The notes: a model not told the origin generated them from the letters alone. A stretch of 64,000 bases of DNA from Escherichia coli (GCF_003334405.1 NZ_QOWM01000012.1); one strand, 5' to 3'. Counted from the first letter of the stretch, positions 1-64,000 are shown. Program-made: numbers and translations.

Positions 1-2534
1 GTGTTTTTCGTCCCCAAATCCGTACTGGATGCGCTGGCGCTGTGGGTGTGCGATTTAATGCCGTCCTGTTCCTGAGACAATACGGCACGACCACTGGCGG
101 GTTTGCCCTTAATCGTCCAGCCACGCATATCAGGGATCACGCCTGACGGATAAGCGGCTGCAAGTTTCGGGTATGCAGATTTGTCAAAAGTCTGTCCCTG
201 CATCAGGGCATAGCCAGACGGAACGGTATCTGATGGCCACGGGATTGGTGCGCCAGGCGGATAAAACTGCTCTGATGGCGTATAGAGTGAATAAACTGTA
301 CCGTCCGTTAACCCTTCCGGCTTATTAGCAGAATATGCTGGTGACGTATGAATCGTCACGCTGGCATTACTGGTATAATCCCATTGAATATTTACACCAG
401 TCGCATAATTTCCGATTGCAACGTAAATATCGTAAGTATCACCAGATGTATTGACCCAGGCAAAATTTGTAAACCCTGTCGATGTGCGCTGCCATAAAGC
501 ACCAGTAATCCCCTTCGGATTACCATTACCTGCACGCAAAACAAGTTCAGATATACCTGCCTGTTGAGGTGACCCCACGTTAAATCCCGCGCCACCAATC
601 AACGTAATTGAAACAACAGAACTCGCCTGTGGCATGGTTACCGTTGCTAATTTGAACCAACCAGCACCACCGCTGAATGACATTGTTGTTGAGTTAAGCG
701 TACCAATATCTTTCGGCGTCAGTGTTATATCCGCTGAAAGCGCCTTACCATTCACCTTACGGGCAGAAGGTACCCGACCATTCGCATTATCATTAGCTGC
801 TTTCACTGCTTTCGGTGTCGCGGCAAGCGTTTCAGATGCGCTGTTGGTTGCACTACTGAGCTGGACAATTCCTTTTTGTGCTGTCGTAGCGTCCTGAGCA
901 GTATATTTCCCGTTAGCAAGGTCATAGGCTGCCTTTACCGACTTTGGCGTTGCCGCCAGCATTTCAGATGTGCTGTTGGTCGCGTTGCTAAGCTGAACTA
1001 TCCCTTTCTGTGCTGTCGTTGCATCCTGTGCGGTGTATTTCCCGTTAGCCAGCTCATACGCGGCCTTAACGGCTTTTGGCGTTGCCGCCAGTGACTCGGA
1101 AGTGCTGTTAGTCGCACTGCTGAGCTGTACTATCCCCTTTTTCGTCGTGCTCGCATCCTCAAGCGCCACGGCGGATGCAATATCCTCTGCCCGTTTTGCC
1201 GCTGTCTCGGCGCGCGTTGCCGCGGATTCCGCCGTACTTTTGCTCTGAGCTGCCGCCGTCGCACTGCCAGCTGCCTCTGTCGCCTTCGTGGATGCCGTCG
1301 TGGCGCTGCCCTTTGCTGCTGACGCCTGTCTGGTCGCCTCATCTTTTGAAGCAGACGCAGATGATGCCGATGACGCCGCCGAACTGGCGGACGATGCGGC
1401 AGCCGTTTTTGAGGATTCTGCGCTGGTTTCCGACGCTTTCGCGTTCGTCTCGGATGTCTTCGCTGCGGAAGCAGACCTCGCTGCTGCGCTGGCCTGTACA
1501 GCGGCTTCGCCAGCCTTCGTTGTGGCTGTTGAAGCAGACGATGCAGCACTTTCTGCCGATTTTCCGGCGGCGGTGGCACTGGCTGAGGCCTGCCCGGCAC
1601 TTGTTGACGCGGCACTGGCAGATAATGCAGCCGCTGTTTTTGAGCCTGCCGCAGCTGAGGCGCTCTGTCCCGCTGCCGTTTCAGAAGACCTGGCGTTCGT
1701 CTCGGACGTTTTTGCCGCCTTCGCAGAATTTGCTGCCGCCGTTGCCGAGGAAGCTGCGCTGCTGGCGCTCGAGGCTGCGTTCGTTTCTGATGATTTTGCC
1801 GCCTCTTTTGAAGCCGACGCATCCCGTGCTGAAGTGGCTGCTTCTGACGCTTTCGTGGTCGCGGTGGATGCAGAAGTGGCTGCTGATTGTTGTGACGCTG
1901 CCGCATTCGTTTCTGACGTTTTCGCCGCACCGGCACTGGTAGCCGCCGCGCTTTTTGAGGACTCTGCAGCGGCAGCACTTTTTGATGCCTCAGAGGCTTT
2001 TGCTGATGCCGTTCCTGCGCTGGAAAAAGCCTCCTGAGCCGACGTCGCGGCCTGTCCGGCTGACGTGCTGGCTGCACGTGCTGAGCCTGCAGCATCAGTC
2101 GCATGGGTTGCCGCCTCACTGGCAGATGTGCTGGCATCACTGGCTGACTTCTTCGCGGCTGCCGTGTTCTGTGCCACTGCGGACGCGTTACGCACCACCT
2201 CTTCCACCATCAGTTCAAAACGTCGCAATGCCTCCGGACGGGCATCATCCTCCGTCATGGCACCGAGAAAATCATTCAGCGTACCGGGTTGAGAATCTTC
2301 ATACACGGTGATGGTCCCGGCATGTGACGGCGGGAATCCTTCCACCAACAGAATAACGCTGTACTGACCGTACTCAACGTCCATGCTGTAACGCCCGGCT
2401 TCATCCGGATTTTCTGAGGCCAGCGTGTTCACCACCACCGTGGTGCTGTTACGTTTTGCTTTCAGCTGGATTGTGCAGTTCTGTACCGGTTTTCCTGTGC
2501 CGTCTTTCAGTACACCTGAAATCTTTACTGCCAT
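1..2534 (-). CDS. stf: Side tail fiber protein Stf, partial (C-terminal end lies beyond the window start)
   Basis: Minus-strand ATG at 2534 gives [30 protein letters not shown]..., matching the lambda Stf N-terminus; a fragment at 1141-1200 translates [19 protein letters not shown] in the same frame; my manual scan of that frame from 1140 to 1 found no stop. Absent from the ORF track because it has no stop inside the window. Confidence 0.8.
780..1150. repeat. About 2.5 tandem copies of a ~132-bp unit inside stf (44-aa peptide repeat)
   Basis: Recurring blocks gctgttggt...tttcccgttagc...ggcgttgccgccag at ~132-bp spacing. Confidence 0.6.
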
Positions 2535-2545
2535 ATTCACCCCAC

Positions 2546-2576
2546 AAAAAAGCCCGCCTGAACCGGCGGGCTGTCA
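2546..2576 (-). terminator. Putative rho-independent terminator between lom and stf
   Basis: Minus-strand hairpin gcccgccggttcaggcgggc followed by a T-run. Confidence 0.5.
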
Positions 2577-2598
2577 TAACACTGTGTTACCTGGCTAA

Positions 2599-3198
2599 TC
2601 AGAATTTATAACCGACACCCATGATGAAACCGTCAGTGCGCCAGTCGCCACTGCCGGAGCCTTCATAAGCAATATCAATGGCCACGGATTCGGTCGGGTT
2701 AAACTGCACGCCAGCTCCCCACGCCAGAGACGTGTTGCTGTGGCGACCGTCATCACTTCCGGTCAGCACGTCGTGCGTTTTCCCCTTGTTGTCAGTTACG
2801 CGGAGATAATCCCCGGAGAAAGTCGACACACGGCTGTAAGCCACACCCGCCATCGCATACGCGCTGAACCATTCATTCACGCGCACAGACGGCCCCGCCA
2901 TCACGCTGAACCAGCGGTTACGAACGGAATCTTCATGCCAGCGGGTATCGCTGTAATGGGTCAGCTGGCGATTCTTGTCTCCTGCATAGCTGAATGACGT
3001 CACCATCCCCAGTGTGTCCGTAAACTCATAACGGTATTTCACGTTAATCCCGTTCAGATCATCGCTGCCGGGAACGTTCGTCGAGGCATGAAGATACCCC
3101 GCGCTCAGCGTGGACTGATGTTCAGATGCCCATGCAGGCGCACCGGATACGGCCAGACAAATGGCTGCGGAAAAAATGGCGGCATAAAGTTTACGCAT
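2599..3198 (-). CDS. lom: Lom/Ail-family outer membrane beta-barrel protein
   Basis: 199-aa ORF with signal peptide MRKLYAAIFSAAICLAVSGAPAWA and C-terminal GVGYKF; sits between J and stf as in lambda. Confidence 0.85.
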   Translation of the reverse strand: MRKLYAAIFSAAICLAVSGAPAWASEHQSTLSAGYLHASTNVPGSDDLNGINVKYRYEFTDTLGMVTSFSYAGDKNRQLTHYSDTRWHEDSVRNRWFSVMAGPSVRVNEWFSAYAMAGVAYSRVSTFSGDYLRVTDNKGKTHDVLTGSDDGRHSNTSLAWGAGVQFNPTESVAIDIAYEGSGSGDWRTDGFIMGVGYKF

Positions 3199-3220
3199 AA
3201 TTACCTCTCGCTTTTCTGCA

Positions 3221-3250
3221 ATAAAAAAGGCACCATTTCTGGTGCCCTTA
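3221..3250 (-). terminator. Putative rho-independent terminator downstream of the J remnant
   Basis: Minus-strand hairpin ggcaccagaaatggtgcc followed by ttttttatt. Confidence 0.45.
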
Positions 3251-3267
3251 TATGGGTTATAACAATT

Positions 3268-5294
3268 TCAACGAATACTGATGCCGGAAGCGGCTTTTTT
3301 GGTCACAATCACCGTACAGTCGGTGATATTACCTGCCCGCTGATTGCCTTTATGGAAAACCTTAAACTCCAGAGTGACGCTTCCCCTGCCACTCGGCATA
3401 TCAATAACCGCACTGTAGCTACCGGGAATGGCCCCTTTAGTTTCTCTGGATGCGATTAATACACCGTTTTTGCGAACTTCAAAACCATAACCCGTGTATC
3501 TTGTACCTCCCGGGTTATTACCACTTCCCGGATCGCTATACGCTATTCCGTTAAAGATAATGGGCGGAATAATAATCTGACGGTCAAAGTTATGATCATC
3601 GCTGATGGTGACTGTAACCGTCCCGTTTGGTGTTTCCGTGTTACCCCACGTACCAGCCTGTTTCGGAAATGATTTGGATACAGCTTTAACGAAGTCACCT
3701 CTGACCTGAGTCGCCTCCAGCATGCCCTTAATCGTACAGTTTTCATTTACCGTGACATTGTTGAGCGTCCCGGCGTTCGCATTCACACTGCCACTGATAT
3801 CCGCATTTTTAGCGGTCAGCTTTCCGTCCGGTGTCAGGGAAAATGCCGGTGGATTTCCACCGCTGGTAATGGTGGGGGCCGTCAGGCGTTTCAGGAACAC
3901 GTCGTTCATGAATATCTGATCGCCCTGACCAACAAACATCGGTTTTGTGTTGCCATTCGCAGGATTAACCATCGCAATCCTGTCCGCCGCCAGCAGCACC
4001 TGACTCTGCATGCCGTCAGGGGTGTTCTCAATACCGGCACCAATACCCGCGATATAAAGGCGTCCGTCCTGCATCTGCTGCAGCTTCACAGCCCACATGC
4101 TGTTCAGGTTATTATTTGTATCAACCTGAACCTTCTGTATCTGCTGAATTGCCGCACTCTGGTCTTCCAGTTTCTTATTGACGGTCTGCGTGATTTCATT
4201 GCTGACATCCGTAATGGACGTCCTGATTTCAGCCAGGTCAGGCGCAAGCTGACCGTTATCAATCTGCGTCCACAGCTCCTGAGCCAGATGGGTTTTCCCT
4301 ATCTCGCCTTTGAAAAAATCCAGATAGCCGGATGCATCATCACTCGGCCGACCAACAGCCTCCACGAATGCCGATTTGCCAACGGTGTTCACACTGCGAA
4401 CGTAAAAATAATAATCATGGCCCGGTTTGATATTGATACTGGCGGCTATCCAGTACAGCGCCGTACCAAGATAACGCGCGCTGGTTTCAACCTGCCTGAT
4501 ATCAGCAATCCGTTTTTCCGAGAACCAGAACTCAAACTGTACCGTCGGATCATAAACCGCAAGATGCGGCGTGGCGGTTATCTGAAAATAGCCCGGCGTC
4601 AGCTCAATCCGCGACGGCGCTGCCGGTGCGGCAACAGGCGCTGGCGCAACGTCGGCAGCTTCAGCCCCCATACGCTGTATTCAGCAACGCCGTCAGGAAC
4701 ACGGCTCACTTTCACCTTCACGCCGCCGGTGACGGACTGAACCTCCACGCTGACCGGACTCCCCTGCCCGTCAACCAGGCTTATCAGCGTGGTACCGGAG
4801 GATGGCAGCGTGATTTCACGGTCGAGCGTCAGCGTCCGGGTCTGGCTGTTTACCGCCAGCACGCGCCCGCCGGTGCGGATACCGGCATAGTCATCATCGC
4901 AGATTTCAATGACATCGCCCGGTACATGGCGAAGCCCTTCGGCACCCACGCTGAAGTCCACGGTCTGCGTTTCCAGCAGTTCTGTTTTAATCAGCCACAG
5001 CCCGGCGCGGTGTGCCTGCCCCCGGCTGGTACAGCCAAAGGCATCCATCTTCGTGACGTTACGACCGTAACGGGCAATGGCCTGCGTGTCCTCCACAAGC
5101 TCTGTTGCCGTCTCCCAGCCGTTGTCCGGGTCAATCCAGTTCACCTCAACGGCATTATGGCGGTCCTTCAGGGCGCTGAAGCTGTAGCGGAACGGCGCGT
5201 CATCATCCGGCATCACCACATTACTGCGGTTATAGGTCCACACCTTATCCCGAAGAAAACACCACCAGAGAGACCGCAGGTCCGGACAGAGCAT
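3268..5294 (-). pseudogene. J: Tail tip host-specificity protein J remnant: N-terminally truncated, with an internal out-of-frame deletion near 4640-4680
   Basis: ORF 4599..5294 matches the central region of lambda J (FRYSFSALKDRHNAVEVNWIDP...[14 protein letters not shown]); ORF 3268..4671 matches the J C-terminus ([36 protein letters not shown]...); the two frames overlap at 4599-4671. Confidence 0.8.
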
Positions 5295-5413
5295 TCAGCT
5301 CTGCCAGTGTTTCTCCCGGGATCACAGTCATATCGACATCATTAATCGAGGCTGTCTTTCCCATCTTTCTGACCGTGATAGCATCCATACGCGCTGCCAG
5401 CCGGGAAAAGGGA

Positions 5414-5782
5414 TCAGACATTGAGTTTTACCGGCACTTCTTCTGCACTGGTTCCGGCATCTGCCCAGACAACCCCGACCAGCGGATCAGAGCCGCTGTT
5501 AGTCAGCTGAATTTTTCCGGACTTCAGATAAACCTTCTTACCCGTTTTCATGTCATCCGTTTTCAGCTTAGGCAGCATAAACACACCTTCGGTCATGCCG
5601 TCGCCTGTTTCACCCTGTGGAATATCGGTCAGCGCCACCGCAAAAACATCGCCCACCTGCACCAGATCTCCGCTGCTGATGGCTGCACTGGCAACAATCG
5701 CCACCGTTTTTCCTTCTTCTACAAAATTCTTTGCCATAACTGTCTCCGCACAGCCCCGTTCAGGGGCTGATTTCAGGTACAA
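5414..5782 (-). CDS. Small head decoration/cement-like protein (DUF2190-like)
   Basis: 122-aa ORF MAKNFVEEGKTVAIVASAAISSGDLVQVGD..., directly downstream of the capsid gene. Confidence 0.6.
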   Translation of the reverse strand: MYLKSAPERGCAETVMAKNFVEEGKTVAIVASAAISSGDLVQVGDVFAVALTDIPQGETGDGMTEGVFMLPKLKTDDMKTGKKVYLKSGKIQLTNSGSDPLVGVVWADAGTSAEEVPVKLNV

Positions 5783-5823
5783 AAAAAGCCCTTACGGGCC
5801 ATCAGAGTTGTTGTCTGCGACGT

Positions 5824-7782
5824 TTACGCCGTACATTTCACCAGACCGCGGTGATCAACTGGCGCGACACCGGCGTCAATACGCACTTTCGTTGTCACGC
5901 CATCCACACTGAAGCCCTCCATCTGATCAATATATGGCGTATCCACACCGTTGAGATAAGCCACTTCAATCGTATCGGAGCCTTTTGACGCAGCCAGGTA
6001 GAAGGTGGTCTGGCTGTTATCATCAAGACGAGGCTCTGCAATAACGGTCGCAAAATCTTTCACCGGGTTAATAATACCGGCGTTAATGTCAGCCCCCTTG
6101 ACACTTGAGGAGCGAATGACCTGGTTAGCAACAGACTCCATCGCCGTCGGTACCAGTACGAACGCAGGACGAATATTCAGATGACGCTCCCCCTCTTTCT
6201 GAACGCGCATCAACTGGCGGGCTTTATCCAGCGATGCCACGTCCATTGCAGCGCTCTCCAGTACGTTTGCATGTTTCGCTTTATCGAACAGACTTACATT
6301 ATCTGTGGAGATTTTCGGGTTAGACGTCAGAATGGCATAAACCAGATCGGCAATAGTGGATTTCGCCGCACGGCCCAGTTTCATCGGGACATCGGTCAGC
6401 ATATTCAGATCATCATTGATAATGGCCTGACGGGTGATACTGAACAGCTCGCCATAGGTCGCCAGTGCAATAGTGGCCTGTTTATCTCCGGTGGTGACGT
6501 ATTTATATTCCGCCCCTTCACGCACCTGACGCAGAGCACTGAAGCCCCCCATACCCACACGATGGGCAATTTTAAAATCAGACAACTGACCTTTCCGCGT
6601 CCACTGTTCATAGGTTTCAGGGGCATCTTCCCAGCCCTGCAGAATGGCTTTGTTCGCAACATCCAGCAGAATATTACCGAAGTCAGACGTACTGTGTGTG
6701 AACGCCGCACCGACCATCTGCATCGGGTTATAACCGGAAACCCCAATACCCCGTTCAGTTAGTGACATACGGGCATATTCACGCAGGGTCATCCCGTTGT
6801 AGACATTATCACGTTCGGTTTTTTCAAATCCGGCACGCGCCATCAGCGCCTGGCGAATCCCGTCCCCCACAAAATTACCGTTACCGGCATAAATATGAGC
6901 CGGGGTATTTTTATTGGATGGCGTGGACTCGCGCCCCATCTCGTTCAACAGCTTTTCACGGGCCTGCTCCAGCGAACATTCAGGATCGGCAAGACACTGA
7001 GCCTGCAGCGTCTGATAACGCCCGCCAAACATGGCAAACAGATCATTAATACCGTTTACACGCGCTTTTTGCTCTGCCAGTACCTGCGCACGGATGCTGT
7101 TTTCATCCACCACGGGTGCTGCTGCCTGCACTGGCGTCCGGGAGGCTTCAGATTCATTATCCTGTACGCGTGGAGCACTGTTGCGTGGCGGAGTAATCAT
7201 GTTTCGAATGGATTCCGGCATCTTTTTAAATTCCTCTGTACGTTTTGACTGAATACATGCCATTGCCTTAACGGCTGGCGTTACCTGATCAGCAAATCCA
7301 TGTGCCAGACATTCGGCACCGGACATCCAGGTCTCATCCGCCAGCATGGCAGCAATTTCATCGGTGGTTTTCCCGGTTTTCTGTGCATAAGCGGGTAACA
7401 GAACCGCCTCAACTTTATCGAGCAGGTCGGCATAGGTGCGCATGTCCTCCGCATCACCGCCCGTAAAGCCAAATGGTTTATGAATCATCATGAAGGTGTT
7501 TTCCGGCATAATGACCGGGTTTCCTACCATCGCAATGACCGACGCCATTGACGCCGCCACACCGTCGACATAAACGGTAATGGACGCACCATGTGTTTTC
7601 AGCGCATTAAAAATGGCGATGCCTTCAAAGACATCGCCACCCGGTGAATTAATATGGAGATTAATGTGGGTGATATCGCCCAGTGCATTCAGATCACTGA
7701 TAAACTGCTTCGCTGTAACACCCCAGAAACCAATCTCGTCATAAATATAAATATCCGCGTCACTCTGGTGACCAGCCTGCAT
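5824..7782 (-). CDS. ClpP-like prohead protease fused to an HK97-fold major capsid protein
   Basis: ORF track gives 5824..8043 (739 aa); the first ~87 codons overlap the terminase ORF, so the likely start is the ATG at 7782 (MQAGHQSDADIYIYDEIGFW). ClpP-like block NSPGGDVFEGIAIFNALK...ASMASVIAMVG, then a capsid-like C-terminal half. Confidence 0.8.
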   Translation of the reverse strand: MQAGHQSDADIYIYDEIGFWGVTAKQFISDLNALGDITHINLHINSPGGDVFEGIAIFNALKTHGASITVYVDGVAASMASVIAMVGNPVIMPENTFMMIHKPFGFTGGDAEDMRTYADLLDKVEAVLLPAYAQKTGKTTDEIAAMLADETWMSGAECLAHGFADQVTPAVKAMACIQSKRTEEFKKMPESIRNMITPPRNSAPRVQDNESEASRTPVQAAAPVVDENSIRAQVLAEQKARVNGINDLFAMFGGRYQTLQAQCLADPECSLEQAREKLLNEMGRESTPSNKNTPAHIYAGNGNFVGDGIRQALMARAGFEKTERDNVYNGMTLREYARMSLTERGIGVSGYNPMQMVGAAFTHSTSDFGNILLDVANKAILQGWEDAPETYEQWTRKGQLSDFKIAHRVGMGGFSALRQVREGAEYKYVTTGDKQATIALATYGELFSITRQAIINDDLNMLTDVPMKLGRAAKSTIADLVYAILTSNPKISTDNVSLFDKAKHANVLESAAMDVASLDKARQLMRVQKEGERHLNIRPAFVLVPTAMESVANQVIRSSSVKGADINAGIINPVKDFATVIAEPRLDDNSQTTFYLAASKGSDTIEVAYLNGVDTPYIDQMEGFSVDGVTTKVRIDAGVAPVDHRGLVKCTA

Positions 7783-7795
7783 CCTGAACCAGGAA

Positions 7796-9592
7796 TTATT
7801 CTTCGGACTGGTCGTCGGTGTGCTGCGGCTCCTGTCGTTTCGTTGCGGCACTACTGCCTCCTTTATCACTGGCCGGATCGGTATCAAATACCAGATCCAG
7901 CTTGCGGTTTTCATCAATTTCGGCCTTGCGCCGACGTTTGACATCATCCGGATTACGACCACCAGCACGTACCCAGTCTGATTCTGTCGCCGCTCCACCA
8001 CGAATCTGGATTTTCCAGGCCTCAGCCTCCTTAACAGGGTCAATCCACGGCATCACTGGTCCGGAATACACCGCGGTATACAGTGAAGAACGGTCAAGAT
8101 CGCGGGGTAGCCTGATAACACCGGATGCCACAGCCTGTTTCAGCCACGCACGATACATCGGGCGGGTGACGGCACCAATAAACCAGTCCTGCAGGATCAG
8201 GTAGCTGGCCGGATCAATTCGCTGGCTCTCCCCGTCGCTGTCACCGCGCAATGACTGCGTGATGTTGTAACGATCAATAATCCAGCGTTCGCCACGGCTG
8301 CCATAGCCCGTTACCTGAACCACAAAACGGCGATGACGTCCCGCCTGCACATCCACTGTCGCCACAAGGAAATTAACGCCATCCGGCACACTGCGGGAAG
8401 GAACTGGCTCTGCCCGCTGCTCAAGCAGTTCACTTTTTCGTTGCTCCATGCTGGCGCGGGGAAGATAAGGTAATCCCCAGTCGGTATTGATAACCGTCTT
8501 GAGTGTTTCTTCACTTCCGGTTGTCTCGTATTCCTGTTCTGCAGTAAGCAGTTTGTAAACGAGTTGCGAGAGTGTCTGGTAAGCAGCTGCCGGACCCTCC
8601 ATCCAGAATGACGCAATACGTGAGCGTCGGGGATCACCATAACGACTGCCATCCGCATTGATGGATTCACCATCCCGCAACCAGACCCCACGTCCGTTCA
8701 GCTCACGTTTGTGTTCAGGCATAATCCGTCCTGAACAGGAAGGACACTGAATATAAGCCGCCTCACTTGCCAGCACGGGATCGGCAATATCACGGAAACC
8801 AGCAACCACATCGCCGCAGGGCTGAAAATACTCACCACAGTGTGGACAGGGCCAGTACCAGCGACGGCGATCGCCACGGTTATAGAGCGACAGTATCCCC
8901 GTGGTTGGTGGAGCCTCATGCGGTGAAGTCCGTCGCCATTTCACATCCTTCACATCCCTGCCGGGGGAACTCTCCACAAGCGTCATACCACTGGACATAA
9001 ATGTTGTGGTACGTTTTGAGGCAAGAGAGAAAGCATCCCCCTCGCCATCAATATCTTCCGGAAAACGGTCATAATCCGTCAGCGCGACGCATTTATAATC
9101 TGATGAGGACATGATATTGACTGACGGCCAGCCGATTTTCAGGTAGTTACCAGCAAGGAATGTTCTGTCATAAACGTTGTTGTCATTTTTGTTCGGACTC
9201 AGGCGACTGACCACTTCCGGGCTGACGCGAAACGTTCTGGCGAGTCGTTTTTTGGAGTGTTCGCGGGCTTTTTCCTCCGTCATCTGAATGATCAGCATAT
9301 CAGCAGGATCGCAAATCACGTTGTAAATCACCCAGCCGTCAATCAGGCCGATAGTCTTGCCGGTTCGTGCCGGGCCAACAAATATCACTGCGTCGTATTC
9401 ACGCGAGGCCAGGCAGTTCATCGGCTCAATAACATACGGTGCCACCAGCGGATCCCACGGGACTGAGTTCCCTGCCCCCATGGGCACCCGCATATACTGA
9501 GCAACGGCATCAGCAACCCGCATTCGTCTCGGTGCGCGAAGGATATAACCTGAATCGGTTCGTGCTGCCTTTGCGGTTTCCTGATTCAGCAT
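7796..9592 (-). CDS. Terminase large subunit, lambda GpA family (the C-terminal ~90 aa may be a fused remnant, see findings)
   Basis: 598-aa ORF with Walker A VGPARTGKT and zinc-finger-like WPCPHCGEYF...CPSCSG, typical of GpA-type terminases. Confidence 0.85.
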   Translation of the reverse strand: MLNQETAKAARTDSGYILRAPRRMRVADAVAQYMRVPMGAGNSVPWDPLVAPYVIEPMNCLASREYDAVIFVGPARTGKTIGLIDGWVIYNVICDPADMLIIQMTEEKAREHSKKRLARTFRVSPEVVSRLSPNKNDNNVYDRTFLAGNYLKIGWPSVNIMSSSDYKCVALTDYDRFPEDIDGEGDAFSLASKRTTTFMSSGMTLVESSPGRDVKDVKWRRTSPHEAPPTTGILSLYNRGDRRRWYWPCPHCGEYFQPCGDVVAGFRDIADPVLASEAAYIQCPSCSGRIMPEHKRELNGRGVWLRDGESINADGSRYGDPRRSRIASFWMEGPAAAYQTLSQLVYKLLTAEQEYETTGSEETLKTVINTDWGLPYLPRASMEQRKSELLEQRAEPVPSRSVPDGVNFLVATVDVQAGRHRRFVVQVTGYGSRGERWIIDRYNITQSLRGDSDGESQRIDPASYLILQDWFIGAVTRPMYRAWLKQAVASGVIRLPRDLDRSSLYTAVYSGPVMPWIDPVKEAEAWKIQIRGGAATESDWVRAGGRNPDDVKRRRKAEIDENRKLDLVFDTDPASDKGGSSAATKRQEPQHTDDQSEE

Positions 9593-10086
9593 TACTCCTC
9601 CTGCTGTAATTCCTCCTCATCATCCGCACCTGCTTCAGTCACCCGCAGGGCTATCTGATCGCGCAGATCATCAATAATGGACTGAACACGGCTCACAGCG
9701 GCAGGCTGCAGACCGCAGTCACGTTCAAGAATATCCGGTAATGTCTCCAGCACCTGCACGACCGCTTTTGCCCAGATGGCAAACTCCCGTCTGACATCAC
9801 TGGCCGGAATGAGTTGTGCCGTTTCCTGTTCGAACTTAAGACGCTCACGTTCAGACTGATACCAAGCTTTGCGCTCATGCGCGTCCATTTCGCCTTCTGC
9901 AACCGGCGGTGGTAATGCCAGAAATGCCGACACAATATCAACCACCCGATAAAGCTTGAGGTTGCTTTCATGCCCCCCTGCAACGGGTAGATTTTGCAGC
10001 CTTGCCGCAGCAGTCTGGCGATGTACACCTGACAGTGCCGCCAGTTGACTGATATTCAGCGTCAGATTTTTCAACTCTCGATCCAT
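9592..10086 (-). CDS. Terminase small subunit (Nu1-like)
   Basis: 164-aa ORF directly upstream of and overlapping the terminase large subunit start; N-terminal HTH-like LTLNISQLAALSGVHRQTAAARL; acidic C-terminus. Confidence 0.75.
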   Translation of the reverse strand: MDRELKNLTLNISQLAALSGVHRQTAAARLQNLPVAGGHESNLKLYRVVDIVSAFLALPPPVAEGEMDAHERKAWYQSERERLKFEQETAQLIPASDVRREFAIWAKAVVQVLETLPDILERDCGLQPAAVSRVQSIIDDLRDQIALRVTEAGADDEEELQQEE

Positions 10087-10249
10087 ACCCGCTCCAGAAT
10101 GTTTTAAACATGCATCTTGCGAACAACTTTAGGCAAACGGTGTTAGCGATGAACAAAAAACAATCAAAATCGACACCGTAAAAATAAAAACACTGTAATA
10201 TCAATATATTACAGTAGTGGTGATGACGAATAAAATTTCAAAAACTAGC

Positions 10250-10290
10250 CTTTTTCCGCGACGCTCCCGCCCCGTGGCAGGCCACCCCAC
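10250..10290. other. Candidate cos site
   Basis: Minus-strand CACGGGGCGGGAGCGTCGCGG followed downstream by TTCGTCAT, resembling lambda cosN GGGGCGGCGACCTCGCGG...CTTCGTCAT; lies just upstream of the Nu1-like gene. Confidence 0.4.
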
Positions 10291-10539
10291 CGGAAGGACC
10301 CGCCAAAATGAGAGTGATTATCACCATTGCTGATGAATAAATTGATGAAAATCATTGAAACGCCTTTCAGCAAGATAACGGCGACGGTCGTTGTTGAACT
10401 CCGTAGCTCTGCTACTAAGGTTAAAAGCATGGCCATCTTTTGCCACCGGCAAATCTTCAATGGATTTCCCCTGCCGGTTTTTTATTCCTCACATTATCGC
10501 AGCCCCTCAGTGAAGGGCTGCTGTAATGCCTGCTCTTAC

Positions 10540-10902
10540 TCAGTAACGACCGCGCCTTCCGGTAATTTCATACCGGCAAATACCGGACAGCCCGGGGATC
10601 GTTATCTGCAGCTGGTTAGCCAGGGAGTTAATCTCAGCGACCAACACTGGCTTCGTATAGCGCCATGCCGCCAGCCCTTGTCCACAGAAGCTCGCCATAT
10701 CTTTTTTCTGATCAAACTCATGACACTTCATATTGAGCTGCGCACTTAAGCTGTTGCGATGCTGAAGTTCTCCGGTGAAGTAGTCATCCAGGACTTTATA
10801 GGCTGCATATTTAAATCCGGGGTTTAGCCATGCTGCATAATCATAAGCAACAAACTTCCCGCCATATGTTCCACCGTGTACACCGCGCTCAGTAAAAACC
10901 AC
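10540..10902 (-). CDS. Hypothetical phage protein with a KilA-N-like motif
   Basis: 120-aa ORF; GGTYGGKFVAYDYAAWLNPGF resembles the conserved KilA-N core also seen in the 265-aa ORF at 16986..17783. Confidence 0.45.
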   Translation of the reverse strand: MVFTERGVHGGTYGGKFVAYDYAAWLNPGFKYAAYKVLDDYFTGELQHRNSLSAQLNMKCHEFDQKKDMASFCGQGLAAWRYTKPVLVAEINSLANQLQITIPGLSGICRYEITGRRGRY

Positions 10903-10923
10903 AGATTCGTGTTTTTTCTCCAG

Positions 10924-11391
10924 CTACTTAATGCGCTGGGTGCGGATATATTCCTGCGCCCCTTCCAGTTGCTTCTGCATCGTCATCAACCGTTCTCTGA
11001 GGGTGAAATAATCCCGTTCAGCGGTGTCTGCCAGTCGGGGGCTGGTTGCATTATCCATGCTGGTGGGTCCGGTGGCTTCACGCACGGCTGCGGAGCAACT
11101 GGCATTGACCCGCAGGCGCTTACGACCAGCGGCAACATCAGCGCGCAGAGTTTCATTTTCAGTTTTCGCATCGGCTAACTCCTTCGTGTATTTTGCATCG
11201 ATCGCAGCAACATCACGCTGACGCTGCTGCATGTCAGCGATGGTGGCGGTCGCCTGCTTCAGCTCACTGACTTTTTTATCACGCTGTTCTTTGTAGGCGA
11301 TGGCGTTATCACGGTAATGATTGACCGCCCACGACAGGCAGACGATGATGCAGATAACCAGAGCGGAGATAATCGCGGTTACTCTGCTCAT
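10924..11391 (-). CDS. Rz: Spanin inner-membrane subunit Rz
   Basis: Strongly similar to lambda Rz ([31 protein letters not shown]...); ORF track start is 11403, likely start is MSRV at ~11391. Confidence 0.85.
10986..11171 (-). CDS. Rz1: Spanin outer-membrane lipoprotein Rz1, embedded in Rz in another frame
   Basis: 61-aa ORF with lipobox LVVSAC and proline-rich [29 protein letters not shown], as in lambda Rz1. Confidence 0.8.
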
Positions 11392-11885
11392 TGTTGCCCC
11401 CACAAACAGACTTCACGCTCAATCTCACGACGAGTCATCAGGCCTTTCCATTGCTTACCGCCAGCGTATGTCCAGCGACGTAGCTGGTCACATGCGCCTT
11501 TGATATCGCCCTGGTTGATTTTGCGAAGAAGCGTCGATGTTCTGAAATTGCCAGCACCCACGTTGTAGACGAACGAGTAAAGAGCGCCGCGCGTTGTTTC
11601 CGGTATATCGACTTTGATGTACGGGTTAATTTGTCTGGCGACCGTGGCAAGGTCTTTATTCAGGAGGGCTTTGCATTCTGCTTCGGTATACGTTTTACCT
11701 AGCATGATGTCTTTTCCGGTGTGTCCGTGACATACAGTCCATACGCCAACGATATCTTTGTATGGTATGTAGCTGACACCTTCCAGGCCATCGTCACCAC
11801 TCGGACCAGTGATGAGCACAGACGCTATGGCAACAGCCCCACCACCAATAGCAGCAGCAACAGCCTTGCGTAATGATGGCGACAT
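11388..11885 (-). CDS. R: SAR endolysin (phage lysozyme, phage 21 R-like)
   Basis: 165-aa ORF with an N-terminal weakly hydrophobic signal-anchor-release segment [18 protein letters not shown], then a lysozyme-like domain. Confidence 0.9.
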
Positions 11886-12100
11886 TATTCACCTCTCGCA
11901 GCCTTACGCTTATCTTCTTTAATCTTGAAATAAAGGTTTGTCAGATACGTCAGCAAGCCAAATACCAGACTACCTAGCACACCTATTGCCGCCCACTGTG
12001 AGGGCGTGACTTTATCGAGCAACTGTAAAAACCAGTACCCGGCACTACCTGCTGAGGTGCCATAGGCGACACCCGTTGTTAACTTATCCATGGATTTCAT
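11885..12100 (-). CDS. S: Pinholin (phage 21 S-like)
   Basis: 71-aa [29 protein letters not shown]... with the dual-start MKSM motif and two transmembrane segments, paired with the SAR endolysin. Confidence 0.9.
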
Positions 12101-12166
12101 AACCCCACCTCGCAGATGCGGGTGCTGTGTAATGGAAATAAAAAGGCCACCTACGTGGCCACCAGA

Positions 12167-13219
12167 TTATTTCCCCACCAGCTCGTTTATCTCTTTCACT
12201 GTCTGGTTAAACCGCTCTGACTCAAGCTCAACACCTAAGGCCCGACGCCCCAGCGCCATTGCTGCTTTTATTGTGGAACCGGATCCCATAAAAAAATCAG
12301 CAACCAGATCACCAGGTCGACTACTGGCATTGATTATTTGCCGGAGCATATCCGCAGGTTTCTCACACGGATGTTTACCCGGGTAGAACTGAACGGGTTT
12401 ATGCATCCAGACATCGGTATAAGGCACGGAGACTGATACGGAGAAATAGCGCCGGAGAGATTTAAACTCATCCAGCAATTCAGAATATTTGCGATTCAGT
12501 GAATCATAAGATGCCACCAGCTGGTGGTGTGGTTGTTCCAGTTGTTGTTCCTGAAACTTCTCTGCCGCTATACGGGAAAACAGTGCCTGTAACTTCCGAT
12601 AGTCAGCCTCATTCGGCAACTGCCACTGACTGGCACCAAACCAGTGGGAAACCATATTTTTCTTACCTGTGGCTTCGGCAATTTGTTTTGCCGTTATACC
12701 CAGTTCGGCACGAGCATCCCTGAAATACGATATCAGCGGTGCCATTATGTGCTGTTTGAGTTCCCTTTCTTTTGCCGCATAGCCGTCACTTTTGCCGCGA
12801 TATGGCCCCTGGTAATGTTCAGCAAACAGAACGCGCTCTGTGGCAGGAAAATATGCGCGCAGACTTTCTTTATTACACCCATTCCAACGTCCGGACGGCT
12901 TCGCCCAGATGATATGGTTAAGCACGTTGAAACGTTCACGCATCATGATCTCAATATCAGATGCCAGGCGATGCCCACAGAACAGGTAAAGGCTTCCGGC
13001 AGGTTTCAACACCCGCCAGAACTGGGCCAGACAGTGGTCCAGCCACTTAAGGTAATCTTCGTCCCCTTTCCACTGATTGTCCCAACCGTTGGGTTTCACC
13101 TTGAAGTAAGGCGGATCGGTAACAATCAGGTCAATGGAATCATCAGGCAGGGACTGAATAAAATGCAGGCAATCAGCGTTGATTAAATCAACACTGTTTA
13201 TTTTTACAGTATTTTTCAT
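12167..13219 (-). CDS. Orphan DNA methyltransferase (N6-adenine/N4-cytosine beta class)
   Basis: 350-aa ORF with motif IV DPPY near the N-terminus (LIVTDPPYF) and motif I FFMGSGST near the C-terminus. Confidence 0.85.
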   Translation of the reverse strand: MKNTVKINSVDLINADCLHFIQSLPDDSIDLIVTDPPYFKVKPNGWDNQWKGDEDYLKWLDHCLAQFWRVLKPAGSLYLFCGHRLASDIEIMMRERFNVLNHIIWAKPSGRWNGCNKESLRAYFPATERVLFAEHYQGPYRGKSDGYAAKERELKQHIMAPLISYFRDARAELGITAKQIAEATGKKNMVSHWFGASQWQLPNEADYRKLQALFSRIAAEKFQEQQLEQPHHQLVASYDSLNRKYSELLDEFKSLRRYFSVSVSVPYTDVWMHKPVQFYPGKHPCEKPADMLRQIINASSRPGDLVADFFMGSGSTIKAAMALGRRALGVELESERFNQTVKEINELVGK

Positions 13220-13368
13220 GGATCAGTAAGCGTAACTCTGGTAGGCTCACTCTGCTTTTGCGCTAAAGCAGTGGGCCGTGGTTCGCTTGTGACCAGTAAG
13301 CATGAGCGAATGGCTGGCAGGTGCTACCAACACCCACCAGCCGCCCATTTTCACAAATTAAAAGTCCT

Positions 13369-13587
13369 TCATTGCTGAAGGCGTCTGTAACAGCCGAACT
13401 GGTAATCTGCCAGCCCCGCCATAACCAACTGGGTCAGTATTAACTGACAGCGTTCGCGTGAAAGATATGTGTTTTGTGCAATCTCCCCGACTGTTGCCGG
13501 TTCGATGCTTAATTCATTAAAAACAACTTTCGCCGTTTCTGTCATATCTTGCTGTTTTAGCATGTCTTTTTTCCTTCTGGTTAACAT
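13369..13587 (-). CDS. Small hypothetical protein, possible winged-helix DNA binder
   Basis: 72-aa ORF; segment TVGEIAQNTYLSRERCQLILTQLVMAGL looks HTH-like. Confidence 0.4.
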   Translation of the reverse strand: MLTRRKKDMLKQQDMTETAKVVFNELSIEPATVGEIAQNTYLSRERCQLILTQLVMAGLADYQFGCYRRLQQ

Positions 13588-13662
13588 GACATACCAATAA
13601 CTCTTGTCTAAAAAGCCAGCAAGATAAAAAGTCAGTATTCACGACCACCAGCGTGTTTACCG

Positions 13663-13697
13663 TACTGCACCAGGTTTACAGGTACAAAAAAACCCGC
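13663..13697. terminator. Strong intrinsic terminator hairpin, candidate tR'-type element on the minus strand
   Basis: aaaaaaacccgctcgacggcgggttt; the minus-strand reading has the stem followed by seven T. Confidence 0.45.
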
Positions 13698-13975
13698 TCG
13701 ACGGCGGGTTTAAGTTGTGTGGCGAAGTAACCACTCTTGAGAGCATATCTGATTATTTACGATTGTAAATAATATATTCCCCCCAATAATTAGATTGAGA
13801 AAACATTACCATATTGATAATAAGGCAATTGACATAATTATAAAAATCATTCTTGGTTGATTTTAAAACAACAAATGCACGATATTTACCCAATCATTGA
13901 TGAATACATCTCTAAATGTTATAAATTTATTGTTTTTCTAAAGATAACTCTCATTCATATCAGGAAAGATAAAAA

Positions 13976-15427
13976 ATGTCAGACATAAAAAATATACTAA
14001 AATGCATGTACTTTGATAAAAATAGATACTCAAACTTTGGCTCCGTAATTAAAAGTCTAGAGATAAATGGATTTCGAGGAATAAAAAAACTAACATTAAA
14101 TATAAATTTTCCGGTAACTGCAATATCAGGGCTAAACGGCGCTGGGAAAAGCACTCTTGGGCAGTTAGCAATATGCGCATATAAAAAACCAGTTACAGCC
14201 CGTGAATATAAGAGATTATATATTAAAGATTTTTTCCCTGTATCTAAAGCCGATCCAGCCCCTTTCGATAATGACGCCAGTGTCATTTATAAATATGAAA
14301 CAAATGATTCAACGAAAACACAAGATGTGACTGTCACTCGCATAAAGTCTTCTTGGTCTGGATATAAAAGACAACCAGAAAGACACTGTTTTTACATTGG
14401 TTTTACTGTCTATATTCCAAAAGTAGAACGTAGAGATATAAGTGTTTATGGCGGTAAAGACTTTGATTTAACAGAGAGAAGAAGCGTCGACCATTCAGTA
14501 ATATTGAAGATGGCAAAAATAATAGGTCATCCATATGATGATATCGCATTCCAAGGAATTTCTCATAGAGCACGTCGTTCAGAAATTGGTATTGTTGAAA
14601 GACTTGGGTATTCTTATTCTGAAAATAACATGGGGTTTGGCGAAGGAAGAGTTCTTTATACGGTTGATATGCTTGAAACAGCTCCAGAGCAAAGTCTTTT
14701 CGTACTAGAAGAACCAGAAACATCTCTTCATGAAAGCGCACAGTATGAATTTGCAAAATATTTAATGGAAGTATGTCAACGTAGAAAACATCAAATAATA
14801 TTATCAACACACTCAAGTGTGATATTAAATGCTTTACCTCCTGATGCACGAAAATTACTTATTAGAGATCAGACTGGTGTCTATATCAAAGATGGAATTT
14901 CAACAACTCATGTGAGATCAATACTGTCTGATGGGCAGTTTAAAGGGCTGCATATTTGCGTAGAAGACCAGTTTGCAAAAGTTTTACTTAGTGAAGTAAT
15001 TAGAGCAAAGCGGAGAGACATTCTTAAATCCATTCAAATCACTGATATTGGAGATAAAGATGCAGTCCGACAAGCAGTCGAGGTATTCAAGAAAGCAGGC
15101 CTTAATGTTATTGCCGTAAGAGATGCAGATGTTGGAGAAAACATTAAAGATGATTTATTTTCTTTCCCTGGCAATAGGCCACCAGAAGTAGAAGTATTTC
15201 AACATGAGGAAGTAAAAAAATTCCTCTACAAGGAGTATCATATTGATTTTGATTGGTTAATAAAAAAGGAAGGGATTAGTGATCATCACAATTACACTCA
15301 AGCAATTGCTAAAGAAGCAGAATGTGAGGAGGAAGTAATTAGAACTTTAGCAATAAAAAAATATATTGAAATTATTGATGAGAAATTTGACCCACTTATT
15401 ACAAATATAGTAAGCAAAATAAAATAA
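13976..15427 (+). CDS. OLD-family-like ABC ATPase with C-terminal TOPRIM-like nuclease motifs; candidate single-gene anti-phage defence moron
   Basis: 483-aa ORF on the opposite strand to the phage operons, in an AT-rich island; Walker A GLNGAGKST, Walker B/D-loop LFVLEEPETSLH, H-loop LSTHSS, then ICVEDQ and IAVRDADVG (Toprim-like E and DxD); SD aggaaag upstream. Confidence 0.8.
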   Translation: MSDIKNILKCMYFDKNRYSNFGSVIKSLEINGFRGIKKLTLNINFPVTAISGLNGAGKSTLGQLAICAYKKPVTAREYKRLYIKDFFPVSKADPAPFDNDASVIYKYETNDSTKTQDVTVTRIKSSWSGYKRQPERHCFYIGFTVYIPKVERRDISVYGGKDFDLTERRSVDHSVILKMAKIIGHPYDDIAFQGISHRARRSEIGIVERLGYSYSENNMGFGEGRVLYTVDMLETAPEQSLFVLEEPETSLHESAQYEFAKYLMEVCQRRKHQIILSTHSSVILNALPPDARKLLIRDQTGVYIKDGISTTHVRSILSDGQFKGLHICVEDQFAKVLLSEVIRAKRRDILKSIQITDIGDKDAVRQAVEVFKKAGLNVIAVRDADVGENIKDDLFSFPGNRPPEVEVFQHEEVKKFLYKEYHIDFDWLIKKEGISDHHNYTQAIAKEAECEEEVIRTLAIKKYIEIIDEKFDPLITNIVSKIK

Positions 15428-15599
15428 CAAACCAGCAGGCGCTAATTACTAAAAACCTTGTACATTAGCGCCACCCTCAAATAAATTAGTGGTTATTAAA
15501 TCCCCACAAAAACATTAATATAAAGCACAAACAGTCCACCCTCCTTAATTTCATGCTAACAATACAAATTAAAAATCCAGATACTCATAAAATATCTTT

Positions 15600-15986
15600 C
15601 TAGATATTTGAGTCCATTTCCAATTCTATTTCTAACATTATCAACATACCTTCAATGATGCCTTCTGCCTTTTGCAATAAGCGCCCAACCCAGCAATCAG
15701 AACGCCCATGTTTACGGGCAAGCGCCATAAACGTCATACCACCTACATAATAATCTACTAATAAATCGTGCAAATCGCTGTTGTTCTTTTTCAGACGGGC
15801 CATGCACCCGCAAATGATCATCGCGTCATCGTCACAACATTGCGGACGGGATTTTACTTTTGAAGGAAGTAATCCCTTAAAACCGGCAGCAATGGACGAC
15901 CAGGTCACATCCTCATGATTATTAGCCGCCCATGCCCCCCAACGTTCAAGAACCATTTGAATATCACGCATCAACTTCCTCCACAA
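15600..15986 (-). CDS. Q: Late-gene antitermination protein Q
   Basis: 128-aa ORF with Cys-rich zinc-binding block [14 protein letters not shown]; sits upstream of the lysis and packaging genes. Confidence 0.8.
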
Positions 15987-15988
15987 AA

Positions 15989-16984
15989 TCAGGCCAGCAC
16001 GCCTATTGCCAGCGCACGATCGATAAAACGAAATATCAGCTCCAGCTGGGAACCATACTTCTCTTCAAATGCCACGGTATCCGCATGCAGCTCGTCGTGA
16101 TGCTTTCTGCACAAAGGCAACACAAAGAGGTCATGCGCTTTTGTAGCCATTCCACCCTGACCGTGGCCTATCAGGTGGTGGGGATCATCAGCAGGCTTTC
16201 CACAACATGCACACGGCTGTGTCTTAACCCAGCGTGTGTACTTTTCATTAACCCAGCGGCGACGTTTTGGGCGTAACATAAAAGACTCCGGCGACTCCGG
16301 ATCCACTTTCAGCGCCAGCACCTTTTTCGCCTTATCCTGGATGATGCTGGTGGCAGGAACCGAAGGCACAAGGTCACTTTCCCGGGTGACAGACGGCACA
16401 ACAGGCTTCGGTAATCTCAGTGCCTTACGGGCTGCACTTTCCGGTAAGGCATCCGCCAGGTCATTACGAATCAGCCACCAGCACAGTTCCGGCATTGTCA
16501 CAACGTGACTGTCATCAAAACCGAGATCCCGACGCACAACAGACAACACCCAGCGGGCACAGTTATCCGTTGCCATTGATTCCAGCCGTTCCGTGAACTG
16601 ATCACGCAGCTGGTTATCGCAGTGCCAGCACAGACGGATTGCGCCCGGCGCGTGTCGCATTGTTGTCATGTTCTCGCTGTGCCAGTCGGAATGAGGCCAC
16701 TGGCAGCCTTTTTCACGAAGTAACCAGCTTTCAAGACATTCCACGCCACCAGCACGACGGATCACTGCCTCATTGCGGAACACGGCCCGAACGGCAGGAT
16801 CATCCGCCAGCGGTTGTGATGCCGCCGGAACGGCACCACTGGCGAAAGATGAATAACGTTCCGGCTCAGGCTCCAGCAGGACACGCCCCTGCATAAACAG
16901 GGGCATCAGCTCTGAACCTGGTCTGAACAATACGATCCCCATACGCGGGGCAATTTCAGGGGTCAGTAGTGCTCTCACGGTCAC
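15989..16984 (-). CDS. Phage protein (DUF968-like) with a C-terminal Cys/His zinc-binding motif
   Basis: 331-aa ORF; C-terminal [14 protein letters not shown]...CRKHHDELH. Confidence 0.65.
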
Positions 16985-16985
16985 C

Positions 16986-17783
16986 TCAATGAACGGTATC
17001 GAGCAGCTTTAACAGCTCAGGGAATCGGGATTCGAAGAAATGCGGCTGCGTCTCGCGCGGATTTGCGGGACTGGTGATGTTCTTGCCGAACATGCAACCT
17101 TTCGCTGTCAGCGACCAGAATTTTTTGATGTTGTTAATCGCGGTACGGCTGTATCGTTCGCGTTGTTCCACGATCCCCAGCTTCGCCATCTGGTGATATG
17201 CCTGATTAGCCGTCAGGCAGATACCATACTGTTTCAGCAGTGCACTCAGTGACAGTGTCGGGCGACTTGAGCCATCAGGCGCGTCAGCAGGAGCATCAAT
17301 GGCATAGCGTGGTGCCAGATTCGGTAAGCCAACAGCCTCCTGGAGTTTCTGACAGGCCCCAAGCACAGATGAGTTAGACAGGTTTAACTCCCGGCGCATA
17401 AAGTCCAGCAGAATCACGCCAGCCTGCATCTTGTCAGCAGCCTGCCCGGATAATTTTTCCGGTGCGCTGGTTACCATATCGAAAGTACGGATCACCTTCA
17501 GATGGAATGACGGGCTGATCCACATTGCATAGGCATACACCAGTTCTTTGCAGACATACGTCCCCTGGTTATTTCCGCCACGACTAACGTTAACTGGCTC
17601 TATATTGACCGAGTTGCAAATCTGCAACTCGCTTATTAAACGTTCGGTTTGCTCATTGCGGAGCCAGAATGCAGGCTTATGCTTATCCTGAGAACCGGCA
17701 GCCCTGTGCAGATCGTTCAGGCTGTAACGCCCATAAGCATCACGACGAACTTCAATACCATCAATGACCATCAGATTATTCAT
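16986..17783 (-). CDS. KilA-N domain protein (antirepressor-like)
   Basis: 265-aa ORF; N-terminal MVIDGIEVRRDAYGRYSLNDLHRAAG and GTYVCKELVYAYAMWISPSF are typical of KilA-N. Confidence 0.7.
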   Translation of the reverse strand: MNNLMVIDGIEVRRDAYGRYSLNDLHRAAGSQDKHKPAFWLRNEQTERLISELQICNSVNIEPVNVSRGGNNQGTYVCKELVYAYAMWISPSFHLKVIRTFDMVTSAPEKLSGQAADKMQAGVILLDFMRRELNLSNSSVLGACQKLQEAVGLPNLAPRYAIDAPADAPDGSSRPTLSLSALLKQYGICLTANQAYHQMAKLGIVEQRERYSRTAINNIKKFWSLTAKGCMFGKNITSPANPRETQPHFFESRFPELLKLLDTVH

Positions 17784-17802
17784 ACTTCGTTTCTCCTCTT
17801 AA

Positions 17803-18192
17803 TCAGGCGGCTGCACCCGCCGTTTTCTCGTACTTACTGATAGTGATCTCGACCTTCCCTTCCGGGATAACCGGCCCCCACTCCACCAGCATTCTTTTCA
17901 CCTGGCTGTCGTCTTCCCACACCCCCGCGTGGGTCAGGGCGTCAAACAGCGCCTTGTTATAGTTGTCCAGATCGCGGATCCGGTTATCCGGAGGAAACAA
18001 CACGATCTCCACTGAAGCAGGTGCCGACGTTGGTTTCGGCAGACGACGTAACTGCTCAACTATTGCTGCGCACGCCGCGCTCTGGAATTTTCGCCCCGCC
18101 TCGCTTATCAGGCTTTTACCTACAAACGCCCCTTTGTTGGGGTGTCGCCAGTACGTGTTCACGCTGGGCGGGAAAGGCAAGATCAGCTTCAT
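17803..18192 (-). CDS. rusA: RusA-family Holliday junction resolvase
   Basis: 129-aa ORF LILPFPPSVNTYWR...DLDNYNKALFDALT. Confidence 0.85.
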   Translation of the reverse strand: MKLILPFPPSVNTYWRHPNKGAFVGKSLISEAGRKFQSAACAAIVEQLRRLPKPTSAPASVEIVLFPPDNRIRDLDNYNKALFDALTHAGVWEDDSQVKRMLVEWGPVIPEGKVEITISKYEKTAGAAA

Positions 18193-18515
18193 ACTTTCAG
18201 GCCTCTCTCATGTAACCAGTGGGCTGCACGCAGCCTGGCTTTTTCCTCACCGGCAAGCAGTGCGCGGATAATCCCGACCGCCTCGCTGTCGTCGTCCTTC
18301 ACCGCGGTATGAAGCGTTATCCCCCGGGCCACGCCACGCTTTATCGTGATGACGCCTTTTTTCTCCAGTGCACGAAGATGCTCTACCGCTGCATTCACTG
18401 AACGGTATCCCAGCATGGTTGCCACCTCCTGATTGGTTGGCGGAAAGCCACGCTCTTTCTGGTAAGAAATCAGCATATCCAGCACCTGCTGCTGGCATTG
18501 AGTTAACGTCGTCAT
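18189..18515 (-). CDS. Phage regulator with a LexA-like N-terminal DNA-binding domain
   Basis: LTQCQQQVLDMLISYQKERGFPPTNQEVATMLGYRSVNAAVEHLRALEKKGVI resembles the LexA winged-helix domain; ORF track start is 18548, probable start is MTTLTQ at 18515. Confidence 0.55.
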   Translation of the reverse strand: MTTLTQCQQQVLDMLISYQKERGFPPTNQEVATMLGYRSVNAAVEHLRALEKKGVITIKRGVARGITLHTAVKDDDSEAVGIIRALLAGEEKARLRAAHWLHERGLKV

Positions 18516-19009
18516 TACGCCCCCACGTAATTCCCTGACAGATACCACTCATCACTCGATACAGCGCGCTTGCTGCTTTTCCGTAAACACTGCTCACGAC
18601 GCGCCAGAAAATTGTTTCGTTCTGGCTGGGAGTGGCTTTCACGGAATGCCACCATCCACACCGTTGCAGCACGACGGTATAAGCCCCTGGACTCCAGTTC
18701 TTCAGCCTGGCGGGTCAGGCACAAAATCTCCCGCTGGTCGTTAGTGCCGACATAGAAATTGCGCACAGGTCTGGTTTCACGAACTGGTTGCGGTTCCGCC
18801 TCCTGCGCTCTCTCAGTCAGGCGCGGGAAATGTCTGCGTGTATCCCCTTCACAACGGTGAGCCACACGACCACTCTGACGTAACTTGCTTGCTGACTGCA
18901 GAACGCGCTGCCGTGAGTAACCTGCAAAAGCATCCGCAATGTCTCCGGAAGTACACCCCGGATGGGCTTCAATGAATTTCTGAACGTCATTCAAAAGACT
19001 CATAATCAC
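18515..19009 (-). CDS. PerC/Pch-like regulator homolog
   Basis: 164-aa ORF; LESRGLYRRAATVWMVAFRESHSQPERNNFLARREQCL resembles the PerC-family core. Confidence 0.5.
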   Translation of the reverse strand: MIMSLLNDVQKFIEAHPGCTSGDIADAFAGYSRQRVLQSASKLRQSGRVAHRCEGDTRRHFPRLTERAQEAEPQPVRETRPVRNFYVGTNDQREILCLTRQAEELESRGLYRRAATVWMVAFRESHSQPERNNFLARREQCLRKSSKRAVSSDEWYLSGNYVGA

Positions 19010-19947
19010 CCCCTGAATCCTGCCGGGATCTGGCTGTAGTCCACGTTGTCGTAACTGGCTTTGAAGTACGGGTCTTCGCGTTTTTCGGTGTACGTGCTGA
19101 CGGACGGCGTTAAGCGCAGGGAAAGCTCATCCCATTTTTCCCGCAGCTTCGACGGGCTGAGCACGTTACGGCACCAGAACGGATCGCGACTGACGCGGCT
19201 GTACATCTCGCAGATTTGTTTATGAGTACGACCATCCTGCACACACATCAGGCGAATTTCGTTTGCCCAGGCTGTCCAGTTCGGTTCTTTGGGACGAACC
19301 ACCTCGCCGTCACATTCGGCGGCATGCTCGTACAGGGCGATGATTTTTTTCCAGAGCCACTGTGCGCAGGTCAAATCATCCTGCGTTCCCCACTGGCGCT
19401 TTTTAGGGCTGAATACAACCGCATCAGGATGGCGAGTTAAAAACTCCTGTTCAGCCGTCTGCGTGTCCGGTTGCGAAGCGTCCGGACGAGAAGTTTTTTT
19501 ATCTGACGGATCATGTTTTGATTTTACTGACGGATCCCCGCCAGATTCTGACGGGTGAAAACCCGCTTTTTTGCCAGATTTCGACGCATCAAATTTTGAC
19601 GGGTCAGATTTTGATGCGTCAGATTTTGACGGGTCAGAATCTGACAGTTGAGAAAATGCCGCTGCCTGAAGCTTCGCAACGTTAAGCTGATAAACATTCG
19701 ACGCATTGCGGTTACCCTGGCGACGCGCCTTACGCGTTAACCAACCTTCTGCTTCCAGCCGTGCGATAGCCGTCCTGACGGTACTCATCCCCGCGCCAAT
19801 CTGACGGGCAATGGTTTCAATTGATGGCCAGCACACACCTTCGTCATTACTGAAATCAGCCAGGCGGGCCATAATTGCCACGCTGGATAATTTCATGCCT
19901 GACGCTGCGCAACCATCCCATACATAGCCGGTTAATTTAGTGCTCAT
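19006..19947 (-). CDS. Replication initiation protein (O-like replisome organiser) containing the ori iterons
   Basis: 313-aa ORF; N-terminal HTH region; internal peptide repeat SDPSKSDASKSDPSKFDASKSG encoded by DNA direct repeats. Confidence 0.7.
   Translation of the reverse strand: MSTKLTGYVWDGCAASGMKLSSVAIMARLADFSNDEGVCWPSIETIARQIGAGMSTVRTAIARLEAEGWLTRKARRQGNRNASNVYQLNVAKLQAAAFSQLSDSDPSKSDASKSDPSKFDASKSGKKAGFHPSESGGDPSVKSKHDPSDKKTSRPDASQPDTQTAEQEFLTRHPDAVVFSPKKRQWGTQDDLTCAQWLWKKIIALYEHAAECDGEVVRPKEPNWTAWANEIRLMCVQDGRTHKQICEMYSRVSRDPFWCRNVLSPSKLREKWDELSLRLTPSVSTYTEKREDPYFKASYDNVDYSQIPAGFRG
19520..19660. repeat. Iteron-like direct repeats (putative phage ori) inside the replication gene
   Basis: Repeated units tttgacgggtcagattttgatgcgtcagattttgacgggtcagaatctgac and variants. 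Confidence 0.5.
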
Positions 19948-19956
19948 GACCGACCT

Positions 19957-20295
19957 CTATTTCCCTGAATTTACGACGAAACTGTTCGAGCGGACTGAAG
20001 CACTCATGCTCATAGCCTTCGCGGAGGTAGATAACCCGTTGTGTTTCCGGTTCCCAACGAATGACTCTGACGGGCACTCCGTAGTGATCTTTGAACCAGC
20101 GGTTAACTTGTCGCAAAGGACTGTCTCCTTCTGCCGGTTGAAATCCCCCACAGCCCACTCTGCAAAGCTGTGGGTTACAATTTCCCTGTCACCTGGTACA
20201 TTCACTGCATAGCAATACTCCACCTTCGCTTTTCCACCCGGTACAGGAAGCGCAATCAGTTGCGAGCGACGGTAGTGTGTTGTTAAACTGTTCAT
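19957..20295 (-). CDS. Hypothetical phage protein
   Basis: 112-aa ORF whose ATG overlaps the upstream stop as ATGA; an alternative 73-aa ORF at 19937..20158 in another frame cannot be excluded. Confidence 0.35.
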
Positions 20296-20855
20296 GCGTT
20301 AGTTTCTCCACAGTCACGACACGCCACGGCGCCCGGAGCTGCACACTCGCGGGCGTCACTACTTTCTGAAACGCAAAAGATTTTGTAGACCAGTGCTGCA
20401 TGCTCCTGCAGCTTCGAAATTGAGAGGTACAGCTCGTCGTTAATTGCTGTCTTCTCATGCGGTTCCACTACACCGTCTTCAATTGCTGAACGAATCTGTT
20501 TTGAATAACTGCCGATCTGTTCAATGACCTCCAGCAGGCGTTGGTTGATATCGGCGTTGTCCACATCCTCGACATCAGGAAGAGACACAAAAACGCCATT
20601 TGCAGACTGCGCCACAGCGTCAGCAATGAAGTGAGTTCCACCAGCACGTTGCAAAATCATTGCCCATCCCAGCGGGAAAATCTGATCGCCATCGGCACGA
20701 AGGCGGTTAAATAATGCGTTCTCTGTTACATCCAGCCAGTCAGCCGCTTCAGCGTAACCACCCGGCAACGCCGCGATAGTTTTTCTGACAGCTTTCACGT
20801 ACCACTCAGGCTGTTTTTCTATTTTCCAGTGATGCTTACCCACGATTAGCCTCAT
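20292..20855 (-). CDS. YdaT-like phage protein
   Basis: 187-aa ORF immediately downstream of the Cro-like gene, the same arrangement as racR-ydaS-ydaT in the Rac prophage. Confidence 0.55.
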
Positions 20856-20886
20856 CGTTCTGTGGTTAAAAATTGAAAGTGTTCTG

Positions 20887-21087
20887 CTAATCTTTCGGAT
20901 AGATATCCGGTCTTAAGTCAGATTTCGTAATTGCACCTGACGTGCATTGCTCAAGTTTTTTAGCCAGCACAAAACTGGCTTTTTTATAGCCATTGAAAAC
21001 CAGCCGTAAGTAGCCAGGTGTTGAGCCAACTTTTCCGGCCAACTCGCCCTGCTGTTCTTTGGTTAAAGAGTCCCAATACGCTTTCAT
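20887..21087 (-). CDS. Cro/YdaS-like small HTH regulator
   Basis: The ORF track extends this to 21390 (167 aa), overlapping the cI start; the plausible gene is the last 66 aa (MKAYWDSLTKEQQGELAGKVGSTPGYLRLV...), divergent from cI. Confidence 0.6.
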   Translation of the reverse strand: MKAYWDSLTKEQQGELAGKVGSTPGYLRLVFNGYKKASFVLAKKLEQCTSGAITKSDLRPDIYPKD

Positions 21088-21177
21088 ACAATATGTACCT
21101 CCGGTATACATATTACATGATTGAAATGAACCTTCAAGATACTTGTACCTTAACGGTACAAGGGTTTTAATTTCGTT
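21088..21177. promoter_or_regulatory. Divergent cI/cro promoter-operator region with palindromic operators
   Basis: CTTGTACC-ttaac-GGTACAAG perfect inverted repeat and ATATGTACC-tcc-GGTATACATAT; more TGTACC half-sites at 21890-21925. Confidence 0.5.
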
Positions 21178-21852
21178 ATGAAAACAATCCATGACATCCG
21201 GCGGTCTAACGCCAGAAAACTGAGAGATGGTGTTGGCGGGAATTCTTCCTTTGCCACTATGATTGATCGCGAGCCAACCCAAACCAGCAGGTTTATGGGA
21301 GATGGTGCTACTAAAAATATCGGTGACAGCATGGCACGACACATCGAAAAATGTTTCGACCTGCCTGTCGGATGGCTCGATCAAGAACACCAGACAACGA
21401 ACATCACAAAAAAACCTGATGTTTCAATCACTAATAAACAAATCACATTAGTCCCTGTCATATCATGGGTACAGGCCGGAGCATGGAAAGAAGTTGGATA
21501 TTCTGAGGTTGATTTGAGCACAGCAGAAACGTATCCCTGCCCTGTACCCTGTGGGGAAATGACTTATATCTTGCGGGTGATAGGTGATTCAATGATTGAT
21601 GAGTACCGCCCGGGAGACATGATTTTTGTCGATCCTGAAGTACCTGCCTGCCACGGTGACGACGTTATTGCATTGATGCACGATACAGGTGAAACCACCT
21701 TCAAAAGGTTGATAGAAGATGGGACACAGCGTTATCTCAAAGCGTTAAACCCAAACTGGCCTGAGCCTTACATTAAGATCAACGGTAATTGCTCTATAAT
21801 TGGTACTGTGATTTTCTCAGGAAAACCAAGAAGATACAAAATCAAAGCTTAA
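21178..21852 (+). CDS. CI-like prophage repressor with LexA-type S24 autopeptidase domain
   Basis: 224-aa ORF; C-terminal half has the S24 Ser/Lys dyad context (VIGDSMIDEY ... TFKRL). Confidence 0.8.
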   Translation: MKTIHDIRRSNARKLRDGVGGNSSFATMIDREPTQTSRFMGDGATKNIGDSMARHIEKCFDLPVGWLDQEHQTTNITKKPDVSITNKQITLVPVISWVQAGAWKEVGYSEVDLSTAETYPCPVPCGEMTYILRVIGDSMIDEYRPGDMIFVDPEVPACHGDDVIALMHDTGETTFKRLIEDGTQRYLKALNPNWPEPYIKINGNCSIIGTVIFSGKPRRYKIKA

Positions 21853-21855
21853 TCA

Positions 21856-21882
21856 ATGTTTATGAACCTGCTTCGGCAGGTT
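21856..21882 (+). terminator. Rho-independent terminator after the repressor gene
   Basis: gaacctgcttcggcaggttttttta. Confidence 0.5.
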
Positions 21883-22086
21883 TTTTTATACTTGACAATG
21901 TACCTTTGAGATACATAATGTACCCAAGAGAAACAACAAACAGGCAGGACGCTCACGAAGTAGCCGCCTGGGGCATATGAAGTCCAGGATGATTCGTTAG
22001 CAACAAAAAAGCGCCCTACAGGACGCTTAGCTCTTTAACAATCTGGTCCCCATCAACAAGTAACTGATAACTTGAGGAGGTGTGAA

Positions 22087-22293
22087 ATGCACAAAACAGA
22101 ACCCAAAATCGTTGCGCCTGGCTACACAGATGAGGAAATTTATGAGTGGATGACAAAGAAGCTGGCAGCTATAAACCAGCTTCGTGAAGTGCTGTCTTAT
22201 CGACAGGAAACAATAGACTCCTTAAAAAAACTGGATCAGGAAATCACGGTTTTATCACAGGATGTTACTTTAGATATTGTGCAGACAAATTAG
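22087..22293 (+). CDS. Hypothetical small protein
   Basis: ATG preceded by gaggagg; MHKTEPKIVAPGYTDEEIYEWMTKKLAAINQLREV...; AT-rich island. Confidence 0.4.
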   Translation: MHKTEPKIVAPGYTDEEIYEWMTKKLAAINQLREVLSYRQETIDSLKKLDQEITVLSQDVTLDIVQTN

Positions 22294-22699
22294 GATCCCA
22301 TTCATTTTCGTCAAAATCATCAAAGTGATGAATTTGTGATCTCCAGTCTCGATAATCTAAAAATTTCTGGGCGGTTACGCTTATTTTATCAAGTGTGAGT
22401 TCATCCTGAATTGAAAGAAGAAGTTCATCAAATTTCATCTCATTAATCTGTTTTGGCATCCAGTGATGCTTCATCAGAATAAGGTGAACCAGTGCCTTTT
22501 TCCCATTCAACTGATTATAGGGAGTGCCGAATTTCTTCCGGTGCTCATGTAAGACAAGGTCCAGAAGAGTAAGTAATGTTGCCCTTGATTCCACTTTGCT
22601 TATTTCGACTGATGACACTACCCCACTGATTTCAATGCCCCGATACTTTCCAACATTTTCACAGTGGGATTTGTACAGCGTGTAGATATTACCGGACAT
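22265..22699 (-). CDS. Hypothetical protein, candidate moron
   Basis: 144-aa ORF in an AT-rich island, convergent with the previous ORF; no recognisable motif. Confidence 0.45.
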   Translation of the reverse strand: MSGNIYTLYKSHCENVGKYRGIEISGVVSSVEISKVESRATLLTLLDLVLHEHRKKFGTPYNQLNGKKALVHLILMKHHWMPKQINEMKFDELLLSIQDELTLDKISVTAQKFLDYRDWRSQIHHFDDFDENEWDPNLSAQYLK

Positions 22700-22739
22700 T
22701 TCTTTTCCTTTTGCGTTGTTGGGGATAACCAGATTAACC

Positions 22740-23200
22740 GAATCCTTGTTGTTGGGGAATAACCAGGTCCACCTCGCCTGATGTGGCTAAAAGCAGGCAC
22801 ATAACAGCTAAGTATTTTTAACCAGAGAGAATCCTTAGCGTTGTGGTGAATGCGGCTCAGCGCACGCGGGTTAAGGTTGAGGCTGACAGTCGACCTTCTG
22901 TGGATACCCACCCGTCTGGTGTGCAACCTTCGCCAGGCACCGGGAGGCACCCGGCACCACAACTTTATGCTGTGTGTAGTCCTGGAGGTACCAGTTTGTA
23001 CCCTTGCTTCCGGCTGGTACCGTCCTTTTTACAAAACAGAGAAGAGCATCACCGGACGACGGGCTCATAACCCAATCCATCCGGGCGGCTGCCACCGCAG
23101 GTGTTCTTCTCTGTTTTGTGGAGAAACTAACCGCCCCTACGGGGGCATTCATGGAAATGTAATTGACTCAATAATCGCCGGACGGTGAGGGCTTCCTTTT
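22740..23200. other. GC-rich ORF-free segment, candidate structured non-coding RNA or decayed gene
   Basis: All overlapping ORFs are Arg/Pro-rich and look non-coding; long-range complementarity GTTGTGGTG...CACCACAAC and local stem GGTACCAG...CTGGTACC. Confidence 0.3.
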
Positions 23201-23216
23201 ACCCGAATTCAGCGCG

Positions 23217-23780
23217 GTGCAGCGCATATACGTGGAGAGCAAAATGTCATTTATTAAAACTTTTTCCGGGAAGCATTTTTATTATGACAGGATAAATAAA
23301 GACGACATCGATATTAACGATATCGCGGTTTCCCTTTCAAATATCTGTCGCTTTGCCGGTCATCTTTCGCACTTCTACAGCGTCGCCCAACATGCGGTTC
23401 TTTGCAGCCAGCTGGTGCCGCAGGAATTTGCTTTTGAAGCGTTAATGCATGATGCAACAGAAGCGTATTGCCAGGACATTCCCGCACCACTGAAACGCCT
23501 TCTTCCTGACTATAAACAAATGGAAGAAAAAATAGACGCCGTAATCCGTGAGAAATACGGGTTACCCCCAGTTATGAGTACGCCCGTGAAATATGCCGAT
23601 CTCATCATGCTGGCAACCGAACGCCGCGATCTCGGGCTTGATGATGGCTCTTTCTGGCCTGTACTGGAAGGTATCCCGGCAACAGAGATGTTCAACGTGA
23701 TTCCACTGGCACCGGGCCATGCCTACGGGATGTTTATGGAACGCTTTAACGAGTTATCGGAGTTACGCAAATGCGCATGA
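23217..23780 (+). CDS. HD-domain phosphohydrolase (YfdR-like 5'-nucleotidase)
   Basis: 187-aa ORF with HD signature FAGHLSHFYSVAQHAVL...MHDATEAY; probable start MSFIKTF at 23244. Confidence 0.7.
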   Translation: MQRIYVESKMSFIKTFSGKHFYYDRINKDDIDINDIAVSLSNICRFAGHLSHFYSVAQHAVLCSQLVPQEFAFEALMHDATEAYCQDIPAPLKRLLPDYKQMEEKIDAVIREKYGLPPVMSTPVKYADLIMLATERRDLGLDDGSFWPVLEGIPATEMFNVIPLAPGHAYGMFMERFNELSELRKCA

Positions 23781-24133
23781 ATGTTTTCGAAATGGAAGGG
23801 TTTCTTCGTGGGAGATGTGTACCGCGAGATCTGAAAGTAAATGAAACAGATGCTGAATACCTGGTGCGTAAATTCGATGAGCTTGAAGCTAAATGTGCAG
23901 CACAGGAAAACAAAGTAATACCAGTGTCAACTGAACTGCCACCAGCAAATGAAAGTGTTTTGTTATTCGATGCTAACGGAGAAGGCTGGCTAATTGGCTG
24001 GCGTTCTCTCTGGTACACCTGGGGACAAAAAGAAACCGGAGAATGGCAGTGGACATTTCAGGTCGGGGACCTTGAAAACGTCAATATCACTCACTGGGCA
24101 GTAATGCCAAAAGCACCGGAGGCTGGAGCATAA
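23771..24133 (+). CDS. Hypothetical phage protein (DUF551-like)
   Basis: 120-aa ORF with Trp-rich C-terminus WLIGWRSLWYTWGQKETGEWQW. Confidence 0.5.
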   Translation: MRMNVFEMEGFLRGRCVPRDLKVNETDAEYLVRKFDELEAKCAAQENKVIPVSTELPPANESVLLFDANGEGWLIGWRSLWYTWGQKETGEWQWTFQVGDLENVNITHWAVMPKAPEAGA

Positions 24134-24438
24134 TGACCACTTTTACCGACAAAGAACTGATTAAAGAAATTAAAGAGCGTATCAGCAGCCTTGACGTGCG
24201 AGACGATATTGAGCGCCGTGCTTATGAAATCGCACTCCTATCTCTGGAAGTAGAACCAGATGAACGCGAAGCTTATGAATTATTCATGGAAAAGCGTTTC
24301 GGTGACTTAGTAGATCGTCGGAGAGCAAAAAACGGCGATAACGAATACATGGCATGGGATATGACTCTCGGTTGGATCGTCTGGCAGCAACGAGCTGGTA
24401 TCCATTTTTCAACAATGTCACAGCAAGAGGTGAAATAA
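24133..24438 (+). CDS. Hypothetical phage protein
   Basis: 101-aa ORF, translationally coupled to its neighbours. Confidence 0.5.
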   Translation: MTTFTDKELIKEIKERISSLDVRDDIERRAYEIALLSLEVEPDEREAYELFMEKRFGDLVDRRRAKNGDNEYMAWDMTLGWIVWQQRAGIHFSTMSQQEVK

Positions 24439-24788
24439 TGGAGCCATACAGCCTCACACTCGATGAGGCCTGTCATTTTCTCAAGATATCCAGACCGACT
24501 GCCATTAACTGGATACGCACAGGGCGTCTTCAGGCAACACGCAAAGATCCCACTAAGAATAAATCTCCTTACCTCACAACACGACAAGCCTGCATTGCGG
24601 CTCTTCAGTCTCCGCTGCATACTGTCCAGGTGAGCGCGGGTGATGGCATAACAGAGGAAAGAAAATGTCACTCTTCCGCAGAGGTGAAATATGGTACGCC
24701 AGTTTCACATTGCCGAACGGTAAAAGATTTAAACAGTCTCTTGGAACAAAGGACAAAAGGCAGGCGACAGAACTCCATGACAAGCTAA
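24438..24788 (+). CDS. xis: Excisionase (P22 Xis-like, long form)
   Basis: Starts [37 protein letters not shown] (HTH); ~117 aa, overlapping the int start as in P22. Confidence 0.6.
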
Positions 24789-25828
24789 AGGCTGAAGCAT
24801 GGCGGGTCAGCAAACTTGGTGAAATACCTGATATAACGTTCGAGGAAGCGTGTGTCAGGTGGCTTGAAGAGAAAGCATATAAAAAATCACTGGACGATGA
24901 CAAAAGCCGGATCGGATTCTGGCTTCAACATTTCGCAGGAATGCAACTAAGAGACATTACTGAATCAAAAATTTATTCAGCAATGCAGAAAATGACGAAC
25001 CGGCGTCATGAGGAAAACTGGAAACTCAGGGCAGAAGCATGCAGAAAAAAAGGGAAACCTGTTCCAGAATACACGCCAAAACCAGCGTCCGTTGCAACGA
25101 AGGCTACGCATCTTTCATTTATAAAGGCCCTACTAAGAGCCGCAGAGCGTGAATGGAAAATGCTGGATAAGGCACCAATTATTAAAGTGCCTCAACCAAA
25201 GAATAAACGGATCCGCTGGCTGGAGCCCCATGAAGCACAAAGGCTGATTGATGAATGTCCGGAGCCATTAAAGTCTGTTGTTGAATTTGCACTGGCAACA
25301 GGCTTAAGACGCTCGAACATCATCAACCTTGAATGGCAACAAATAGATATGCAGCGCCGGGTGGCATGGATAAACCCGGAAGAGAGTAAATCAAACCGCG
25401 CAATCGGCGTTGCGCTGAATGATACTGCATGTCGCGTTTTGAAAAAACAAATCGGGAATCATCACCGTTGGGTATTTGTGTACAAGGAAAGCTGTACCAA
25501 ACCAGACGGAACGAAAGCGCCAACAGTAAGGAAGATGCGGTATGACGCAAACACAGCCTGGAAAGCGGCGCTGAGACGGGCTGGTATTGATGATTTCAGA
25601 TTTCACGACTTGAGACACACCTGGGCAAGTTGGCTGGTTCAAGCCGGAGTCCCGTTGTCAGTGTTACAGGAAATGGGAGGCTGGGAGTCTATCGAAATGG
25701 TTCGTCGATATGCTCACCTTGCACCTAATCACCTTACCGAACACGCACGGCAAATAGACTCGATCCTGAACCCATCGGTCCCAAATTCGTCCCAGTCAAA
25801 AAATAAGGAAGGTACTAATGATGTGTAA
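24665..25828 (+). CDS. int: Tyrosine integrase (P22 Int-like), thrW-specific
   Basis: 387-aa [37 protein letters not shown]...; catalytic region [39 protein letters not shown]; adjacent to the tRNA-Thr 3' end. Confidence 0.9.
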
Positions 25829-25841
25829 CTTATTGATTTAA

Positions 25842-25917
25842 ATGGTGCCGATAATAGGAGTCGAACCTACGACCTTCGCATTACGAATGCGCTGCTCTAC
25901 CAACTGAGCTATATCGG
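25842..25917 (-). tRNA. thrW: tRNA-Thr (anticodon CGU)
   Basis: Minus-strand read GCCGATATAGCTCAGTTGGTAGAGCAGCGCATTCGTAATGCGAAGGTCGTAGGTTCGACTCCTATTATCGGCACCA; coordinates +/-1. Confidence 0.9.
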
Positions 25918-26032
25918 CCCTGAAAGGACATGTTCACGAACGTGAATCACGGTGGACAAGGTTAAAACTAACCGGGCGATGCGTCAATGGCCTTGTGAAT
26001 CAAATGGCTACTTTTGCATCACCCGGTTTTAT

Positions 26033-27286
26033 TTACGCACGAATGGTGTAATCACCAATGCCGATCCACTTGTAAGTGGTCAGTGCTTCCAGCCCCATTG
26101 GGCCACGCGCGTGGAGTTTTTGTGTGCTTACCGCCACTTCCGCACCCAGACCAAACTGGCCGCCGTCGGTAAAACGCGTAGAGGCGTTAACGTAAACAGC
26201 GGACGAATCCACTTCGTTAACAAAACGCTGGGCGTTGCGCATATCGCGGGTCAGGATCGCATCGGAGTGTTGTGTGCCGTGTTCACGAATATGGGCGATG
26301 GCATCGTCAAGATCGCTGACGATTTTGACGTTCAAATCTAATGACAGAAACTCATCGTCATACTCTTCGGCTTTAACAGCAACCACCTTCGCAGGGCCTG
26401 CCTGCAACTGCGCCAGTGCAGCTGCATCTGCGTGTAATGTCACGCCGCTTTCCGCCATTTGTTTGCTTAATGCGGGCAGGAAGCTATCGGCGATGTTTTT
26501 ATTCACCAGCAACGTTTCAACCGTATTACATGTGCTCGGACGCTGAGTTTTCGCGTTGACGATCACTTTTAATGCTTCAGCGATCTCTACACTTTCATCA
26601 ACGTAAATATGGCATACGCCTATACCACCTGTGATCACCGGGATTGTCGACTGTTCACGGCACAGTTTATGCAAACCAGCGCCACCACGCGGGATCAGCA
26701 TGTCGATGTATTTATCCATACGCAGCATTTCACTGACCAGCGCACGGTCAGGATTATCAATCGCCTGCACGGCACCCGCCGGTAAGCCGCAGGATTTCAG
26801 GGCGTCCTGAATCACCGCCACCGTTGCAGCGTTAGTGCGACACGTTTCTTTGCCACCGCGCAGGATCACCGCATTACCGGTTTTCAGGCACAGCGAAGCG
26901 ACATCAACCGTCACGTTCGGGCGCGCTTCATAAATCACGCCAATAACCCCCAGCGGTACGCGACGACGCTCAAGACGCAGGCCGCTGTCCAGTACGCCGC
27001 CATCGATTACCTGCCCCACCGGATCGGCGAGGTTGCACACCTGACGTACATCGTCGGCAATGCCTTTCAGCCGTGCGGGCGTCAGTGCCAGACGGTCAAG
27101 CATCGCTTCGCTAAGGCCATTGGCTCGCGCGTCAGCAACATCCTGGGCGTTAGCGTTGAGGATGATTTCGCTTTGTGCTTCCAGTTCATCGGCGATTTTT
27201 TCCAGCACGCGATTTTTTTCGCGGCTGGAGAGTTGCGCTAATTTATACGAGGCTTGCTTCGCGGCAATGCCCATTTGTTCCAGCAT
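26033..27286 (-). CDS. proA: Gamma-glutamyl phosphate reductase
   Basis: 417-aa ORF with the conserved ProA sequence. Confidence 0.95.
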
Positions 27287-27297
27287 CAGCCTGCTCC

Positions 27298-28401
27298 TTA
27301 ACGGGTAATCATGTCATCACGGTGAACGGCAACCGGGCCGTATTCATATCCCAGTATTGCATCAATTTCTTGCGAGTGGTGTCCGGCAATACGGCGTAAT
27401 GCATCGCTGTTGTAACGACTGACGCCGTGGGCGATATCGCGGCCTTCGAGGTTGCAAATGCGGATGACTTCACCACGCGAGAAATTGCCAGTCACGCTTT
27501 TAATGCCTTTCGGCAACAGGGAGCTGCCGCGTTCCAGAATGGCGGCAGTTGCCCCTTCATCTACCGTGATTTCACCCGCCGGCGGCGCACCGAAAATCCA
27601 GCGTTTACGGTTTTCAAGCGGAGTCGCCTGGGCATGGAACAGCGTACCGACGGAAATGCCTTCCATCACATCACCAATAACGCCCGGCTTGCTGCCCGCG
27701 GCAATAATGGTGTCGATACCCGCACGGCAAGCCACGTCAGCGGCCTGCAATTTGGTACTCATGCCGCCAGTTCCGAGGCCTGAAACGCTGTCACCGGCAA
27801 TCGCGCGCAGTGCGTCATCAATGCCGTAAACATCTTTAATCAGTTCTGCCTGCGGATTGCTGCGCGGGTCAGCGGTATACAAACCTTTTTGATCGGTCAG
27901 CAGCAACAGTTTATCGGCACCCGCAAGAATCGCCGCCAGCGCAGAAAGGTTATCGTTATCGCCGACCTTAATCTCTGCCGTAGCGACAGCATCGTTCTCA
28001 TTGATTACCGGAACGATATTGTTATCGAGCAACGCTCGCAGGGTGTCGCGGGCGTTCAGGAAGCGTTCACGGTCTTCCATATCAGCACGGGTCAGCAGCA
28101 TTTGCCCGACGTGAATGCCATAAATCGAAAACAGCTGTTCCCACAGTTGAATCAGTCGACTCTGCCCTACCGCCGCCAGCAGTTGTTTCGAGGCGATGGT
28201 CGCTGGCAGTTCCGGGTAACCCAGGTGCTCACGTCCGGCGGCGATCGCGCCCGACGTCACAATAACAATCCGATGCCCGGCGGCATGTAACTGCGCGCAC
28301 TGGCGAACAAGTTCAACGATATGGGCACGGTTCAGACGGCGCGATCCGCCTGTTAGCACACTGGTGCCGAGTTTTACCACCAGCGTCTGGCTGTCACTCA
28401 T
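27298..28401 (-). CDS. proB: Glutamate 5-kinase
   Basis: ORF track gives a 396-aa form from 28488; the conserved ProB start is [12 protein letters not shown] at ~28401. Confidence 0.9.
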
Positions 28402-28589
28402 GATTCTCTGCCATTCAATTTTAGGAAAAATGATATCAAACGAACGTTTTAGCAGGACTGTCGTCGGTTGCCAACCATCTGCGAGCAAAGCATGGCGTTT
28501 TGTTGCGCGGGATCAGCAAGCCTAGCGGCAGTTGTTTACGCTTTTATTACAGATTTAATAAATTACCACATTTTAAGAATATTATTAAT

Positions 28590-28615
28590 CTGTAATATAT
28601 CTTTAACAATCTCAG
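28590..28615 (+). promoter_or_regulatory. Pho box (PhoB binding site) of the phoE promoter
   Basis: ctgtaatatatctttaacaatctcag upstream of phoE. Confidence 0.5.
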
Positions 28616-28688
28616 GTTAAAAACTTTCCTGTTTTCAACGGGACTCTCCCGCTGAATATTCGCGCGTTAATTAAAATCAGGAATGAAA

Positions 28689-29744
28689 ATGAAAAAGAGC
28701 ACTCTGGCATTAGTGGTGATGGGCATTGTGGCATCTGCATCTGTACAGGCTGCAGAAATATATAATAAAGACGGTAATAAACTGGATGTCTATGGCAAAG
28801 TTAAAGCCATGCATTATATGAGTGATAACGCCAGTAAAGATGGCGACCAGAGTTATATCCGTTTTGGTTTTAAAGGCGAAACACAAATTAACGATCAACT
28901 GACTGGTTATGGTCGTTGGGAAGCAGAGTTTGCCGGTAATAAAGCAGAGAGTGATACTGCACAGCAAAAAACGCGTCTCGCTTTTGCCGGGTTGAAATAT
29001 AAAGATTTGGGTTCTTTCGATTATGGTCGTAACCTGGGGGCGTTGTATGACGTGGAAGCCTGGACCGATATGTTCCCGGAATTTGGTGGCGATTCCTCGG
29101 CGCAGACCGACAACTTTATGACCAAACGCGCCAGCGGTCTGGCGACGTATCGGAACACCGACTTCTTCGGCGTTATCGATGGCCTGAACTTAACCCTGCA
29201 ATATCAAGGGAAAAACGAAAACCGCGACGTTAAAAAGCAAAACGGCGATGGCTTCGGCACGTCATTGACATATGACTTTGGCGGCAGCGATTTCGCCATT
29301 AGTGGGGCCTATACCAACTCAGATCGCACCAACGAGCAGAACCTGCAAAGCCGTGGCACAGGCAAGCGTGCAGAAGCATGGGCAACAGGTCTGAAATACG
29401 ATGCCAATAATATTTATCTGGCAACTTTCTATTCTGAAACACGCAAAATGACGCCAATAACTGGCGGCTTTGCCAATAAGACACAGAACTTTGAAGCGGT
29501 CGCTCAATACCAGTTTGACTTTGGTCTGCGTCCATCGCTGGGTTATGTCTTATCGAAAGGGAAAGATATTGAAGGTATCGGTGATGAAGATCTGGTCAAT
29601 TATATCGACGTCGGTGCTACGTATTATTTCAACAAAAATATGTCAGCGTTTGTTGATTATAAAATCAACCAACTGGATAGCGATAACAAATTGAATATTA
29701 ATAATGATGATATTGTCGCGGTTGGCATGACGTATCAGTTTTAA
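28689..29744 (+). CDS. phoE: Outer membrane phosphoporin PhoE
   Basis: Signal peptide [21 protein letters not shown], porin body and C-terminal F; the ORF track begins two codons earlier at 28683. Confidence 0.9.
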
Positions 29745-29749
29745 TGAAT

Positions 29750-29776
29750 ATTGCCGGATGTGATGCATCCGGCACA
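29750..29776. terminator. Bidirectional hairpin terminator between phoE and crl
   Basis: gccggatgtgatgcatccggc palindrome. Confidence 0.5.
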
Positions 29777-29782
29777 TTTCAC

Positions 29783-30241
<459 letters not shown>

Positions 30242-31486
30242 TTAACACAAGCGTTTTTCGATCCAGTCGGTGATTTCCTGAAGACCTTTGTCAAAATTCC
30301 GATACACCGGGTTAAATGGGATCTCTAATAATTTACCGTCAGCAGATGATGAGGTGATTAAGCGTGAGTCCTCTTCCGGGCTGAACGGATCGTTCTTCCA
30401 GTAGCCTGATAACATTGGCGTTGGGCAGCGACGTCCCAGCAATCCTTGCACTTTTAATGAATAGCGATTCAGCTCCACGCGCAACGCTTCATCGGAAGCA
30501 TCATGCATCCCCAAACGACTGGCCAGAACGTCAAGATACATTTCCGGCACCTGTTGCTGGCACTTAAAATCACTCAACAGGGTATGAACTACCGGACCAA
30601 GACAGGCAACCGCTTTCAGACGCGGCGATTCAAGGTATGCCAGACGCACGGCAACGTTAGCGCCGAAACGGAAACCAAAGGCCGCGACGCGAGTGTGATC
30701 CACCCACGGTACGTTAGGCAGCGCCTTTAAGACGTGCTGATGCAACAGGCTGGAGTCCTGGGTGAGCTTCCATTTTGAAGAAAAGCCCACCGACGGCATA
30801 TCAATAGTCAGCATCGCAATGCCGCGCGGCGCAAAATAACGTTCATACAGGCTGTAATAGTCCGTCTGCATCGCATCCAGACCACCACACATTAATACCG
30901 TCGGGAACGGGCCATCGCCTTTCGGCATATGCAAAAAGCCGGTGATGGGCGCACCGCCGGGTACGGTAAACTCCATCTGCCGCATCGTGCCCGGTAGACG
31001 CTGAGCGGCCTCTTCATAGGCGCGGTTTGACAAAGCCTGCGCTTGCTCGGCCAGGTCATCTCCTTTCAGATGAGGATAGGCGGCAATGTTGTACAACGTA
31101 GCCGCATGCAGCCAGTGACGACCACTGAGTTGCGGATCGTCTTCCGCACAGGCTTTTTGTTGCCACACCATCGCCTGGGTGGCCCACTCATAAATCCAGT
31201 TGCCGCCACGGTAGCCAATCACCGTATCGTATAAATCATCGTCGGTACGTTCGGCATCGCTCATCACAATACGTGCCTGGACGTCGAGGATTTCGCGTGG
31301 GTCAATGCCGCGCCAGATCCACATCAGACGGTTAATCATGCGATACCAGTGAGGGATGGTTTTACCATCAAGGGCCGACTGCACAGGCGGTTGTGCGCCG
31401 TGATTAAAGCGGCGGACTAGCGTCGAGGTTTCAGGATGTTTAAAGCGGGGTTTGAACAGGGTTTCGCTCAGGTTTGCCTGTGTCAT
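30242..31486 (-). CDS. frsA: Esterase FrsA
   Basis: 414-aa alpha/beta hydrolase ORF matching FrsA. Confidence 0.9.
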
Positions 31487-31577
31487 GGATGCAGCCTCCA
31501 GAATACTTACTGGAAACTATTGTAACCCGCCTGAAGTTAAAAAGAACAACGCCCGGCAGTGCCAGGCGTTGAAAAGA

Positions 31578-32036
31578 TTAGCGACCGGAGATTGGCGGGA
31601 CGAATACGACGCCCATATCCCACGGCTGTTCAATCCAGGTATCTTGCGGGATATCAACAACATAGTCATCAACCAGCGGACGACCAGCCGGTTTTGCGAA
31701 GATGGTGACAAAGTGCGCTTTTGGATACATTTCACGAATCGCAACCGCAGTACCACCGGTATCCACCAGGTCATCAATAACGATGAAGCCTTCGCCATCG
31801 CCTTCTGCGCGTTTCAGCACTTTAAGCTCGCGCTGGTTGTCGTGATCGTAGCTGGAAATACAAACGGTATCGACATGACGAATACCCAGTTCACGCGCCA
31901 GTAACGCACCCGGTACCAGACCGCCACGGCTTACGGCAATAATGCCTTTCCATTGTTCAGAAGGCATCAGTCGGCTTGCGAGTTTACGTGCATGGATCTG
32001 CAACATGTCCCAGGTGACGATGTATTTTTCGCTCAT
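31578..32036 (-). CDS. gpt: Xanthine-guanine phosphoribosyltransferase
   Basis: 152-aa [26 protein letters not shown]... Confidence 0.95.
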
Positions 32037-32296
32037 GTGAAGTGTCCCAGCCTGTTTATCTACGGCTTAAAAAGTGTTCGAGGGGAAAATAGGTTGCGCG
32101 AGATTATAGAGATCTGGCGCACTAAAAACCAGTATTTCACATGAGTCCGCGTCTTTTTACGCACTGCCTCTCCCTGACGCGGGATAAAGTGGTATTCTCA
32201 AACATATCTCGCAAGCCTGTCTTGTGTTGACAACATTTTCTGCTAACCCTGTGACCTGCAATACTGTTTTGCGGGTGATCGACAAGGAGACTTAAC

Positions 32297-33754
32297 GTGT
32301 CTGAACTGTCTCAATTATCTCCACAGCCGCTGTGGGATATTTTTGCCAAAATCTGTTCTATTCCTCACCCGTCCTATCATGAAGAGCAACTCGCTGAATA
32401 CATTGTTGGTTGGGCAAAAGAGAAAGGTTTCCATGTCGAACGCGATCAGGTAGGTAATATCCTGATTCGTAAACCTGCTACCGCAGGTATGGAAAATCGT
32501 AAACCGGTCGTCTTACAGGCCCACCTCGATATGGTGCCGCAGAAAAATAACGACACCGTGCATGACTTCACGAAAGATCCTATCCAGCCTTATATTGATG
32601 GCGAATGGGTTAAAGCGCGCGGCACCACGCTGGGTGCGGATAACGGCATTGGTATGGCCTCTGCGCTGGCGGTTCTGGCTGACGAAAACGTGGTTCACGG
32701 CCCGCTGGAAGTGCTGCTGACCATGACCGAAGAAGCCGGTATGGACGGTGCGTTCGGCTTACAGGGCAACTGGTTGCAGGCTGATATTCTGATTAACACC
32801 GACTCCGAAGAAGAAGGTGAAATCTACATGGGTTGTGCGGGGGGTATCGACTTCACCTCCAACCTGCATTTAGATCGTGAAGCGGTTCCAGCTGGTTTTG
32901 AAACCTTCAAGTTAACCTTAAAAGGTCTGAAAGGCGGTCACTCCGGCGGGGAAATCCACGTTGGGCTGGGTAATGCCAACAAACTGCTGGTGCGCTTCCT
33001 GGCGGGTCATGCGGAAGAACTGGATCTGCGCCTTATCGATTTCAACGGCGGCACACTGCGTAACGCCATCCCGCGTGAAGCCTTTGCGACCATTGCTGTC
33101 GCAGCTGATAAAGTCGACGTCCTGAAATCTCTGGTGAATACCTATCAGGAGATCCTGAAAAACGAGCTGGCAGAAAAAGAGAAAAATCTGGCCTTATTGC
33201 TGGACTCTGTAGCGAACGATAAAGCTGCCCTGATTGCGAAATCTCGCGATACCTTTATTCGTCTGCTGAACGCCACCCCGAACGGTGTGATTCGTAACTC
33301 CGATGTAGCCAAAGGTGTGGTTGAAACCTCCCTGAACGTCGGTGTGGTGACCATGACTGACAATAACGTAGAAATTCACTGCCTGATCCGTTCACTGATC
33401 GACAGCGGTAAAGACTACGTGGTGAGCATGCTGGATTCGCTGGGTAAACTGGCTGGCGCGAAAACCGAAGCGAAAGGCGCATATCCTGGCTGGCAGCCGG
33501 ACGCTAATTCTCCGGTGATGCATCTGGTACGTGAAACCTATCAGCGCCTGTTCAACAAGACGCCGAACATCCAGATTATCCACGCGGGCCTGGAATGTGG
33601 TCTGTTCAAAAAACCGTATCCGGAAATGGACATGGTTTCTATCGGGCCAACTATCACCGGTCCACACTCTCCGGATGAGCAAGTTCACATCGAAAGCGTA
33701 GGTCATTACTGGACACTGCTGACTGAACTGCTGAAAGAAATTCCGGCGAAGTAA
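32297..33754 (+). CDS. pepD: Cytosol nonspecific dipeptidase
   Basis: 485-aa M20-family ORF matching PepD. Confidence 0.95.
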   Translation: MSELSQLSPQPLWDIFAKICSIPHPSYHEEQLAEYIVGWAKEKGFHVERDQVGNILIRKPATAGMENRKPVVLQAHLDMVPQKNNDTVHDFTKDPIQPYIDGEWVKARGTTLGADNGIGMASALAVLADENVVHGPLEVLLTMTEEAGMDGAFGLQGNWLQADILINTDSEEEGEIYMGCAGGIDFTSNLHLDREAVPAGFETFKLTLKGLKGGHSGGEIHVGLGNANKLLVRFLAGHAEELDLRLIDFNGGTLRNAIPREAFATIAVAADKVDVLKSLVNTYQEILKNELAEKEKNLALLLDSVANDKAALIAKSRDTFIRLLNATPNGVIRNSDVAKGVVETSLNVGVVTMTDNNVEIHCLIRSLIDSGKDYVVSMLDSLGKLAGAKTEAKGAYPGWQPDANSPVMHLVRETYQRLFNKTPNIQIIHAGLECGLFKKPYPEMDMVSIGPTITGPHSPDEQVHIESVGHYWTLLTELLKEIPAK

Positions 33755-33810
33755 TTATTTGATTTGCTGCCGGATGGCGTTTAATCGCCTTCCGGCAGTT
33801 TCATCCTTCA

Positions 33811-34368
33811 TTATCCTTCGATAAAAGCCATCCCTGTAAATGTCCGTCGCGGGTTGCCACGTTCAATCTGGTGATGGAACATTCGCCGCTGCGATTTCAG
33901 CGCCGCGCTATTTTCCTGTTGCTGTTGCTCCAGCTTCCAGGCAATCAGCAATCGTGCCAGCCGCTTGTTAGCATGCTGACTACGCTCTGACTGAACCTTC
34001 ACGCTAATACCGGATGCCAAATGCGTGGCGCGTACCGCCGAGTCGGTTTTATTGACATGTTGACCGCCCGGCCCCGACGAACGCAGCGTCTCATAACGGA
34101 TTGCATCCGATTGTTCCTGCTCATCAGCGGTAAAACGCCCAATGCCCAGAAACCAGTTTTTGCGCCCATGATGAGGCCGATACGGACTCGGACAAATCCA
34201 CTGAATAGTGCCACACCAGCTTTCGCTTAATGCCCATGCGTTATCGCCATCGAGAGAAACCAGCGCCGAACGCAGTGTGTCAGAGTAGCGGCCCGTTTCT
34301 GTTTCCAGCACCGTTACCGCGACGTCTTGCCGGGTAAAAACGACCAACAGAGAAGAACGCTGCGCCAA
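33811..34368 (-). pseudogene. prfH: Release factor homolog PrfH, 5'-truncated
   Basis: Retains GGQ motif [16 protein letters not shown] but lacks the native N-terminus; abuts the rtcB fragment. Confidence 0.7.
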
Positions 34369-34546
34369 TCGGGTAGCCGCGTCCGGGGTGTAAATCTGGC
34401 ATCCCCACTACGCGCTGCATGTTGGGTAAATTTGCCGTGGTGTGTAATTGTTGGATCGCTAAACTCTCGATCCACAGGTCATCAGATGCGATGGTAAATA
34501 CCGCATCGGATAAGGGACGAATATATTTGCCCATGTACCATTCCAT
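34280..34546 (-). pseudogene. RtcB-family RNA ligase N-terminal fragment (ykfJ-like)
   Basis: 88-aa ORF with [18 protein letters not shown], the RtcB N-terminal motif, then loss of frame into prfH. Confidence 0.55.
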
Positions 34547-34851
34547 TTATACTCGTCATACTTCAAGTTGCATGTACTGCGACTGCGTTCGTTCACCCCA
34601 GTCACTTACTTATGTAAGCTCCTGGCGATTCACTCGCTTGTCGCCTTCCTGCAACTCGAATTATTTAGAGTATATAAATATAAAAATCAGGAAATGGCAG
34701 ACGAATCCAGGGCAAGAAAAAAAGAATTAATCCTGGAAAGGTCTGCAAAGAGTCATTGATAAAGGATTTGTCATGATTTACCTCCTTGCAGTTTGTGGAA
34801 TCAGAAAACGCGCACATACCAGGCGGGCGTTATTTTCATTGCAAGCTGGAT

Positions 34852-35304
34852 TTAATGTTGCGGTTTATATCGCATATAAAAATTAGTAAACCACGCTCCC
34901 CGGCATTCAACGCGCTGCTGCTTAACTGTCTGAAAACCATAACGTTCAAAAAAGGGTTTTGCGGTTATGCTTGCGTCCACCGTAAGTTCGGATTCAGACT
35001 TAATCAAAGGTTTTAACAAAGCGCTGGCAACCCCACGGCGGGTGTATTCAGGGTCAACAAATAACATATCGATATAATGTTCAATGCGGGAAATAAAACC
35101 AACCGGTTGTGCATTAATGATCGCAACCCACACTTGTGATTTCGCGAGTTTCTCCTTCCAGCGAGATTCGTCAATCTGCGCCCAGGCGGAAATTTGTTGT
35201 GGTGAATAATGCTGACTGGCGGTCATCGTAACCGCTCTAATGAAAATAGCGCATAGTTGCTGAAAATCGCCAGGCTGATAGTTTCTTATTTGTATGTTAT
35301 TCAT
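34852..35304 (-). CDS. yafP: GNAT acetyltransferase YafP
   Basis: 150-aa ORF, last gene of the dinB-yafNOP operon. Confidence 0.85.
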   Translation of the reverse strand: MNNIQIRNYQPGDFQQLCAIFIRAVTMTASQHYSPQQISAWAQIDESRWKEKLAKSQVWVAIINAQPVGFISRIEHYIDMLFVDPEYTRRGVASALLKPLIKSESELTVDASITAKPFFERYGFQTVKQQRVECRGAWFTNFYMRYKPQH

Positions 35305-35313
35305 AATATAAAT

Positions 35314-35712
35314 TCAAAAACGCATGCGAAACGCTTCTGCCATTTTCCCAATTTTATGCATTTGGTTGTTATCTCGAGCCAGTTTATGAGGTTCAGGTTT
35401 CAGAATGGCAATGAGCAACCATGCTTGCTCATCAAACGCCCCCTGACAATATACCAAATGCGCTTCGTCATTCGTTCTGCTGAATTGGCGCAACTGTGGC
35501 GGAAATGGATTATTCTCATTTGCCAGATGAATATGAGCAACTCGCTCAAATTTGATTAATGGCCAGGTAAAGGAGTCGTCGTAGAGTGCATCGCGACCAA
35601 ATATATCTGGCAAAACACCGTCACGCTTATAGGAAATAAAATCCGCCGTTAACGCATCAAGTTCCTCTGCTGTAAGTTGCAGGCGAATAAGTTTTGTTTT
35701 GAATACCCGCAT
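35314..35712 (-). CDS. yafO: Toxin YafO
   Basis: 132-aa ORF in the conserved position. Confidence 0.85.
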   Translation of the reverse strand: MRVFKTKLIRLQLTAEELDALTADFISYKRDGVLPDIFGRDALYDDSFTWPLIKFERVAHIHLANENNPFPPQLRQFSRTNDEAHLVYCQGAFDEQAWLLIAILKPEPHKLARDNNQMHKIGKMAEAFRMRF

Positions 35713-35714
35713 CC

Positions 35715-36008
35715 TTATTCCTTAAAGTCATTGAAATCATCATCCGTCATATCATTAAGATATTGTTCAGCGCGGCGTGTAATTTCCTCTAATCTTGCAG
35801 CACTTGGACGGAAGCGCGCCTTTATGGGCTTTTTCTCCTCTTGTTCAGCAAGCATGTCCATTAACGCTTCGAATGCGCTGGCACTTAAGAGATATCCTGC
35901 GGGGCGATTATTAGAAAGAACCGCAACCGGTTGATCAATAAAGTATTTAGCTGGGTTTTTACGTAACTCAGTGATATTGACCGATTTTTCAGCGAGAATT
36001 CGATGCAT
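35715..36008 (-). CDS. yafN: Antitoxin YafN
   Basis: 97-aa ORF upstream of yafO. Confidence 0.85.
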   Translation of the reverse strand: MHRILAEKSVNITELRKNPAKYFIDQPVAVLSNNRPAGYLLSASAFEALMDMLAEQEEKKPIKARFRPSAARLEEITRRAEQYLNDMTDDDFNDFKE

Positions 36009-36059
36009 ACAGTGATACCCTCATAATAATGCACACCAGAATATACATAATAGTATACA

Positions 36060-37115
36060 TCATAATCCCAGCACCAGTTGTCTTTCCATTTGCGGGTCAA
36101 GCAACGTCACATGCAGCCCCACCAGACGCACACCGCGCCCGCCGCGGCGTTCATCCCAGGTTTTACGCGCGGTGGCGATTAGATCAGCTTTATTCAGCCG
36201 CGGCCAGACGTGCTCCTGGGTGGTTTGCTGAAAATCGTCGAACTTTAATTTCACCCCCTGGCGAGCAATCAGTAAATCAGGTTTTACCTTTGCCAGACGG
36301 CGTTCAAGTTCCGGATACAGCCGCTCGATAATCGCTTCACATTCAGACCAGTGATGAATATCTTCCGCCATCGTGCGTTCCACGCCGACGGATTTTCGCA
36401 ACCGTTCGCTGTTAACATCGCGTTCGTCAATCCCCTGACTACGCTCCCACAAAATGCGGCCAAATTTGCCAAAGCGTTTAAGCAGCATCACCAGATCACA
36501 CTTTTGTACATCACCGCAGGTCCGCAGCCCCATCGCTTCCAGTTTTGCCGCTGAGACTTTGCCGACGCCGGGGATTTTTGCCAGCGGTAAGGTTTGTAAA
36601 AATGCCGGAACTTCTGCCGGCGTAATCACAAACTGGCCGTTGGGTTTATTCATGTCGGAGGCGATTTTGGCGAGAAACTTTACTGGTGCCACGCCCGCAG
36701 ACGCCGTCAGTTGCAGCTCGTTGAAGATTGTCTGGCGGATTTCCTGGGCGATGAGGGTCGCAGAACCGTGGCAATGGACGCTATCGGTGACATCGAGATA
36801 AGCCTCATCCAGTGACAACGGTTCAATGCGCGAGGTGTAGCGCGAGAAGATTTCACGGATATGATTTGAGGCTTCTTTGTAGGCGTCAAAGCGCCCCGGA
36901 AGCAAGGTGAGATGTGGGCATAATTTGAGCGCCATCCCTGTCGGCATAGCGCTACGTACGCCAAATTTACGCGCGGGATAATTGGCGGTGCTGATCACCC
37001 CCCGACGTTCGCGGCTGCCGCCAATAGCAATAGGGATATCGCGCAGGGCGGGATTGTCGCGCATCTCCACTGCGGCGAAAAAGCAGTCCATATCCACATG
37101 AATGATTTTACGCAT
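36060..37115 (-). CDS. dinB: DNA polymerase IV
   Basis: 351-aa Y-family polymerase [29 protein letters not shown]... Confidence 0.95.
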
Positions 37116-37129
37116 TGCTCACCTCTCAA

Positions 37130-37149
37130 CACTGGTAAAGTATACAGTG
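37130..37149. promoter_or_regulatory. LexA (SOS) box of dinB
   Basis: cactggtaaagtatacagtg, i.e. CTGT-N8-ACAG, just upstream of the dinB start. Confidence 0.7.
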
Positions 37150-37185
37150 ATTTCAGGGTTTGAGAAATGCGTAAAGATTCAGCAT

Positions 37186-38109
37186 TTAACGCGTTCGCTG
37201 CGAAAGCACCTGCTGCTTATCCAGCTTTTGCACCAGCGGCTGCACCACTTTATCCCCATGCTGACCAAAGTATTGATACAGCGTATCGGACGCACTTTTG
37301 GTCAGCACCATAATCTCAATGCGCCGGTTGCCCGCGCTTTGCGGATTTTTGGAATCCAGCAGCATCTGGTCCGCCATTGCGCTTACCTGCATCACTTTAT
37401 CTTCCGGCATTCCGGCCTCTTCCAGCACCCGACGAGCCGAAAGCGCGCGGTCACCCGAAAGGTTCCAGTTGTTGTAGATATTGTTTTTGTAGGCCATCGC
37501 ATCGGTATGCCCGGTAATAATAATTTTATTATCGAGCGAGTCGAACACTGGCGCGAGCTCCACCAGCAGCGTTTTAAAGAACGGCATAATCTTCGCGCTG
37601 CCGCGTTCAAACATATTGCGGTTCTGGTCGTCTTTAATCAGCACGCGTAATCCCTGGGGAACAATCTCCATCTCCAGATTCGCTTCCATATGCGCATCAC
37701 GGGCAATGGTGTTGATACTGGTTGCCAGCTCACCAAGCTCGGTGGCGGATTTCTTCTTCAGCAGCGCCGTTTTCTCATTCACATCACGCGCTTTTTTCTC
37801 CGTCTCTTCCGGCACCGCCACGGTGGCAGGTTTTGGCGGATGAGACGGGCTGATTTTATTTAACGGCGACAGCCCACCACCGTTAAAAATCGACTGCCCG
37901 TGCAGCGCGGCGATAATGCTTTCACGCTCGGATTTACTGACGCTGTTGACAATCCACAGCGTCATAAACAGCGCCATCATTGCCAAAGTAAAGTCGGCGA
38001 ACGCCACCTTCCACGCCCCGCCGTGGTGCCCGGCATGATTCTTTTTGATCTGCCGCCGGACGATGGTGGTTTTTGCCCCACGATCGCGGCGGTTACCCGT
38101 CTTTCTCAT
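37186..38109 (-). CDS. lafU: Lateral flagellar stator protein, MotB-like
   Basis: OmpA-like C-terminal domain (NRRIEIMV); the ORF track extends to 38142, probable start MRKTGN at ~38109. Confidence 0.8.
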   Translation of the reverse strand: MRKTGNRRDRGAKTTIVRRQIKKNHAGHHGGAWKVAFADFTLAMMALFMTLWIVNSVSKSERESIIAALHGQSIFNGGGLSPLNKISPSHPPKPATVAVPEETEKKARDVNEKTALLKKKSATELGELATSINTIARDAHMEANLEMEIVPQGLRVLIKDDQNRNMFERGSAKIMPFFKTLLVELAPVFDSLDNKIIITGHTDAMAYKNNIYNNWNLSGDRALSARRVLEEAGMPEDKVMQVSAMADQMLLDSKNPQSAGNRRIEIMVLTKSASDTLYQYFGQHGDKVVQPLVQKLDKQQVLSQRTR

Positions 38110-38111
38110 GC

Positions 38112-38975
38112 TTATTCTTGCTCCAGCATCGCATTCACCCACGCGTCGAGGTTGGCGAAGGTCGGTTTGGACGCCAGATGCAGTAGCTTACGCCCGGCGT
38201 CCACCGCCAGCAGCGTCGGTTTGCCGCCTGCCTGCGCCACCAGCACGGTACGCACGCATTCCAGCAAAGAATGTTCTGCCCGCGCCTGTTGTTCCATGGC
38301 GTTGGCGAGTGGGTCCATCAGGCAGTAGCAGATAAAGACGCCTAAAAATGTCCCCACCAGCGCTGCCGCCACTTTCAGGCCAATCAGGGCGATAGAGCCG
38401 TCAATCGACTGCATGGTGATGATGATGCCCAACACCGCCGCACAAATGCCAAACCCCGGCATCGCTTCGGCGGTACGTTGCAGCGAGCGCGACGGCGTTA
38501 GCAGCGACTCTTCCGCGGTGTCCAGTTCCTGATCGAGAATGCCTTCCAGTTCATGGGCGTCGATTTTACCCATCGCCATCAGGCGAAAGTTATCGGCAAT
38601 AAAGGTCACCAGCCGCTTCTGGGTTAACACCAGCGGGTATTTCTGGAAAATGGTGCTCTCTTCCGGTTGCTCAATATGTTGATCCAGCATGCGCAGACCA
38701 CCGTTTTGCACCATTTCGAGTAACTCATACAGGCACATTAATAGCTGGCGCTGAAACTCCGGCCCGAGCTGTTTTTTACTGATTACGCCTTTAATTTGAT
38801 GGGCAATCTCTTTCAGCACATGTTTCGGGTTACCAATAATCATCGCCCCGAAACCGGCACCCAAAATAATGATCATTTCCGCCGGTTGCCAGATAGCCAC
38901 TAATTGCCCGCCCGCTTCAAAATAACCGCCAAATACGCAGCCGAGCACCACCAGTAAACCTAATATTTTTTGCAT
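38112..38975 (-). CDS. lafT: Lateral flagellar stator protein, MotA-like
   Basis: 287-aa polytopic membrane ORF with MotA/TolQ/ExbB-like sequence. Confidence 0.85.
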   Translation of the reverse strand: MQKILGLLVVLGCVFGGYFEAGGQLVAIWQPAEMIIILGAGFGAMIIGNPKHVLKEIAHQIKGVISKKQLGPEFQRQLLMCLYELLEMVQNGGLRMLDQHIEQPEESTIFQKYPLVLTQKRLVTFIADNFRLMAMGKIDAHELEGILDQELDTAEESLLTPSRSLQRTAEAMPGFGICAAVLGIIITMQSIDGSIALIGLKVAAALVGTFLGVFICYCLMDPLANAMEQQARAEHSLLECVRTVLVAQAGGKPTLLAVDAGRKLLHLASKPTFANLDAWVNAMLEQE

Positions 38976-38987
38976 GATTTCTTCACT

Positions 38988-39704
38988 TTAATTCGGATAG
39001 ACAAAATCACGAATTTTCTGCGCGATCTGTTTATTCAGTTGACAAATTCGGGCCTCGGTTAGCCCTAATACCAGCGCAATCTCTTTGAGATTCATCTCAT
39101 GCTGGTAATACATGGAGAGGATCAGTTGCTCTTTTTCGCTTAATTGTGAAAGCGCCTGTTGCAGCATTTGCTGGGTGACAAACTGATCTTCCAGCTCCCT
39201 GCCAGCAAGCAGAATGCCAGGCCCTTCGCCGTTCAGCAGTTCGTCCAGGCTGGCGAGCGTTTCCGCCCCTTCCAGTTGCTGATATTCGAGATAATCTTCA
39301 TGCGAGATCCCTTCCACGGCCAGTTCTGACCACTCCGGTTCGTGCCCCAGTTTTTTGCGCGTTTCGCGAATCAGATCTTTCATCTGATGATATTTCTGTC
39401 GCAGCTGGCGCGGTCGCCAGTCGAGAGCGCGCAGCTCATCCAGGATCGCGCCGCGAATACGGTGCACGGCATAGCCCGCAAAACCTTCGTCCGGCAGCCC
39501 GTAGCGACGGATGGCATTAAGCAGCCCCATTAACGCCGTTTGTTCCATATCCTGACGATCAATAATGCAATTACACTGCGGGGCAAGTTGCCGCACCACT
39601 TTACGCACCAACGGTAAATAGGCCTGCAAGTAGTGGCTCTCCTGCTGCGGGGTTAATACCGGCGCGGCAGCAAATTCTTCCGACTCGAATACATCCTGTA
39701 GCAT
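38988..39704 (-). CDS. lafS: Lateral flagellar sigma factor (FliA/sigma-28 family)
   Basis: 238-aa ORF with sigma-70 regions 2 and 4 (LVRKVVRQL..., LSEKEQLILSMYYQHEMNLKEIALVLGLTEARICQL). Confidence 0.85.
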   Translation of the reverse strand: MLQDVFESEEFAAAPVLTPQQESHYLQAYLPLVRKVVRQLAPQCNCIIDRQDMEQTALMGLLNAIRRYGLPDEGFAGYAVHRIRGAILDELRALDWRPRQLRQKYHQMKDLIRETRKKLGHEPEWSELAVEGISHEDYLEYQQLEGAETLASLDELLNGEGPGILLAGRELEDQFVTQQMLQQALSQLSEKEQLILSMYYQHEMNLKEIALVLGLTEARICQLNKQIAQKIRDFVYPN

Positions 39705-39723
39705 ATTTATATCCGCCTGGTGA

Positions 39724-40191
39724 TTACTGGAAGACCACTTTTTTCACCAGCAAATCCTTATACGGTGCGCTCATTTTGCGACGCTGAAGATCTTTCTTTA
39801 ACGCGTCAGAAATGAGTTTGCGGATGGCGGATATTTTCATGCCACGCAAATCTTCAAATTTCATTTCCGTCAGGCATTCAACCGCAATACTTTGATACAG
39901 CGGCTCCTGATGTTTTATTTTTTCCGCTTCTTTGTCACTGGCGACCACCATCACTAATTCCGCCGACAAATAATGGTCCGCGCCGTTGTTGTCATGCAGC
40001 GTGACAATGGTTTCCGGCAACGTCACAAACACGCTTTTGCTTTCATCCAGGGTTTCCACCGTTTCCGTCTGCGCGGCGGCAGTCGGTTTTCCTTTTCCGG
40101 CATAATGATGCCAGACACCCCATCCAGCTCCGGCCCCCACCACCAACGCCAGAACGGCGCTGACCACGCCCGCCACCACGATTTTCTTCAT
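39724..40191 (-). CDS. lafF: FliL-like basal-body-associated protein
   Basis: 155-aa ORF with one N-terminal TM helix, FliL-like. Confidence 0.7.
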   Translation of the reverse strand: MKKIVVAGVVSAVLALVVGAGAGWGVWHHYAGKGKPTAAAQTETVETLDESKSVFVTLPETIVTLHDNNGADHYLSAELVMVVASDKEAEKIKHQEPLYQSIAVECLTEMKFEDLRGMKISAIRKLISDALKKDLQRRKMSAPYKDLLVKKVVFQ

Positions 40192-40198
40192 ATTGCCT

Positions 40199-41260
40199 TT
40201 ACACTTTGATCAAAACGGATTCGTTCTGTTGAAATTGAGGCGCATCATCAAGCTGTAAGGCGGCACTCACCTCTTCCTGCTGATGGCCCGACTGTTGTTG
40301 TTGCTGCGACTGCCCTTCGGAGGAGACCTGTACGTTCACCTCCATAAAATTTTGCGCCGTCAGATGCTGGCGGAGATCGTCGCTAAACTGCTGTAACGCG
40401 CGGCAAACTTCACTTTGGTTCGCGCCGATGTGCACCATCAGTTTGCCGTTGTCGAGTTGTACGGCGATCTCGAGCTTGCCAAGCGACGGTGGATCGAGAC
40501 GGATGGTGGAGATCTGCTGTTGTTTGTTGAGCTGAAAGTGGATCTGATCTTTCAAAAGCGTCGTCAGTTTTTCGCCCAGTTCGTCCATCGAAAGCGTGGC
40601 TGGTTTGGCGACAATCTCCTGATGCTCGCTGAGCAGCTCCGGCGTCTTAACCTGCAACACCGCACGCGCAATAACCGGTTCGCTGTCCGGCACTTTTTCC
40701 GTTTTACGCTCGACCTGCGGGCGCGCGGTCACACGGGTTAGTTCAGGTTTTGGGCGAGCTGGCTGTGTTGAAACGCGCGGCTGCGTCGGCGCAATGGCAT
40801 GTAAATCTTCACTGGCGTAAGTCGCCAGTCTGGCCTGCTGTTCGGGCTTCGCCTGTGGCAACTGACTGATCAGTTCCTGCAACTGCGGCGGCAACGGCGT
40901 GAGTTCCTGCTGTTGCGTCTGGCGTTGCGGCGCGTTTTGCACCACCGCTTTCGTCAATTGCTGGATAACCGGCGATGTTGCGACGTTTCGCGGCTGCGGC
41001 GTGTGCTGATGCGGCGCGGCAGGTTGTGGAAGTAACAGCGCCATTAGCGCCTGCATCGCCACCGGATCGTTCTCCTGCGGGCGCGTCGCCTGTTGCTGAC
41101 TGGTTTTAGCGCTATGAACGCGCTCCGCCACCGCCGCGACCGCCATTTTCGGCAGGGTAAACGCGGGCGCGTTTTCACCGCTCACCGGCGGTAAAATATC
41201 CGCCTTCAACGAAGCGGTTTCCGCAAGCGTTCCGAGCGTGGCAAGCAATGCCGGATTCAT
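40199..41260 (-). CDS. lafE: Hook-length control protein, FliK-like
   Basis: 353-aa Pro/Gln-rich ORF with a FliK-like C-terminal domain. Confidence 0.7.
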   Translation of the reverse strand: MNPALLATLGTLAETASLKADILPPVSGENAPAFTLPKMAVAAVAERVHSAKTSQQQATRPQENDPVAMQALMALLLPQPAAPHQHTPQPRNVATSPVIQQLTKAVVQNAPQRQTQQQELTPLPPQLQELISQLPQAKPEQQARLATYASEDLHAIAPTQPRVSTQPARPKPELTRVTARPQVERKTEKVPDSEPVIARAVLQVKTPELLSEHQEIVAKPATLSMDELGEKLTTLLKDQIHFQLNKQQQISTIRLDPPSLGKLEIAVQLDNGKLMVHIGANQSEVCRALQQFSDDLRQHLTAQNFMEVNVQVSSEGQSQQQQQSGHQQEEVSAALQLDDAPQFQQNESVLIKV

Positions 41261-41568
41261 GACTTCTCCGAAAGTAAATTAACAATTGAGTAGGCGAGCA
41301 CACCTTCCTGATGCCGCTGATGCTGTTCCATACGCGCCTTCAACACTTCTGCGCGCTGCTCGCGCCGTTTAATCAGGGCATTAAACGCGCCGTACAAATG
41401 CGCCTTTACCGCACAGAACTGCGCCGCGTCGGTTTCCGCCGCCGCGTAATCGTGAAACTGGCGCATCAACTGCTGATGCAGTGCCGGAAGGCGTCGCCAG
41501 CGTTGCTTGTCGAGGGCTTCATTCATCGCCTCGACCAGTGCGAAAAGTTGCCTGCGTTGTTTTTCCAT
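41257..41568 (-). CDS. lafD: FliT-like export chaperone
   Basis: 103-aa helical ORF downstream of the fliS homolog. Confidence 0.55.
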   Translation of the reverse strand: MEKQRRQLFALVEAMNEALDKQRWRRLPALHQQLMRQFHDYAAAETDAAQFCAVKAHLYGAFNALIKRREQRAEVLKARMEQHQRHQEGVLAYSIVNLLSEKS

Positions 41569-41572
41569 CGTC

Positions 41573-41965
41573 TTAACCCAGCTTGCCCGAAAGCCCTTCC
41601 CAGCCTTCGCGCAGGTTGCTTAAGATCAGCATCACTTCATCGATTTTCTCTGCCGATAATTCGCCGCTGGCCTCATACAATCGGTAAACGCAGTGGTCAT
41701 AGAGTCGCGAAAGGTTGACCACCAGCTCACCGCCGGTTTCAAACTCCAGCGAACTGGTAAGCGCATTGAGAATGTCGATGCATTTATTGATGCTCTGGGC
41801 TTTCTTCTCGAAACGCCGCCCTTCAATATGGCTTTTGGCGCGTTCCAGCTCGTCCATCAGGCCAGAAAACAGCACCAGCACCAGTTCCAGAGGCGATGCC
41901 GCCGCAGTACGCGCCGCGAGATCGATCTCTTTATATTGTGAATAGCCGTCCTGTACTTGGTACAT
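41573..41965 (-). CDS. lafC: Flagellin chaperone, FliS-like
   Basis: 130-aa ORF with FliS-like sequence. Confidence 0.8.
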   Translation of the reverse strand: MYQVQDGYSQYKEIDLAARTAAASPLELVLVLFSGLMDELERAKSHIEGRRFEKKAQSINKCIDILNALTSSLEFETGGELVVNLSRLYDHCVYRLYEASGELSAEKIDEVMLILSNLREGWEGLSGKLG

Positions 41966-41987
41966 CTTTAGGGATATTCCTTCTGAG

Positions 41988-43304
41988 TTACGCGAATGCC
42001 GCCATGCTGGCTTTCATGGTGTACACCTCGACCAGCGTGTTGGTGTACTCCTCGAGATAACGGTCGTAGTTGGCGTTATAGGTATCGGTAAGCTGATCGC
42101 CTTCGTCCTGAATTTTGCTCATCTGATCGTCAATGTTCTGCTGGCGCAGGGTGATGATGCCGTTGCTGGAGTCCGTGTAGGTGTTAATCAGGTCGTCCAT
42201 CTGCGCCACCATGCTGTTGTCGCCAACGAAAATAGAGGTCAGACCGTCAGGATTTTTCGCCATTTCGTCGTTGAACTGGTCGGAGTCAATCTGTAAGTGG
42301 CCGTGAGAATCAAGCGTGATGCCATAGTCAACAATCGACACGCCGTTGTAGTTGGCATGGGCGATGTCATCGAGCTGGTTCGCCAGTGAATTGAGTCCGG
42401 CGTCGCCTGCAAATACCCCGGCGCTGGTACTGTCATCACCATGAGTAGTCAGTGAATCAACCGTATCAATCAAGGTGTTATAGGCATCGACAAAGGTCTG
42501 TACTTTCTCCTGACTGGCGCTGGAATCTTCGCTGATGTTAAAGGTAGTGAGATCGCTGTCAGAATCGCTGACTTCGGTGAAAGTCATGGTGACGCCGGGG
42601 ATCACATCATCAAATGTATTGCTGCTGTTGGTGATCTCAGGCCCTGTGGCGCTACCGAGATGAATAATCGCGTCCTGAGCGGAGGAAACATCCGTGGCAA
42701 CGGGCGCGCTGGCGCTATCGTTGCTGGCATCATGCCCCGTTACGCTCACCGAAAACGCGCTCTGCGCCCCGGTGCTATCCGAGGTGAGCATAATCGTGGT
42801 GGTGCCGTCGGTTTTTACCAGCGCAGCCGACACGCCCGGATTGTCATCGGAGTCGTTAATCGCATTCACCAGTTCACTGGCGTCGATAAAACCGTCGCCG
42901 TCACCGTTCTGATCCGCCGCCGCCAGATCAATATCCATGGTGCTGTCGCCCATGGTCATTTCGAACGTCCCCGTCGCAGAAAAGGTGTCATCACCCATAC
43001 TGAACGTGGTCTGCTGCCCCTGCGCCAGTTGTTCAACGAAAAACGAGTAGCTTCCCGCCTGCGCCTGCGAGTTAGCGGAAACGGTCGCCGAGTCATTATT
43101 GCTGGTGGCAGCGAAGGTCACCGGGCCGTCGGTATCGCTGTTTAGCGCATCCACGGCGCTCTGGAAATCGCTCAACGCCGAGCTGAGCGAGTCCAGGCCG
43201 CTGCTTTCGGCATCCAGCTCCGTTTGCTTCTCCTGCAAGTTTGCCGCCTGAGTGGCGACATCTGCATAAGCGATTTCTTGCGCAATGGTTCTTGGGTTGA
43301 TCAT
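41988..43304 (-). CDS. lafB: Filament cap protein, FliD-like
   Basis: 438-aa ORF with FliD-like N- and C-terminal coiled-coil regions. Confidence 0.8.
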   Translation of the reverse strand: MINPRTIAQEIAYADVATQAANLQEKQTELDAESSGLDSLSSALSDFQSAVDALNSDTDGPVTFAATSNNDSATVSANSQAQAGSYSFFVEQLAQGQQTTFSMGDDTFSATGTFEMTMGDSTMDIDLAAADQNGDGDGFIDASELVNAINDSDDNPGVSAALVKTDGTTTIMLTSDSTGAQSAFSVSVTGHDASNDSASAPVATDVSSAQDAIIHLGSATGPEITNSSNTFDDVIPGVTMTFTEVSDSDSDLTTFNISEDSSASQEKVQTFVDAYNTLIDTVDSLTTHGDDSTSAGVFAGDAGLNSLANQLDDIAHANYNGVSIVDYGITLDSHGHLQIDSDQFNDEMAKNPDGLTSIFVGDNSMVAQMDDLINTYTDSSNGIITLRQQNIDDQMSKIQDEGDQLTDTYNANYDRYLEEYTNTLVEVYTMKASMAAFA

Positions 43305-43484
43305 TGATGACTCCGGATAACGATGTCAGGTTATTGGCAAAAGGCGTGCCAATAATTTTTATGTGAATAATCAATAGATTGAAAAATGGGCGGAAAGGCC
43401 ATTTCCGGTCTGGTGGAAATACGCCTGCCGCAGAAAGAACAACACCGCCCGCAGGCGGTGTTGAGACTGATGACAAACGCAACA

Positions 43485-43590
43485 CTGCCTGATGCGCTGC
43501 GCTTATCAGGCCTACAAGGTTTCTGCAATATATTGAATTTGCAATATTTTGTAGGCCGGATAAGGCGTTCACGCCGCATCCGGCAAGTCC
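43485..43590. repeat. REP elements between lafB and lafA
   Basis: cctgatgcgctgcgcttatcaggcctac ... gtaggccggataaggcgttcacgccgcatccggcaag. Confidence 0.7.
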
Positions 43591-43594
43591 GCCA

Positions 43595-44509
43595 TTACTG
43601 CAGCAGGCTGGAAACCATGCTGGACATGCTGTTGGACTGTTTCAGCATGGTGATGCCGGTCTGCATCAGCACCTGCTGTTTGGTCATATTGGACGCTTCC
43701 GTAGCGTAGTCGGTATCCATGATGTTACCGATAGCAACTTCGGTGTTGTCCTGCATACTGGTCAGGTTATTAGCCGTGTCGTTCAGACGGTTGATAGACG
43801 CACCCAGCTTGGACTGGATCTGCGAAACATCATCCATCGCGGTAGAAATGCTGGTGATCATCTGGTTAGCCGAGCCAGACGCAGTCAGTTCAGTACCGCC
43901 AGAAACGCCTGCGGTGCCTGTGGTGTCTGCCTGATCCGCACTGAAGGAGTTGCTGATAGCAGAAAGGTCAGTCACCAGCGTGTTCAGTTGGCTAGAGATG
44001 TTCACGGTCATGGTGTCGGAAGATTCCGCGCCCACCTGGAAAGTTACCGCGCTCTGGAACAGGCCGTCAGTACCGGTGTTGCTGGTGCCGGAAACACCGA
44101 ACAGGTTGGTGCCGCCGTAGGTGGTGTTTTGCAGCATGTCAGACATCTGCTGGCCCAGTTCGTCGTATTCGTCCTGCATCGCCTGCAGATCGTCGTCGCT
44201 GTAGGTGCCGTTCGCTGCCTGAGTTGACAGGTCTTTCATACGACCCAGCACGTCAGACATTTCGTCGAACATGCTGTCGGCGGTTTGCAGCATCGCGGTG
44301 GCATCATTGATGTTGCTCAGCGCAACATCCATACCGCTGGACTGTGCTGTCAGACGGTTAGCAATTTGTTTGCCTGCGGCGTCATCGGCAGAAGAGTTAA
44401 TCCGGTTACCTGTCGCCAGGCGTTCCATAGATGTAGACAGAGAAGAGCTGCTTTTGCTGATTGCATTAACGGCGGCCATTGAGGCGTTATTGGTGTTAAT
44501 AGATAACAT
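43595..44509 (-). CDS. lafA: Lateral flagellin
   Basis: The ORF track starts at 44575; the conserved flagellin N-terminus MLSINTNNASMAAVNAISK begins at ~44509; conserved C-terminal D0 region. Confidence 0.85.
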   Translation of the reverse strand: MLSINTNNASMAAVNAISKSSSSLSTSMERLATGNRINSSADDAAGKQIANRLTAQSSGMDVALSNINDATAMLQTADSMFDEMSDVLGRMKDLSTQAANGTYSDDDLQAMQDEYDELGQQMSDMLQNTTYGGTNLFGVSGTSNTGTDGLFQSAVTFQVGAESSDTMTVNISSQLNTLVTDLSAISNSFSADQADTTGTAGVSGGTELTASGSANQMITSISTAMDDVSQIQSKLGASINRLNDTANNLTSMQDNTEVAIGNIMDTDYATEASNMTKQQVLMQTGITMLKQSNSMSSMVSSLLQ

Positions 44510-44943
44510 GATACTGCTCCTTGGGATTAATCGTTTTCGTTTCGATACCCTGTAAAAACGACACCTCGGGAGCAAACTTAAAACCGCCGTTAAAAAAATT
44601 TCACTGCGGTTTATCTGATGCCACTTTTAGCTAAAAAAAGCAGAGTTTAAATTCAGATAAAAAGATTATTAGCAATATCTGCCACATGGCCAGGTATCAA
44701 AATATGTCTTTATCAAACGCTTGATATAGTTAAGATTACCATCAATTAACGCGTTTTCTTCTCAATGTACTGATGCCAAAATTTACATTGCGTTGCAAAT
44801 AGTACACATTTGGCTATTGTACCTGTCCTGTCATTTCGTTACATTTCCACGCCATATAGTGATTAAGAATAATCCTATTACCATAAAATATTAATTATCA
44901 CGCAGAAAAATCATCTTCTCAGGGACGTATAAGACTGTGCTTT

Positions 44944-45837
44944 ATGCAAAGCACTATCAGGAAACATTTATCCCTTGCTAAGGTAAACTCAACTATGAGT
45001 ATTATTATCAACAACTGGCGGATGGACCCGTCGCTTAATGCCTTAATACATTGCGAAACGGGTGAAACACGTCGTCTCGGCGAATACCATTTTATTTTGC
45101 TGGAAACATTAGCAAAAAATGCCGATGTGGTTTTATCGCGATCTTATTTATGTGCCGAAGTATGGAAGAACCGCATTGTCGGCGGTAACAGCCTGCCGAC
45201 GGCGATACATGCATTACGCGTTGCTATCGACGATGATGGCAAACAACAGAACATTATTAAAACCATCCCGAAAAAAGGTTACCTGTGCAATAAAGAGTAT
45301 GTGTCTTTGCCGGAGTCATCGCCTGCGGAAGCGCTGATTATTACCAACCAGGTACAGGAAACTGTGCCAGGAGAGATATCTTCGACAACCCTGCCTGTGC
45401 CTGTTAGAAAAAAACATAAAGGACTGATGGGGTTAGCGTTGACCGCGGCTGTTATATTTATTGGCTCGACCGTGGGGTATTCACACTTGAAAAGTACACC
45501 TGACGCCCCGCAACTGGTAAAAGAGTCAATTAACAGCCCAAGAATAAAAATATTTCACCTTAGTTCTGGAAAAGAAAATAATTCCGCACCGTTACTGTCA
45601 CAAACCCTCGCACCAGGAAAAGACAAACTCGATAATTTATTGTCAGCGCATAATATGACAATGACAACCTATTATAAATATGTTCGTAACCGACTGGAGA
45701 GTGATATTGTTCTGCGCAACCAGTGCAACGGTAGCTGGCAATTAACCTTTAATGTGGATGAGTGGCAGAATAGCGATATTAATAGCGCGATGTATCAGAA
45801 TTTAGAGAAGTTGTTAAATACTGTGCAGAAGTGCTGA
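44944..45837 (+). CDS. lafZ: ToxR/CadC-like membrane-anchored transcriptional regulator
   Basis: N-terminal OmpR/PhoB-type winged helix, single TM helix GLMGLALTAAVIFIGSTVGY, periplasmic C-terminal domain; start may be MSIIINN at 44995. Confidence 0.7.
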   Translation: MQSTIRKHLSLAKVNSTMSIIINNWRMDPSLNALIHCETGETRRLGEYHFILLETLAKNADVVLSRSYLCAEVWKNRIVGGNSLPTAIHALRVAIDDDGKQQNIIKTIPKKGYLCNKEYVSLPESSPAEALIITNQVQETVPGEISSTTLPVPVRKKHKGLMGLALTAAVIFIGSTVGYSHLKSTPDAPQLVKESINSPRIKIFHLSSGKENNSAPLLSQTLAPGKDKLDNLLSAHNMTMTTYYKYVRNRLESDIVLRNQCNGSWQLTFNVDEWQNSDINSAMYQNLEKLLNTVQKC

Positions 45838-45844
45838 TGAGTGC

Positions 45845-45892
45845 CAATATATGCCGGATGCGACGCTAAACGCGTCTTATCCGGCCTACCGA
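45845..45892. repeat. REP element
   Basis: gccggatgcgacgctaaacgcgtcttatccggcctac. Confidence 0.6.
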
Positions 45893-45895
45893 TAA

Positions 45896-46873
45896 TTATC
45901 CCAATAAACTCCTCACCGTCTGGCTGGAAATTCGCGCCTGACCATTCACCGCCTGCAATAACACCTGATAGTTATGATTCGCGCTATCCAACACGCCGCC
46001 GAGATTTTCCGACGCCTGCACGGCGTTTTCCGTTTGCGGGAAGCGGGACATGCCGTCGATCAACTGGCGGGCTTTTTCCTGCTGCACCGCCATTTGCGCG
46101 CGCTGCTGATTAATGTTTTCTAACATCTGGGAAATCCCTGCCCCGCCCTGTTGCAGGCTTTGCGCTAAACGCTCGGCCTGCGACGGTTCGGCAAAGGTTT
46201 TTAGCGGCATAAACGCCGACTTATCACCATCGGTGCGCACGCTTAAGGTGCTTTCAATGTTGGGCCACTGCTTTTCGGTGGTGGAGAAGCTGATGCCGTC
46301 CGCTTGCTGATGCAGTTGCACACCCACGCGGCGCAGGGCGTTGGTCAGCCGCGTCTGATACTGCGCGGCGCTGTCATCCTCAGACAGCATCACCGCCGAA
46401 AGCTGAGTCTGCCGCCCGTCAGAGACGCTGAACATGCGCGTTCCCGGCGTGGGGTTGTGTACGAGATTCGCCAGATCCGGCGAGTGAAAAGTCACCCGCG
46501 CCTCGCCCTGCAACACTGGCTGCAACTGGCGGTCTACCGCACCGCCGGAAAGCGCGGTGCGTTTGTCCAGCATCTGCATCAGCGCCGTACTCTGCGCCTG
46601 CCCGCCCTTACGCTGGCTGTGACGATAATCGAGCAACTGCTGCTCCAGTTGCCCGAGGTAGTGATCCGCCTGCTGCAACGTGGTGAGCTGGTCGTTAAGC
46701 TGCACGCTGTAACGCTGCGGGCGAGTGGTAATCAGCGGCGAGGCCGGATATTCACTCGCCGTCGCCGGGAGTTTTTGCCGCACCGCCTGAGTGGGCGCAA
46801 CGGTTGACGACGATACCGCAGCGCTATGCGCGCTGCCGGTGGCGAGTGACGAAGAAGTAAGTCCGACCTGCAT
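45896..46873 (-). CDS. lafW: Lateral-flagella-specific protein of unknown function
   Basis: 325-aa Gln-rich ORF at the conserved position between lafZ and the flgL homolog. Confidence 0.6.
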   Translation of the reverse strand: MQVGLTSSSLATGSAHSAAVSSSTVAPTQAVRQKLPATASEYPASPLITTRPQRYSVQLNDQLTTLQQADHYLGQLEQQLLDYRHSQRKGGQAQSTALMQMLDKRTALSGGAVDRQLQPVLQGEARVTFHSPDLANLVHNPTPGTRMFSVSDGRQTQLSAVMLSEDDSAAQYQTRLTNALRRVGVQLHQQADGISFSTTEKQWPNIESTLSVRTDGDKSAFMPLKTFAEPSQAERLAQSLQQGGAGISQMLENINQQRAQMAVQQEKARQLIDGMSRFPQTENAVQASENLGGVLDSANHNYQVLLQAVNGQARISSQTVRSLLG

Positions 46874-46889
46874 ACGGTTCCTGAAAGAG

Positions 46890-47819
46890 TTAGAGAACGC
46901 TGAACAAATTCAACTCACTCACTTTCGAGTAAGTCTTGAGAGTAGCTTCCATTGCCACTTCCAGTCCGGTAAAGGTGATCGACGCCGGGCCGTAATCGAG
47001 ATCCTGTAAAGAACCAATCAACTCATCATTAGAGGTAGAAATATCGGTCTGCGCATCGCTCAGCATCGACATGGTGTTCTGCGTCTCGCCAAGCGACGCA
47101 ATTGAGGCGTTGAGATCGTCCGAAGCGGTATCCACCACATCAACGGCGTTCTGAATATCGCTCTGCACCTGCGGATCTGCCGGGTCAACGTTGGGGGCTT
47201 GCAACTCCTGAGAGAGCGAATTGAGCGTGTTGAGCACATCTAAATTGCTACCGAAGAAATCGCTCGCCGCCACGTTGGTATCCACTTCCACGCCGTTCGA
47301 AACGGTGGTCTGGCGGTGGTCGCTGTTGCCCTGATAGCTGTAGCTATCGGTCACGCCGTCGCCGTCATCGTCCACCGCCACAATCGGCGGCTGATCGTTG
47401 ATAGTGCCGCCAAACACGTAGTGCCCGTCTTCGTCCTGATAGTTCAGCGCCGCGACCATTGATTCGGTGAGCGACTCAATATCCTGCCCGAGACTTGCGA
47501 GCGAATCGGCGGTATTGGTGCCGTTCGCTGCTTCCAGCAGGTCGTCACGCACCGCCAGCAGGCTGTTGTTGACGCCATCGAGAATTGATTCCTGCTGGCT
47601 TAACCCCGCCGACGCGGAGTCGATATTGCTCTGATACTGCTCAATCGCCGACTGCTGGCGGTTTAACTGGGTAATGCGCGTGGCGGCGATCGGGTCATCG
47701 GACGGCTGCAAAATCTGCTTGCCGGTTGCCATCTGCTCGACCACATGCGCCAGATCGCCGGAGAGATCATTAAAACTTTGCGTCATCGAGACGTAGGTTT
47801 GTTGGGTGGTTACTCGCAT
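46890..47819 (-). CDS. lfgL: Hook-filament junction protein, FlgL-like
   Basis: Flagellin-like N- and C-terminal helices; ORF track start is 47843, likely start MRVTTQQ. Confidence 0.8.
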   Translation of the reverse strand: MRVTTQQTYVSMTQSFNDLSGDLAHVVEQMATGKQILQPSDDPIAATRITQLNRQQSAIEQYQSNIDSASAGLSQQESILDGVNNSLLAVRDDLLEAANGTNTADSLASLGQDIESLTESMVAALNYQDEDGHYVFGGTINDQPPIVAVDDDGDGVTDSYSYQGNSDHRQTTVSNGVEVDTNVAASDFFGSNLDVLNTLNSLSQELQAPNVDPADPQVQSDIQNAVDVVDTASDDLNASIASLGETQNTMSMLSDAQTDISTSNDELIGSLQDLDYGPASITFTGLEVAMEATLKTYSKVSELNLFSVL

Positions 47820-47833
47820 TTTCGCGCTCCCGC

Positions 47834-49210
47834 TTAGCTGCACATTTCCAGCACCGAATCGAAAATCTCGGCCCCGGCGGAAATGACTTTCAGATTGGCT
47901 TCATAAATTTGTTGATAGGTGATCAGGTTAACCGCCTCTTCGTCCATGCTGACGCCGCTGACGCTGCTCTGCTGGTTTTGCGCTGCGGAATAGACATTGG
48001 ACGCGGCATCGACTTCCGTCTGGTTTTGCTGGCTGTAAATGCCGATATTGCTGATGATTGACGAGCACGCCTGCCCGACCGTCACACTGCCAAGATTGGC
48101 AATTTCCAGCGGTTCGGTGGAGATGTTGATCAGCGCCTGCAGGTTGTCGCTGTTACCGCTTTCGTCCGGCGAACTGGAAAACGCCAGCTCATCGGCGGTG
48201 ATATCCGGGTTAACGGTCAGTGGGCCATCGGCATTGCTGGCGTCATAAATAAACAGCGGCTCGCCGGGGTTACCGTTGAGATCGTAGCCCTGCGCCAGCT
48301 GGTTGTTGACCGCATCGGCAAACTGCGAGGCCATGCTGTTGATGGTGTCGGTCAACGGCGTCAGCACATCGTTTTGATAATCAAACAGTGCGCCTAATGA
48401 ACCTCCAGTGTCGGTGGTCATCGTCGAGGTGGTGCCAGCGAAGGTCAGCGACATGGTCGGCGTGCCGTCGGCGTTGGTTTCCAGCGCGATGGTCGAGCTT
48501 TGTTGCCCGCTCACCAGCGGCTGACCGTTTTTCAGGGTGACGTTGTAGTTGCCCTGGTCGTCGATATTGACCTGCACTTCCATCATCCCGCTCAGTTCTT
48601 CCACCATCTGATCGCGGGCGTCGTACAGCGCAGAGGCGTTATCACCGTTGGCTTCGGCCTGAGCAATTTGCTGGTTATAGCTGGCGATACCGCTGGTGAG
48701 CGTGTTGATTTGCGACACCATCGCCTGCTGCTGGCTGATGATTTCCGTGCTTTGCGAGTCGACGTAATCGAGCGTGTTATCAATACGCAACGACAGCGCC
48801 CCGGCTTCGCTGATCACCTGCTCGCGCAGGGCGGAATCATCGGGGCTGGTGGTCGCTTCGTTAAGGGCGGCGAAGAAGTTATCGAAGCCGCCGCTCAGGC
48901 TGCTGTTATCGTCGCTTAGTACCGCTTCCAGTTGGCTGAGATACCCCTGCTGGGTGCTGTAATAGCCGTAATCGCTGGCGGCATACCACACCTGATTCAC
49001 CTGATACTGGTTGGAGACGCGGCGAATGCTGTCCACCTGTACGCCGTTACCGGCGCTGTTCGGCGAACCGCCGCTGGCACCGATGGTGCTGATCTCCGCC
49101 ACCTGGCGAGTGTAGCCAGTGATCATGGCGTTAGCGGTGTTTTGCGCCGTGACGTTCAGCTCCACCTGCGCGGTTGATGCGCCGCTGTAGCCGATGTTAA
49201 TCATGTCCAT
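47834..49210 (-). CDS. lfgK: Hook-associated protein, FlgK-like
   Basis: 458-aa ORF with FlgK-like termini. Confidence 0.85.
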   Translation of the reverse strand: MDMINIGYSGASTAQVELNVTAQNTANAMITGYTRQVAEISTIGASGGSPNSAGNGVQVDSIRRVSNQYQVNQVWYAASDYGYYSTQQGYLSQLEAVLSDDNSSLSGGFDNFFAALNEATTSPDDSALREQVISEAGALSLRIDNTLDYVDSQSTEIISQQQAMVSQINTLTSGIASYNQQIAQAEANGDNASALYDARDQMVEELSGMMEVQVNIDDQGNYNVTLKNGQPLVSGQQSSTIALETNADGTPTMSLTFAGTTSTMTTDTGGSLGALFDYQNDVLTPLTDTINSMASQFADAVNNQLAQGYDLNGNPGEPLFIYDASNADGPLTVNPDITADELAFSSSPDESGNSDNLQALINISTEPLEIANLGSVTVGQACSSIISNIGIYSQQNQTEVDAASNVYSAAQNQQSSVSGVSMDEEAVNLITYQQIYEANLKVISAGAEIFDSVLEMCS

Positions 49211-49274
49211 GTTGGATCCTTACCGGTAAATCGTGCCGGTTAAAAGCGGCGTGAAGATGGGGATTCTTAAATTC

Positions 49275-49500
<226 letters not shown>

Positions 49501-49513
49501 GAACGTCGGAGCC

Positions 49514-49813
49514 TCACCTATGCTTCGGCGACAACTGCTTCACAATCATCGCCGCAATCCCAATCCCGTGCTGCTGCGCCAGGGTGTTACACAACTCATC
49601 GTCATAAAATCCCTGCATCATGCGCACCGAATCGCTGTTAAATGGGTTATCTTTCGAATCAAACAACTCGTTGGTTTTACGCATCTCTTTCAGCATGTTG
49701 CGTAAAAAAATCGCCTCAAACTGTTCGGCGGCCTGCCTGATATCATTGGCCTGAACCTTCGGCCCCATTAACGCATCGCTGCCGTCAATCCCGCCGCTGC
49801 CGTTAACTTTCAT
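49514..49813 (-). CDS. lfgJ: Rod-binding protein, FlgJ N-terminal-domain-only homolog
   Basis: 99-aa ORF carrying only the rod-binding region; no muramidase domain. Confidence 0.75.
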   Translation of the reverse strand: MKVNGSGGIDGSDALMGPKVQANDIRQAAEQFEAIFLRNMLKEMRKTNELFDSKDNPFNSDSVRMMQGFYDDELCNTLAQQHGIGIAAMIVKQLSPKHR

Positions 49814-50928
49814 CAGATCACCTCCAGGTCGGCATCCAGCGCGCCCGCTTCATGCAGCGCCTGCAAAATTGACATAATGTCATCCGGCGTCGCACCTAAA
49901 CTGTTCAACGCATTGACCAGCGTTTTCAGGCTGCTCGACTCCGGCAAACTCACCACGCCCGGACGGGCATGATTCACCGCGATATTGCTCTGCGGCGTTA
50001 CCGCTGTGCGCCCGCCCGCAAAGGCATTCGGCTGGCTGACGTTGCTGGTTTCGTTAATCGAAACGGTCAAACTGCCGTGCGACACCGCCGCCGCGTGCAG
50101 CGCAACGCCATCGCCCATCACCACCGTGCCGGTACGCGAGTTAAACACCACGCGAGCGCGGATTTTCTCTGCCTGCACCTGCACATCGTCCAGTTGCGAC
50201 ATAAACGCCACCCGCGCACCGGGGCTGGTAGGCGCACGCACGGTAACGTTGGTGGAACTCTGTGCGGTGGCAATGCCACCAAACGAGGCGTTAATCGCCG
50301 CCGCAATGTTGTTAGCGTCTTTAAACGACGGACGTTTCAGGTTGAGGGTGATAGTGTCGCCCATCTGAAAATCGCTGGGGATCTCGCGCTCCACCGTTGC
50401 GCCGTTAGGAATTAACCCGGCGGTTGGAGTATTAACCGTTACGCTGGAGCCACTAGCCCCGGTGGCGTTCATCCCGCCGACCACCACGCTGCCCTGCGCC
50501 AGGGCATACACTTCACCATCTGCGCCGTGCAACTGCGTCAACAGCAAGGTGCCGCCGCGAATACTTTTCGCATCGCCAATCGACGAGACGGTGACATCAA
50601 TGGTCTGCCCGCGCGAGTACATCGGCGGCAACGTGGCGCTCACCGCCACTGCGGCGACGTTTTTCACCTTCGGGTCGATTTTATTCGGCAACTGCACGCC
50701 AAACTGGCGCAGCATATTGGTGATGGTCTGGTTGGTGAATTTGACCTGGTTTTTATCACCGGTACCGTCGAGGCCGACCACCAGGCTGTAGCCGACCAGT
50801 TGGTTTTCACGCACGCCCTGTACGTTAACCAGTGACTCCAGCGATTGCGCCAGCACCACGCCGGGTAGCGCCAGGCTTACGGCTACGACCACTGTTTTTA
50901 TCCAGTTTTGCATTGCACTCTCCGGCAT
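49813..50928 (-). CDS. lfgI: P-ring protein, FlgI-like
   Basis: 371-aa ORF with signal peptide and FlgI-like sequence. Confidence 0.9.
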
Positions 50929-51593
50929 TAAATCGGGAACAGAGGATGGTTAAACAACCGCGTCAGCCAGCCTGCGGCATTGGCGTCGCTTAACGCGCCA
51001 CGTCCGGCATAGGAGATACGGGCGTCGGCGATCCGCTGGGAGGAAACCGAGTTGTCGTTCTGGATGTCGTCGGCGCGCACCAGGCCGCTTAAGCGGATGT
51101 ACTCATCGCCCTGGTTGAGGGTGAGCCATTTCTCGCCGCGAATTTCCAGGATGCCGTTGGGCTGCACCGCATGGACGGAAACGGTGATCTCCCCGCGCAG
51201 GCTGTTCTGCTGCTGGGAAGTGGCGCTGCCGTCAAAGTCGCGGTTGGCGTCGATAGAGCCGGAAAGCTTATCTTTAGTGTGACCAAAAATGGTCGGTGCG
51301 CCGATATCGACGGTGTTGCTTTTGCCGAAGTTGGTTTTCGCCTGTTTGCTCGACTGGGTGGATTCTTCGAGGATCACCGTCAGGATATCGCCCACGCGAT
51401 AAGCCCGCCGATCGGCGGTCAGCGACCAGTTGTAGCCAGTTTCAAATACACCGCCAGCACGCCCGTCTGCCGGAGGCGGTGCTTCGGTTTTCGGTGGCGC
51501 AAAGTATGCGTCGTCTTTTTTGACCAGAATGGCCTGCGATTCACACCCGCTAAGCAGGGGAAGCAGTGCCACCAGCCAGAGATAATTTTTCAC
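50928..51593 (-). CDS. lfgH: L-ring lipoprotein, FlgH-like
   Basis: 221-aa ORF with lipobox LLSGC. Confidence 0.85.
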
Positions 51594-51631
51594 GTTCTGC
51601 CTGTTTTAAATACAGTGAGTTATGTGCTCTT

Positions 51632-51795
51632 GTAGGTCGGATAAGACGCGTCAGCGTCGCATCCGACAACAAGCGTGTGCACATTGCCCGATGCGCGTGT
51701 GGACGGTTTATAAACGGTTAATCAACCAAACTATGTGCACCGTCCACTCGCTTATCGTGCCTACAAGGGCGTCAGCGTCGCATCCGACATTTCGC
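51632..51795. repeat. REP-like palindromic elements
   Basis: gtaggtcggataagacgcgtcagcgtcgcatccgac and an inverted copy. Confidence 0.6.
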
Positions 51796-51796
51796 C

Positions 51797-52582
51797 TTAC
51801 AGCGTCTGGCTGATGTACTGCAACATATCGTCCGCCGCCGACACCATTTTGGCGTTCATCTCGTACGCGCGTTGCACCGTAATCATCGCCACCATTTCGT
51901 TGACGATATCCACGTTCGAGCCTTCCAGTGCGTTGTCCTGCAAAGTGCCAAGCCCATCTTCGCCCGGCACACCTTCTGTCGGCTGACCGCTGGCGGCGGT
52001 TTCCAGATACAGGTTGTCGCCCTCGGCGGAAAGCCCCGCCGGGTTGGCGAAGTTAACCAGCGTCAGTTGCCCTAACTCGGTCGCGTCGCTGTCGCCGGGT
52101 AAGATCGCCGTCACTGTGCCATCCTCACCAAACGCGACGTTGGTGGCCCCTGCCGGAACGTCGATTTCCGGCTGCAACGGCAAGCCCTGCGAGTTGGTCA
52201 GCACGCCGTCGGCGTTCACCTGCAAGTTGCCATCGCGGATATAGGCGATATCGCCGTTAGCCTTTTGCACCTGCAAAAATCCCTGCCCCATAATGGCGAC
52301 ATTCATCGCGTTGTCGGTGGTTTCGACGTTGCCTTCGGTGAAGGTTTTCTGGGTACCGACAATGCGCACGCCGCTACCGAATTGCAGCCCGGTCGGCATG
52401 ATGTTGTTCTGGTCGAGCATCGCGCCCGGCGCTTCCTGGGTCTGGTAGAACAGATCCTGAAACATCACCCGGTCGCGCTTGAAGCCGGTGGTATTAACGT
52501 TGGCGATGTTGTTGGCAATCGCGCTCATTTCAGCATCCTGCGCCGAGAGGCCGGTTTTGCTGATCCATAATGCTGCGTTCAT
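51797..52582 (-). CDS. lfgG: Distal rod protein, FlgG-like
   Basis: 261-aa ORF with conserved rod-protein termini. Confidence 0.9.
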   Translation of the reverse strand: MNAALWISKTGLSAQDAEMSAIANNIANVNTTGFKRDRVMFQDLFYQTQEAPGAMLDQNNIMPTGLQFGSGVRIVGTQKTFTEGNVETTDNAMNVAIMGQGFLQVQKANGDIAYIRDGNLQVNADGVLTNSQGLPLQPEIDVPAGATNVAFGEDGTVTAILPGDSDATELGQLTLVNFANPAGLSAEGDNLYLETAASGQPTEGVPGEDGLGTLQDNALEGSNVDIVNEMVAMITVQRAYEMNAKMVSAADDMLQYISQTL

Positions 52583-52606
52583 GGTGGTAAATTCCGTGTT
52601 ATTTTT

Positions 52607-52650
52607 GGGCCGCGGTTGCCGGATGCGGCGTGAACGCCTTATCCGGCCTA
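52607..52650. repeat. REP element
   Basis: gccggatgcggcgtgaacgccttatccggcctac. Confidence 0.6.
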
Positions 52651-52660
52651 CGATGTGCGG

Positions 52661-53398
52661 TTACGAGCCGCGCAATAAGCGGTTGCCCGCGTCGCTGATA
52701 TCTTCGGCGGTTTTCATCATCTTGATCTGCGCTTCGAACTGGCGGTTCATGGCGATGGACGACATCATTTCGCTCACCGCCGAGACGTTGCTGCCCTCGA
52801 GAAAACCGCCGCTGACTTTGATATTTTCATCGCGCTGGGCCGGAACGCCGTCCGCCGTTATCAACATCCCTTCAGGATTTTTCGCCAGGTTAGCGACCGG
52901 GATATCCACCAGCTTCAGGCGGTCGATATCCATCGTCGCGGTCACGTCGCCGTCATCGGGCGTCACCGACAGCGTGCCGTCGCTGCCAAACGAAGCAATG
53001 GCATTCGGCGGCAGAATGATCGGGCCGTTATCCCCCAGCACCAGATTGCCGTCGATGGCCAGTTGCCCCTGGTCGTCCTGCTGAATGTTGCCGTTGCGGG
53101 TATACACTTCGTTGCCGTTTTTATCCTGCACCGCAATGTAACCCGCGCCCTGAATCGCCACGTCCAGCGGGCGTTCGGTTTTCTCCGCTACACCCGTGCT
53201 GTCGTTCACGCCGCTGGCCCCTTCCTGCGCCATATAGCGCGTGTCGAAGCCGCCGCCTTTCACCTTGTCGTTGGTTGCCATTGCCATATCGGCGCGAAAA
53301 CCGTTGGTGTTGACGTTCGCCAGGTTGTTGGCGCTAATCTGCTGCTCGTACAGGGTCTGAGAAGCACCGCTCAGGGCGGTATAAATCAGGCGGTCCAT
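52661..53398 (-). CDS. lfgF: Proximal rod protein, FlgF-like
   Basis: 245-aa ORF with rod-protein termini. Confidence 0.85.
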   Translation of the reverse strand: MDRLIYTALSGASQTLYEQQISANNLANVNTNGFRADMAMATNDKVKGGGFDTRYMAQEGASGVNDSTGVAEKTERPLDVAIQGAGYIAVQDKNGNEVYTRNGNIQQDDQGQLAIDGNLVLGDNGPIILPPNAIASFGSDGTLSVTPDDGDVTATMDIDRLKLVDIPVANLAKNPEGMLITADGVPAQRDENIKVSGGFLEGSNVSAVSEMMSSIAMNRQFEAQIKMMKTAEDISDAGNRLLRGS

Positions 53399-54600
53399 TA
53401 CATTGCCTGGAACAGCGCGTCATCGAGCTGCGTGCTGGTAGCGATAACTTTGGTGTTGGCCTGATAGTTACGCTGGGCGGTCATCAGGTTGACCAGTTCG
53501 CTGGTGATATCGACGTTAGAGCTTTCGAGCACGCCGGACGACAGCGTACCGCAGGTACCGGAGCCGGGAACGCCAATCAGCGGGGTACCGGATTCCCCGG
53601 TTTGTACCCACGCGGTGCCGCTTACCGCTTCGAGTCCGTTTTCATTCGGGAAAGTCGCCAGCACCACCTGGCCCTGCAACATGCGCTCGCCGTTGCTGTA
53701 GGTAGCGTAAACTTTGCCATCGTCATCGACCTGCACACCGTTCTGAGTCGCGGAAGCGTAGCCGTTGGCGGCGTTGGTGGTGACCGAGAAGTCCGAGCCG
53801 TATTGCGTACAGGTCGAGTAATCGACGGTTAAGTCGATGGGTGCGGCGGCGTCGGTTTGAAATTCAATGGTCTGCGGCGTGGTTGGCGAGGTCAGCTTCC
53901 CGGTGTTCGGGTCGAAGGTTAACGTCGTCGCCGGAACACCAGTCTGCTGCTGACCGTCGAAGGTGTACTGCACTTCCCAGGTGTTATCGCTGGTTTTGGT
54001 GAAGTACTGGCATACCGAATGTTCGTTGCCTAATGAGTCATATACCGTGGTGGTGTAGCTGTCGGTGTACGAGCTGCTGTTGGTCGCATCAAACGGTACG
54101 GTTGTACGGTCGATAGCATCGTCGCTGGCATCGAAGTTGGCGGTAAAAGTCAGGCTGCTGCTGGCCTGCGCCGGGATATTGCCGGTTTTGATCTGGATAT
54201 CGGTGACCGTACCGGTTTGCAGAGTGCCAGTGTCATCGACCGGATAGCCCTGCAAATAAGCGCCCGAGGCGTTGACGATATAGCCGTTTTTGTCGGTTTC
54301 AAACGATCCGGCGCGGGTGTAGGAAATGTTGCCCGCGCTGTCGCAGGTAACAAAAAAGCCGTCGTCGTTAATCGCCAGATCCAGCGCGTTACCGGTGGAG
54401 ACCAGCGAACCGCCGCGCGAAATGCTCTGCGCCGTACCCGCCACGCTGACGCCCATCGCCTGACTTCCGGCATACATAGCTGAAAACTGAGTGGTCATCG
54501 ACTTATAGCCCACCGTTCCGGCGTTGGCGATGTTGTTACTGATCCCGTCCAGTTGTTCGTTAACGGCATTCAGCCCCGTCGCGGCAATTTCATAACTCAT
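53398..54600 (-). CDS. lfgE: Hook protein, FlgE-like
   Basis: 400-aa ORF with hook-protein termini. Confidence 0.85.
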   Translation of the reverse strand: MSYEIAATGLNAVNEQLDGISNNIANAGTVGYKSMTTQFSAMYAGSQAMGVSVAGTAQSISRGGSLVSTGNALDLAINDDGFFVTCDSAGNISYTRAGSFETDKNGYIVNASGAYLQGYPVDDTGTLQTGTVTDIQIKTGNIPAQASSSLTFTANFDASDDAIDRTTVPFDATNSSSYTDSYTTTVYDSLGNEHSVCQYFTKTSDNTWEVQYTFDGQQQTGVPATTLTFDPNTGKLTSPTTPQTIEFQTDAAAPIDLTVDYSTCTQYGSDFSVTTNAANGYASATQNGVQVDDDGKVYATYSNGERMLQGQVVLATFPNENGLEAVSGTAWVQTGESGTPLIGVPGSGTCGTLSSGVLESSNVDITSELVNLMTAQRNYQANTKVIATSTQLDDALFQAM

Positions 54601-54643
54601 TGTGTCTTCCTGTTAATTCAAATTTTGACAGCGTGCCCGTTGT

Positions 54644-54725
54644 TTTGCCGGATGCGGCGTGAACACCTTATCCGGCCTACAAAACAATGCAGTTTCATGT
54701 AGGCCTGATAAGCGAAGCGCATCAG
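54644..54725. repeat. REP elements
   Basis: gccggatgcggcgtgaacaccttatccggcctac ... gtaggcctgataagcgaagcgcatcaggc. Confidence 0.6.
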
Positions 54726-54743
54726 GCAATTTGGCACCGGACA

Positions 54744-55457
54744 TCACGCCACATCACTGTCGGCATCGGGTACGCCAAACTGGCTAATCATGGTGAACGG
54801 CACTTCGCCCACGCCTGCAACGTTGAGCACCGGAGAGCTGCCGTCGAGCGGGATGCGCACATCTTCTACTTCGCCGGAGACTTCAATCGGCACCTCTTCT
54901 TCGCCGGTGTTGGTCACCACCGAAACGTCGTAATCGCCCGGCGGGATGCCGTAATCGGCGGGATCCACCGAGAAATCCACCTGGCCTGGCCCGACGGACG
55001 AACTACCTTGCGGGATCAGCGAGACGGTGTAGTCATCGCCTGCGGCATCGGTAAAGTGGAGATCGGCGGTGGTACAGGCGTCGTCCAGCGTGGCGCGACC
55101 GTTAATGGTCTGGTCGCTGACCTGCAAGGCGGTGGTCTGCACCATAATGTCGTCGCCCACCAGGTTGCCGAGCGCCATCACCTGAATGTTGCTCATCAGC
55201 ACCGCGTTGGTGTTGGCCTGCACGCTCATCTCTTCCATCATCGCCACCTGCGCCATCGACGAAAGCTGGTCGATATATTCGGTGGCGTCGGTTGGGTCGG
55301 TCGGGTCCTGGTTTTGGATCTCGGCGACAAACAGCGTCAGGAAGGTATCGACGGGCGAGCTATCGCTGCTGCTTGTCGTGTCGCTGGCCGCCACATTATT
55401 GCTTTCCGCCGTGGCGGTCGGCTGCGGCGATTGCGCATTCAGCGCCAGGGTATTCAT
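54744..55457 (-). CDS. lfgD: Hook capping protein, FlgD-like
   Basis: 237-aa ORF at the conserved position between flgC and flgE homologs. Confidence 0.8.
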   Translation of the reverse strand: MNTLALNAQSPQPTATAESNNVAASDTTSSSDSSPVDTFLTLFVAEIQNQDPTDPTDATEYIDQLSSMAQVAMMEEMSVQANTNAVLMSNIQVMALGNLVGDDIMVQTTALQVSDQTINGRATLDDACTTADLHFTDAAGDDYTVSLIPQGSSSVGPGQVDFSVDPADYGIPPGDYDVSVVTNTGEEEVPIEVSGEVEDVRIPLDGSSPVLNVAGVGEVPFTMISQFGVPDADSDVA

Positions 55458-55888
55458 CAGGCTTCTCCCAGTTTCAGCAAACTTTGCTGCATACTTTTCA
55501 CGTTGTTGAGCACATCGACATTGGTTTCGAAATCGCGCGAAGCCGACATCATGTCCGCCATCTGTTCCACCACGTTGACGTCGGGATACCAGACATCCCC
55601 GTTAGCATCCGCCAGAGGTGAATGCGGTTCATAGCGTTTCACCGCCCCGCCGGTTTGCAGCACGTCCTGCACCTGCACGCTGGCAGCGTCAATGGCATGA
55701 CGATGTGTACCCGCCAGCAAGCTGTGGTGATACACCGCCGCAAACACCGGGCTGCGCGCTTTATACGCCTGCGCCTCGCTACCGGCAGGCGCCTCGGCGT
55801 TCGCCAGGTTACTGGCGACGGTATTCAGGCGAATGGTCTGTGCCGTCATCGCCGAGCCGGAAATCTGATAGATATCAGTAAATGACAT
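55457..55888 (-). CDS. lfgC: Rod protein, FlgC-like
   Basis: 143-aa ORF with FlgC-like sequence. Confidence 0.9.
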   Translation of the reverse strand: MSFTDIYQISGSAMTAQTIRLNTVASNLANAEAPAGSEAQAYKARSPVFAAVYHHSLLAGTHRHAIDAASVQVQDVLQTGGAVKRYEPHSPLADANGDVWYPDVNVVEQMADMMSASRDFETNVDVLNNVKSMQQSLLKLGEA

Positions 55889-55890
55889 GC

Positions 55891-56226
55891 TTATTTCCCT
55901 TCAATGGCCTCTCTGATGCCGCTGATTTGCAGATTCAGAAAGGTCAGACTGCTTTGATAATCCATACTATTTTGTGAAAACCGCGCCTGTTCGCTGTTCA
56001 GCTCCACGGTGTTGCCATCTTCCGACGGCTGCATCGGCACGCGGTACTGGACATCCACCGCCGCGTTATTTGCCCGTTGCATCTCCCTGGCAAAATCAAT
56101 ATCTTTAGCCTTGAAATTTGGCGTATCGACGTTCGCCAGATTCGCAGTCAGTAGCTCGGTCCTCTCAAGACGTAACTTCACTGCCTGCGGATGTACTCCC
56201 AATGCCTGTTGAAAACTGATCCCCAT
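55891..56226 (-). CDS. lfgB: Rod protein, FlgB-like
   Basis: The ORF track starts at 56256; an internal start MGISFQQALG at 56226 leaves room for a divergent promoter with lfgA. Confidence 0.8.
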   Translation of the reverse strand: MGISFQQALGVHPQAVKLRLERTELLTANLANVDTPNFKAKDIDFAREMQRANNAAVDVQYRVPMQPSEDGNTVELNSEQARFSQNSMDYQSSLTFLNLQISGIREAIEGK

Positions 56227-56307
56227 TTCCTGCGTCACTCCTGCTTCAATCCGCATACGCTAAGCAATCGCCGTGCCATTTTTTAAGTGACTGATGAGAA
56301 AGGGTTT

Positions 56308-57045
56308 ATGAGTTTTCAATTTTGCAGGCGGAAGTTTTATTTCCTCCTGGCGCTGGCCTTACCGGGCTACGCCGCCGTCCACCCCGTGCAGCACAGCGCG
56401 CGGGAACAAGTCAACGCCCAGGTGCTGAATGCCGCGAGCCAAAAAATTGAATCGCTGGCGCAACAGCGGCAGTGGCATGACTATCACTACACCTTTAAGG
56501 TCTACATTCCCTCGCAGATTGCGACCGCCGCGCCCTGTGCGACTACACCCGGCGTTACGCTCACTTCGCCTGCGGAAATCGCCCTCAACCGGATGAACTT
56601 CACCGTCAGTTGCCCGCAAAGCTGGCAGATGAACGTGGCGGTGCGCCCGGATGTGCTGGTGCCGGTGGTGATGACAAAGTCACTGGTTGCCCGCGATACG
56701 CCGCTCACGGCAAATGATGTGGAGTTGAAGCCCTACAACGTCAGCGCCCAGCGCAGGGAGGTGTTGATGGAACTCGATGACGCGATTGGTTTCAGCAGTA
56801 AACACGCGCTGCAACCAGGCAGGCCAATCACCAAAGAAGAGCTGGTGTCTCCGGTGCTGGTCGGGCGCGATCAGCCGGTGATGATTGTTTACCAGAGCGC
56901 GGGGATCACCGCCTCGATGCCCGGCGTGGCGCTGAAAAATGGTCGCAAAGGCGAGATGGTGAAAGTGCGTAACGCCAGCAGCCAGCGGGTCATCAGCGCG
57001 ATGGTGGCGGAAAGCGGCGTGGTGACAACGGTAAGCGCGGAGTAA
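56308..57045 (+). CDS. lfgA: P-ring assembly chaperone, FlgA-like
   Basis: The ORF track starts at a GTG at 56287; the ATG at 56308 has SD gagaaaggg and begins a signal peptide MSFQFCRRKFYFLLALALPGYAA. Confidence 0.75.
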   Translation: MSFQFCRRKFYFLLALALPGYAAVHPVQHSAREQVNAQVLNAASQKIESLAQQRQWHDYHYTFKVYIPSQIATAAPCATTPGVTLTSPAEIALNRMNFTVSCPQSWQMNVAVRPDVLVPVVMTKSLVARDTPLTANDVELKPYNVSAQRREVLMELDDAIGFSSKHALQPGRPITKEELVSPVLVGRDQPVMIVYQSAGITASMPGVALKNGRKGEMVKVRNASSQRVISAMVAESGVVTTVSAE

Positions 57046-57125
57046 TTTGCGCTGGCGATTAAAGTTTTGCCGCCTGTTAACCGCTTTACCGGAGTAACCC
57101 ACCCAAATACCGAGACGAGGTTGCG

Positions 57126-57404
57126 ATGAAAATCACCCCGACTATGCCAGGCAATCGCCCAACAACCACAACGGCAGGCTCCAGCCAGCCGCGCAAAACC
57201 ACGGCGACCACCACCACGACGCTGAGCGCCGACGACATTACTCAGGCGGGATTGCAGTCTGCCCAGCAAACGCTGAACGACCAGCAAGAGAGCGATATCG
57301 ACAGCAACAAAGTGGCGCAAGTGCAGGCGATGCTGGCGTCCGGCAGCCCGCAAGTGGACACTGAACAGTTAGCCAGCGACATGCTGAGTTTTTTCCAGAA
57401 CTAA
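57126..57404 (+). CDS. lfgM: Anti-sigma-28 factor, FlgM-like
   Basis: 92-aa ORF with Thr-rich disordered N-terminus and a conserved C-terminal region. Confidence 0.7.
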   Translation: MKITPTMPGNRPTTTTAGSSQPRKTTATTTTTLSADDITQAGLQSAQQTLNDQQESDIDSNKVAQVQAMLASGSPQVDTEQLASDMLSFFQN

Positions 57405-57416
57405 GAGGCCGATGAA

Positions 57417-57845
57417 GTGAGTATCCGGTTACAACAGGTGAAGGCGTTGTTGCAGGGAATTCGTGACGACGACGCGCTGTATGATTCCCTGCGCGAACGT
57501 CTCCAGCGCCAGCGGATCTGCATGATTCGCCGCGCCAGCGAGGAGTTGCTGGCGGTAAACGATGAGATTACGCATCACTATGAGCAGTTACACAGCCATA
57601 GCCATCAGCGGCATAGCCTGCTGAAAATGCTCGGTGTTAGCGTAAATCGTGACGGTCTGGCGCAGGTGTTTGCCTGGCTTCCGGCGGTACAAAAAGCGGC
57701 AGCACAACAATTGTGGCAACACCTTGAGCAAAAAGCGGAACGCTGCAAAGCCTACAACGATAAAAACGGCGAGTTGTTGATTCGCCAGTATGAATTTATT
57801 CAGTCGTTTTTAGGCAGCGAAGCAGATTTTCTGTATCAGGAATAA
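57417..57845 (+). CDS. lfgN: Export chaperone, FlgN-like
   Basis: 142-aa helical ORF immediately after the flgM homolog. Confidence 0.65.
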   Translation: MSIRLQQVKALLQGIRDDDALYDSLRERLQRQRICMIRRASEELLAVNDEITHHYEQLHSHSHQRHSLLKMLGVSVNRDGLAQVFAWLPAVQKAAAQQLWQHLEQKAERCKAYNDKNGELLIRQYEFIQSFLGSEADFLYQE

Positions 57846-57933
57846 CGACAATACCTTCCCCCATCGCGGAAACGGATTTTCCGCCTGATTGCCAATCCCT
57901 TGTTTTTGACTACAAAAAATCCCGGCACGCTTA

Positions 57934-58902
57934 TTGCACATCCTGCACAGCATTAAAGACTGGAAGCCACCTATGAGTTTTATTGAATGTTACGAACCGG
58001 AATACGTGCGCAATTTTATGACGCAATACCCCGGTTCGCCTTTATACGTCCGCAAGGTGTGGAAAAACGAGATTCGCCTGAGCCTGATGCTGACAGAGCC
58101 AGAAAGCTGCGAAGCGATGCTCAACGATGTCAGGGCCTTTGATTTACAGCTCACCTACCGTCCTGTGGAAGAAAATGCCGCAGAGCTTTCCGCGCGCGAT
58201 GCGATAGTAAACCAGGTGATTTTGAGTACCCTCACGCTCCGTGATTTAACACCAGAACTGTCATTGTATGCCGTCGGTATCCTGCTCTCCCGCGCCAGTA
58301 AAATGCCGGGCAGAGACGGAGATATTCTTGCCCGTTTGACGACGCTGCCGCAGGCGCTGGCCGATCATGCGAAAAAAGGCATCCTACAGGCACAGTTCGC
58401 CCAGCTGCCGCCCGTGCCACAGCTGGTGCGTCACCTGGCCACGTTACTCGGGAGTTTTACGTTTGACTGGTCGATTTTGCCGGAAAGCCCGCGCAAAACT
58501 TCGCTGCCGTTGCAGATGCCTTTGCTGACGCTGCATGACGCTAACAGCGAAGCCCTGTTACAACAGCAGCTTCAGACGCAGTGGCAAACCACCTGGCAAC
58601 AGCATTTTGCCACCGCGCCCTGGATGATGCGTAACTGGCTGATTTACCGCGTTTACCACGATGTGATTGGGCAGACTGACGGGGCGGATTATTTCCCGCT
58701 GGTGTGCGATTTTTATCTCCTCCGCACGTTAATCAGTTTATGGACGCTGGATGGTTCTTCGCTGCGGCAGGAGGATATTTTCGCCCTCTTTGCCATGTTT
58801 GAACGCTGGCGAGCCAGTGAAAATGCGCTGTTGGTTCGCCAGCAAATTCAGTCGTTATGTGCCGCCGACCCGCTGCTTTCAGCGTTTTCGCTGCTAACGT
58901 GA
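57934..58902 (+). CDS. Hypothetical protein embedded in Flag-2
   Basis: 322-aa ORF with no recognised motif; precedes the glycosyltransferase. Confidence 0.5.
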   Translation: MHILHSIKDWKPPMSFIECYEPEYVRNFMTQYPGSPLYVRKVWKNEIRLSLMLTEPESCEAMLNDVRAFDLQLTYRPVEENAAELSARDAIVNQVILSTLTLRDLTPELSLYAVGILLSRASKMPGRDGDILARLTTLPQALADHAKKGILQAQFAQLPPVPQLVRHLATLLGSFTFDWSILPESPRKTSLPLQMPLLTLHDANSEALLQQQLQTQWQTTWQQHFATAPWMMRNWLIYRVYHDVIGQTDGADYFPLVCDFYLLRTLISLWTLDGSSLRQEDIFALFAMFERWRASENALLVRQQIQSLCAADPLLSAFSLLT

Positions 58903-58904
58903 GT

Positions 58905-59045
58905 CGCTCTGTGCGCGCTTTGCCCCTCACCCTAACCCTCTCCCCAAAGGGGCGAGGGGACCGATCGAGCACAGTGTTAAAATCGGCGCTGATTTTCTCC
59001 CTCTCCCTGTGGGAGAGGGTTGGGGTGAGGGCATCAGCGCGCACA
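58905..59045. repeat. Long imperfect palindromic repeat element, distinct from REP
   Basis: gcccctcaccctaaccctctccccaaaggggcgagggg ... ctccctctccctgtgggagagggttggggtgagggc. Confidence 0.5.
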
Positions 59046-61525
59046 TTCATCACATTCACCCATTAACTCACCCAAACACCATGCCAACACCAACCATCAT
59101 CAAAACACTCAACACCCACCGCGAAAAACCGTTTGTCAGCGTCGTCACGCCAACCTGGAACCGCGGCGCATTCCTGCCGTACCTGCTCTATATGTACCGC
59201 TATCAGGATTACCCGGCAGACCGCCGCGAACTCATCATCCTCGACGATTCCCCACAAAGCCATCAACACATCATCGACCGCCTGACCAATGGCACGCCGG
59301 AAGCCTTTAACATCCGCTACATCCATCACCCGGAAAAACTGCCGCTGGGCAAAAAACGCAACATGCTCAACGAACTGGCGCGCGGCGAATACATCCTCTG
59401 CATGGACGATGACGACTACTACCCGGCAGATAAAATCTCTTACACCATCGCCATGATGCAAAAACACCGGGCGCTCATCTCCGGCTCCGATCAGATCCCC
59501 ATCTGGTACAGCCACATCAACCGCATCTTTCAAAGCCGCAGCTTTGGCCCGCATAACATCCTCAACGGCACCTTTTGCTATCACCGTAACTACCTGAAAA
59601 AGCACCGTTACGACGATGATTGCAATTTAGGCGAAGAGAAACGTTTCACCGACAATTTCAGCGTAAACCCGCTGCAACTGCCCGGCGAGCGCACGATTCT
59701 GTGTATCTCGCATAGTCAAAACACCTTTGATAAAGATTTTATTCTCGGGGCCAGCACGCCAGTAAACGCGGCGCTTACGGATATCGTCCGCGATCCGCTG
59801 CTGCGCAATGCTTATCTGAGTCTGCATAACGCCACTCATCACCAGGCGATCAACCATCAGGCGATCGATCAGATCGTTCTGCTGAATCTGGATAAACGCC
59901 CGGATCGCTTACAACAGATCCGTGAAGAACTGGCATTGCTGCATATTCCACCTGAGAAGATCACCCGCCTTGCCGCCAGTGAAGATGAAAACGGTCAACG
60001 GGGCCGCCGTCAGTCGCACTTACAGGCGCTGCGCCTGGCGCAACAGCACGGCTGGCAAAACTACCTGCTGCTGGAAGATGACGCGGTTATTCTCAAGCAG
60101 GAGAAACATATTCAGGTACTGAACACGCTGCTGGCGAGCCTGGCGAAAATTCCCTGGCAGGTGATGATCCTCGGTGGCGAAATTTCGCAGGGAACGATGC
60201 TAAAAAGTTTGCCGGGGCTGGTGCACGCGCGGGACTGCCGCAAAGTGTGCGCGTATCTGGTGAACAGCCGCTACTACCCGCAACTGGCGCAGCAGATGAG
60301 CAACGATGAGCACTCGCTGGAAGCCTGCTGGCAGCCGCTGCTACGCGCCGACAAATGGCTGGCCTGTTACCCGAGCCTTTGCTACCAGCGACCGGGTTTT
60401 AGTGATATCGAGAAAAAAACGACTGATAATATTGCTCACTATTTCAATAAGTTACCCGTAGCCACCAAGCCATCTACATTACCCATCGCCGATACCATCG
60501 GCTTTTTTATGGAAACCTCATTCCACTACACGCTGTACCGCCCAATCATCACCGCTCTACAGGCGCAGGGGCAGAGCTGCACACTAGTGATCAATGACCG
60601 CGTGTTTAAACCGTTTCTTGATGAGATGCTGGAAACACTGAAAAACATCGACGATCCGCAGCTTAAAGGTATGCGTCTGTCAGAAATGCAGACACATGGT
60701 CAGCGGGTGAAATGCCTGGTCAGCCCCTACCACACGCCTGCGCTCAATGGCCTGGCGGCGGTGAACATCCGCGCTATGTACGGCTTAGCCAAAGAGACGT
60801 GGAACCACGCCGACTGGAATCGTTTTTACCAAAGCATTTTGTGTTATAGCCACTACAGTCAGCAGGCGCTGGCGCATTTCGGCAGCGCAAAAGTGGTCGG
60901 CAACCCGCGCTTCGACGCCTGGCATAACGGCACGTTCGATCGCGCGTTGCCGGAAAACATCCAATCAGATTACCGTAAACCTACGGTGCTCTATGCCCCA
61001 ACGTTTAGCGCATTAAGCTCCCTGCCCCACTGGGCTGAAAAATTGGGCCGCTTGAGCGGTGATGTGAACCTGATTTGCAAACTGCACCATGGCACCTGCT
61101 CACGCCCGGAAGAAGCAGCATCGCTGGCCCTGGTGCGCAGGCATTTAAAACAGCGCACCGACTCCGCCCGCCACACGCTGGCGCTGCTGGCAAAAGCCGA
61201 TTACGTGCTGACCGATAACAGCGGGTTTATTTTCGATGCTATCCACGTTGATAAGCGGGTGATCCTGCTCGACTTTCCGGGCATGAATGATTTGCTCGAC
61301 GGTGAGAAAAGTTATTCCACGGCAGAGAGCGCCGACCAGCGAATCCGCGAAATATTGCCGGTTGCTCATGATGTTGCAGAACTGCGTTATTTGTTGTCAG
61401 AGGCGTTTGACTGGGGGTCGGTGCAGGCGCGGCTTACGGAGATTCGCCATCACTATTGCGATGCGTTTATGGATGGCAAGGCGGGAGAACGGGCGGCGAT
61501 TGTGATTGTGGAGGCGCTGGGGTAA
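59009..61525 (+). CDS. Multidomain glycosyltransferase: N-terminal GT2-like, central GT25-like, C-terminal TagF-like CDP-glycerol glycerophosphotransferase
   Basis: 838-aa ORF; VSVVTPTWNR...ILDDS and CMDDDDYY (GT-A DxD motifs); LLNLDKRPDR (GT25-like); VLYAPTF and YVLTDNSGFIFDAIH (TagF-like). Likely start MPTPTII at ~59081. Confidence 0.75.
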   Translation: MGEGWGEGISAHIHHIHPLTHPNTMPTPTIIKTLNTHREKPFVSVVTPTWNRGAFLPYLLYMYRYQDYPADRRELIILDDSPQSHQHIIDRLTNGTPEAFNIRYIHHPEKLPLGKKRNMLNELARGEYILCMDDDDYYPADKISYTIAMMQKHRALISGSDQIPIWYSHINRIFQSRSFGPHNILNGTFCYHRNYLKKHRYDDDCNLGEEKRFTDNFSVNPLQLPGERTILCISHSQNTFDKDFILGASTPVNAALTDIVRDPLLRNAYLSLHNATHHQAINHQAIDQIVLLNLDKRPDRLQQIREELALLHIPPEKITRLAASEDENGQRGRRQSHLQALRLAQQHGWQNYLLLEDDAVILKQEKHIQVLNTLLASLAKIPWQVMILGGEISQGTMLKSLPGLVHARDCRKVCAYLVNSRYYPQLAQQMSNDEHSLEACWQPLLRADKWLACYPSLCYQRPGFSDIEKKTTDNIAHYFNKLPVATKPSTLPIADTIGFFMETSFHYTLYRPIITALQAQGQSCTLVINDRVFKPFLDEMLETLKNIDDPQLKGMRLSEMQTHGQRVKCLVSPYHTPALNGLAAVNIRAMYGLAKETWNHADWNRFYQSILCYSHYSQQALAHFGSAKVVGNPRFDAWHNGTFDRALPENIQSDYRKPTVLYAPTFSALSSLPHWAEKLGRLSGDVNLICKLHHGTCSRPEEAASLALVRRHLKQRTDSARHTLALLAKADYVLTDNSGFIFDAIHVDKRVILLDFPGMNDLLDGEKSYSTAESADQRIREILPVAHDVAELRYLLSEAFDWGSVQARLTEIRHHYCDAFMDGKAGERAAIVIVEALG

Positions 61526-61534
61526 ACCGCGCAA

Positions 61535-61620
<86 letters not shown>

Positions 61621-61642
61621 AATACATCTCTGTTTTAGTACT

Positions 61643-62038
61643 TTATAAAAGCCCTCTAATCACCTCAATAATCCCCGTCGTCGACACCGACGGCGTGCGG
61701 GGGAAATAGACCACCTCACAAATATACGCAAAGCTGTCAAACTTCCCTGCCCAGTCATCCCCCATCACTAAAATATCCGCACTGTACCCGCGCAAATACT
61801 CCGCTTTTTGCTCCAGCGACTCTTCCAGAAATACGCCATCCACGCACGCCAGCCCGGCGATGATCGCCATGCGGTCATCCTGATGGTAAACCGGTGCCCT
61901 GCCCTTTTTGGCGATGTTCAGGGCGTCGGACGATACGCCGACCAGCAGCCGCTCGCCCAATGCGCGGGCGCGTTGTAAAAGGCGCAGATGACCGACATGA
62001 AACACATCGAAGGTGCCGAAGGTGATGACCGTTTTCAT
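61643..62038 (-). CDS. Glycerol-3-phosphate cytidylyltransferase (TagD-like)
   Basis: MKTVITFGTFDVFHVGHLRLL (HxGH motif) and VMGDDWAGKF...VVYFPRTPSVSTTGII match TagD; the ORF track extends to 62176, which would overlap lfiJ. Confidence 0.8.
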   Translation of the reverse strand: MKTVITFGTFDVFHVGHLRLLQRARALGERLLVGVSSDALNIAKKGRAPVYHQDDRMAIIAGLACVDGVFLEESLEQKAEYLRGYSADILVMGDDWAGKFDSFAYICEVVYFPRTPSVSTTGIIEVIRGLL

Positions 62039-62040
62039 GG

Positions 62041-62502
62041 CTACTCCGCTAATTTGTGCCGCAGCCAGCACTGCACGGCGATGTCGTCCACCGCTTTTTG
62101 CGCTTTCGCCGTGGCGCTTTCTTGTTGCTCGCGGCGTTTGTCGTCCAGCGTCAGGGCGACTACTTTCTCTTCGCACGCCGCCGCCGTGAGGTTTTTCTGC
62201 ATTCGCGTGGCTTTGATATTGGCCAGCGTTTTTTCCTGCTCCTGCCAGGCGATTACCTTGCGCAGGGTGCCTTTGTAGCCGCTGACGTTTTTCAGCGATT
62301 CCACCGACACCGCCGCACCCGCAGATGTTTTCTCGACAAGGTAGCCTAACGCCTTGATATTGTTGTCATAACCCGCGCAAATCTGTTTTTGCTTTGCCAG
62401 CTCGACGGTTTTGTCTTTGACCGATTTATCCCGCAGGCGCTGCAACTGCGCCAGGGTGTCGATGATTTGTCGCATAGTTACTGTTCTGCCTTTTTGGCAC
62501 AA
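62041..62502 (-). CDS. lfiJ: Export apparatus protein, FliJ-like
   Basis: Coiled-coil ORF directly downstream of the fliI homolog; start may be the internal M at ~62475. Confidence 0.7.
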   Translation of the reverse strand: MCQKGRTVTMRQIIDTLAQLQRLRDKSVKDKTVELAKQKQICAGYDNNIKALGYLVEKTSAGAAVSVESLKNVSGYKGTLRKVIAWQEQEKTLANIKATRMQKNLTAAACEEKVVALTLDDKRREQQESATAKAQKAVDDIAVQCWLRHKLAE

Positions 62503-63815
62503 GGAAAGAGGATTTGCAGGCGGCTTTGCACCAGTTCGAGGGAGGCGGGTTCGCGCATCTCCTGGCGCAAAAATCGCTCAATGGCCGGAAACATTTTCAC
62601 CGCTTTGTCGACGCTGGCGTCGGCACCTGCCACATAGCCGCCGAGCGGGATCAGAGGTTTGATCTCCATATAGGCGGCATAGTTTTGCTTTAACGCGCGG
62701 GCGGATTGCTGATGTTCCAGGCTGGTGACCTGGTTCATGCAGCGGCTGATCGACTGGCCGATATCAATGGCCGGATAGTGCCCCGCTTCCGCCAGTTTGC
62801 GGGTTAATACGATATGCCCGTCCAGCACCGCGCGCGCGCAGTCGACAATCGGATCTTGCTGGTCGTCACCTTCCGCCAGCACGGTGTAGATGGCGGTCAT
62901 CGATCCCGCGCTTTCGCTGTTGCCTGCGCTTTCGACCAGTTTGGGGATCATGCCGAATGCCGATGGCGGATAACCTTTGGTGGCGGGCGGTTCGCCGAGC
63001 GAGAGGGCGATTTCCCGCTGCGCCATCGCGTAGCGGGTCAGGGAATCCACCAGCAGTAAGACGTGATGCCCGCGGTCGCGAAACCAGGCGGCGATGGAGT
63101 GGCACAGTTCGGTGGCTTTCAGACGCATCAGCGGCGATTCATCGGCAGGCGCGACGACGACGATAGACTTTGCCAGCCCGTCCGCGCCCAGCGAGTGGTC
63201 GATAAACTCTTTCACTTCGCGCCCGCGTTCCCCAATCAGCCCAACCACCACGATATCGGCTTTGGTCTGGCGGGTGATCATCCCCAGCAGCACGCTTTTC
63301 CCGACGCCGCTGCCTGCCATTAGTCCGACGCGCTGGCCTTTGCCGATGGTCAGCAGGCCGTTGATCGCTTTCACGCCCACGTCCAGCGGTTCGTCTACCG
63401 AACGACGAGTTAAGGGATTAACCGAGGGCGGCAACGGCGGCAGAAGGTCGTTGCCGTTCAGGCGGCCTTTGCCATCCAGCGGTTCGCCGAGGCCATTCAC
63501 CACGCGGCCTAACCAGCTTTCGCCTATCAGGATGTCGTGGGCTTTTTCTTCCGGGAAGACGCGTGCGCCTGCCATCAGGCCGACCGGCTGTTTAAACGGC
63601 ATTAAATAGGTGATGTCGCGATTAAAGCCCACGGCCTGCGCGTCGATCAGCGTGTGATTGGCACTTTCGATGCGGCACAGCTGCCCGGTCATTAGCGGGC
63701 AGCCGACACTCTCCAGCAGGATGCCGTTAAGGCGCACCAGCCGCCCGGCGACGCGGGCCAGCGGGATCGACTCCAGCGAGCGCAGGGCGTTATCGAACGC
63801 AGAAAAATCACTCAC
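62478..63815 (-). CDS. lfiI: Flagellar export ATPase, FliI-like
   Basis: 445-aa ORF with Walker A GSGVGKS and F1-ATPase-like fold; GTG start. Confidence 0.9.
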   Translation of the reverse strand: MSDFSAFDNALRSLESIPLARVAGRLVRLNGILLESVGCPLMTGQLCRIESANHTLIDAQAVGFNRDITYLMPFKQPVGLMAGARVFPEEKAHDILIGESWLGRVVNGLGEPLDGKGRLNGNDLLPPLPPSVNPLTRRSVDEPLDVGVKAINGLLTIGKGQRVGLMAGSGVGKSVLLGMITRQTKADIVVVGLIGERGREVKEFIDHSLGADGLAKSIVVVAPADESPLMRLKATELCHSIAAWFRDRGHHVLLLVDSLTRYAMAQREIALSLGEPPATKGYPPSAFGMIPKLVESAGNSESAGSMTAIYTVLAEGDDQQDPIVDCARAVLDGHIVLTRKLAEAGHYPAIDIGQSISRCMNQVTSLEHQQSARALKQNYAAYMEIKPLIPLGGYVAGADASVDKAVKMFPAIERFLRQEMREPASLELVQSRLQILFPCAKKAEQ

Positions 63816-64000
63816 CCTGCGACTCCGGCGTGAGTGTTTCTTTCAGCGCGGTCATGCATTGTTCAAGGCGATGCTCGCAGCCGATATCCAGTTCGGATTT
63901 GTCGGTGATCACCCGGCATTCGCCCGGTGGCAGATCCGGCGAAGGCGTCAGCCCCCATTCGCTGACCTTTTCCGGCACCGCGTCGCGCAGGCGGTTAAAC
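63809..64000 (-). CDS. lfiH: FliH-like export component, partial (N-terminus beyond the window end)
   Basis: Open minus-strand frame ending ...LEQCMTALKETLTPESQGE with its stop overlapping the fliI homolog start. Confidence 0.5.

Follow-up and report, generated by a model that had tools for sequence, protein, structure and literature searches.

The window analysed here is a 64,000-nt stretch of Escherichia coli DNA, and the element described below lies in variable region 1 of the E. coli Flag-2 (lateral flagella) locus. The genes were found in the order flgA, flgM and flgN homologues, a 309-aa protein, a glycosyltransferase, a cytidylyltransferase, and fliJ, fliI and fliH homologues, and the local DNA is 100% identical to that of many E. 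coli genomes, including ATCC 8739 (NC_010468.1). Variable region 1 is known to encode LafV-type lysine methylases and glycosyltransferases, which are thought to modify flagellin (PMC6993521). The element is wholly intergenic, lying between the stop codon of the LafV-like gene (58902), which is 8 nt 5′ of it, and the ATG of the glycosyltransferase gene (59081), which is 36 nt 3′ of it. It consists of two units of the BoxC repeat family, also named PIT and TMECO, and its parts and the flanking genes are as follows:

57973-58902, + strand: gene for a LafV-like protein of Flag-2 variable region 1, 309 aa, annotated in RefSeq as lysine-N-methylase or hypothetical protein (RefSeq on identical DNA; PMC6993521)
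58911-59044, no strand: the whole element, two BoxC/TMECO units inverted head to head, plus linker and GC-rich outer ends (inverted repeat, folds, homology to the phnL-phnK copy)
58911-58922, no strand: left outer flank, GTGCGCGCTTTG, which base-pairs with the flank on the right (conserved at phnL-phnK and phnP-yjdP)
58923-58958, - strand: BoxC/PIT/TMECO unit of type A with one mismatched triplet, CCCTCGCCCCTTTGGGGAGAGGGTTAGGGTGAGGGG on the - strand (published pattern, identity to K-12 units, TMECO 119)
58959-58998, no strand: 40-nt linker, GACCGATCGAGCACAGTGTTAAAATCGGCGCTGATTTTCT, joining the hairpin ends of both units (homology among paralogues)
58999-59032, + strand: BoxC/PIT/TMECO unit of type B lineage, CCCTCTCCCTGTGGGAGAGGGTTGGGGTGAGGGC (published pattern, TMECO 120, allele comparison)
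59033-59044, no strand: right outer flank, ATCAGCGCGCAC (conserved in the phnL-phnK copy and beside the B unit at K-12 hrpB-mrcB)
59081-61525, + strand: glycosyltransferase gene, 814 aa in RefSeq (ORF list, RefSeq start, allele alignment)

A long imperfect palindrome immediately upstream of the glycosyltransferase gene had been proposed in a sequence-only reading of the window, and its existence was borne out by both repeat search and folding. The search returned inverted-repeat arms at 58910-58944 and 59011-59045, each of 35 nt, 86% complementary and 66 nt apart; the two strings quoted in that reading were located at 58921-58944 and 59011-59032. Pairing was predicted to extend inward from the arms across most of the element. 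The whole quasi-palindrome, GTGCGCGC...GCGCGCAC, spans 134 bp. Homology to a paralogue between phnL and phnK begins at GTGCGCGC and stops at GCGCGCAC, and the limits of the element were therefore set at 58911 and 59044; the range given previously, 58905-59081, is longer by 6 nt on the left and 37 nt on the right.

The predicted folds are exceptionally stable for this composition. The + strand RNA of a 161-nt stretch folds at -93.4 kcal/mol, compared with -55.4 ± 4.4 kcal/mol for shuffled sequences (z = -8.6; none of 200 shuffles folded as well), and the - strand RNA gave z = -7.5. With DNA parameters, the + strand folds at -48.1 kcal/mol (z = -8.45). As RNA, the + strand hairpin has a predicted stability of -93 to -97 kcal/mol, and in a 216-nt RNA fold, the start codon at 59081 was predicted to be unpaired. 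Rfam scans, including one of the whole window, returned nothing at the gathering threshold at this site. The matches below the threshold were to plant and animal miRNA precursors (best 34.4 bits, against a threshold of 90) and were rejected as generic matches to long hairpins.

TMECO is the same motif as BoxC and as the PIT elements described by Hoyne and Maher (Holder et al. 2015, PMC4666352). PIT stands for potential intrastrand triplex, and the family has been treated by Bergler et al. 1992, Hoyne et al. 2000, and Holder et al. 2015 (PMC4666352); in Petrillo et al. 2008, BoxC is among the known E. coli repeats, with a size of ~50-56 bp and 22-32 copies. The published TMECO consensus, CCCTCNCCCN3-6GGGNGAGGGN3GGGNGAGGG (PMC4666352), was searched as 5′-CCCTCNCCC N3-6 GGGNGAGGG N3 GGGNGAGGG-3′, and exactly two matches were found in the window, at 58924-58958 (-) and 58999-59031 (+), where shuffles gave a chance expectation of 0.00. 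The left unit has exactly the sequence of K-12 TMECO 7, 11, and 15, which is type “A mm” in Table 1 of PMC4666352. The right unit shares its first loop and last base with type B, and differs from K-12 TMECO 20 by one base, with TTG instead of TCG in loop 2; comparison of alleles showed TCG at this position in other Flag-2 alleles.

Both units were found in the published record. Supplementary Table S8 of Holder et al. 2015 (PMC4666352) lists TMECO 119 at NC_010468 3694841-3694806 and TMECO 120 at NC_010468 3694882-3694915, which, by coordinate offset, map onto positions 58923-58958 and 58999-59032 of the window. Because these two entries are the two units, the element is already catalogued: the family has been described since 1992 and this very site appears in a published table. 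A 20-mer from the left arm also has a zero-mismatch match between fabI and ycjD in K-12, and BoxC was originally reported from the fabI (envM) region (Bergler et al. 1992, as cited by a later paper). The original BoxC was sought downstream of K-12 fabI, where none was found; the copy lies upstream, between fabI and ycjD.

The window element thus shares with the BoxC/PIT/TMECO family the succession of C-rich block, loop, G-rich block, 3-nt loop, and second G-rich block, the intergenic position, the presence in multiple copies in E. coli, the inverted pairing of an A with a B unit, and a published site. It differs in loop 2 of the B-type unit, which is TTG rather than the published CCG or TCG and adds pairing to the long hairpin, and in its position within the accessory Flag-2 locus, on account of which the site is absent from the K-12 list. 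Oligonucleotides of each TMECO type, including A mm, were shown by CD and NMR to form a stable intrastrand purine-motif triplex in vitro, and the triplex was undetected in vivo by DMS footprinting; the genes neighbouring TMECOs showed no functional bias (Holder et al. 2015, PMC4666352).

A GC-rich hairpin of this strength, directly 5′ of a gene, could point to a transcription attenuator or intrinsic terminator that would limit read-through into the glycosyltransferase gene, and an attenuator was among the roles put forward in the sequence-only reading. This explanation is, however, very improbable. Intrinsic terminators end in a run of T residues, and the main hairpin is followed by none on either strand: the + strand continues with ATTCATCACATTC and the - strand with AGAGCGACTCACG. 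A weak terminator-like pattern is present in the linker, where a stem at 58972-58991 is followed by ATTTTCT, but this stem has only 7 pairs, 3 of them G-C, and such patterns were not clearly above chance in this region (4 found, 1.9 expected). No leader peptide and no convincing alternative pairing were seen. The one pairing found with the start region, 20 nt at 75%, falls well short of the main hairpin in strength, and the fold leaves the start codon itself open. No sigma-70-like promoter was found in 57800-59400, and no sigma-28-like site was found near the element. The published tests of the family point the same way: as relayed by Holder et al. (PMC4666352), Hoyne and Maher (2002) detected neither promoter nor terminator activity in PIT elements, and RNA polymerase was unaffected by them. 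The same account states that they block DNA polymerase in vitro, without effect in vivo.

The paired arrangement of the two units has counterparts in K-12. In K-12, ten of the 23 TMECOs occur in five inverted pairs, every one of which combines one A with one B unit (PMC4666352), and the window pair, with one type A mm and one type B-lineage unit in inverted orientation, agrees with this published pairing. Four of the five K-12 pairs are +/-, with the third, G-rich blocks pointing inward and 16-27 nt between the units, and a conserved 27-nt linker is common to three of these four. The remaining pair, at lldD-trmL, is -/+ like the window element, with the hairpin ends inward and 59 nt between the units.

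Copies of the entire pair were found elsewhere. By megablast, near-identical copies of the linker were found at the Flag-2 site only, and the linker was initially taken to be single-copy; this was revised when a more sensitive blastn search recovered diverged paralogues of the whole pair. The phnL-phnK copy of strain 600468 aligns in one blastn alignment over all 134 bp at 86.6% identity, linker included, and further whole-pair paralogues lie at phnP-yjdP and yiiM-cpxA, so that copies of the whole pair are known at four or more loci. The linker has homologues at phnL-phnK and phnP-yjdP, and more distant ones at yiiM-cpxA and lldD-trmL. Relative to transcription, the element at the phn site is oriented opposite to that in the window.

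With two unit subtypes, alternating orientation and conserved linkers, the arrangement resembles the REP/BIME mosaic in its design, but not in its sequence, which is unrelated. Repeats of both kinds are short, rich in GC, palindromic and intergenic, and often lie between co-directional genes, and the phnL-phnK spot is occupied by one or the other in different strains. They differ in that the BoxC unit has three blocks and is triplex-capable, whereas the REP unit is a simple stem-loop, and, unlike for REP/BIME, we know of no transposase, gyrase site or IHF site for BoxC. The proposal that the palindrome is distinct from REP was upheld: inspection of the site against the REP consensus and the REP pair of K-12 phnL-phnK revealed no resemblance.

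A genome-wide search for other copies, suggested earlier as a check, returned many. The family was present in 5,400 of 5,426 complete E. coli genomes, at 78,725 places, almost all of them chromosomal; per genome, the median was 16 places and the maximum 30. Published TMECO counts are 2 in CFT073, 20 in ATCC 8739, and 29 in strain 55989, with 143 in Enterobacter asburiae and none in Salmonella (PMC4666352). This part of Flag-2 is carried by about 1,276 genomes, and the pair is present in about 739 of them. In about 525 genomes of the ST131 type, including EC958, an unrelated 46-bp spacer with a small hairpin stands in place of the pair, and both genes are kept; 521 of these 525 spacers are at least 99% identical to that of EC958. 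The EC958 allele was considered as an empty site and rejected, as its intergenic sequence is simply different, with neither insertion ends nor a target duplication that could be defined. Strain YZMc3-1 has an inverted copy of the element: the linker of this copy aligns with the window linker in reverse complement (score 43) and not in the forward direction (score 16), and both of its units are without part of a block.

At phnL-phnK, the pair is present in 546 genomes, and nearly all of the others sampled match the flanks only (56% of the query). In K-12, repeats that we take, from the REP consensus, to be a two-REP BIME occupy the position of the BoxC pair; the central part of the spacer does not match that pair there or, apparently, in most other genomes. 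Alignment of the Flag-2 alleles revealed no compensatory changes. In the E2863 allele, two outer-stem changes had looked compensatory, but their positions proved to be out of register.

Holder et al. 2015 tied TMECO sites to unusual local variability, and reported frequent loss of palindromic pairs or their reduction to simple hairpins (PMC4666352). The present, absent, and inverted states observed at the Flag-2 site and the variation at phnL-phnK fit this claim, although TMECOs are tied to instability by correlation. To what is published, the present analysis makes three modest additions: paralogues of the whole pair that share a homologous linker, a phnL-phnK site at which the pair alternates with a BIME, and a Flag-2 allele with the element inverted. 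Together they offer a concrete start on how BoxC elements spread and on what, if anything, they do.

The earlier suggestion of a mobile intergenic repeat stood in its first part, that of a dispersed intergenic repeat (a BoxC pair, whose family occupies a median of 16 places per genome), while mobility is plausible only. That the element was moved between intergenic sites by some enzyme is possible, if on the unlikely side. The same ends and a homologous linker recur in whole-pair copies at unrelated loci, presence and absence differ among strains at the Flag-2 and phn sites, and copy number varies widely between lineages, all of which would favour a moving unit. However, no target-site duplication was found at either locus, where the flanks are GTCGCTCT and ATTCATCA (Flag-2) and GGGGAGCG and GGTGTTGC (phn), and no clean empty site was seen, the alternative alleles carrying other sequence rather than a precise gap. 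Many units are single or stand in the opposite, +/- pairing with a different conserved linker, to which a BIME-like mosaic is better suited than a fixed transposon. TMECOs showed no association with transposons, phages or plasmids in the study of Holder et al. (PMC4666352).

Like MITEs, the element measures ~130 bp, has terminal inverted repeats, occurs at several loci and varies in presence among strains, but it differs from them in having no target-site duplication or parent insertion sequence, and the alternative alleles compared carry other sequence instead of a clean gap. To our knowledge, no mobilising enzyme has been described for BoxC. The ERIC/IRU repeat (127 bp) is similar in size, and is likewise an imperfect, intergenic palindrome with tens of copies per genome. 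It differs in sequence: with up to 3 mismatches allowed, the ERIC core was matched in the window only at 34590-34611 (-), and not at the element.

If both genes are read as one transcript, the element would lie between two cistrons, and a role in RNA becomes conceivable. A sigma-54-like site, CGGCACGCTTATTGC, with one mismatch was found at 57923-57937, 36 nt before the start of the LafV-like gene, and its position hints that the two genes may be co-transcribed. Such matches are not enriched in the window (10 found, 7.4 expected). On this basis, the 134-nt hairpin could be a cis-acting RNA element, serving as a 3′ exonuclease barrier or RNase III substrate, so that stability and dosage would no longer be linked between the two cistrons, an effect that REP/BIME have in some operons. 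REP/BIME elements can stabilise upstream mRNA, and at phnL-phnK, the BoxC pair takes the intercistronic position held in K-12 by the REP/BIME. The genes are co-directional with no promoter-like site between them, the sigma-54-like site lies upstream of the first gene only, and the predicted hairpin is very stable.

These points notwithstanding, an RNA role of this kind is unlikely. About 525 genomes keep both genes without the element, which in the YZMc3-1 allele is inverted and eroded, and at phn has the opposite orientation relative to transcription; no compensatory changes were seen among the alleles. The sigma-54-like match is not above chance, and in the published tests of PIT elements, as known from the account in Holder et al., neither an effect on RNA polymerase nor terminator activity was detected. 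The attenuator or RNA-stability role proposed in the sequence-only reading is accordingly left unsupported, both by the element itself (no T-run, no sigma-70-like promoter, an unpaired start codon) and by its absence, inversion or reversed orientation in other alleles and loci.

A broader proposal would join the two ideas, with the head-to-head pair acting both as a discrete mobile palindromic unit, which competes with REP/BIME for intercistronic niches such as phnL-phnK, and as a transcribed RNA hairpin that uncouples the flanking cistrons. We regard this combination as decidedly improbable. Were it true, the hairpin at the present site would tune the ratio of flagellin methylase to glycosyltransferase.

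The element is a head-to-head BoxC pair, and it probably resides as a non-coding passenger repeat in the gap between the LafV-like and glycosyltransferase genes of Flag-2 variable region 1. One type A unit and one type B-derived unit, joined by a conserved linker, together make up the 134-bp quasi-palindrome, the main effect of which would be on DNA. When the DNA is single-stranded or supercoiled, the units may fold back on themselves and the pair may form a hairpin or cruciform, and such folding could render the site prone to deletion, inversion or replacement. No dedicated control of the glycosyltransferase gene would be exerted. If the genes are co-transcribed, a very stable hairpin would stand between the cistrons with the start codon free, and at most the decay or processing of the mRNA might be affected. 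On the most likely account, the element is a passenger repeat that chiefly makes the local DNA unstable, and there is no evidence that it regulates the glycosyltransferase gene. As such, it would flag a place within Flag-2 variable region 1 that is prone to rearrangement.

The passenger repeat also has a bearing on annotation. The longest ORF of the glycosyltransferase opens inside the repeat, at GTG 59009, and the overlap of the element with the 5′ end of this ORF, noticed in the sequence-only reading, was thus confirmed, as was the preference of that reading for a start near 59081. In all four alleles examined, one of which is without the element, the RefSeq start is the ATG equivalent to 59081. 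The stretch 59009-59080 is a spurious extension of the ORF into the repeat, since the element-less allele keeps the same ATG. The BoxC pair accounts for this 5′ extension, and likewise for spurious ORFs of 69 aa and 108 aa that cross the repeat.

The BoxC pair was also found outside the Flag-2 region, at the phnL-phnK intercistronic spot of the phn operon, where it is present in 546 genomes. In K-12, and apparently in most other genomes, a two-REP BIME occupies this spot. The K-12 repeats are taken to be REP by comparison with the REP consensus. The two alleles lie in the same intergenic region, and their flanks are identical right to the junctions:
L009 (E. coli 600468) 2501-2634, BoxC pair between phnL and phnK
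L012 (K-12) 1397-1506, two-REP BIME between phnL and phnK

Allelic variation was likewise seen in the spacer between lafV and the glycosyltransferase gene of Flag-2, at the site orthologous to that in the window:
L010 (E. coli YZMc3-1) 1612-1726, inverted element
This element has the opposite orientation to that of the window, and part of a block is missing from both of its BoxC units, so that simple hairpins remain. The BoxC pair is also missing from the ST131-type Flag-2 allele (EC958, L003). The copy number of BoxC/TMECO appears to be lineage-specific. Two TMECO copies are listed for each of CFT073, ABU 83972, and APEC O1, and 20-29 for ATCC 8739, BL21, and strain 55989 (PMC4666352 supplement).

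The linker of the window's BoxC pair contains a terminator-like pattern:
58972-58991, small terminator-like hairpin followed by ATTTTCT
The hairpin is weak, with seven pairs of which three are G-C; the frequency of such patterns does not clearly exceed chance expectation. Downstream of the pair, the glycosyltransferase leader and first codons (59046-59118) are C/A-rich and nearly devoid of G, and no Shine-Dalgarno-like sequence precedes the ATG in this leader. The leader sequence CTCACCCAAAC (59067) is a repeat of CTCACCCTAAC, which lies at 58926 in the left BoxC unit, and weak pairing of CTCACCCAAAC with the right BoxC unit is possible. Two open reading frames run through the repeat:
58857-59066, plus strand, 69 aa
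58733-59059, minus strand, 108 aa
These frames, which encode peptides such as LTLTLSPKGRGD and carry no RefSeq annotation, are by-products of the BoxC repeat sequence.

Two sigma-54-like sites were located near flagellar genes, and such matches are not enriched across the whole window:
57923-57937, plus strand, CGGCACGCTTATTGC, one mismatch, followed after 36 nt by the LafV-like gene
56264-56278, minus strand, TGGCACGGCGATTGC, exact consensus, where the flgA homologue begins
The latter site faces a basal-body gene transcribed divergently from the flgA homologue.

Elsewhere in the window, one further intergenic match, which probably marks an ERIC element, and three Rfam matches above the gathering threshold were recorded:
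34590-34611, minus strand, ERIC/IRU core match with one mismatch, in another intergenic region
49347-49424, minus strand, naRNA4 (CssrE)
43508-43550, minus strand, ES036 (CssrF)
25846-25918, minus strand, tRNA
Around the BoxC element, the window is 100% identical to ATCC 8739 (L008). Despite this local identity, the tRNA of the window, counted from the BoxC element, comes 528 bp earlier than that of L008 (26374-26449); therefore, the window is from a strain other than ATCC 8739 or carries an upstream indel.
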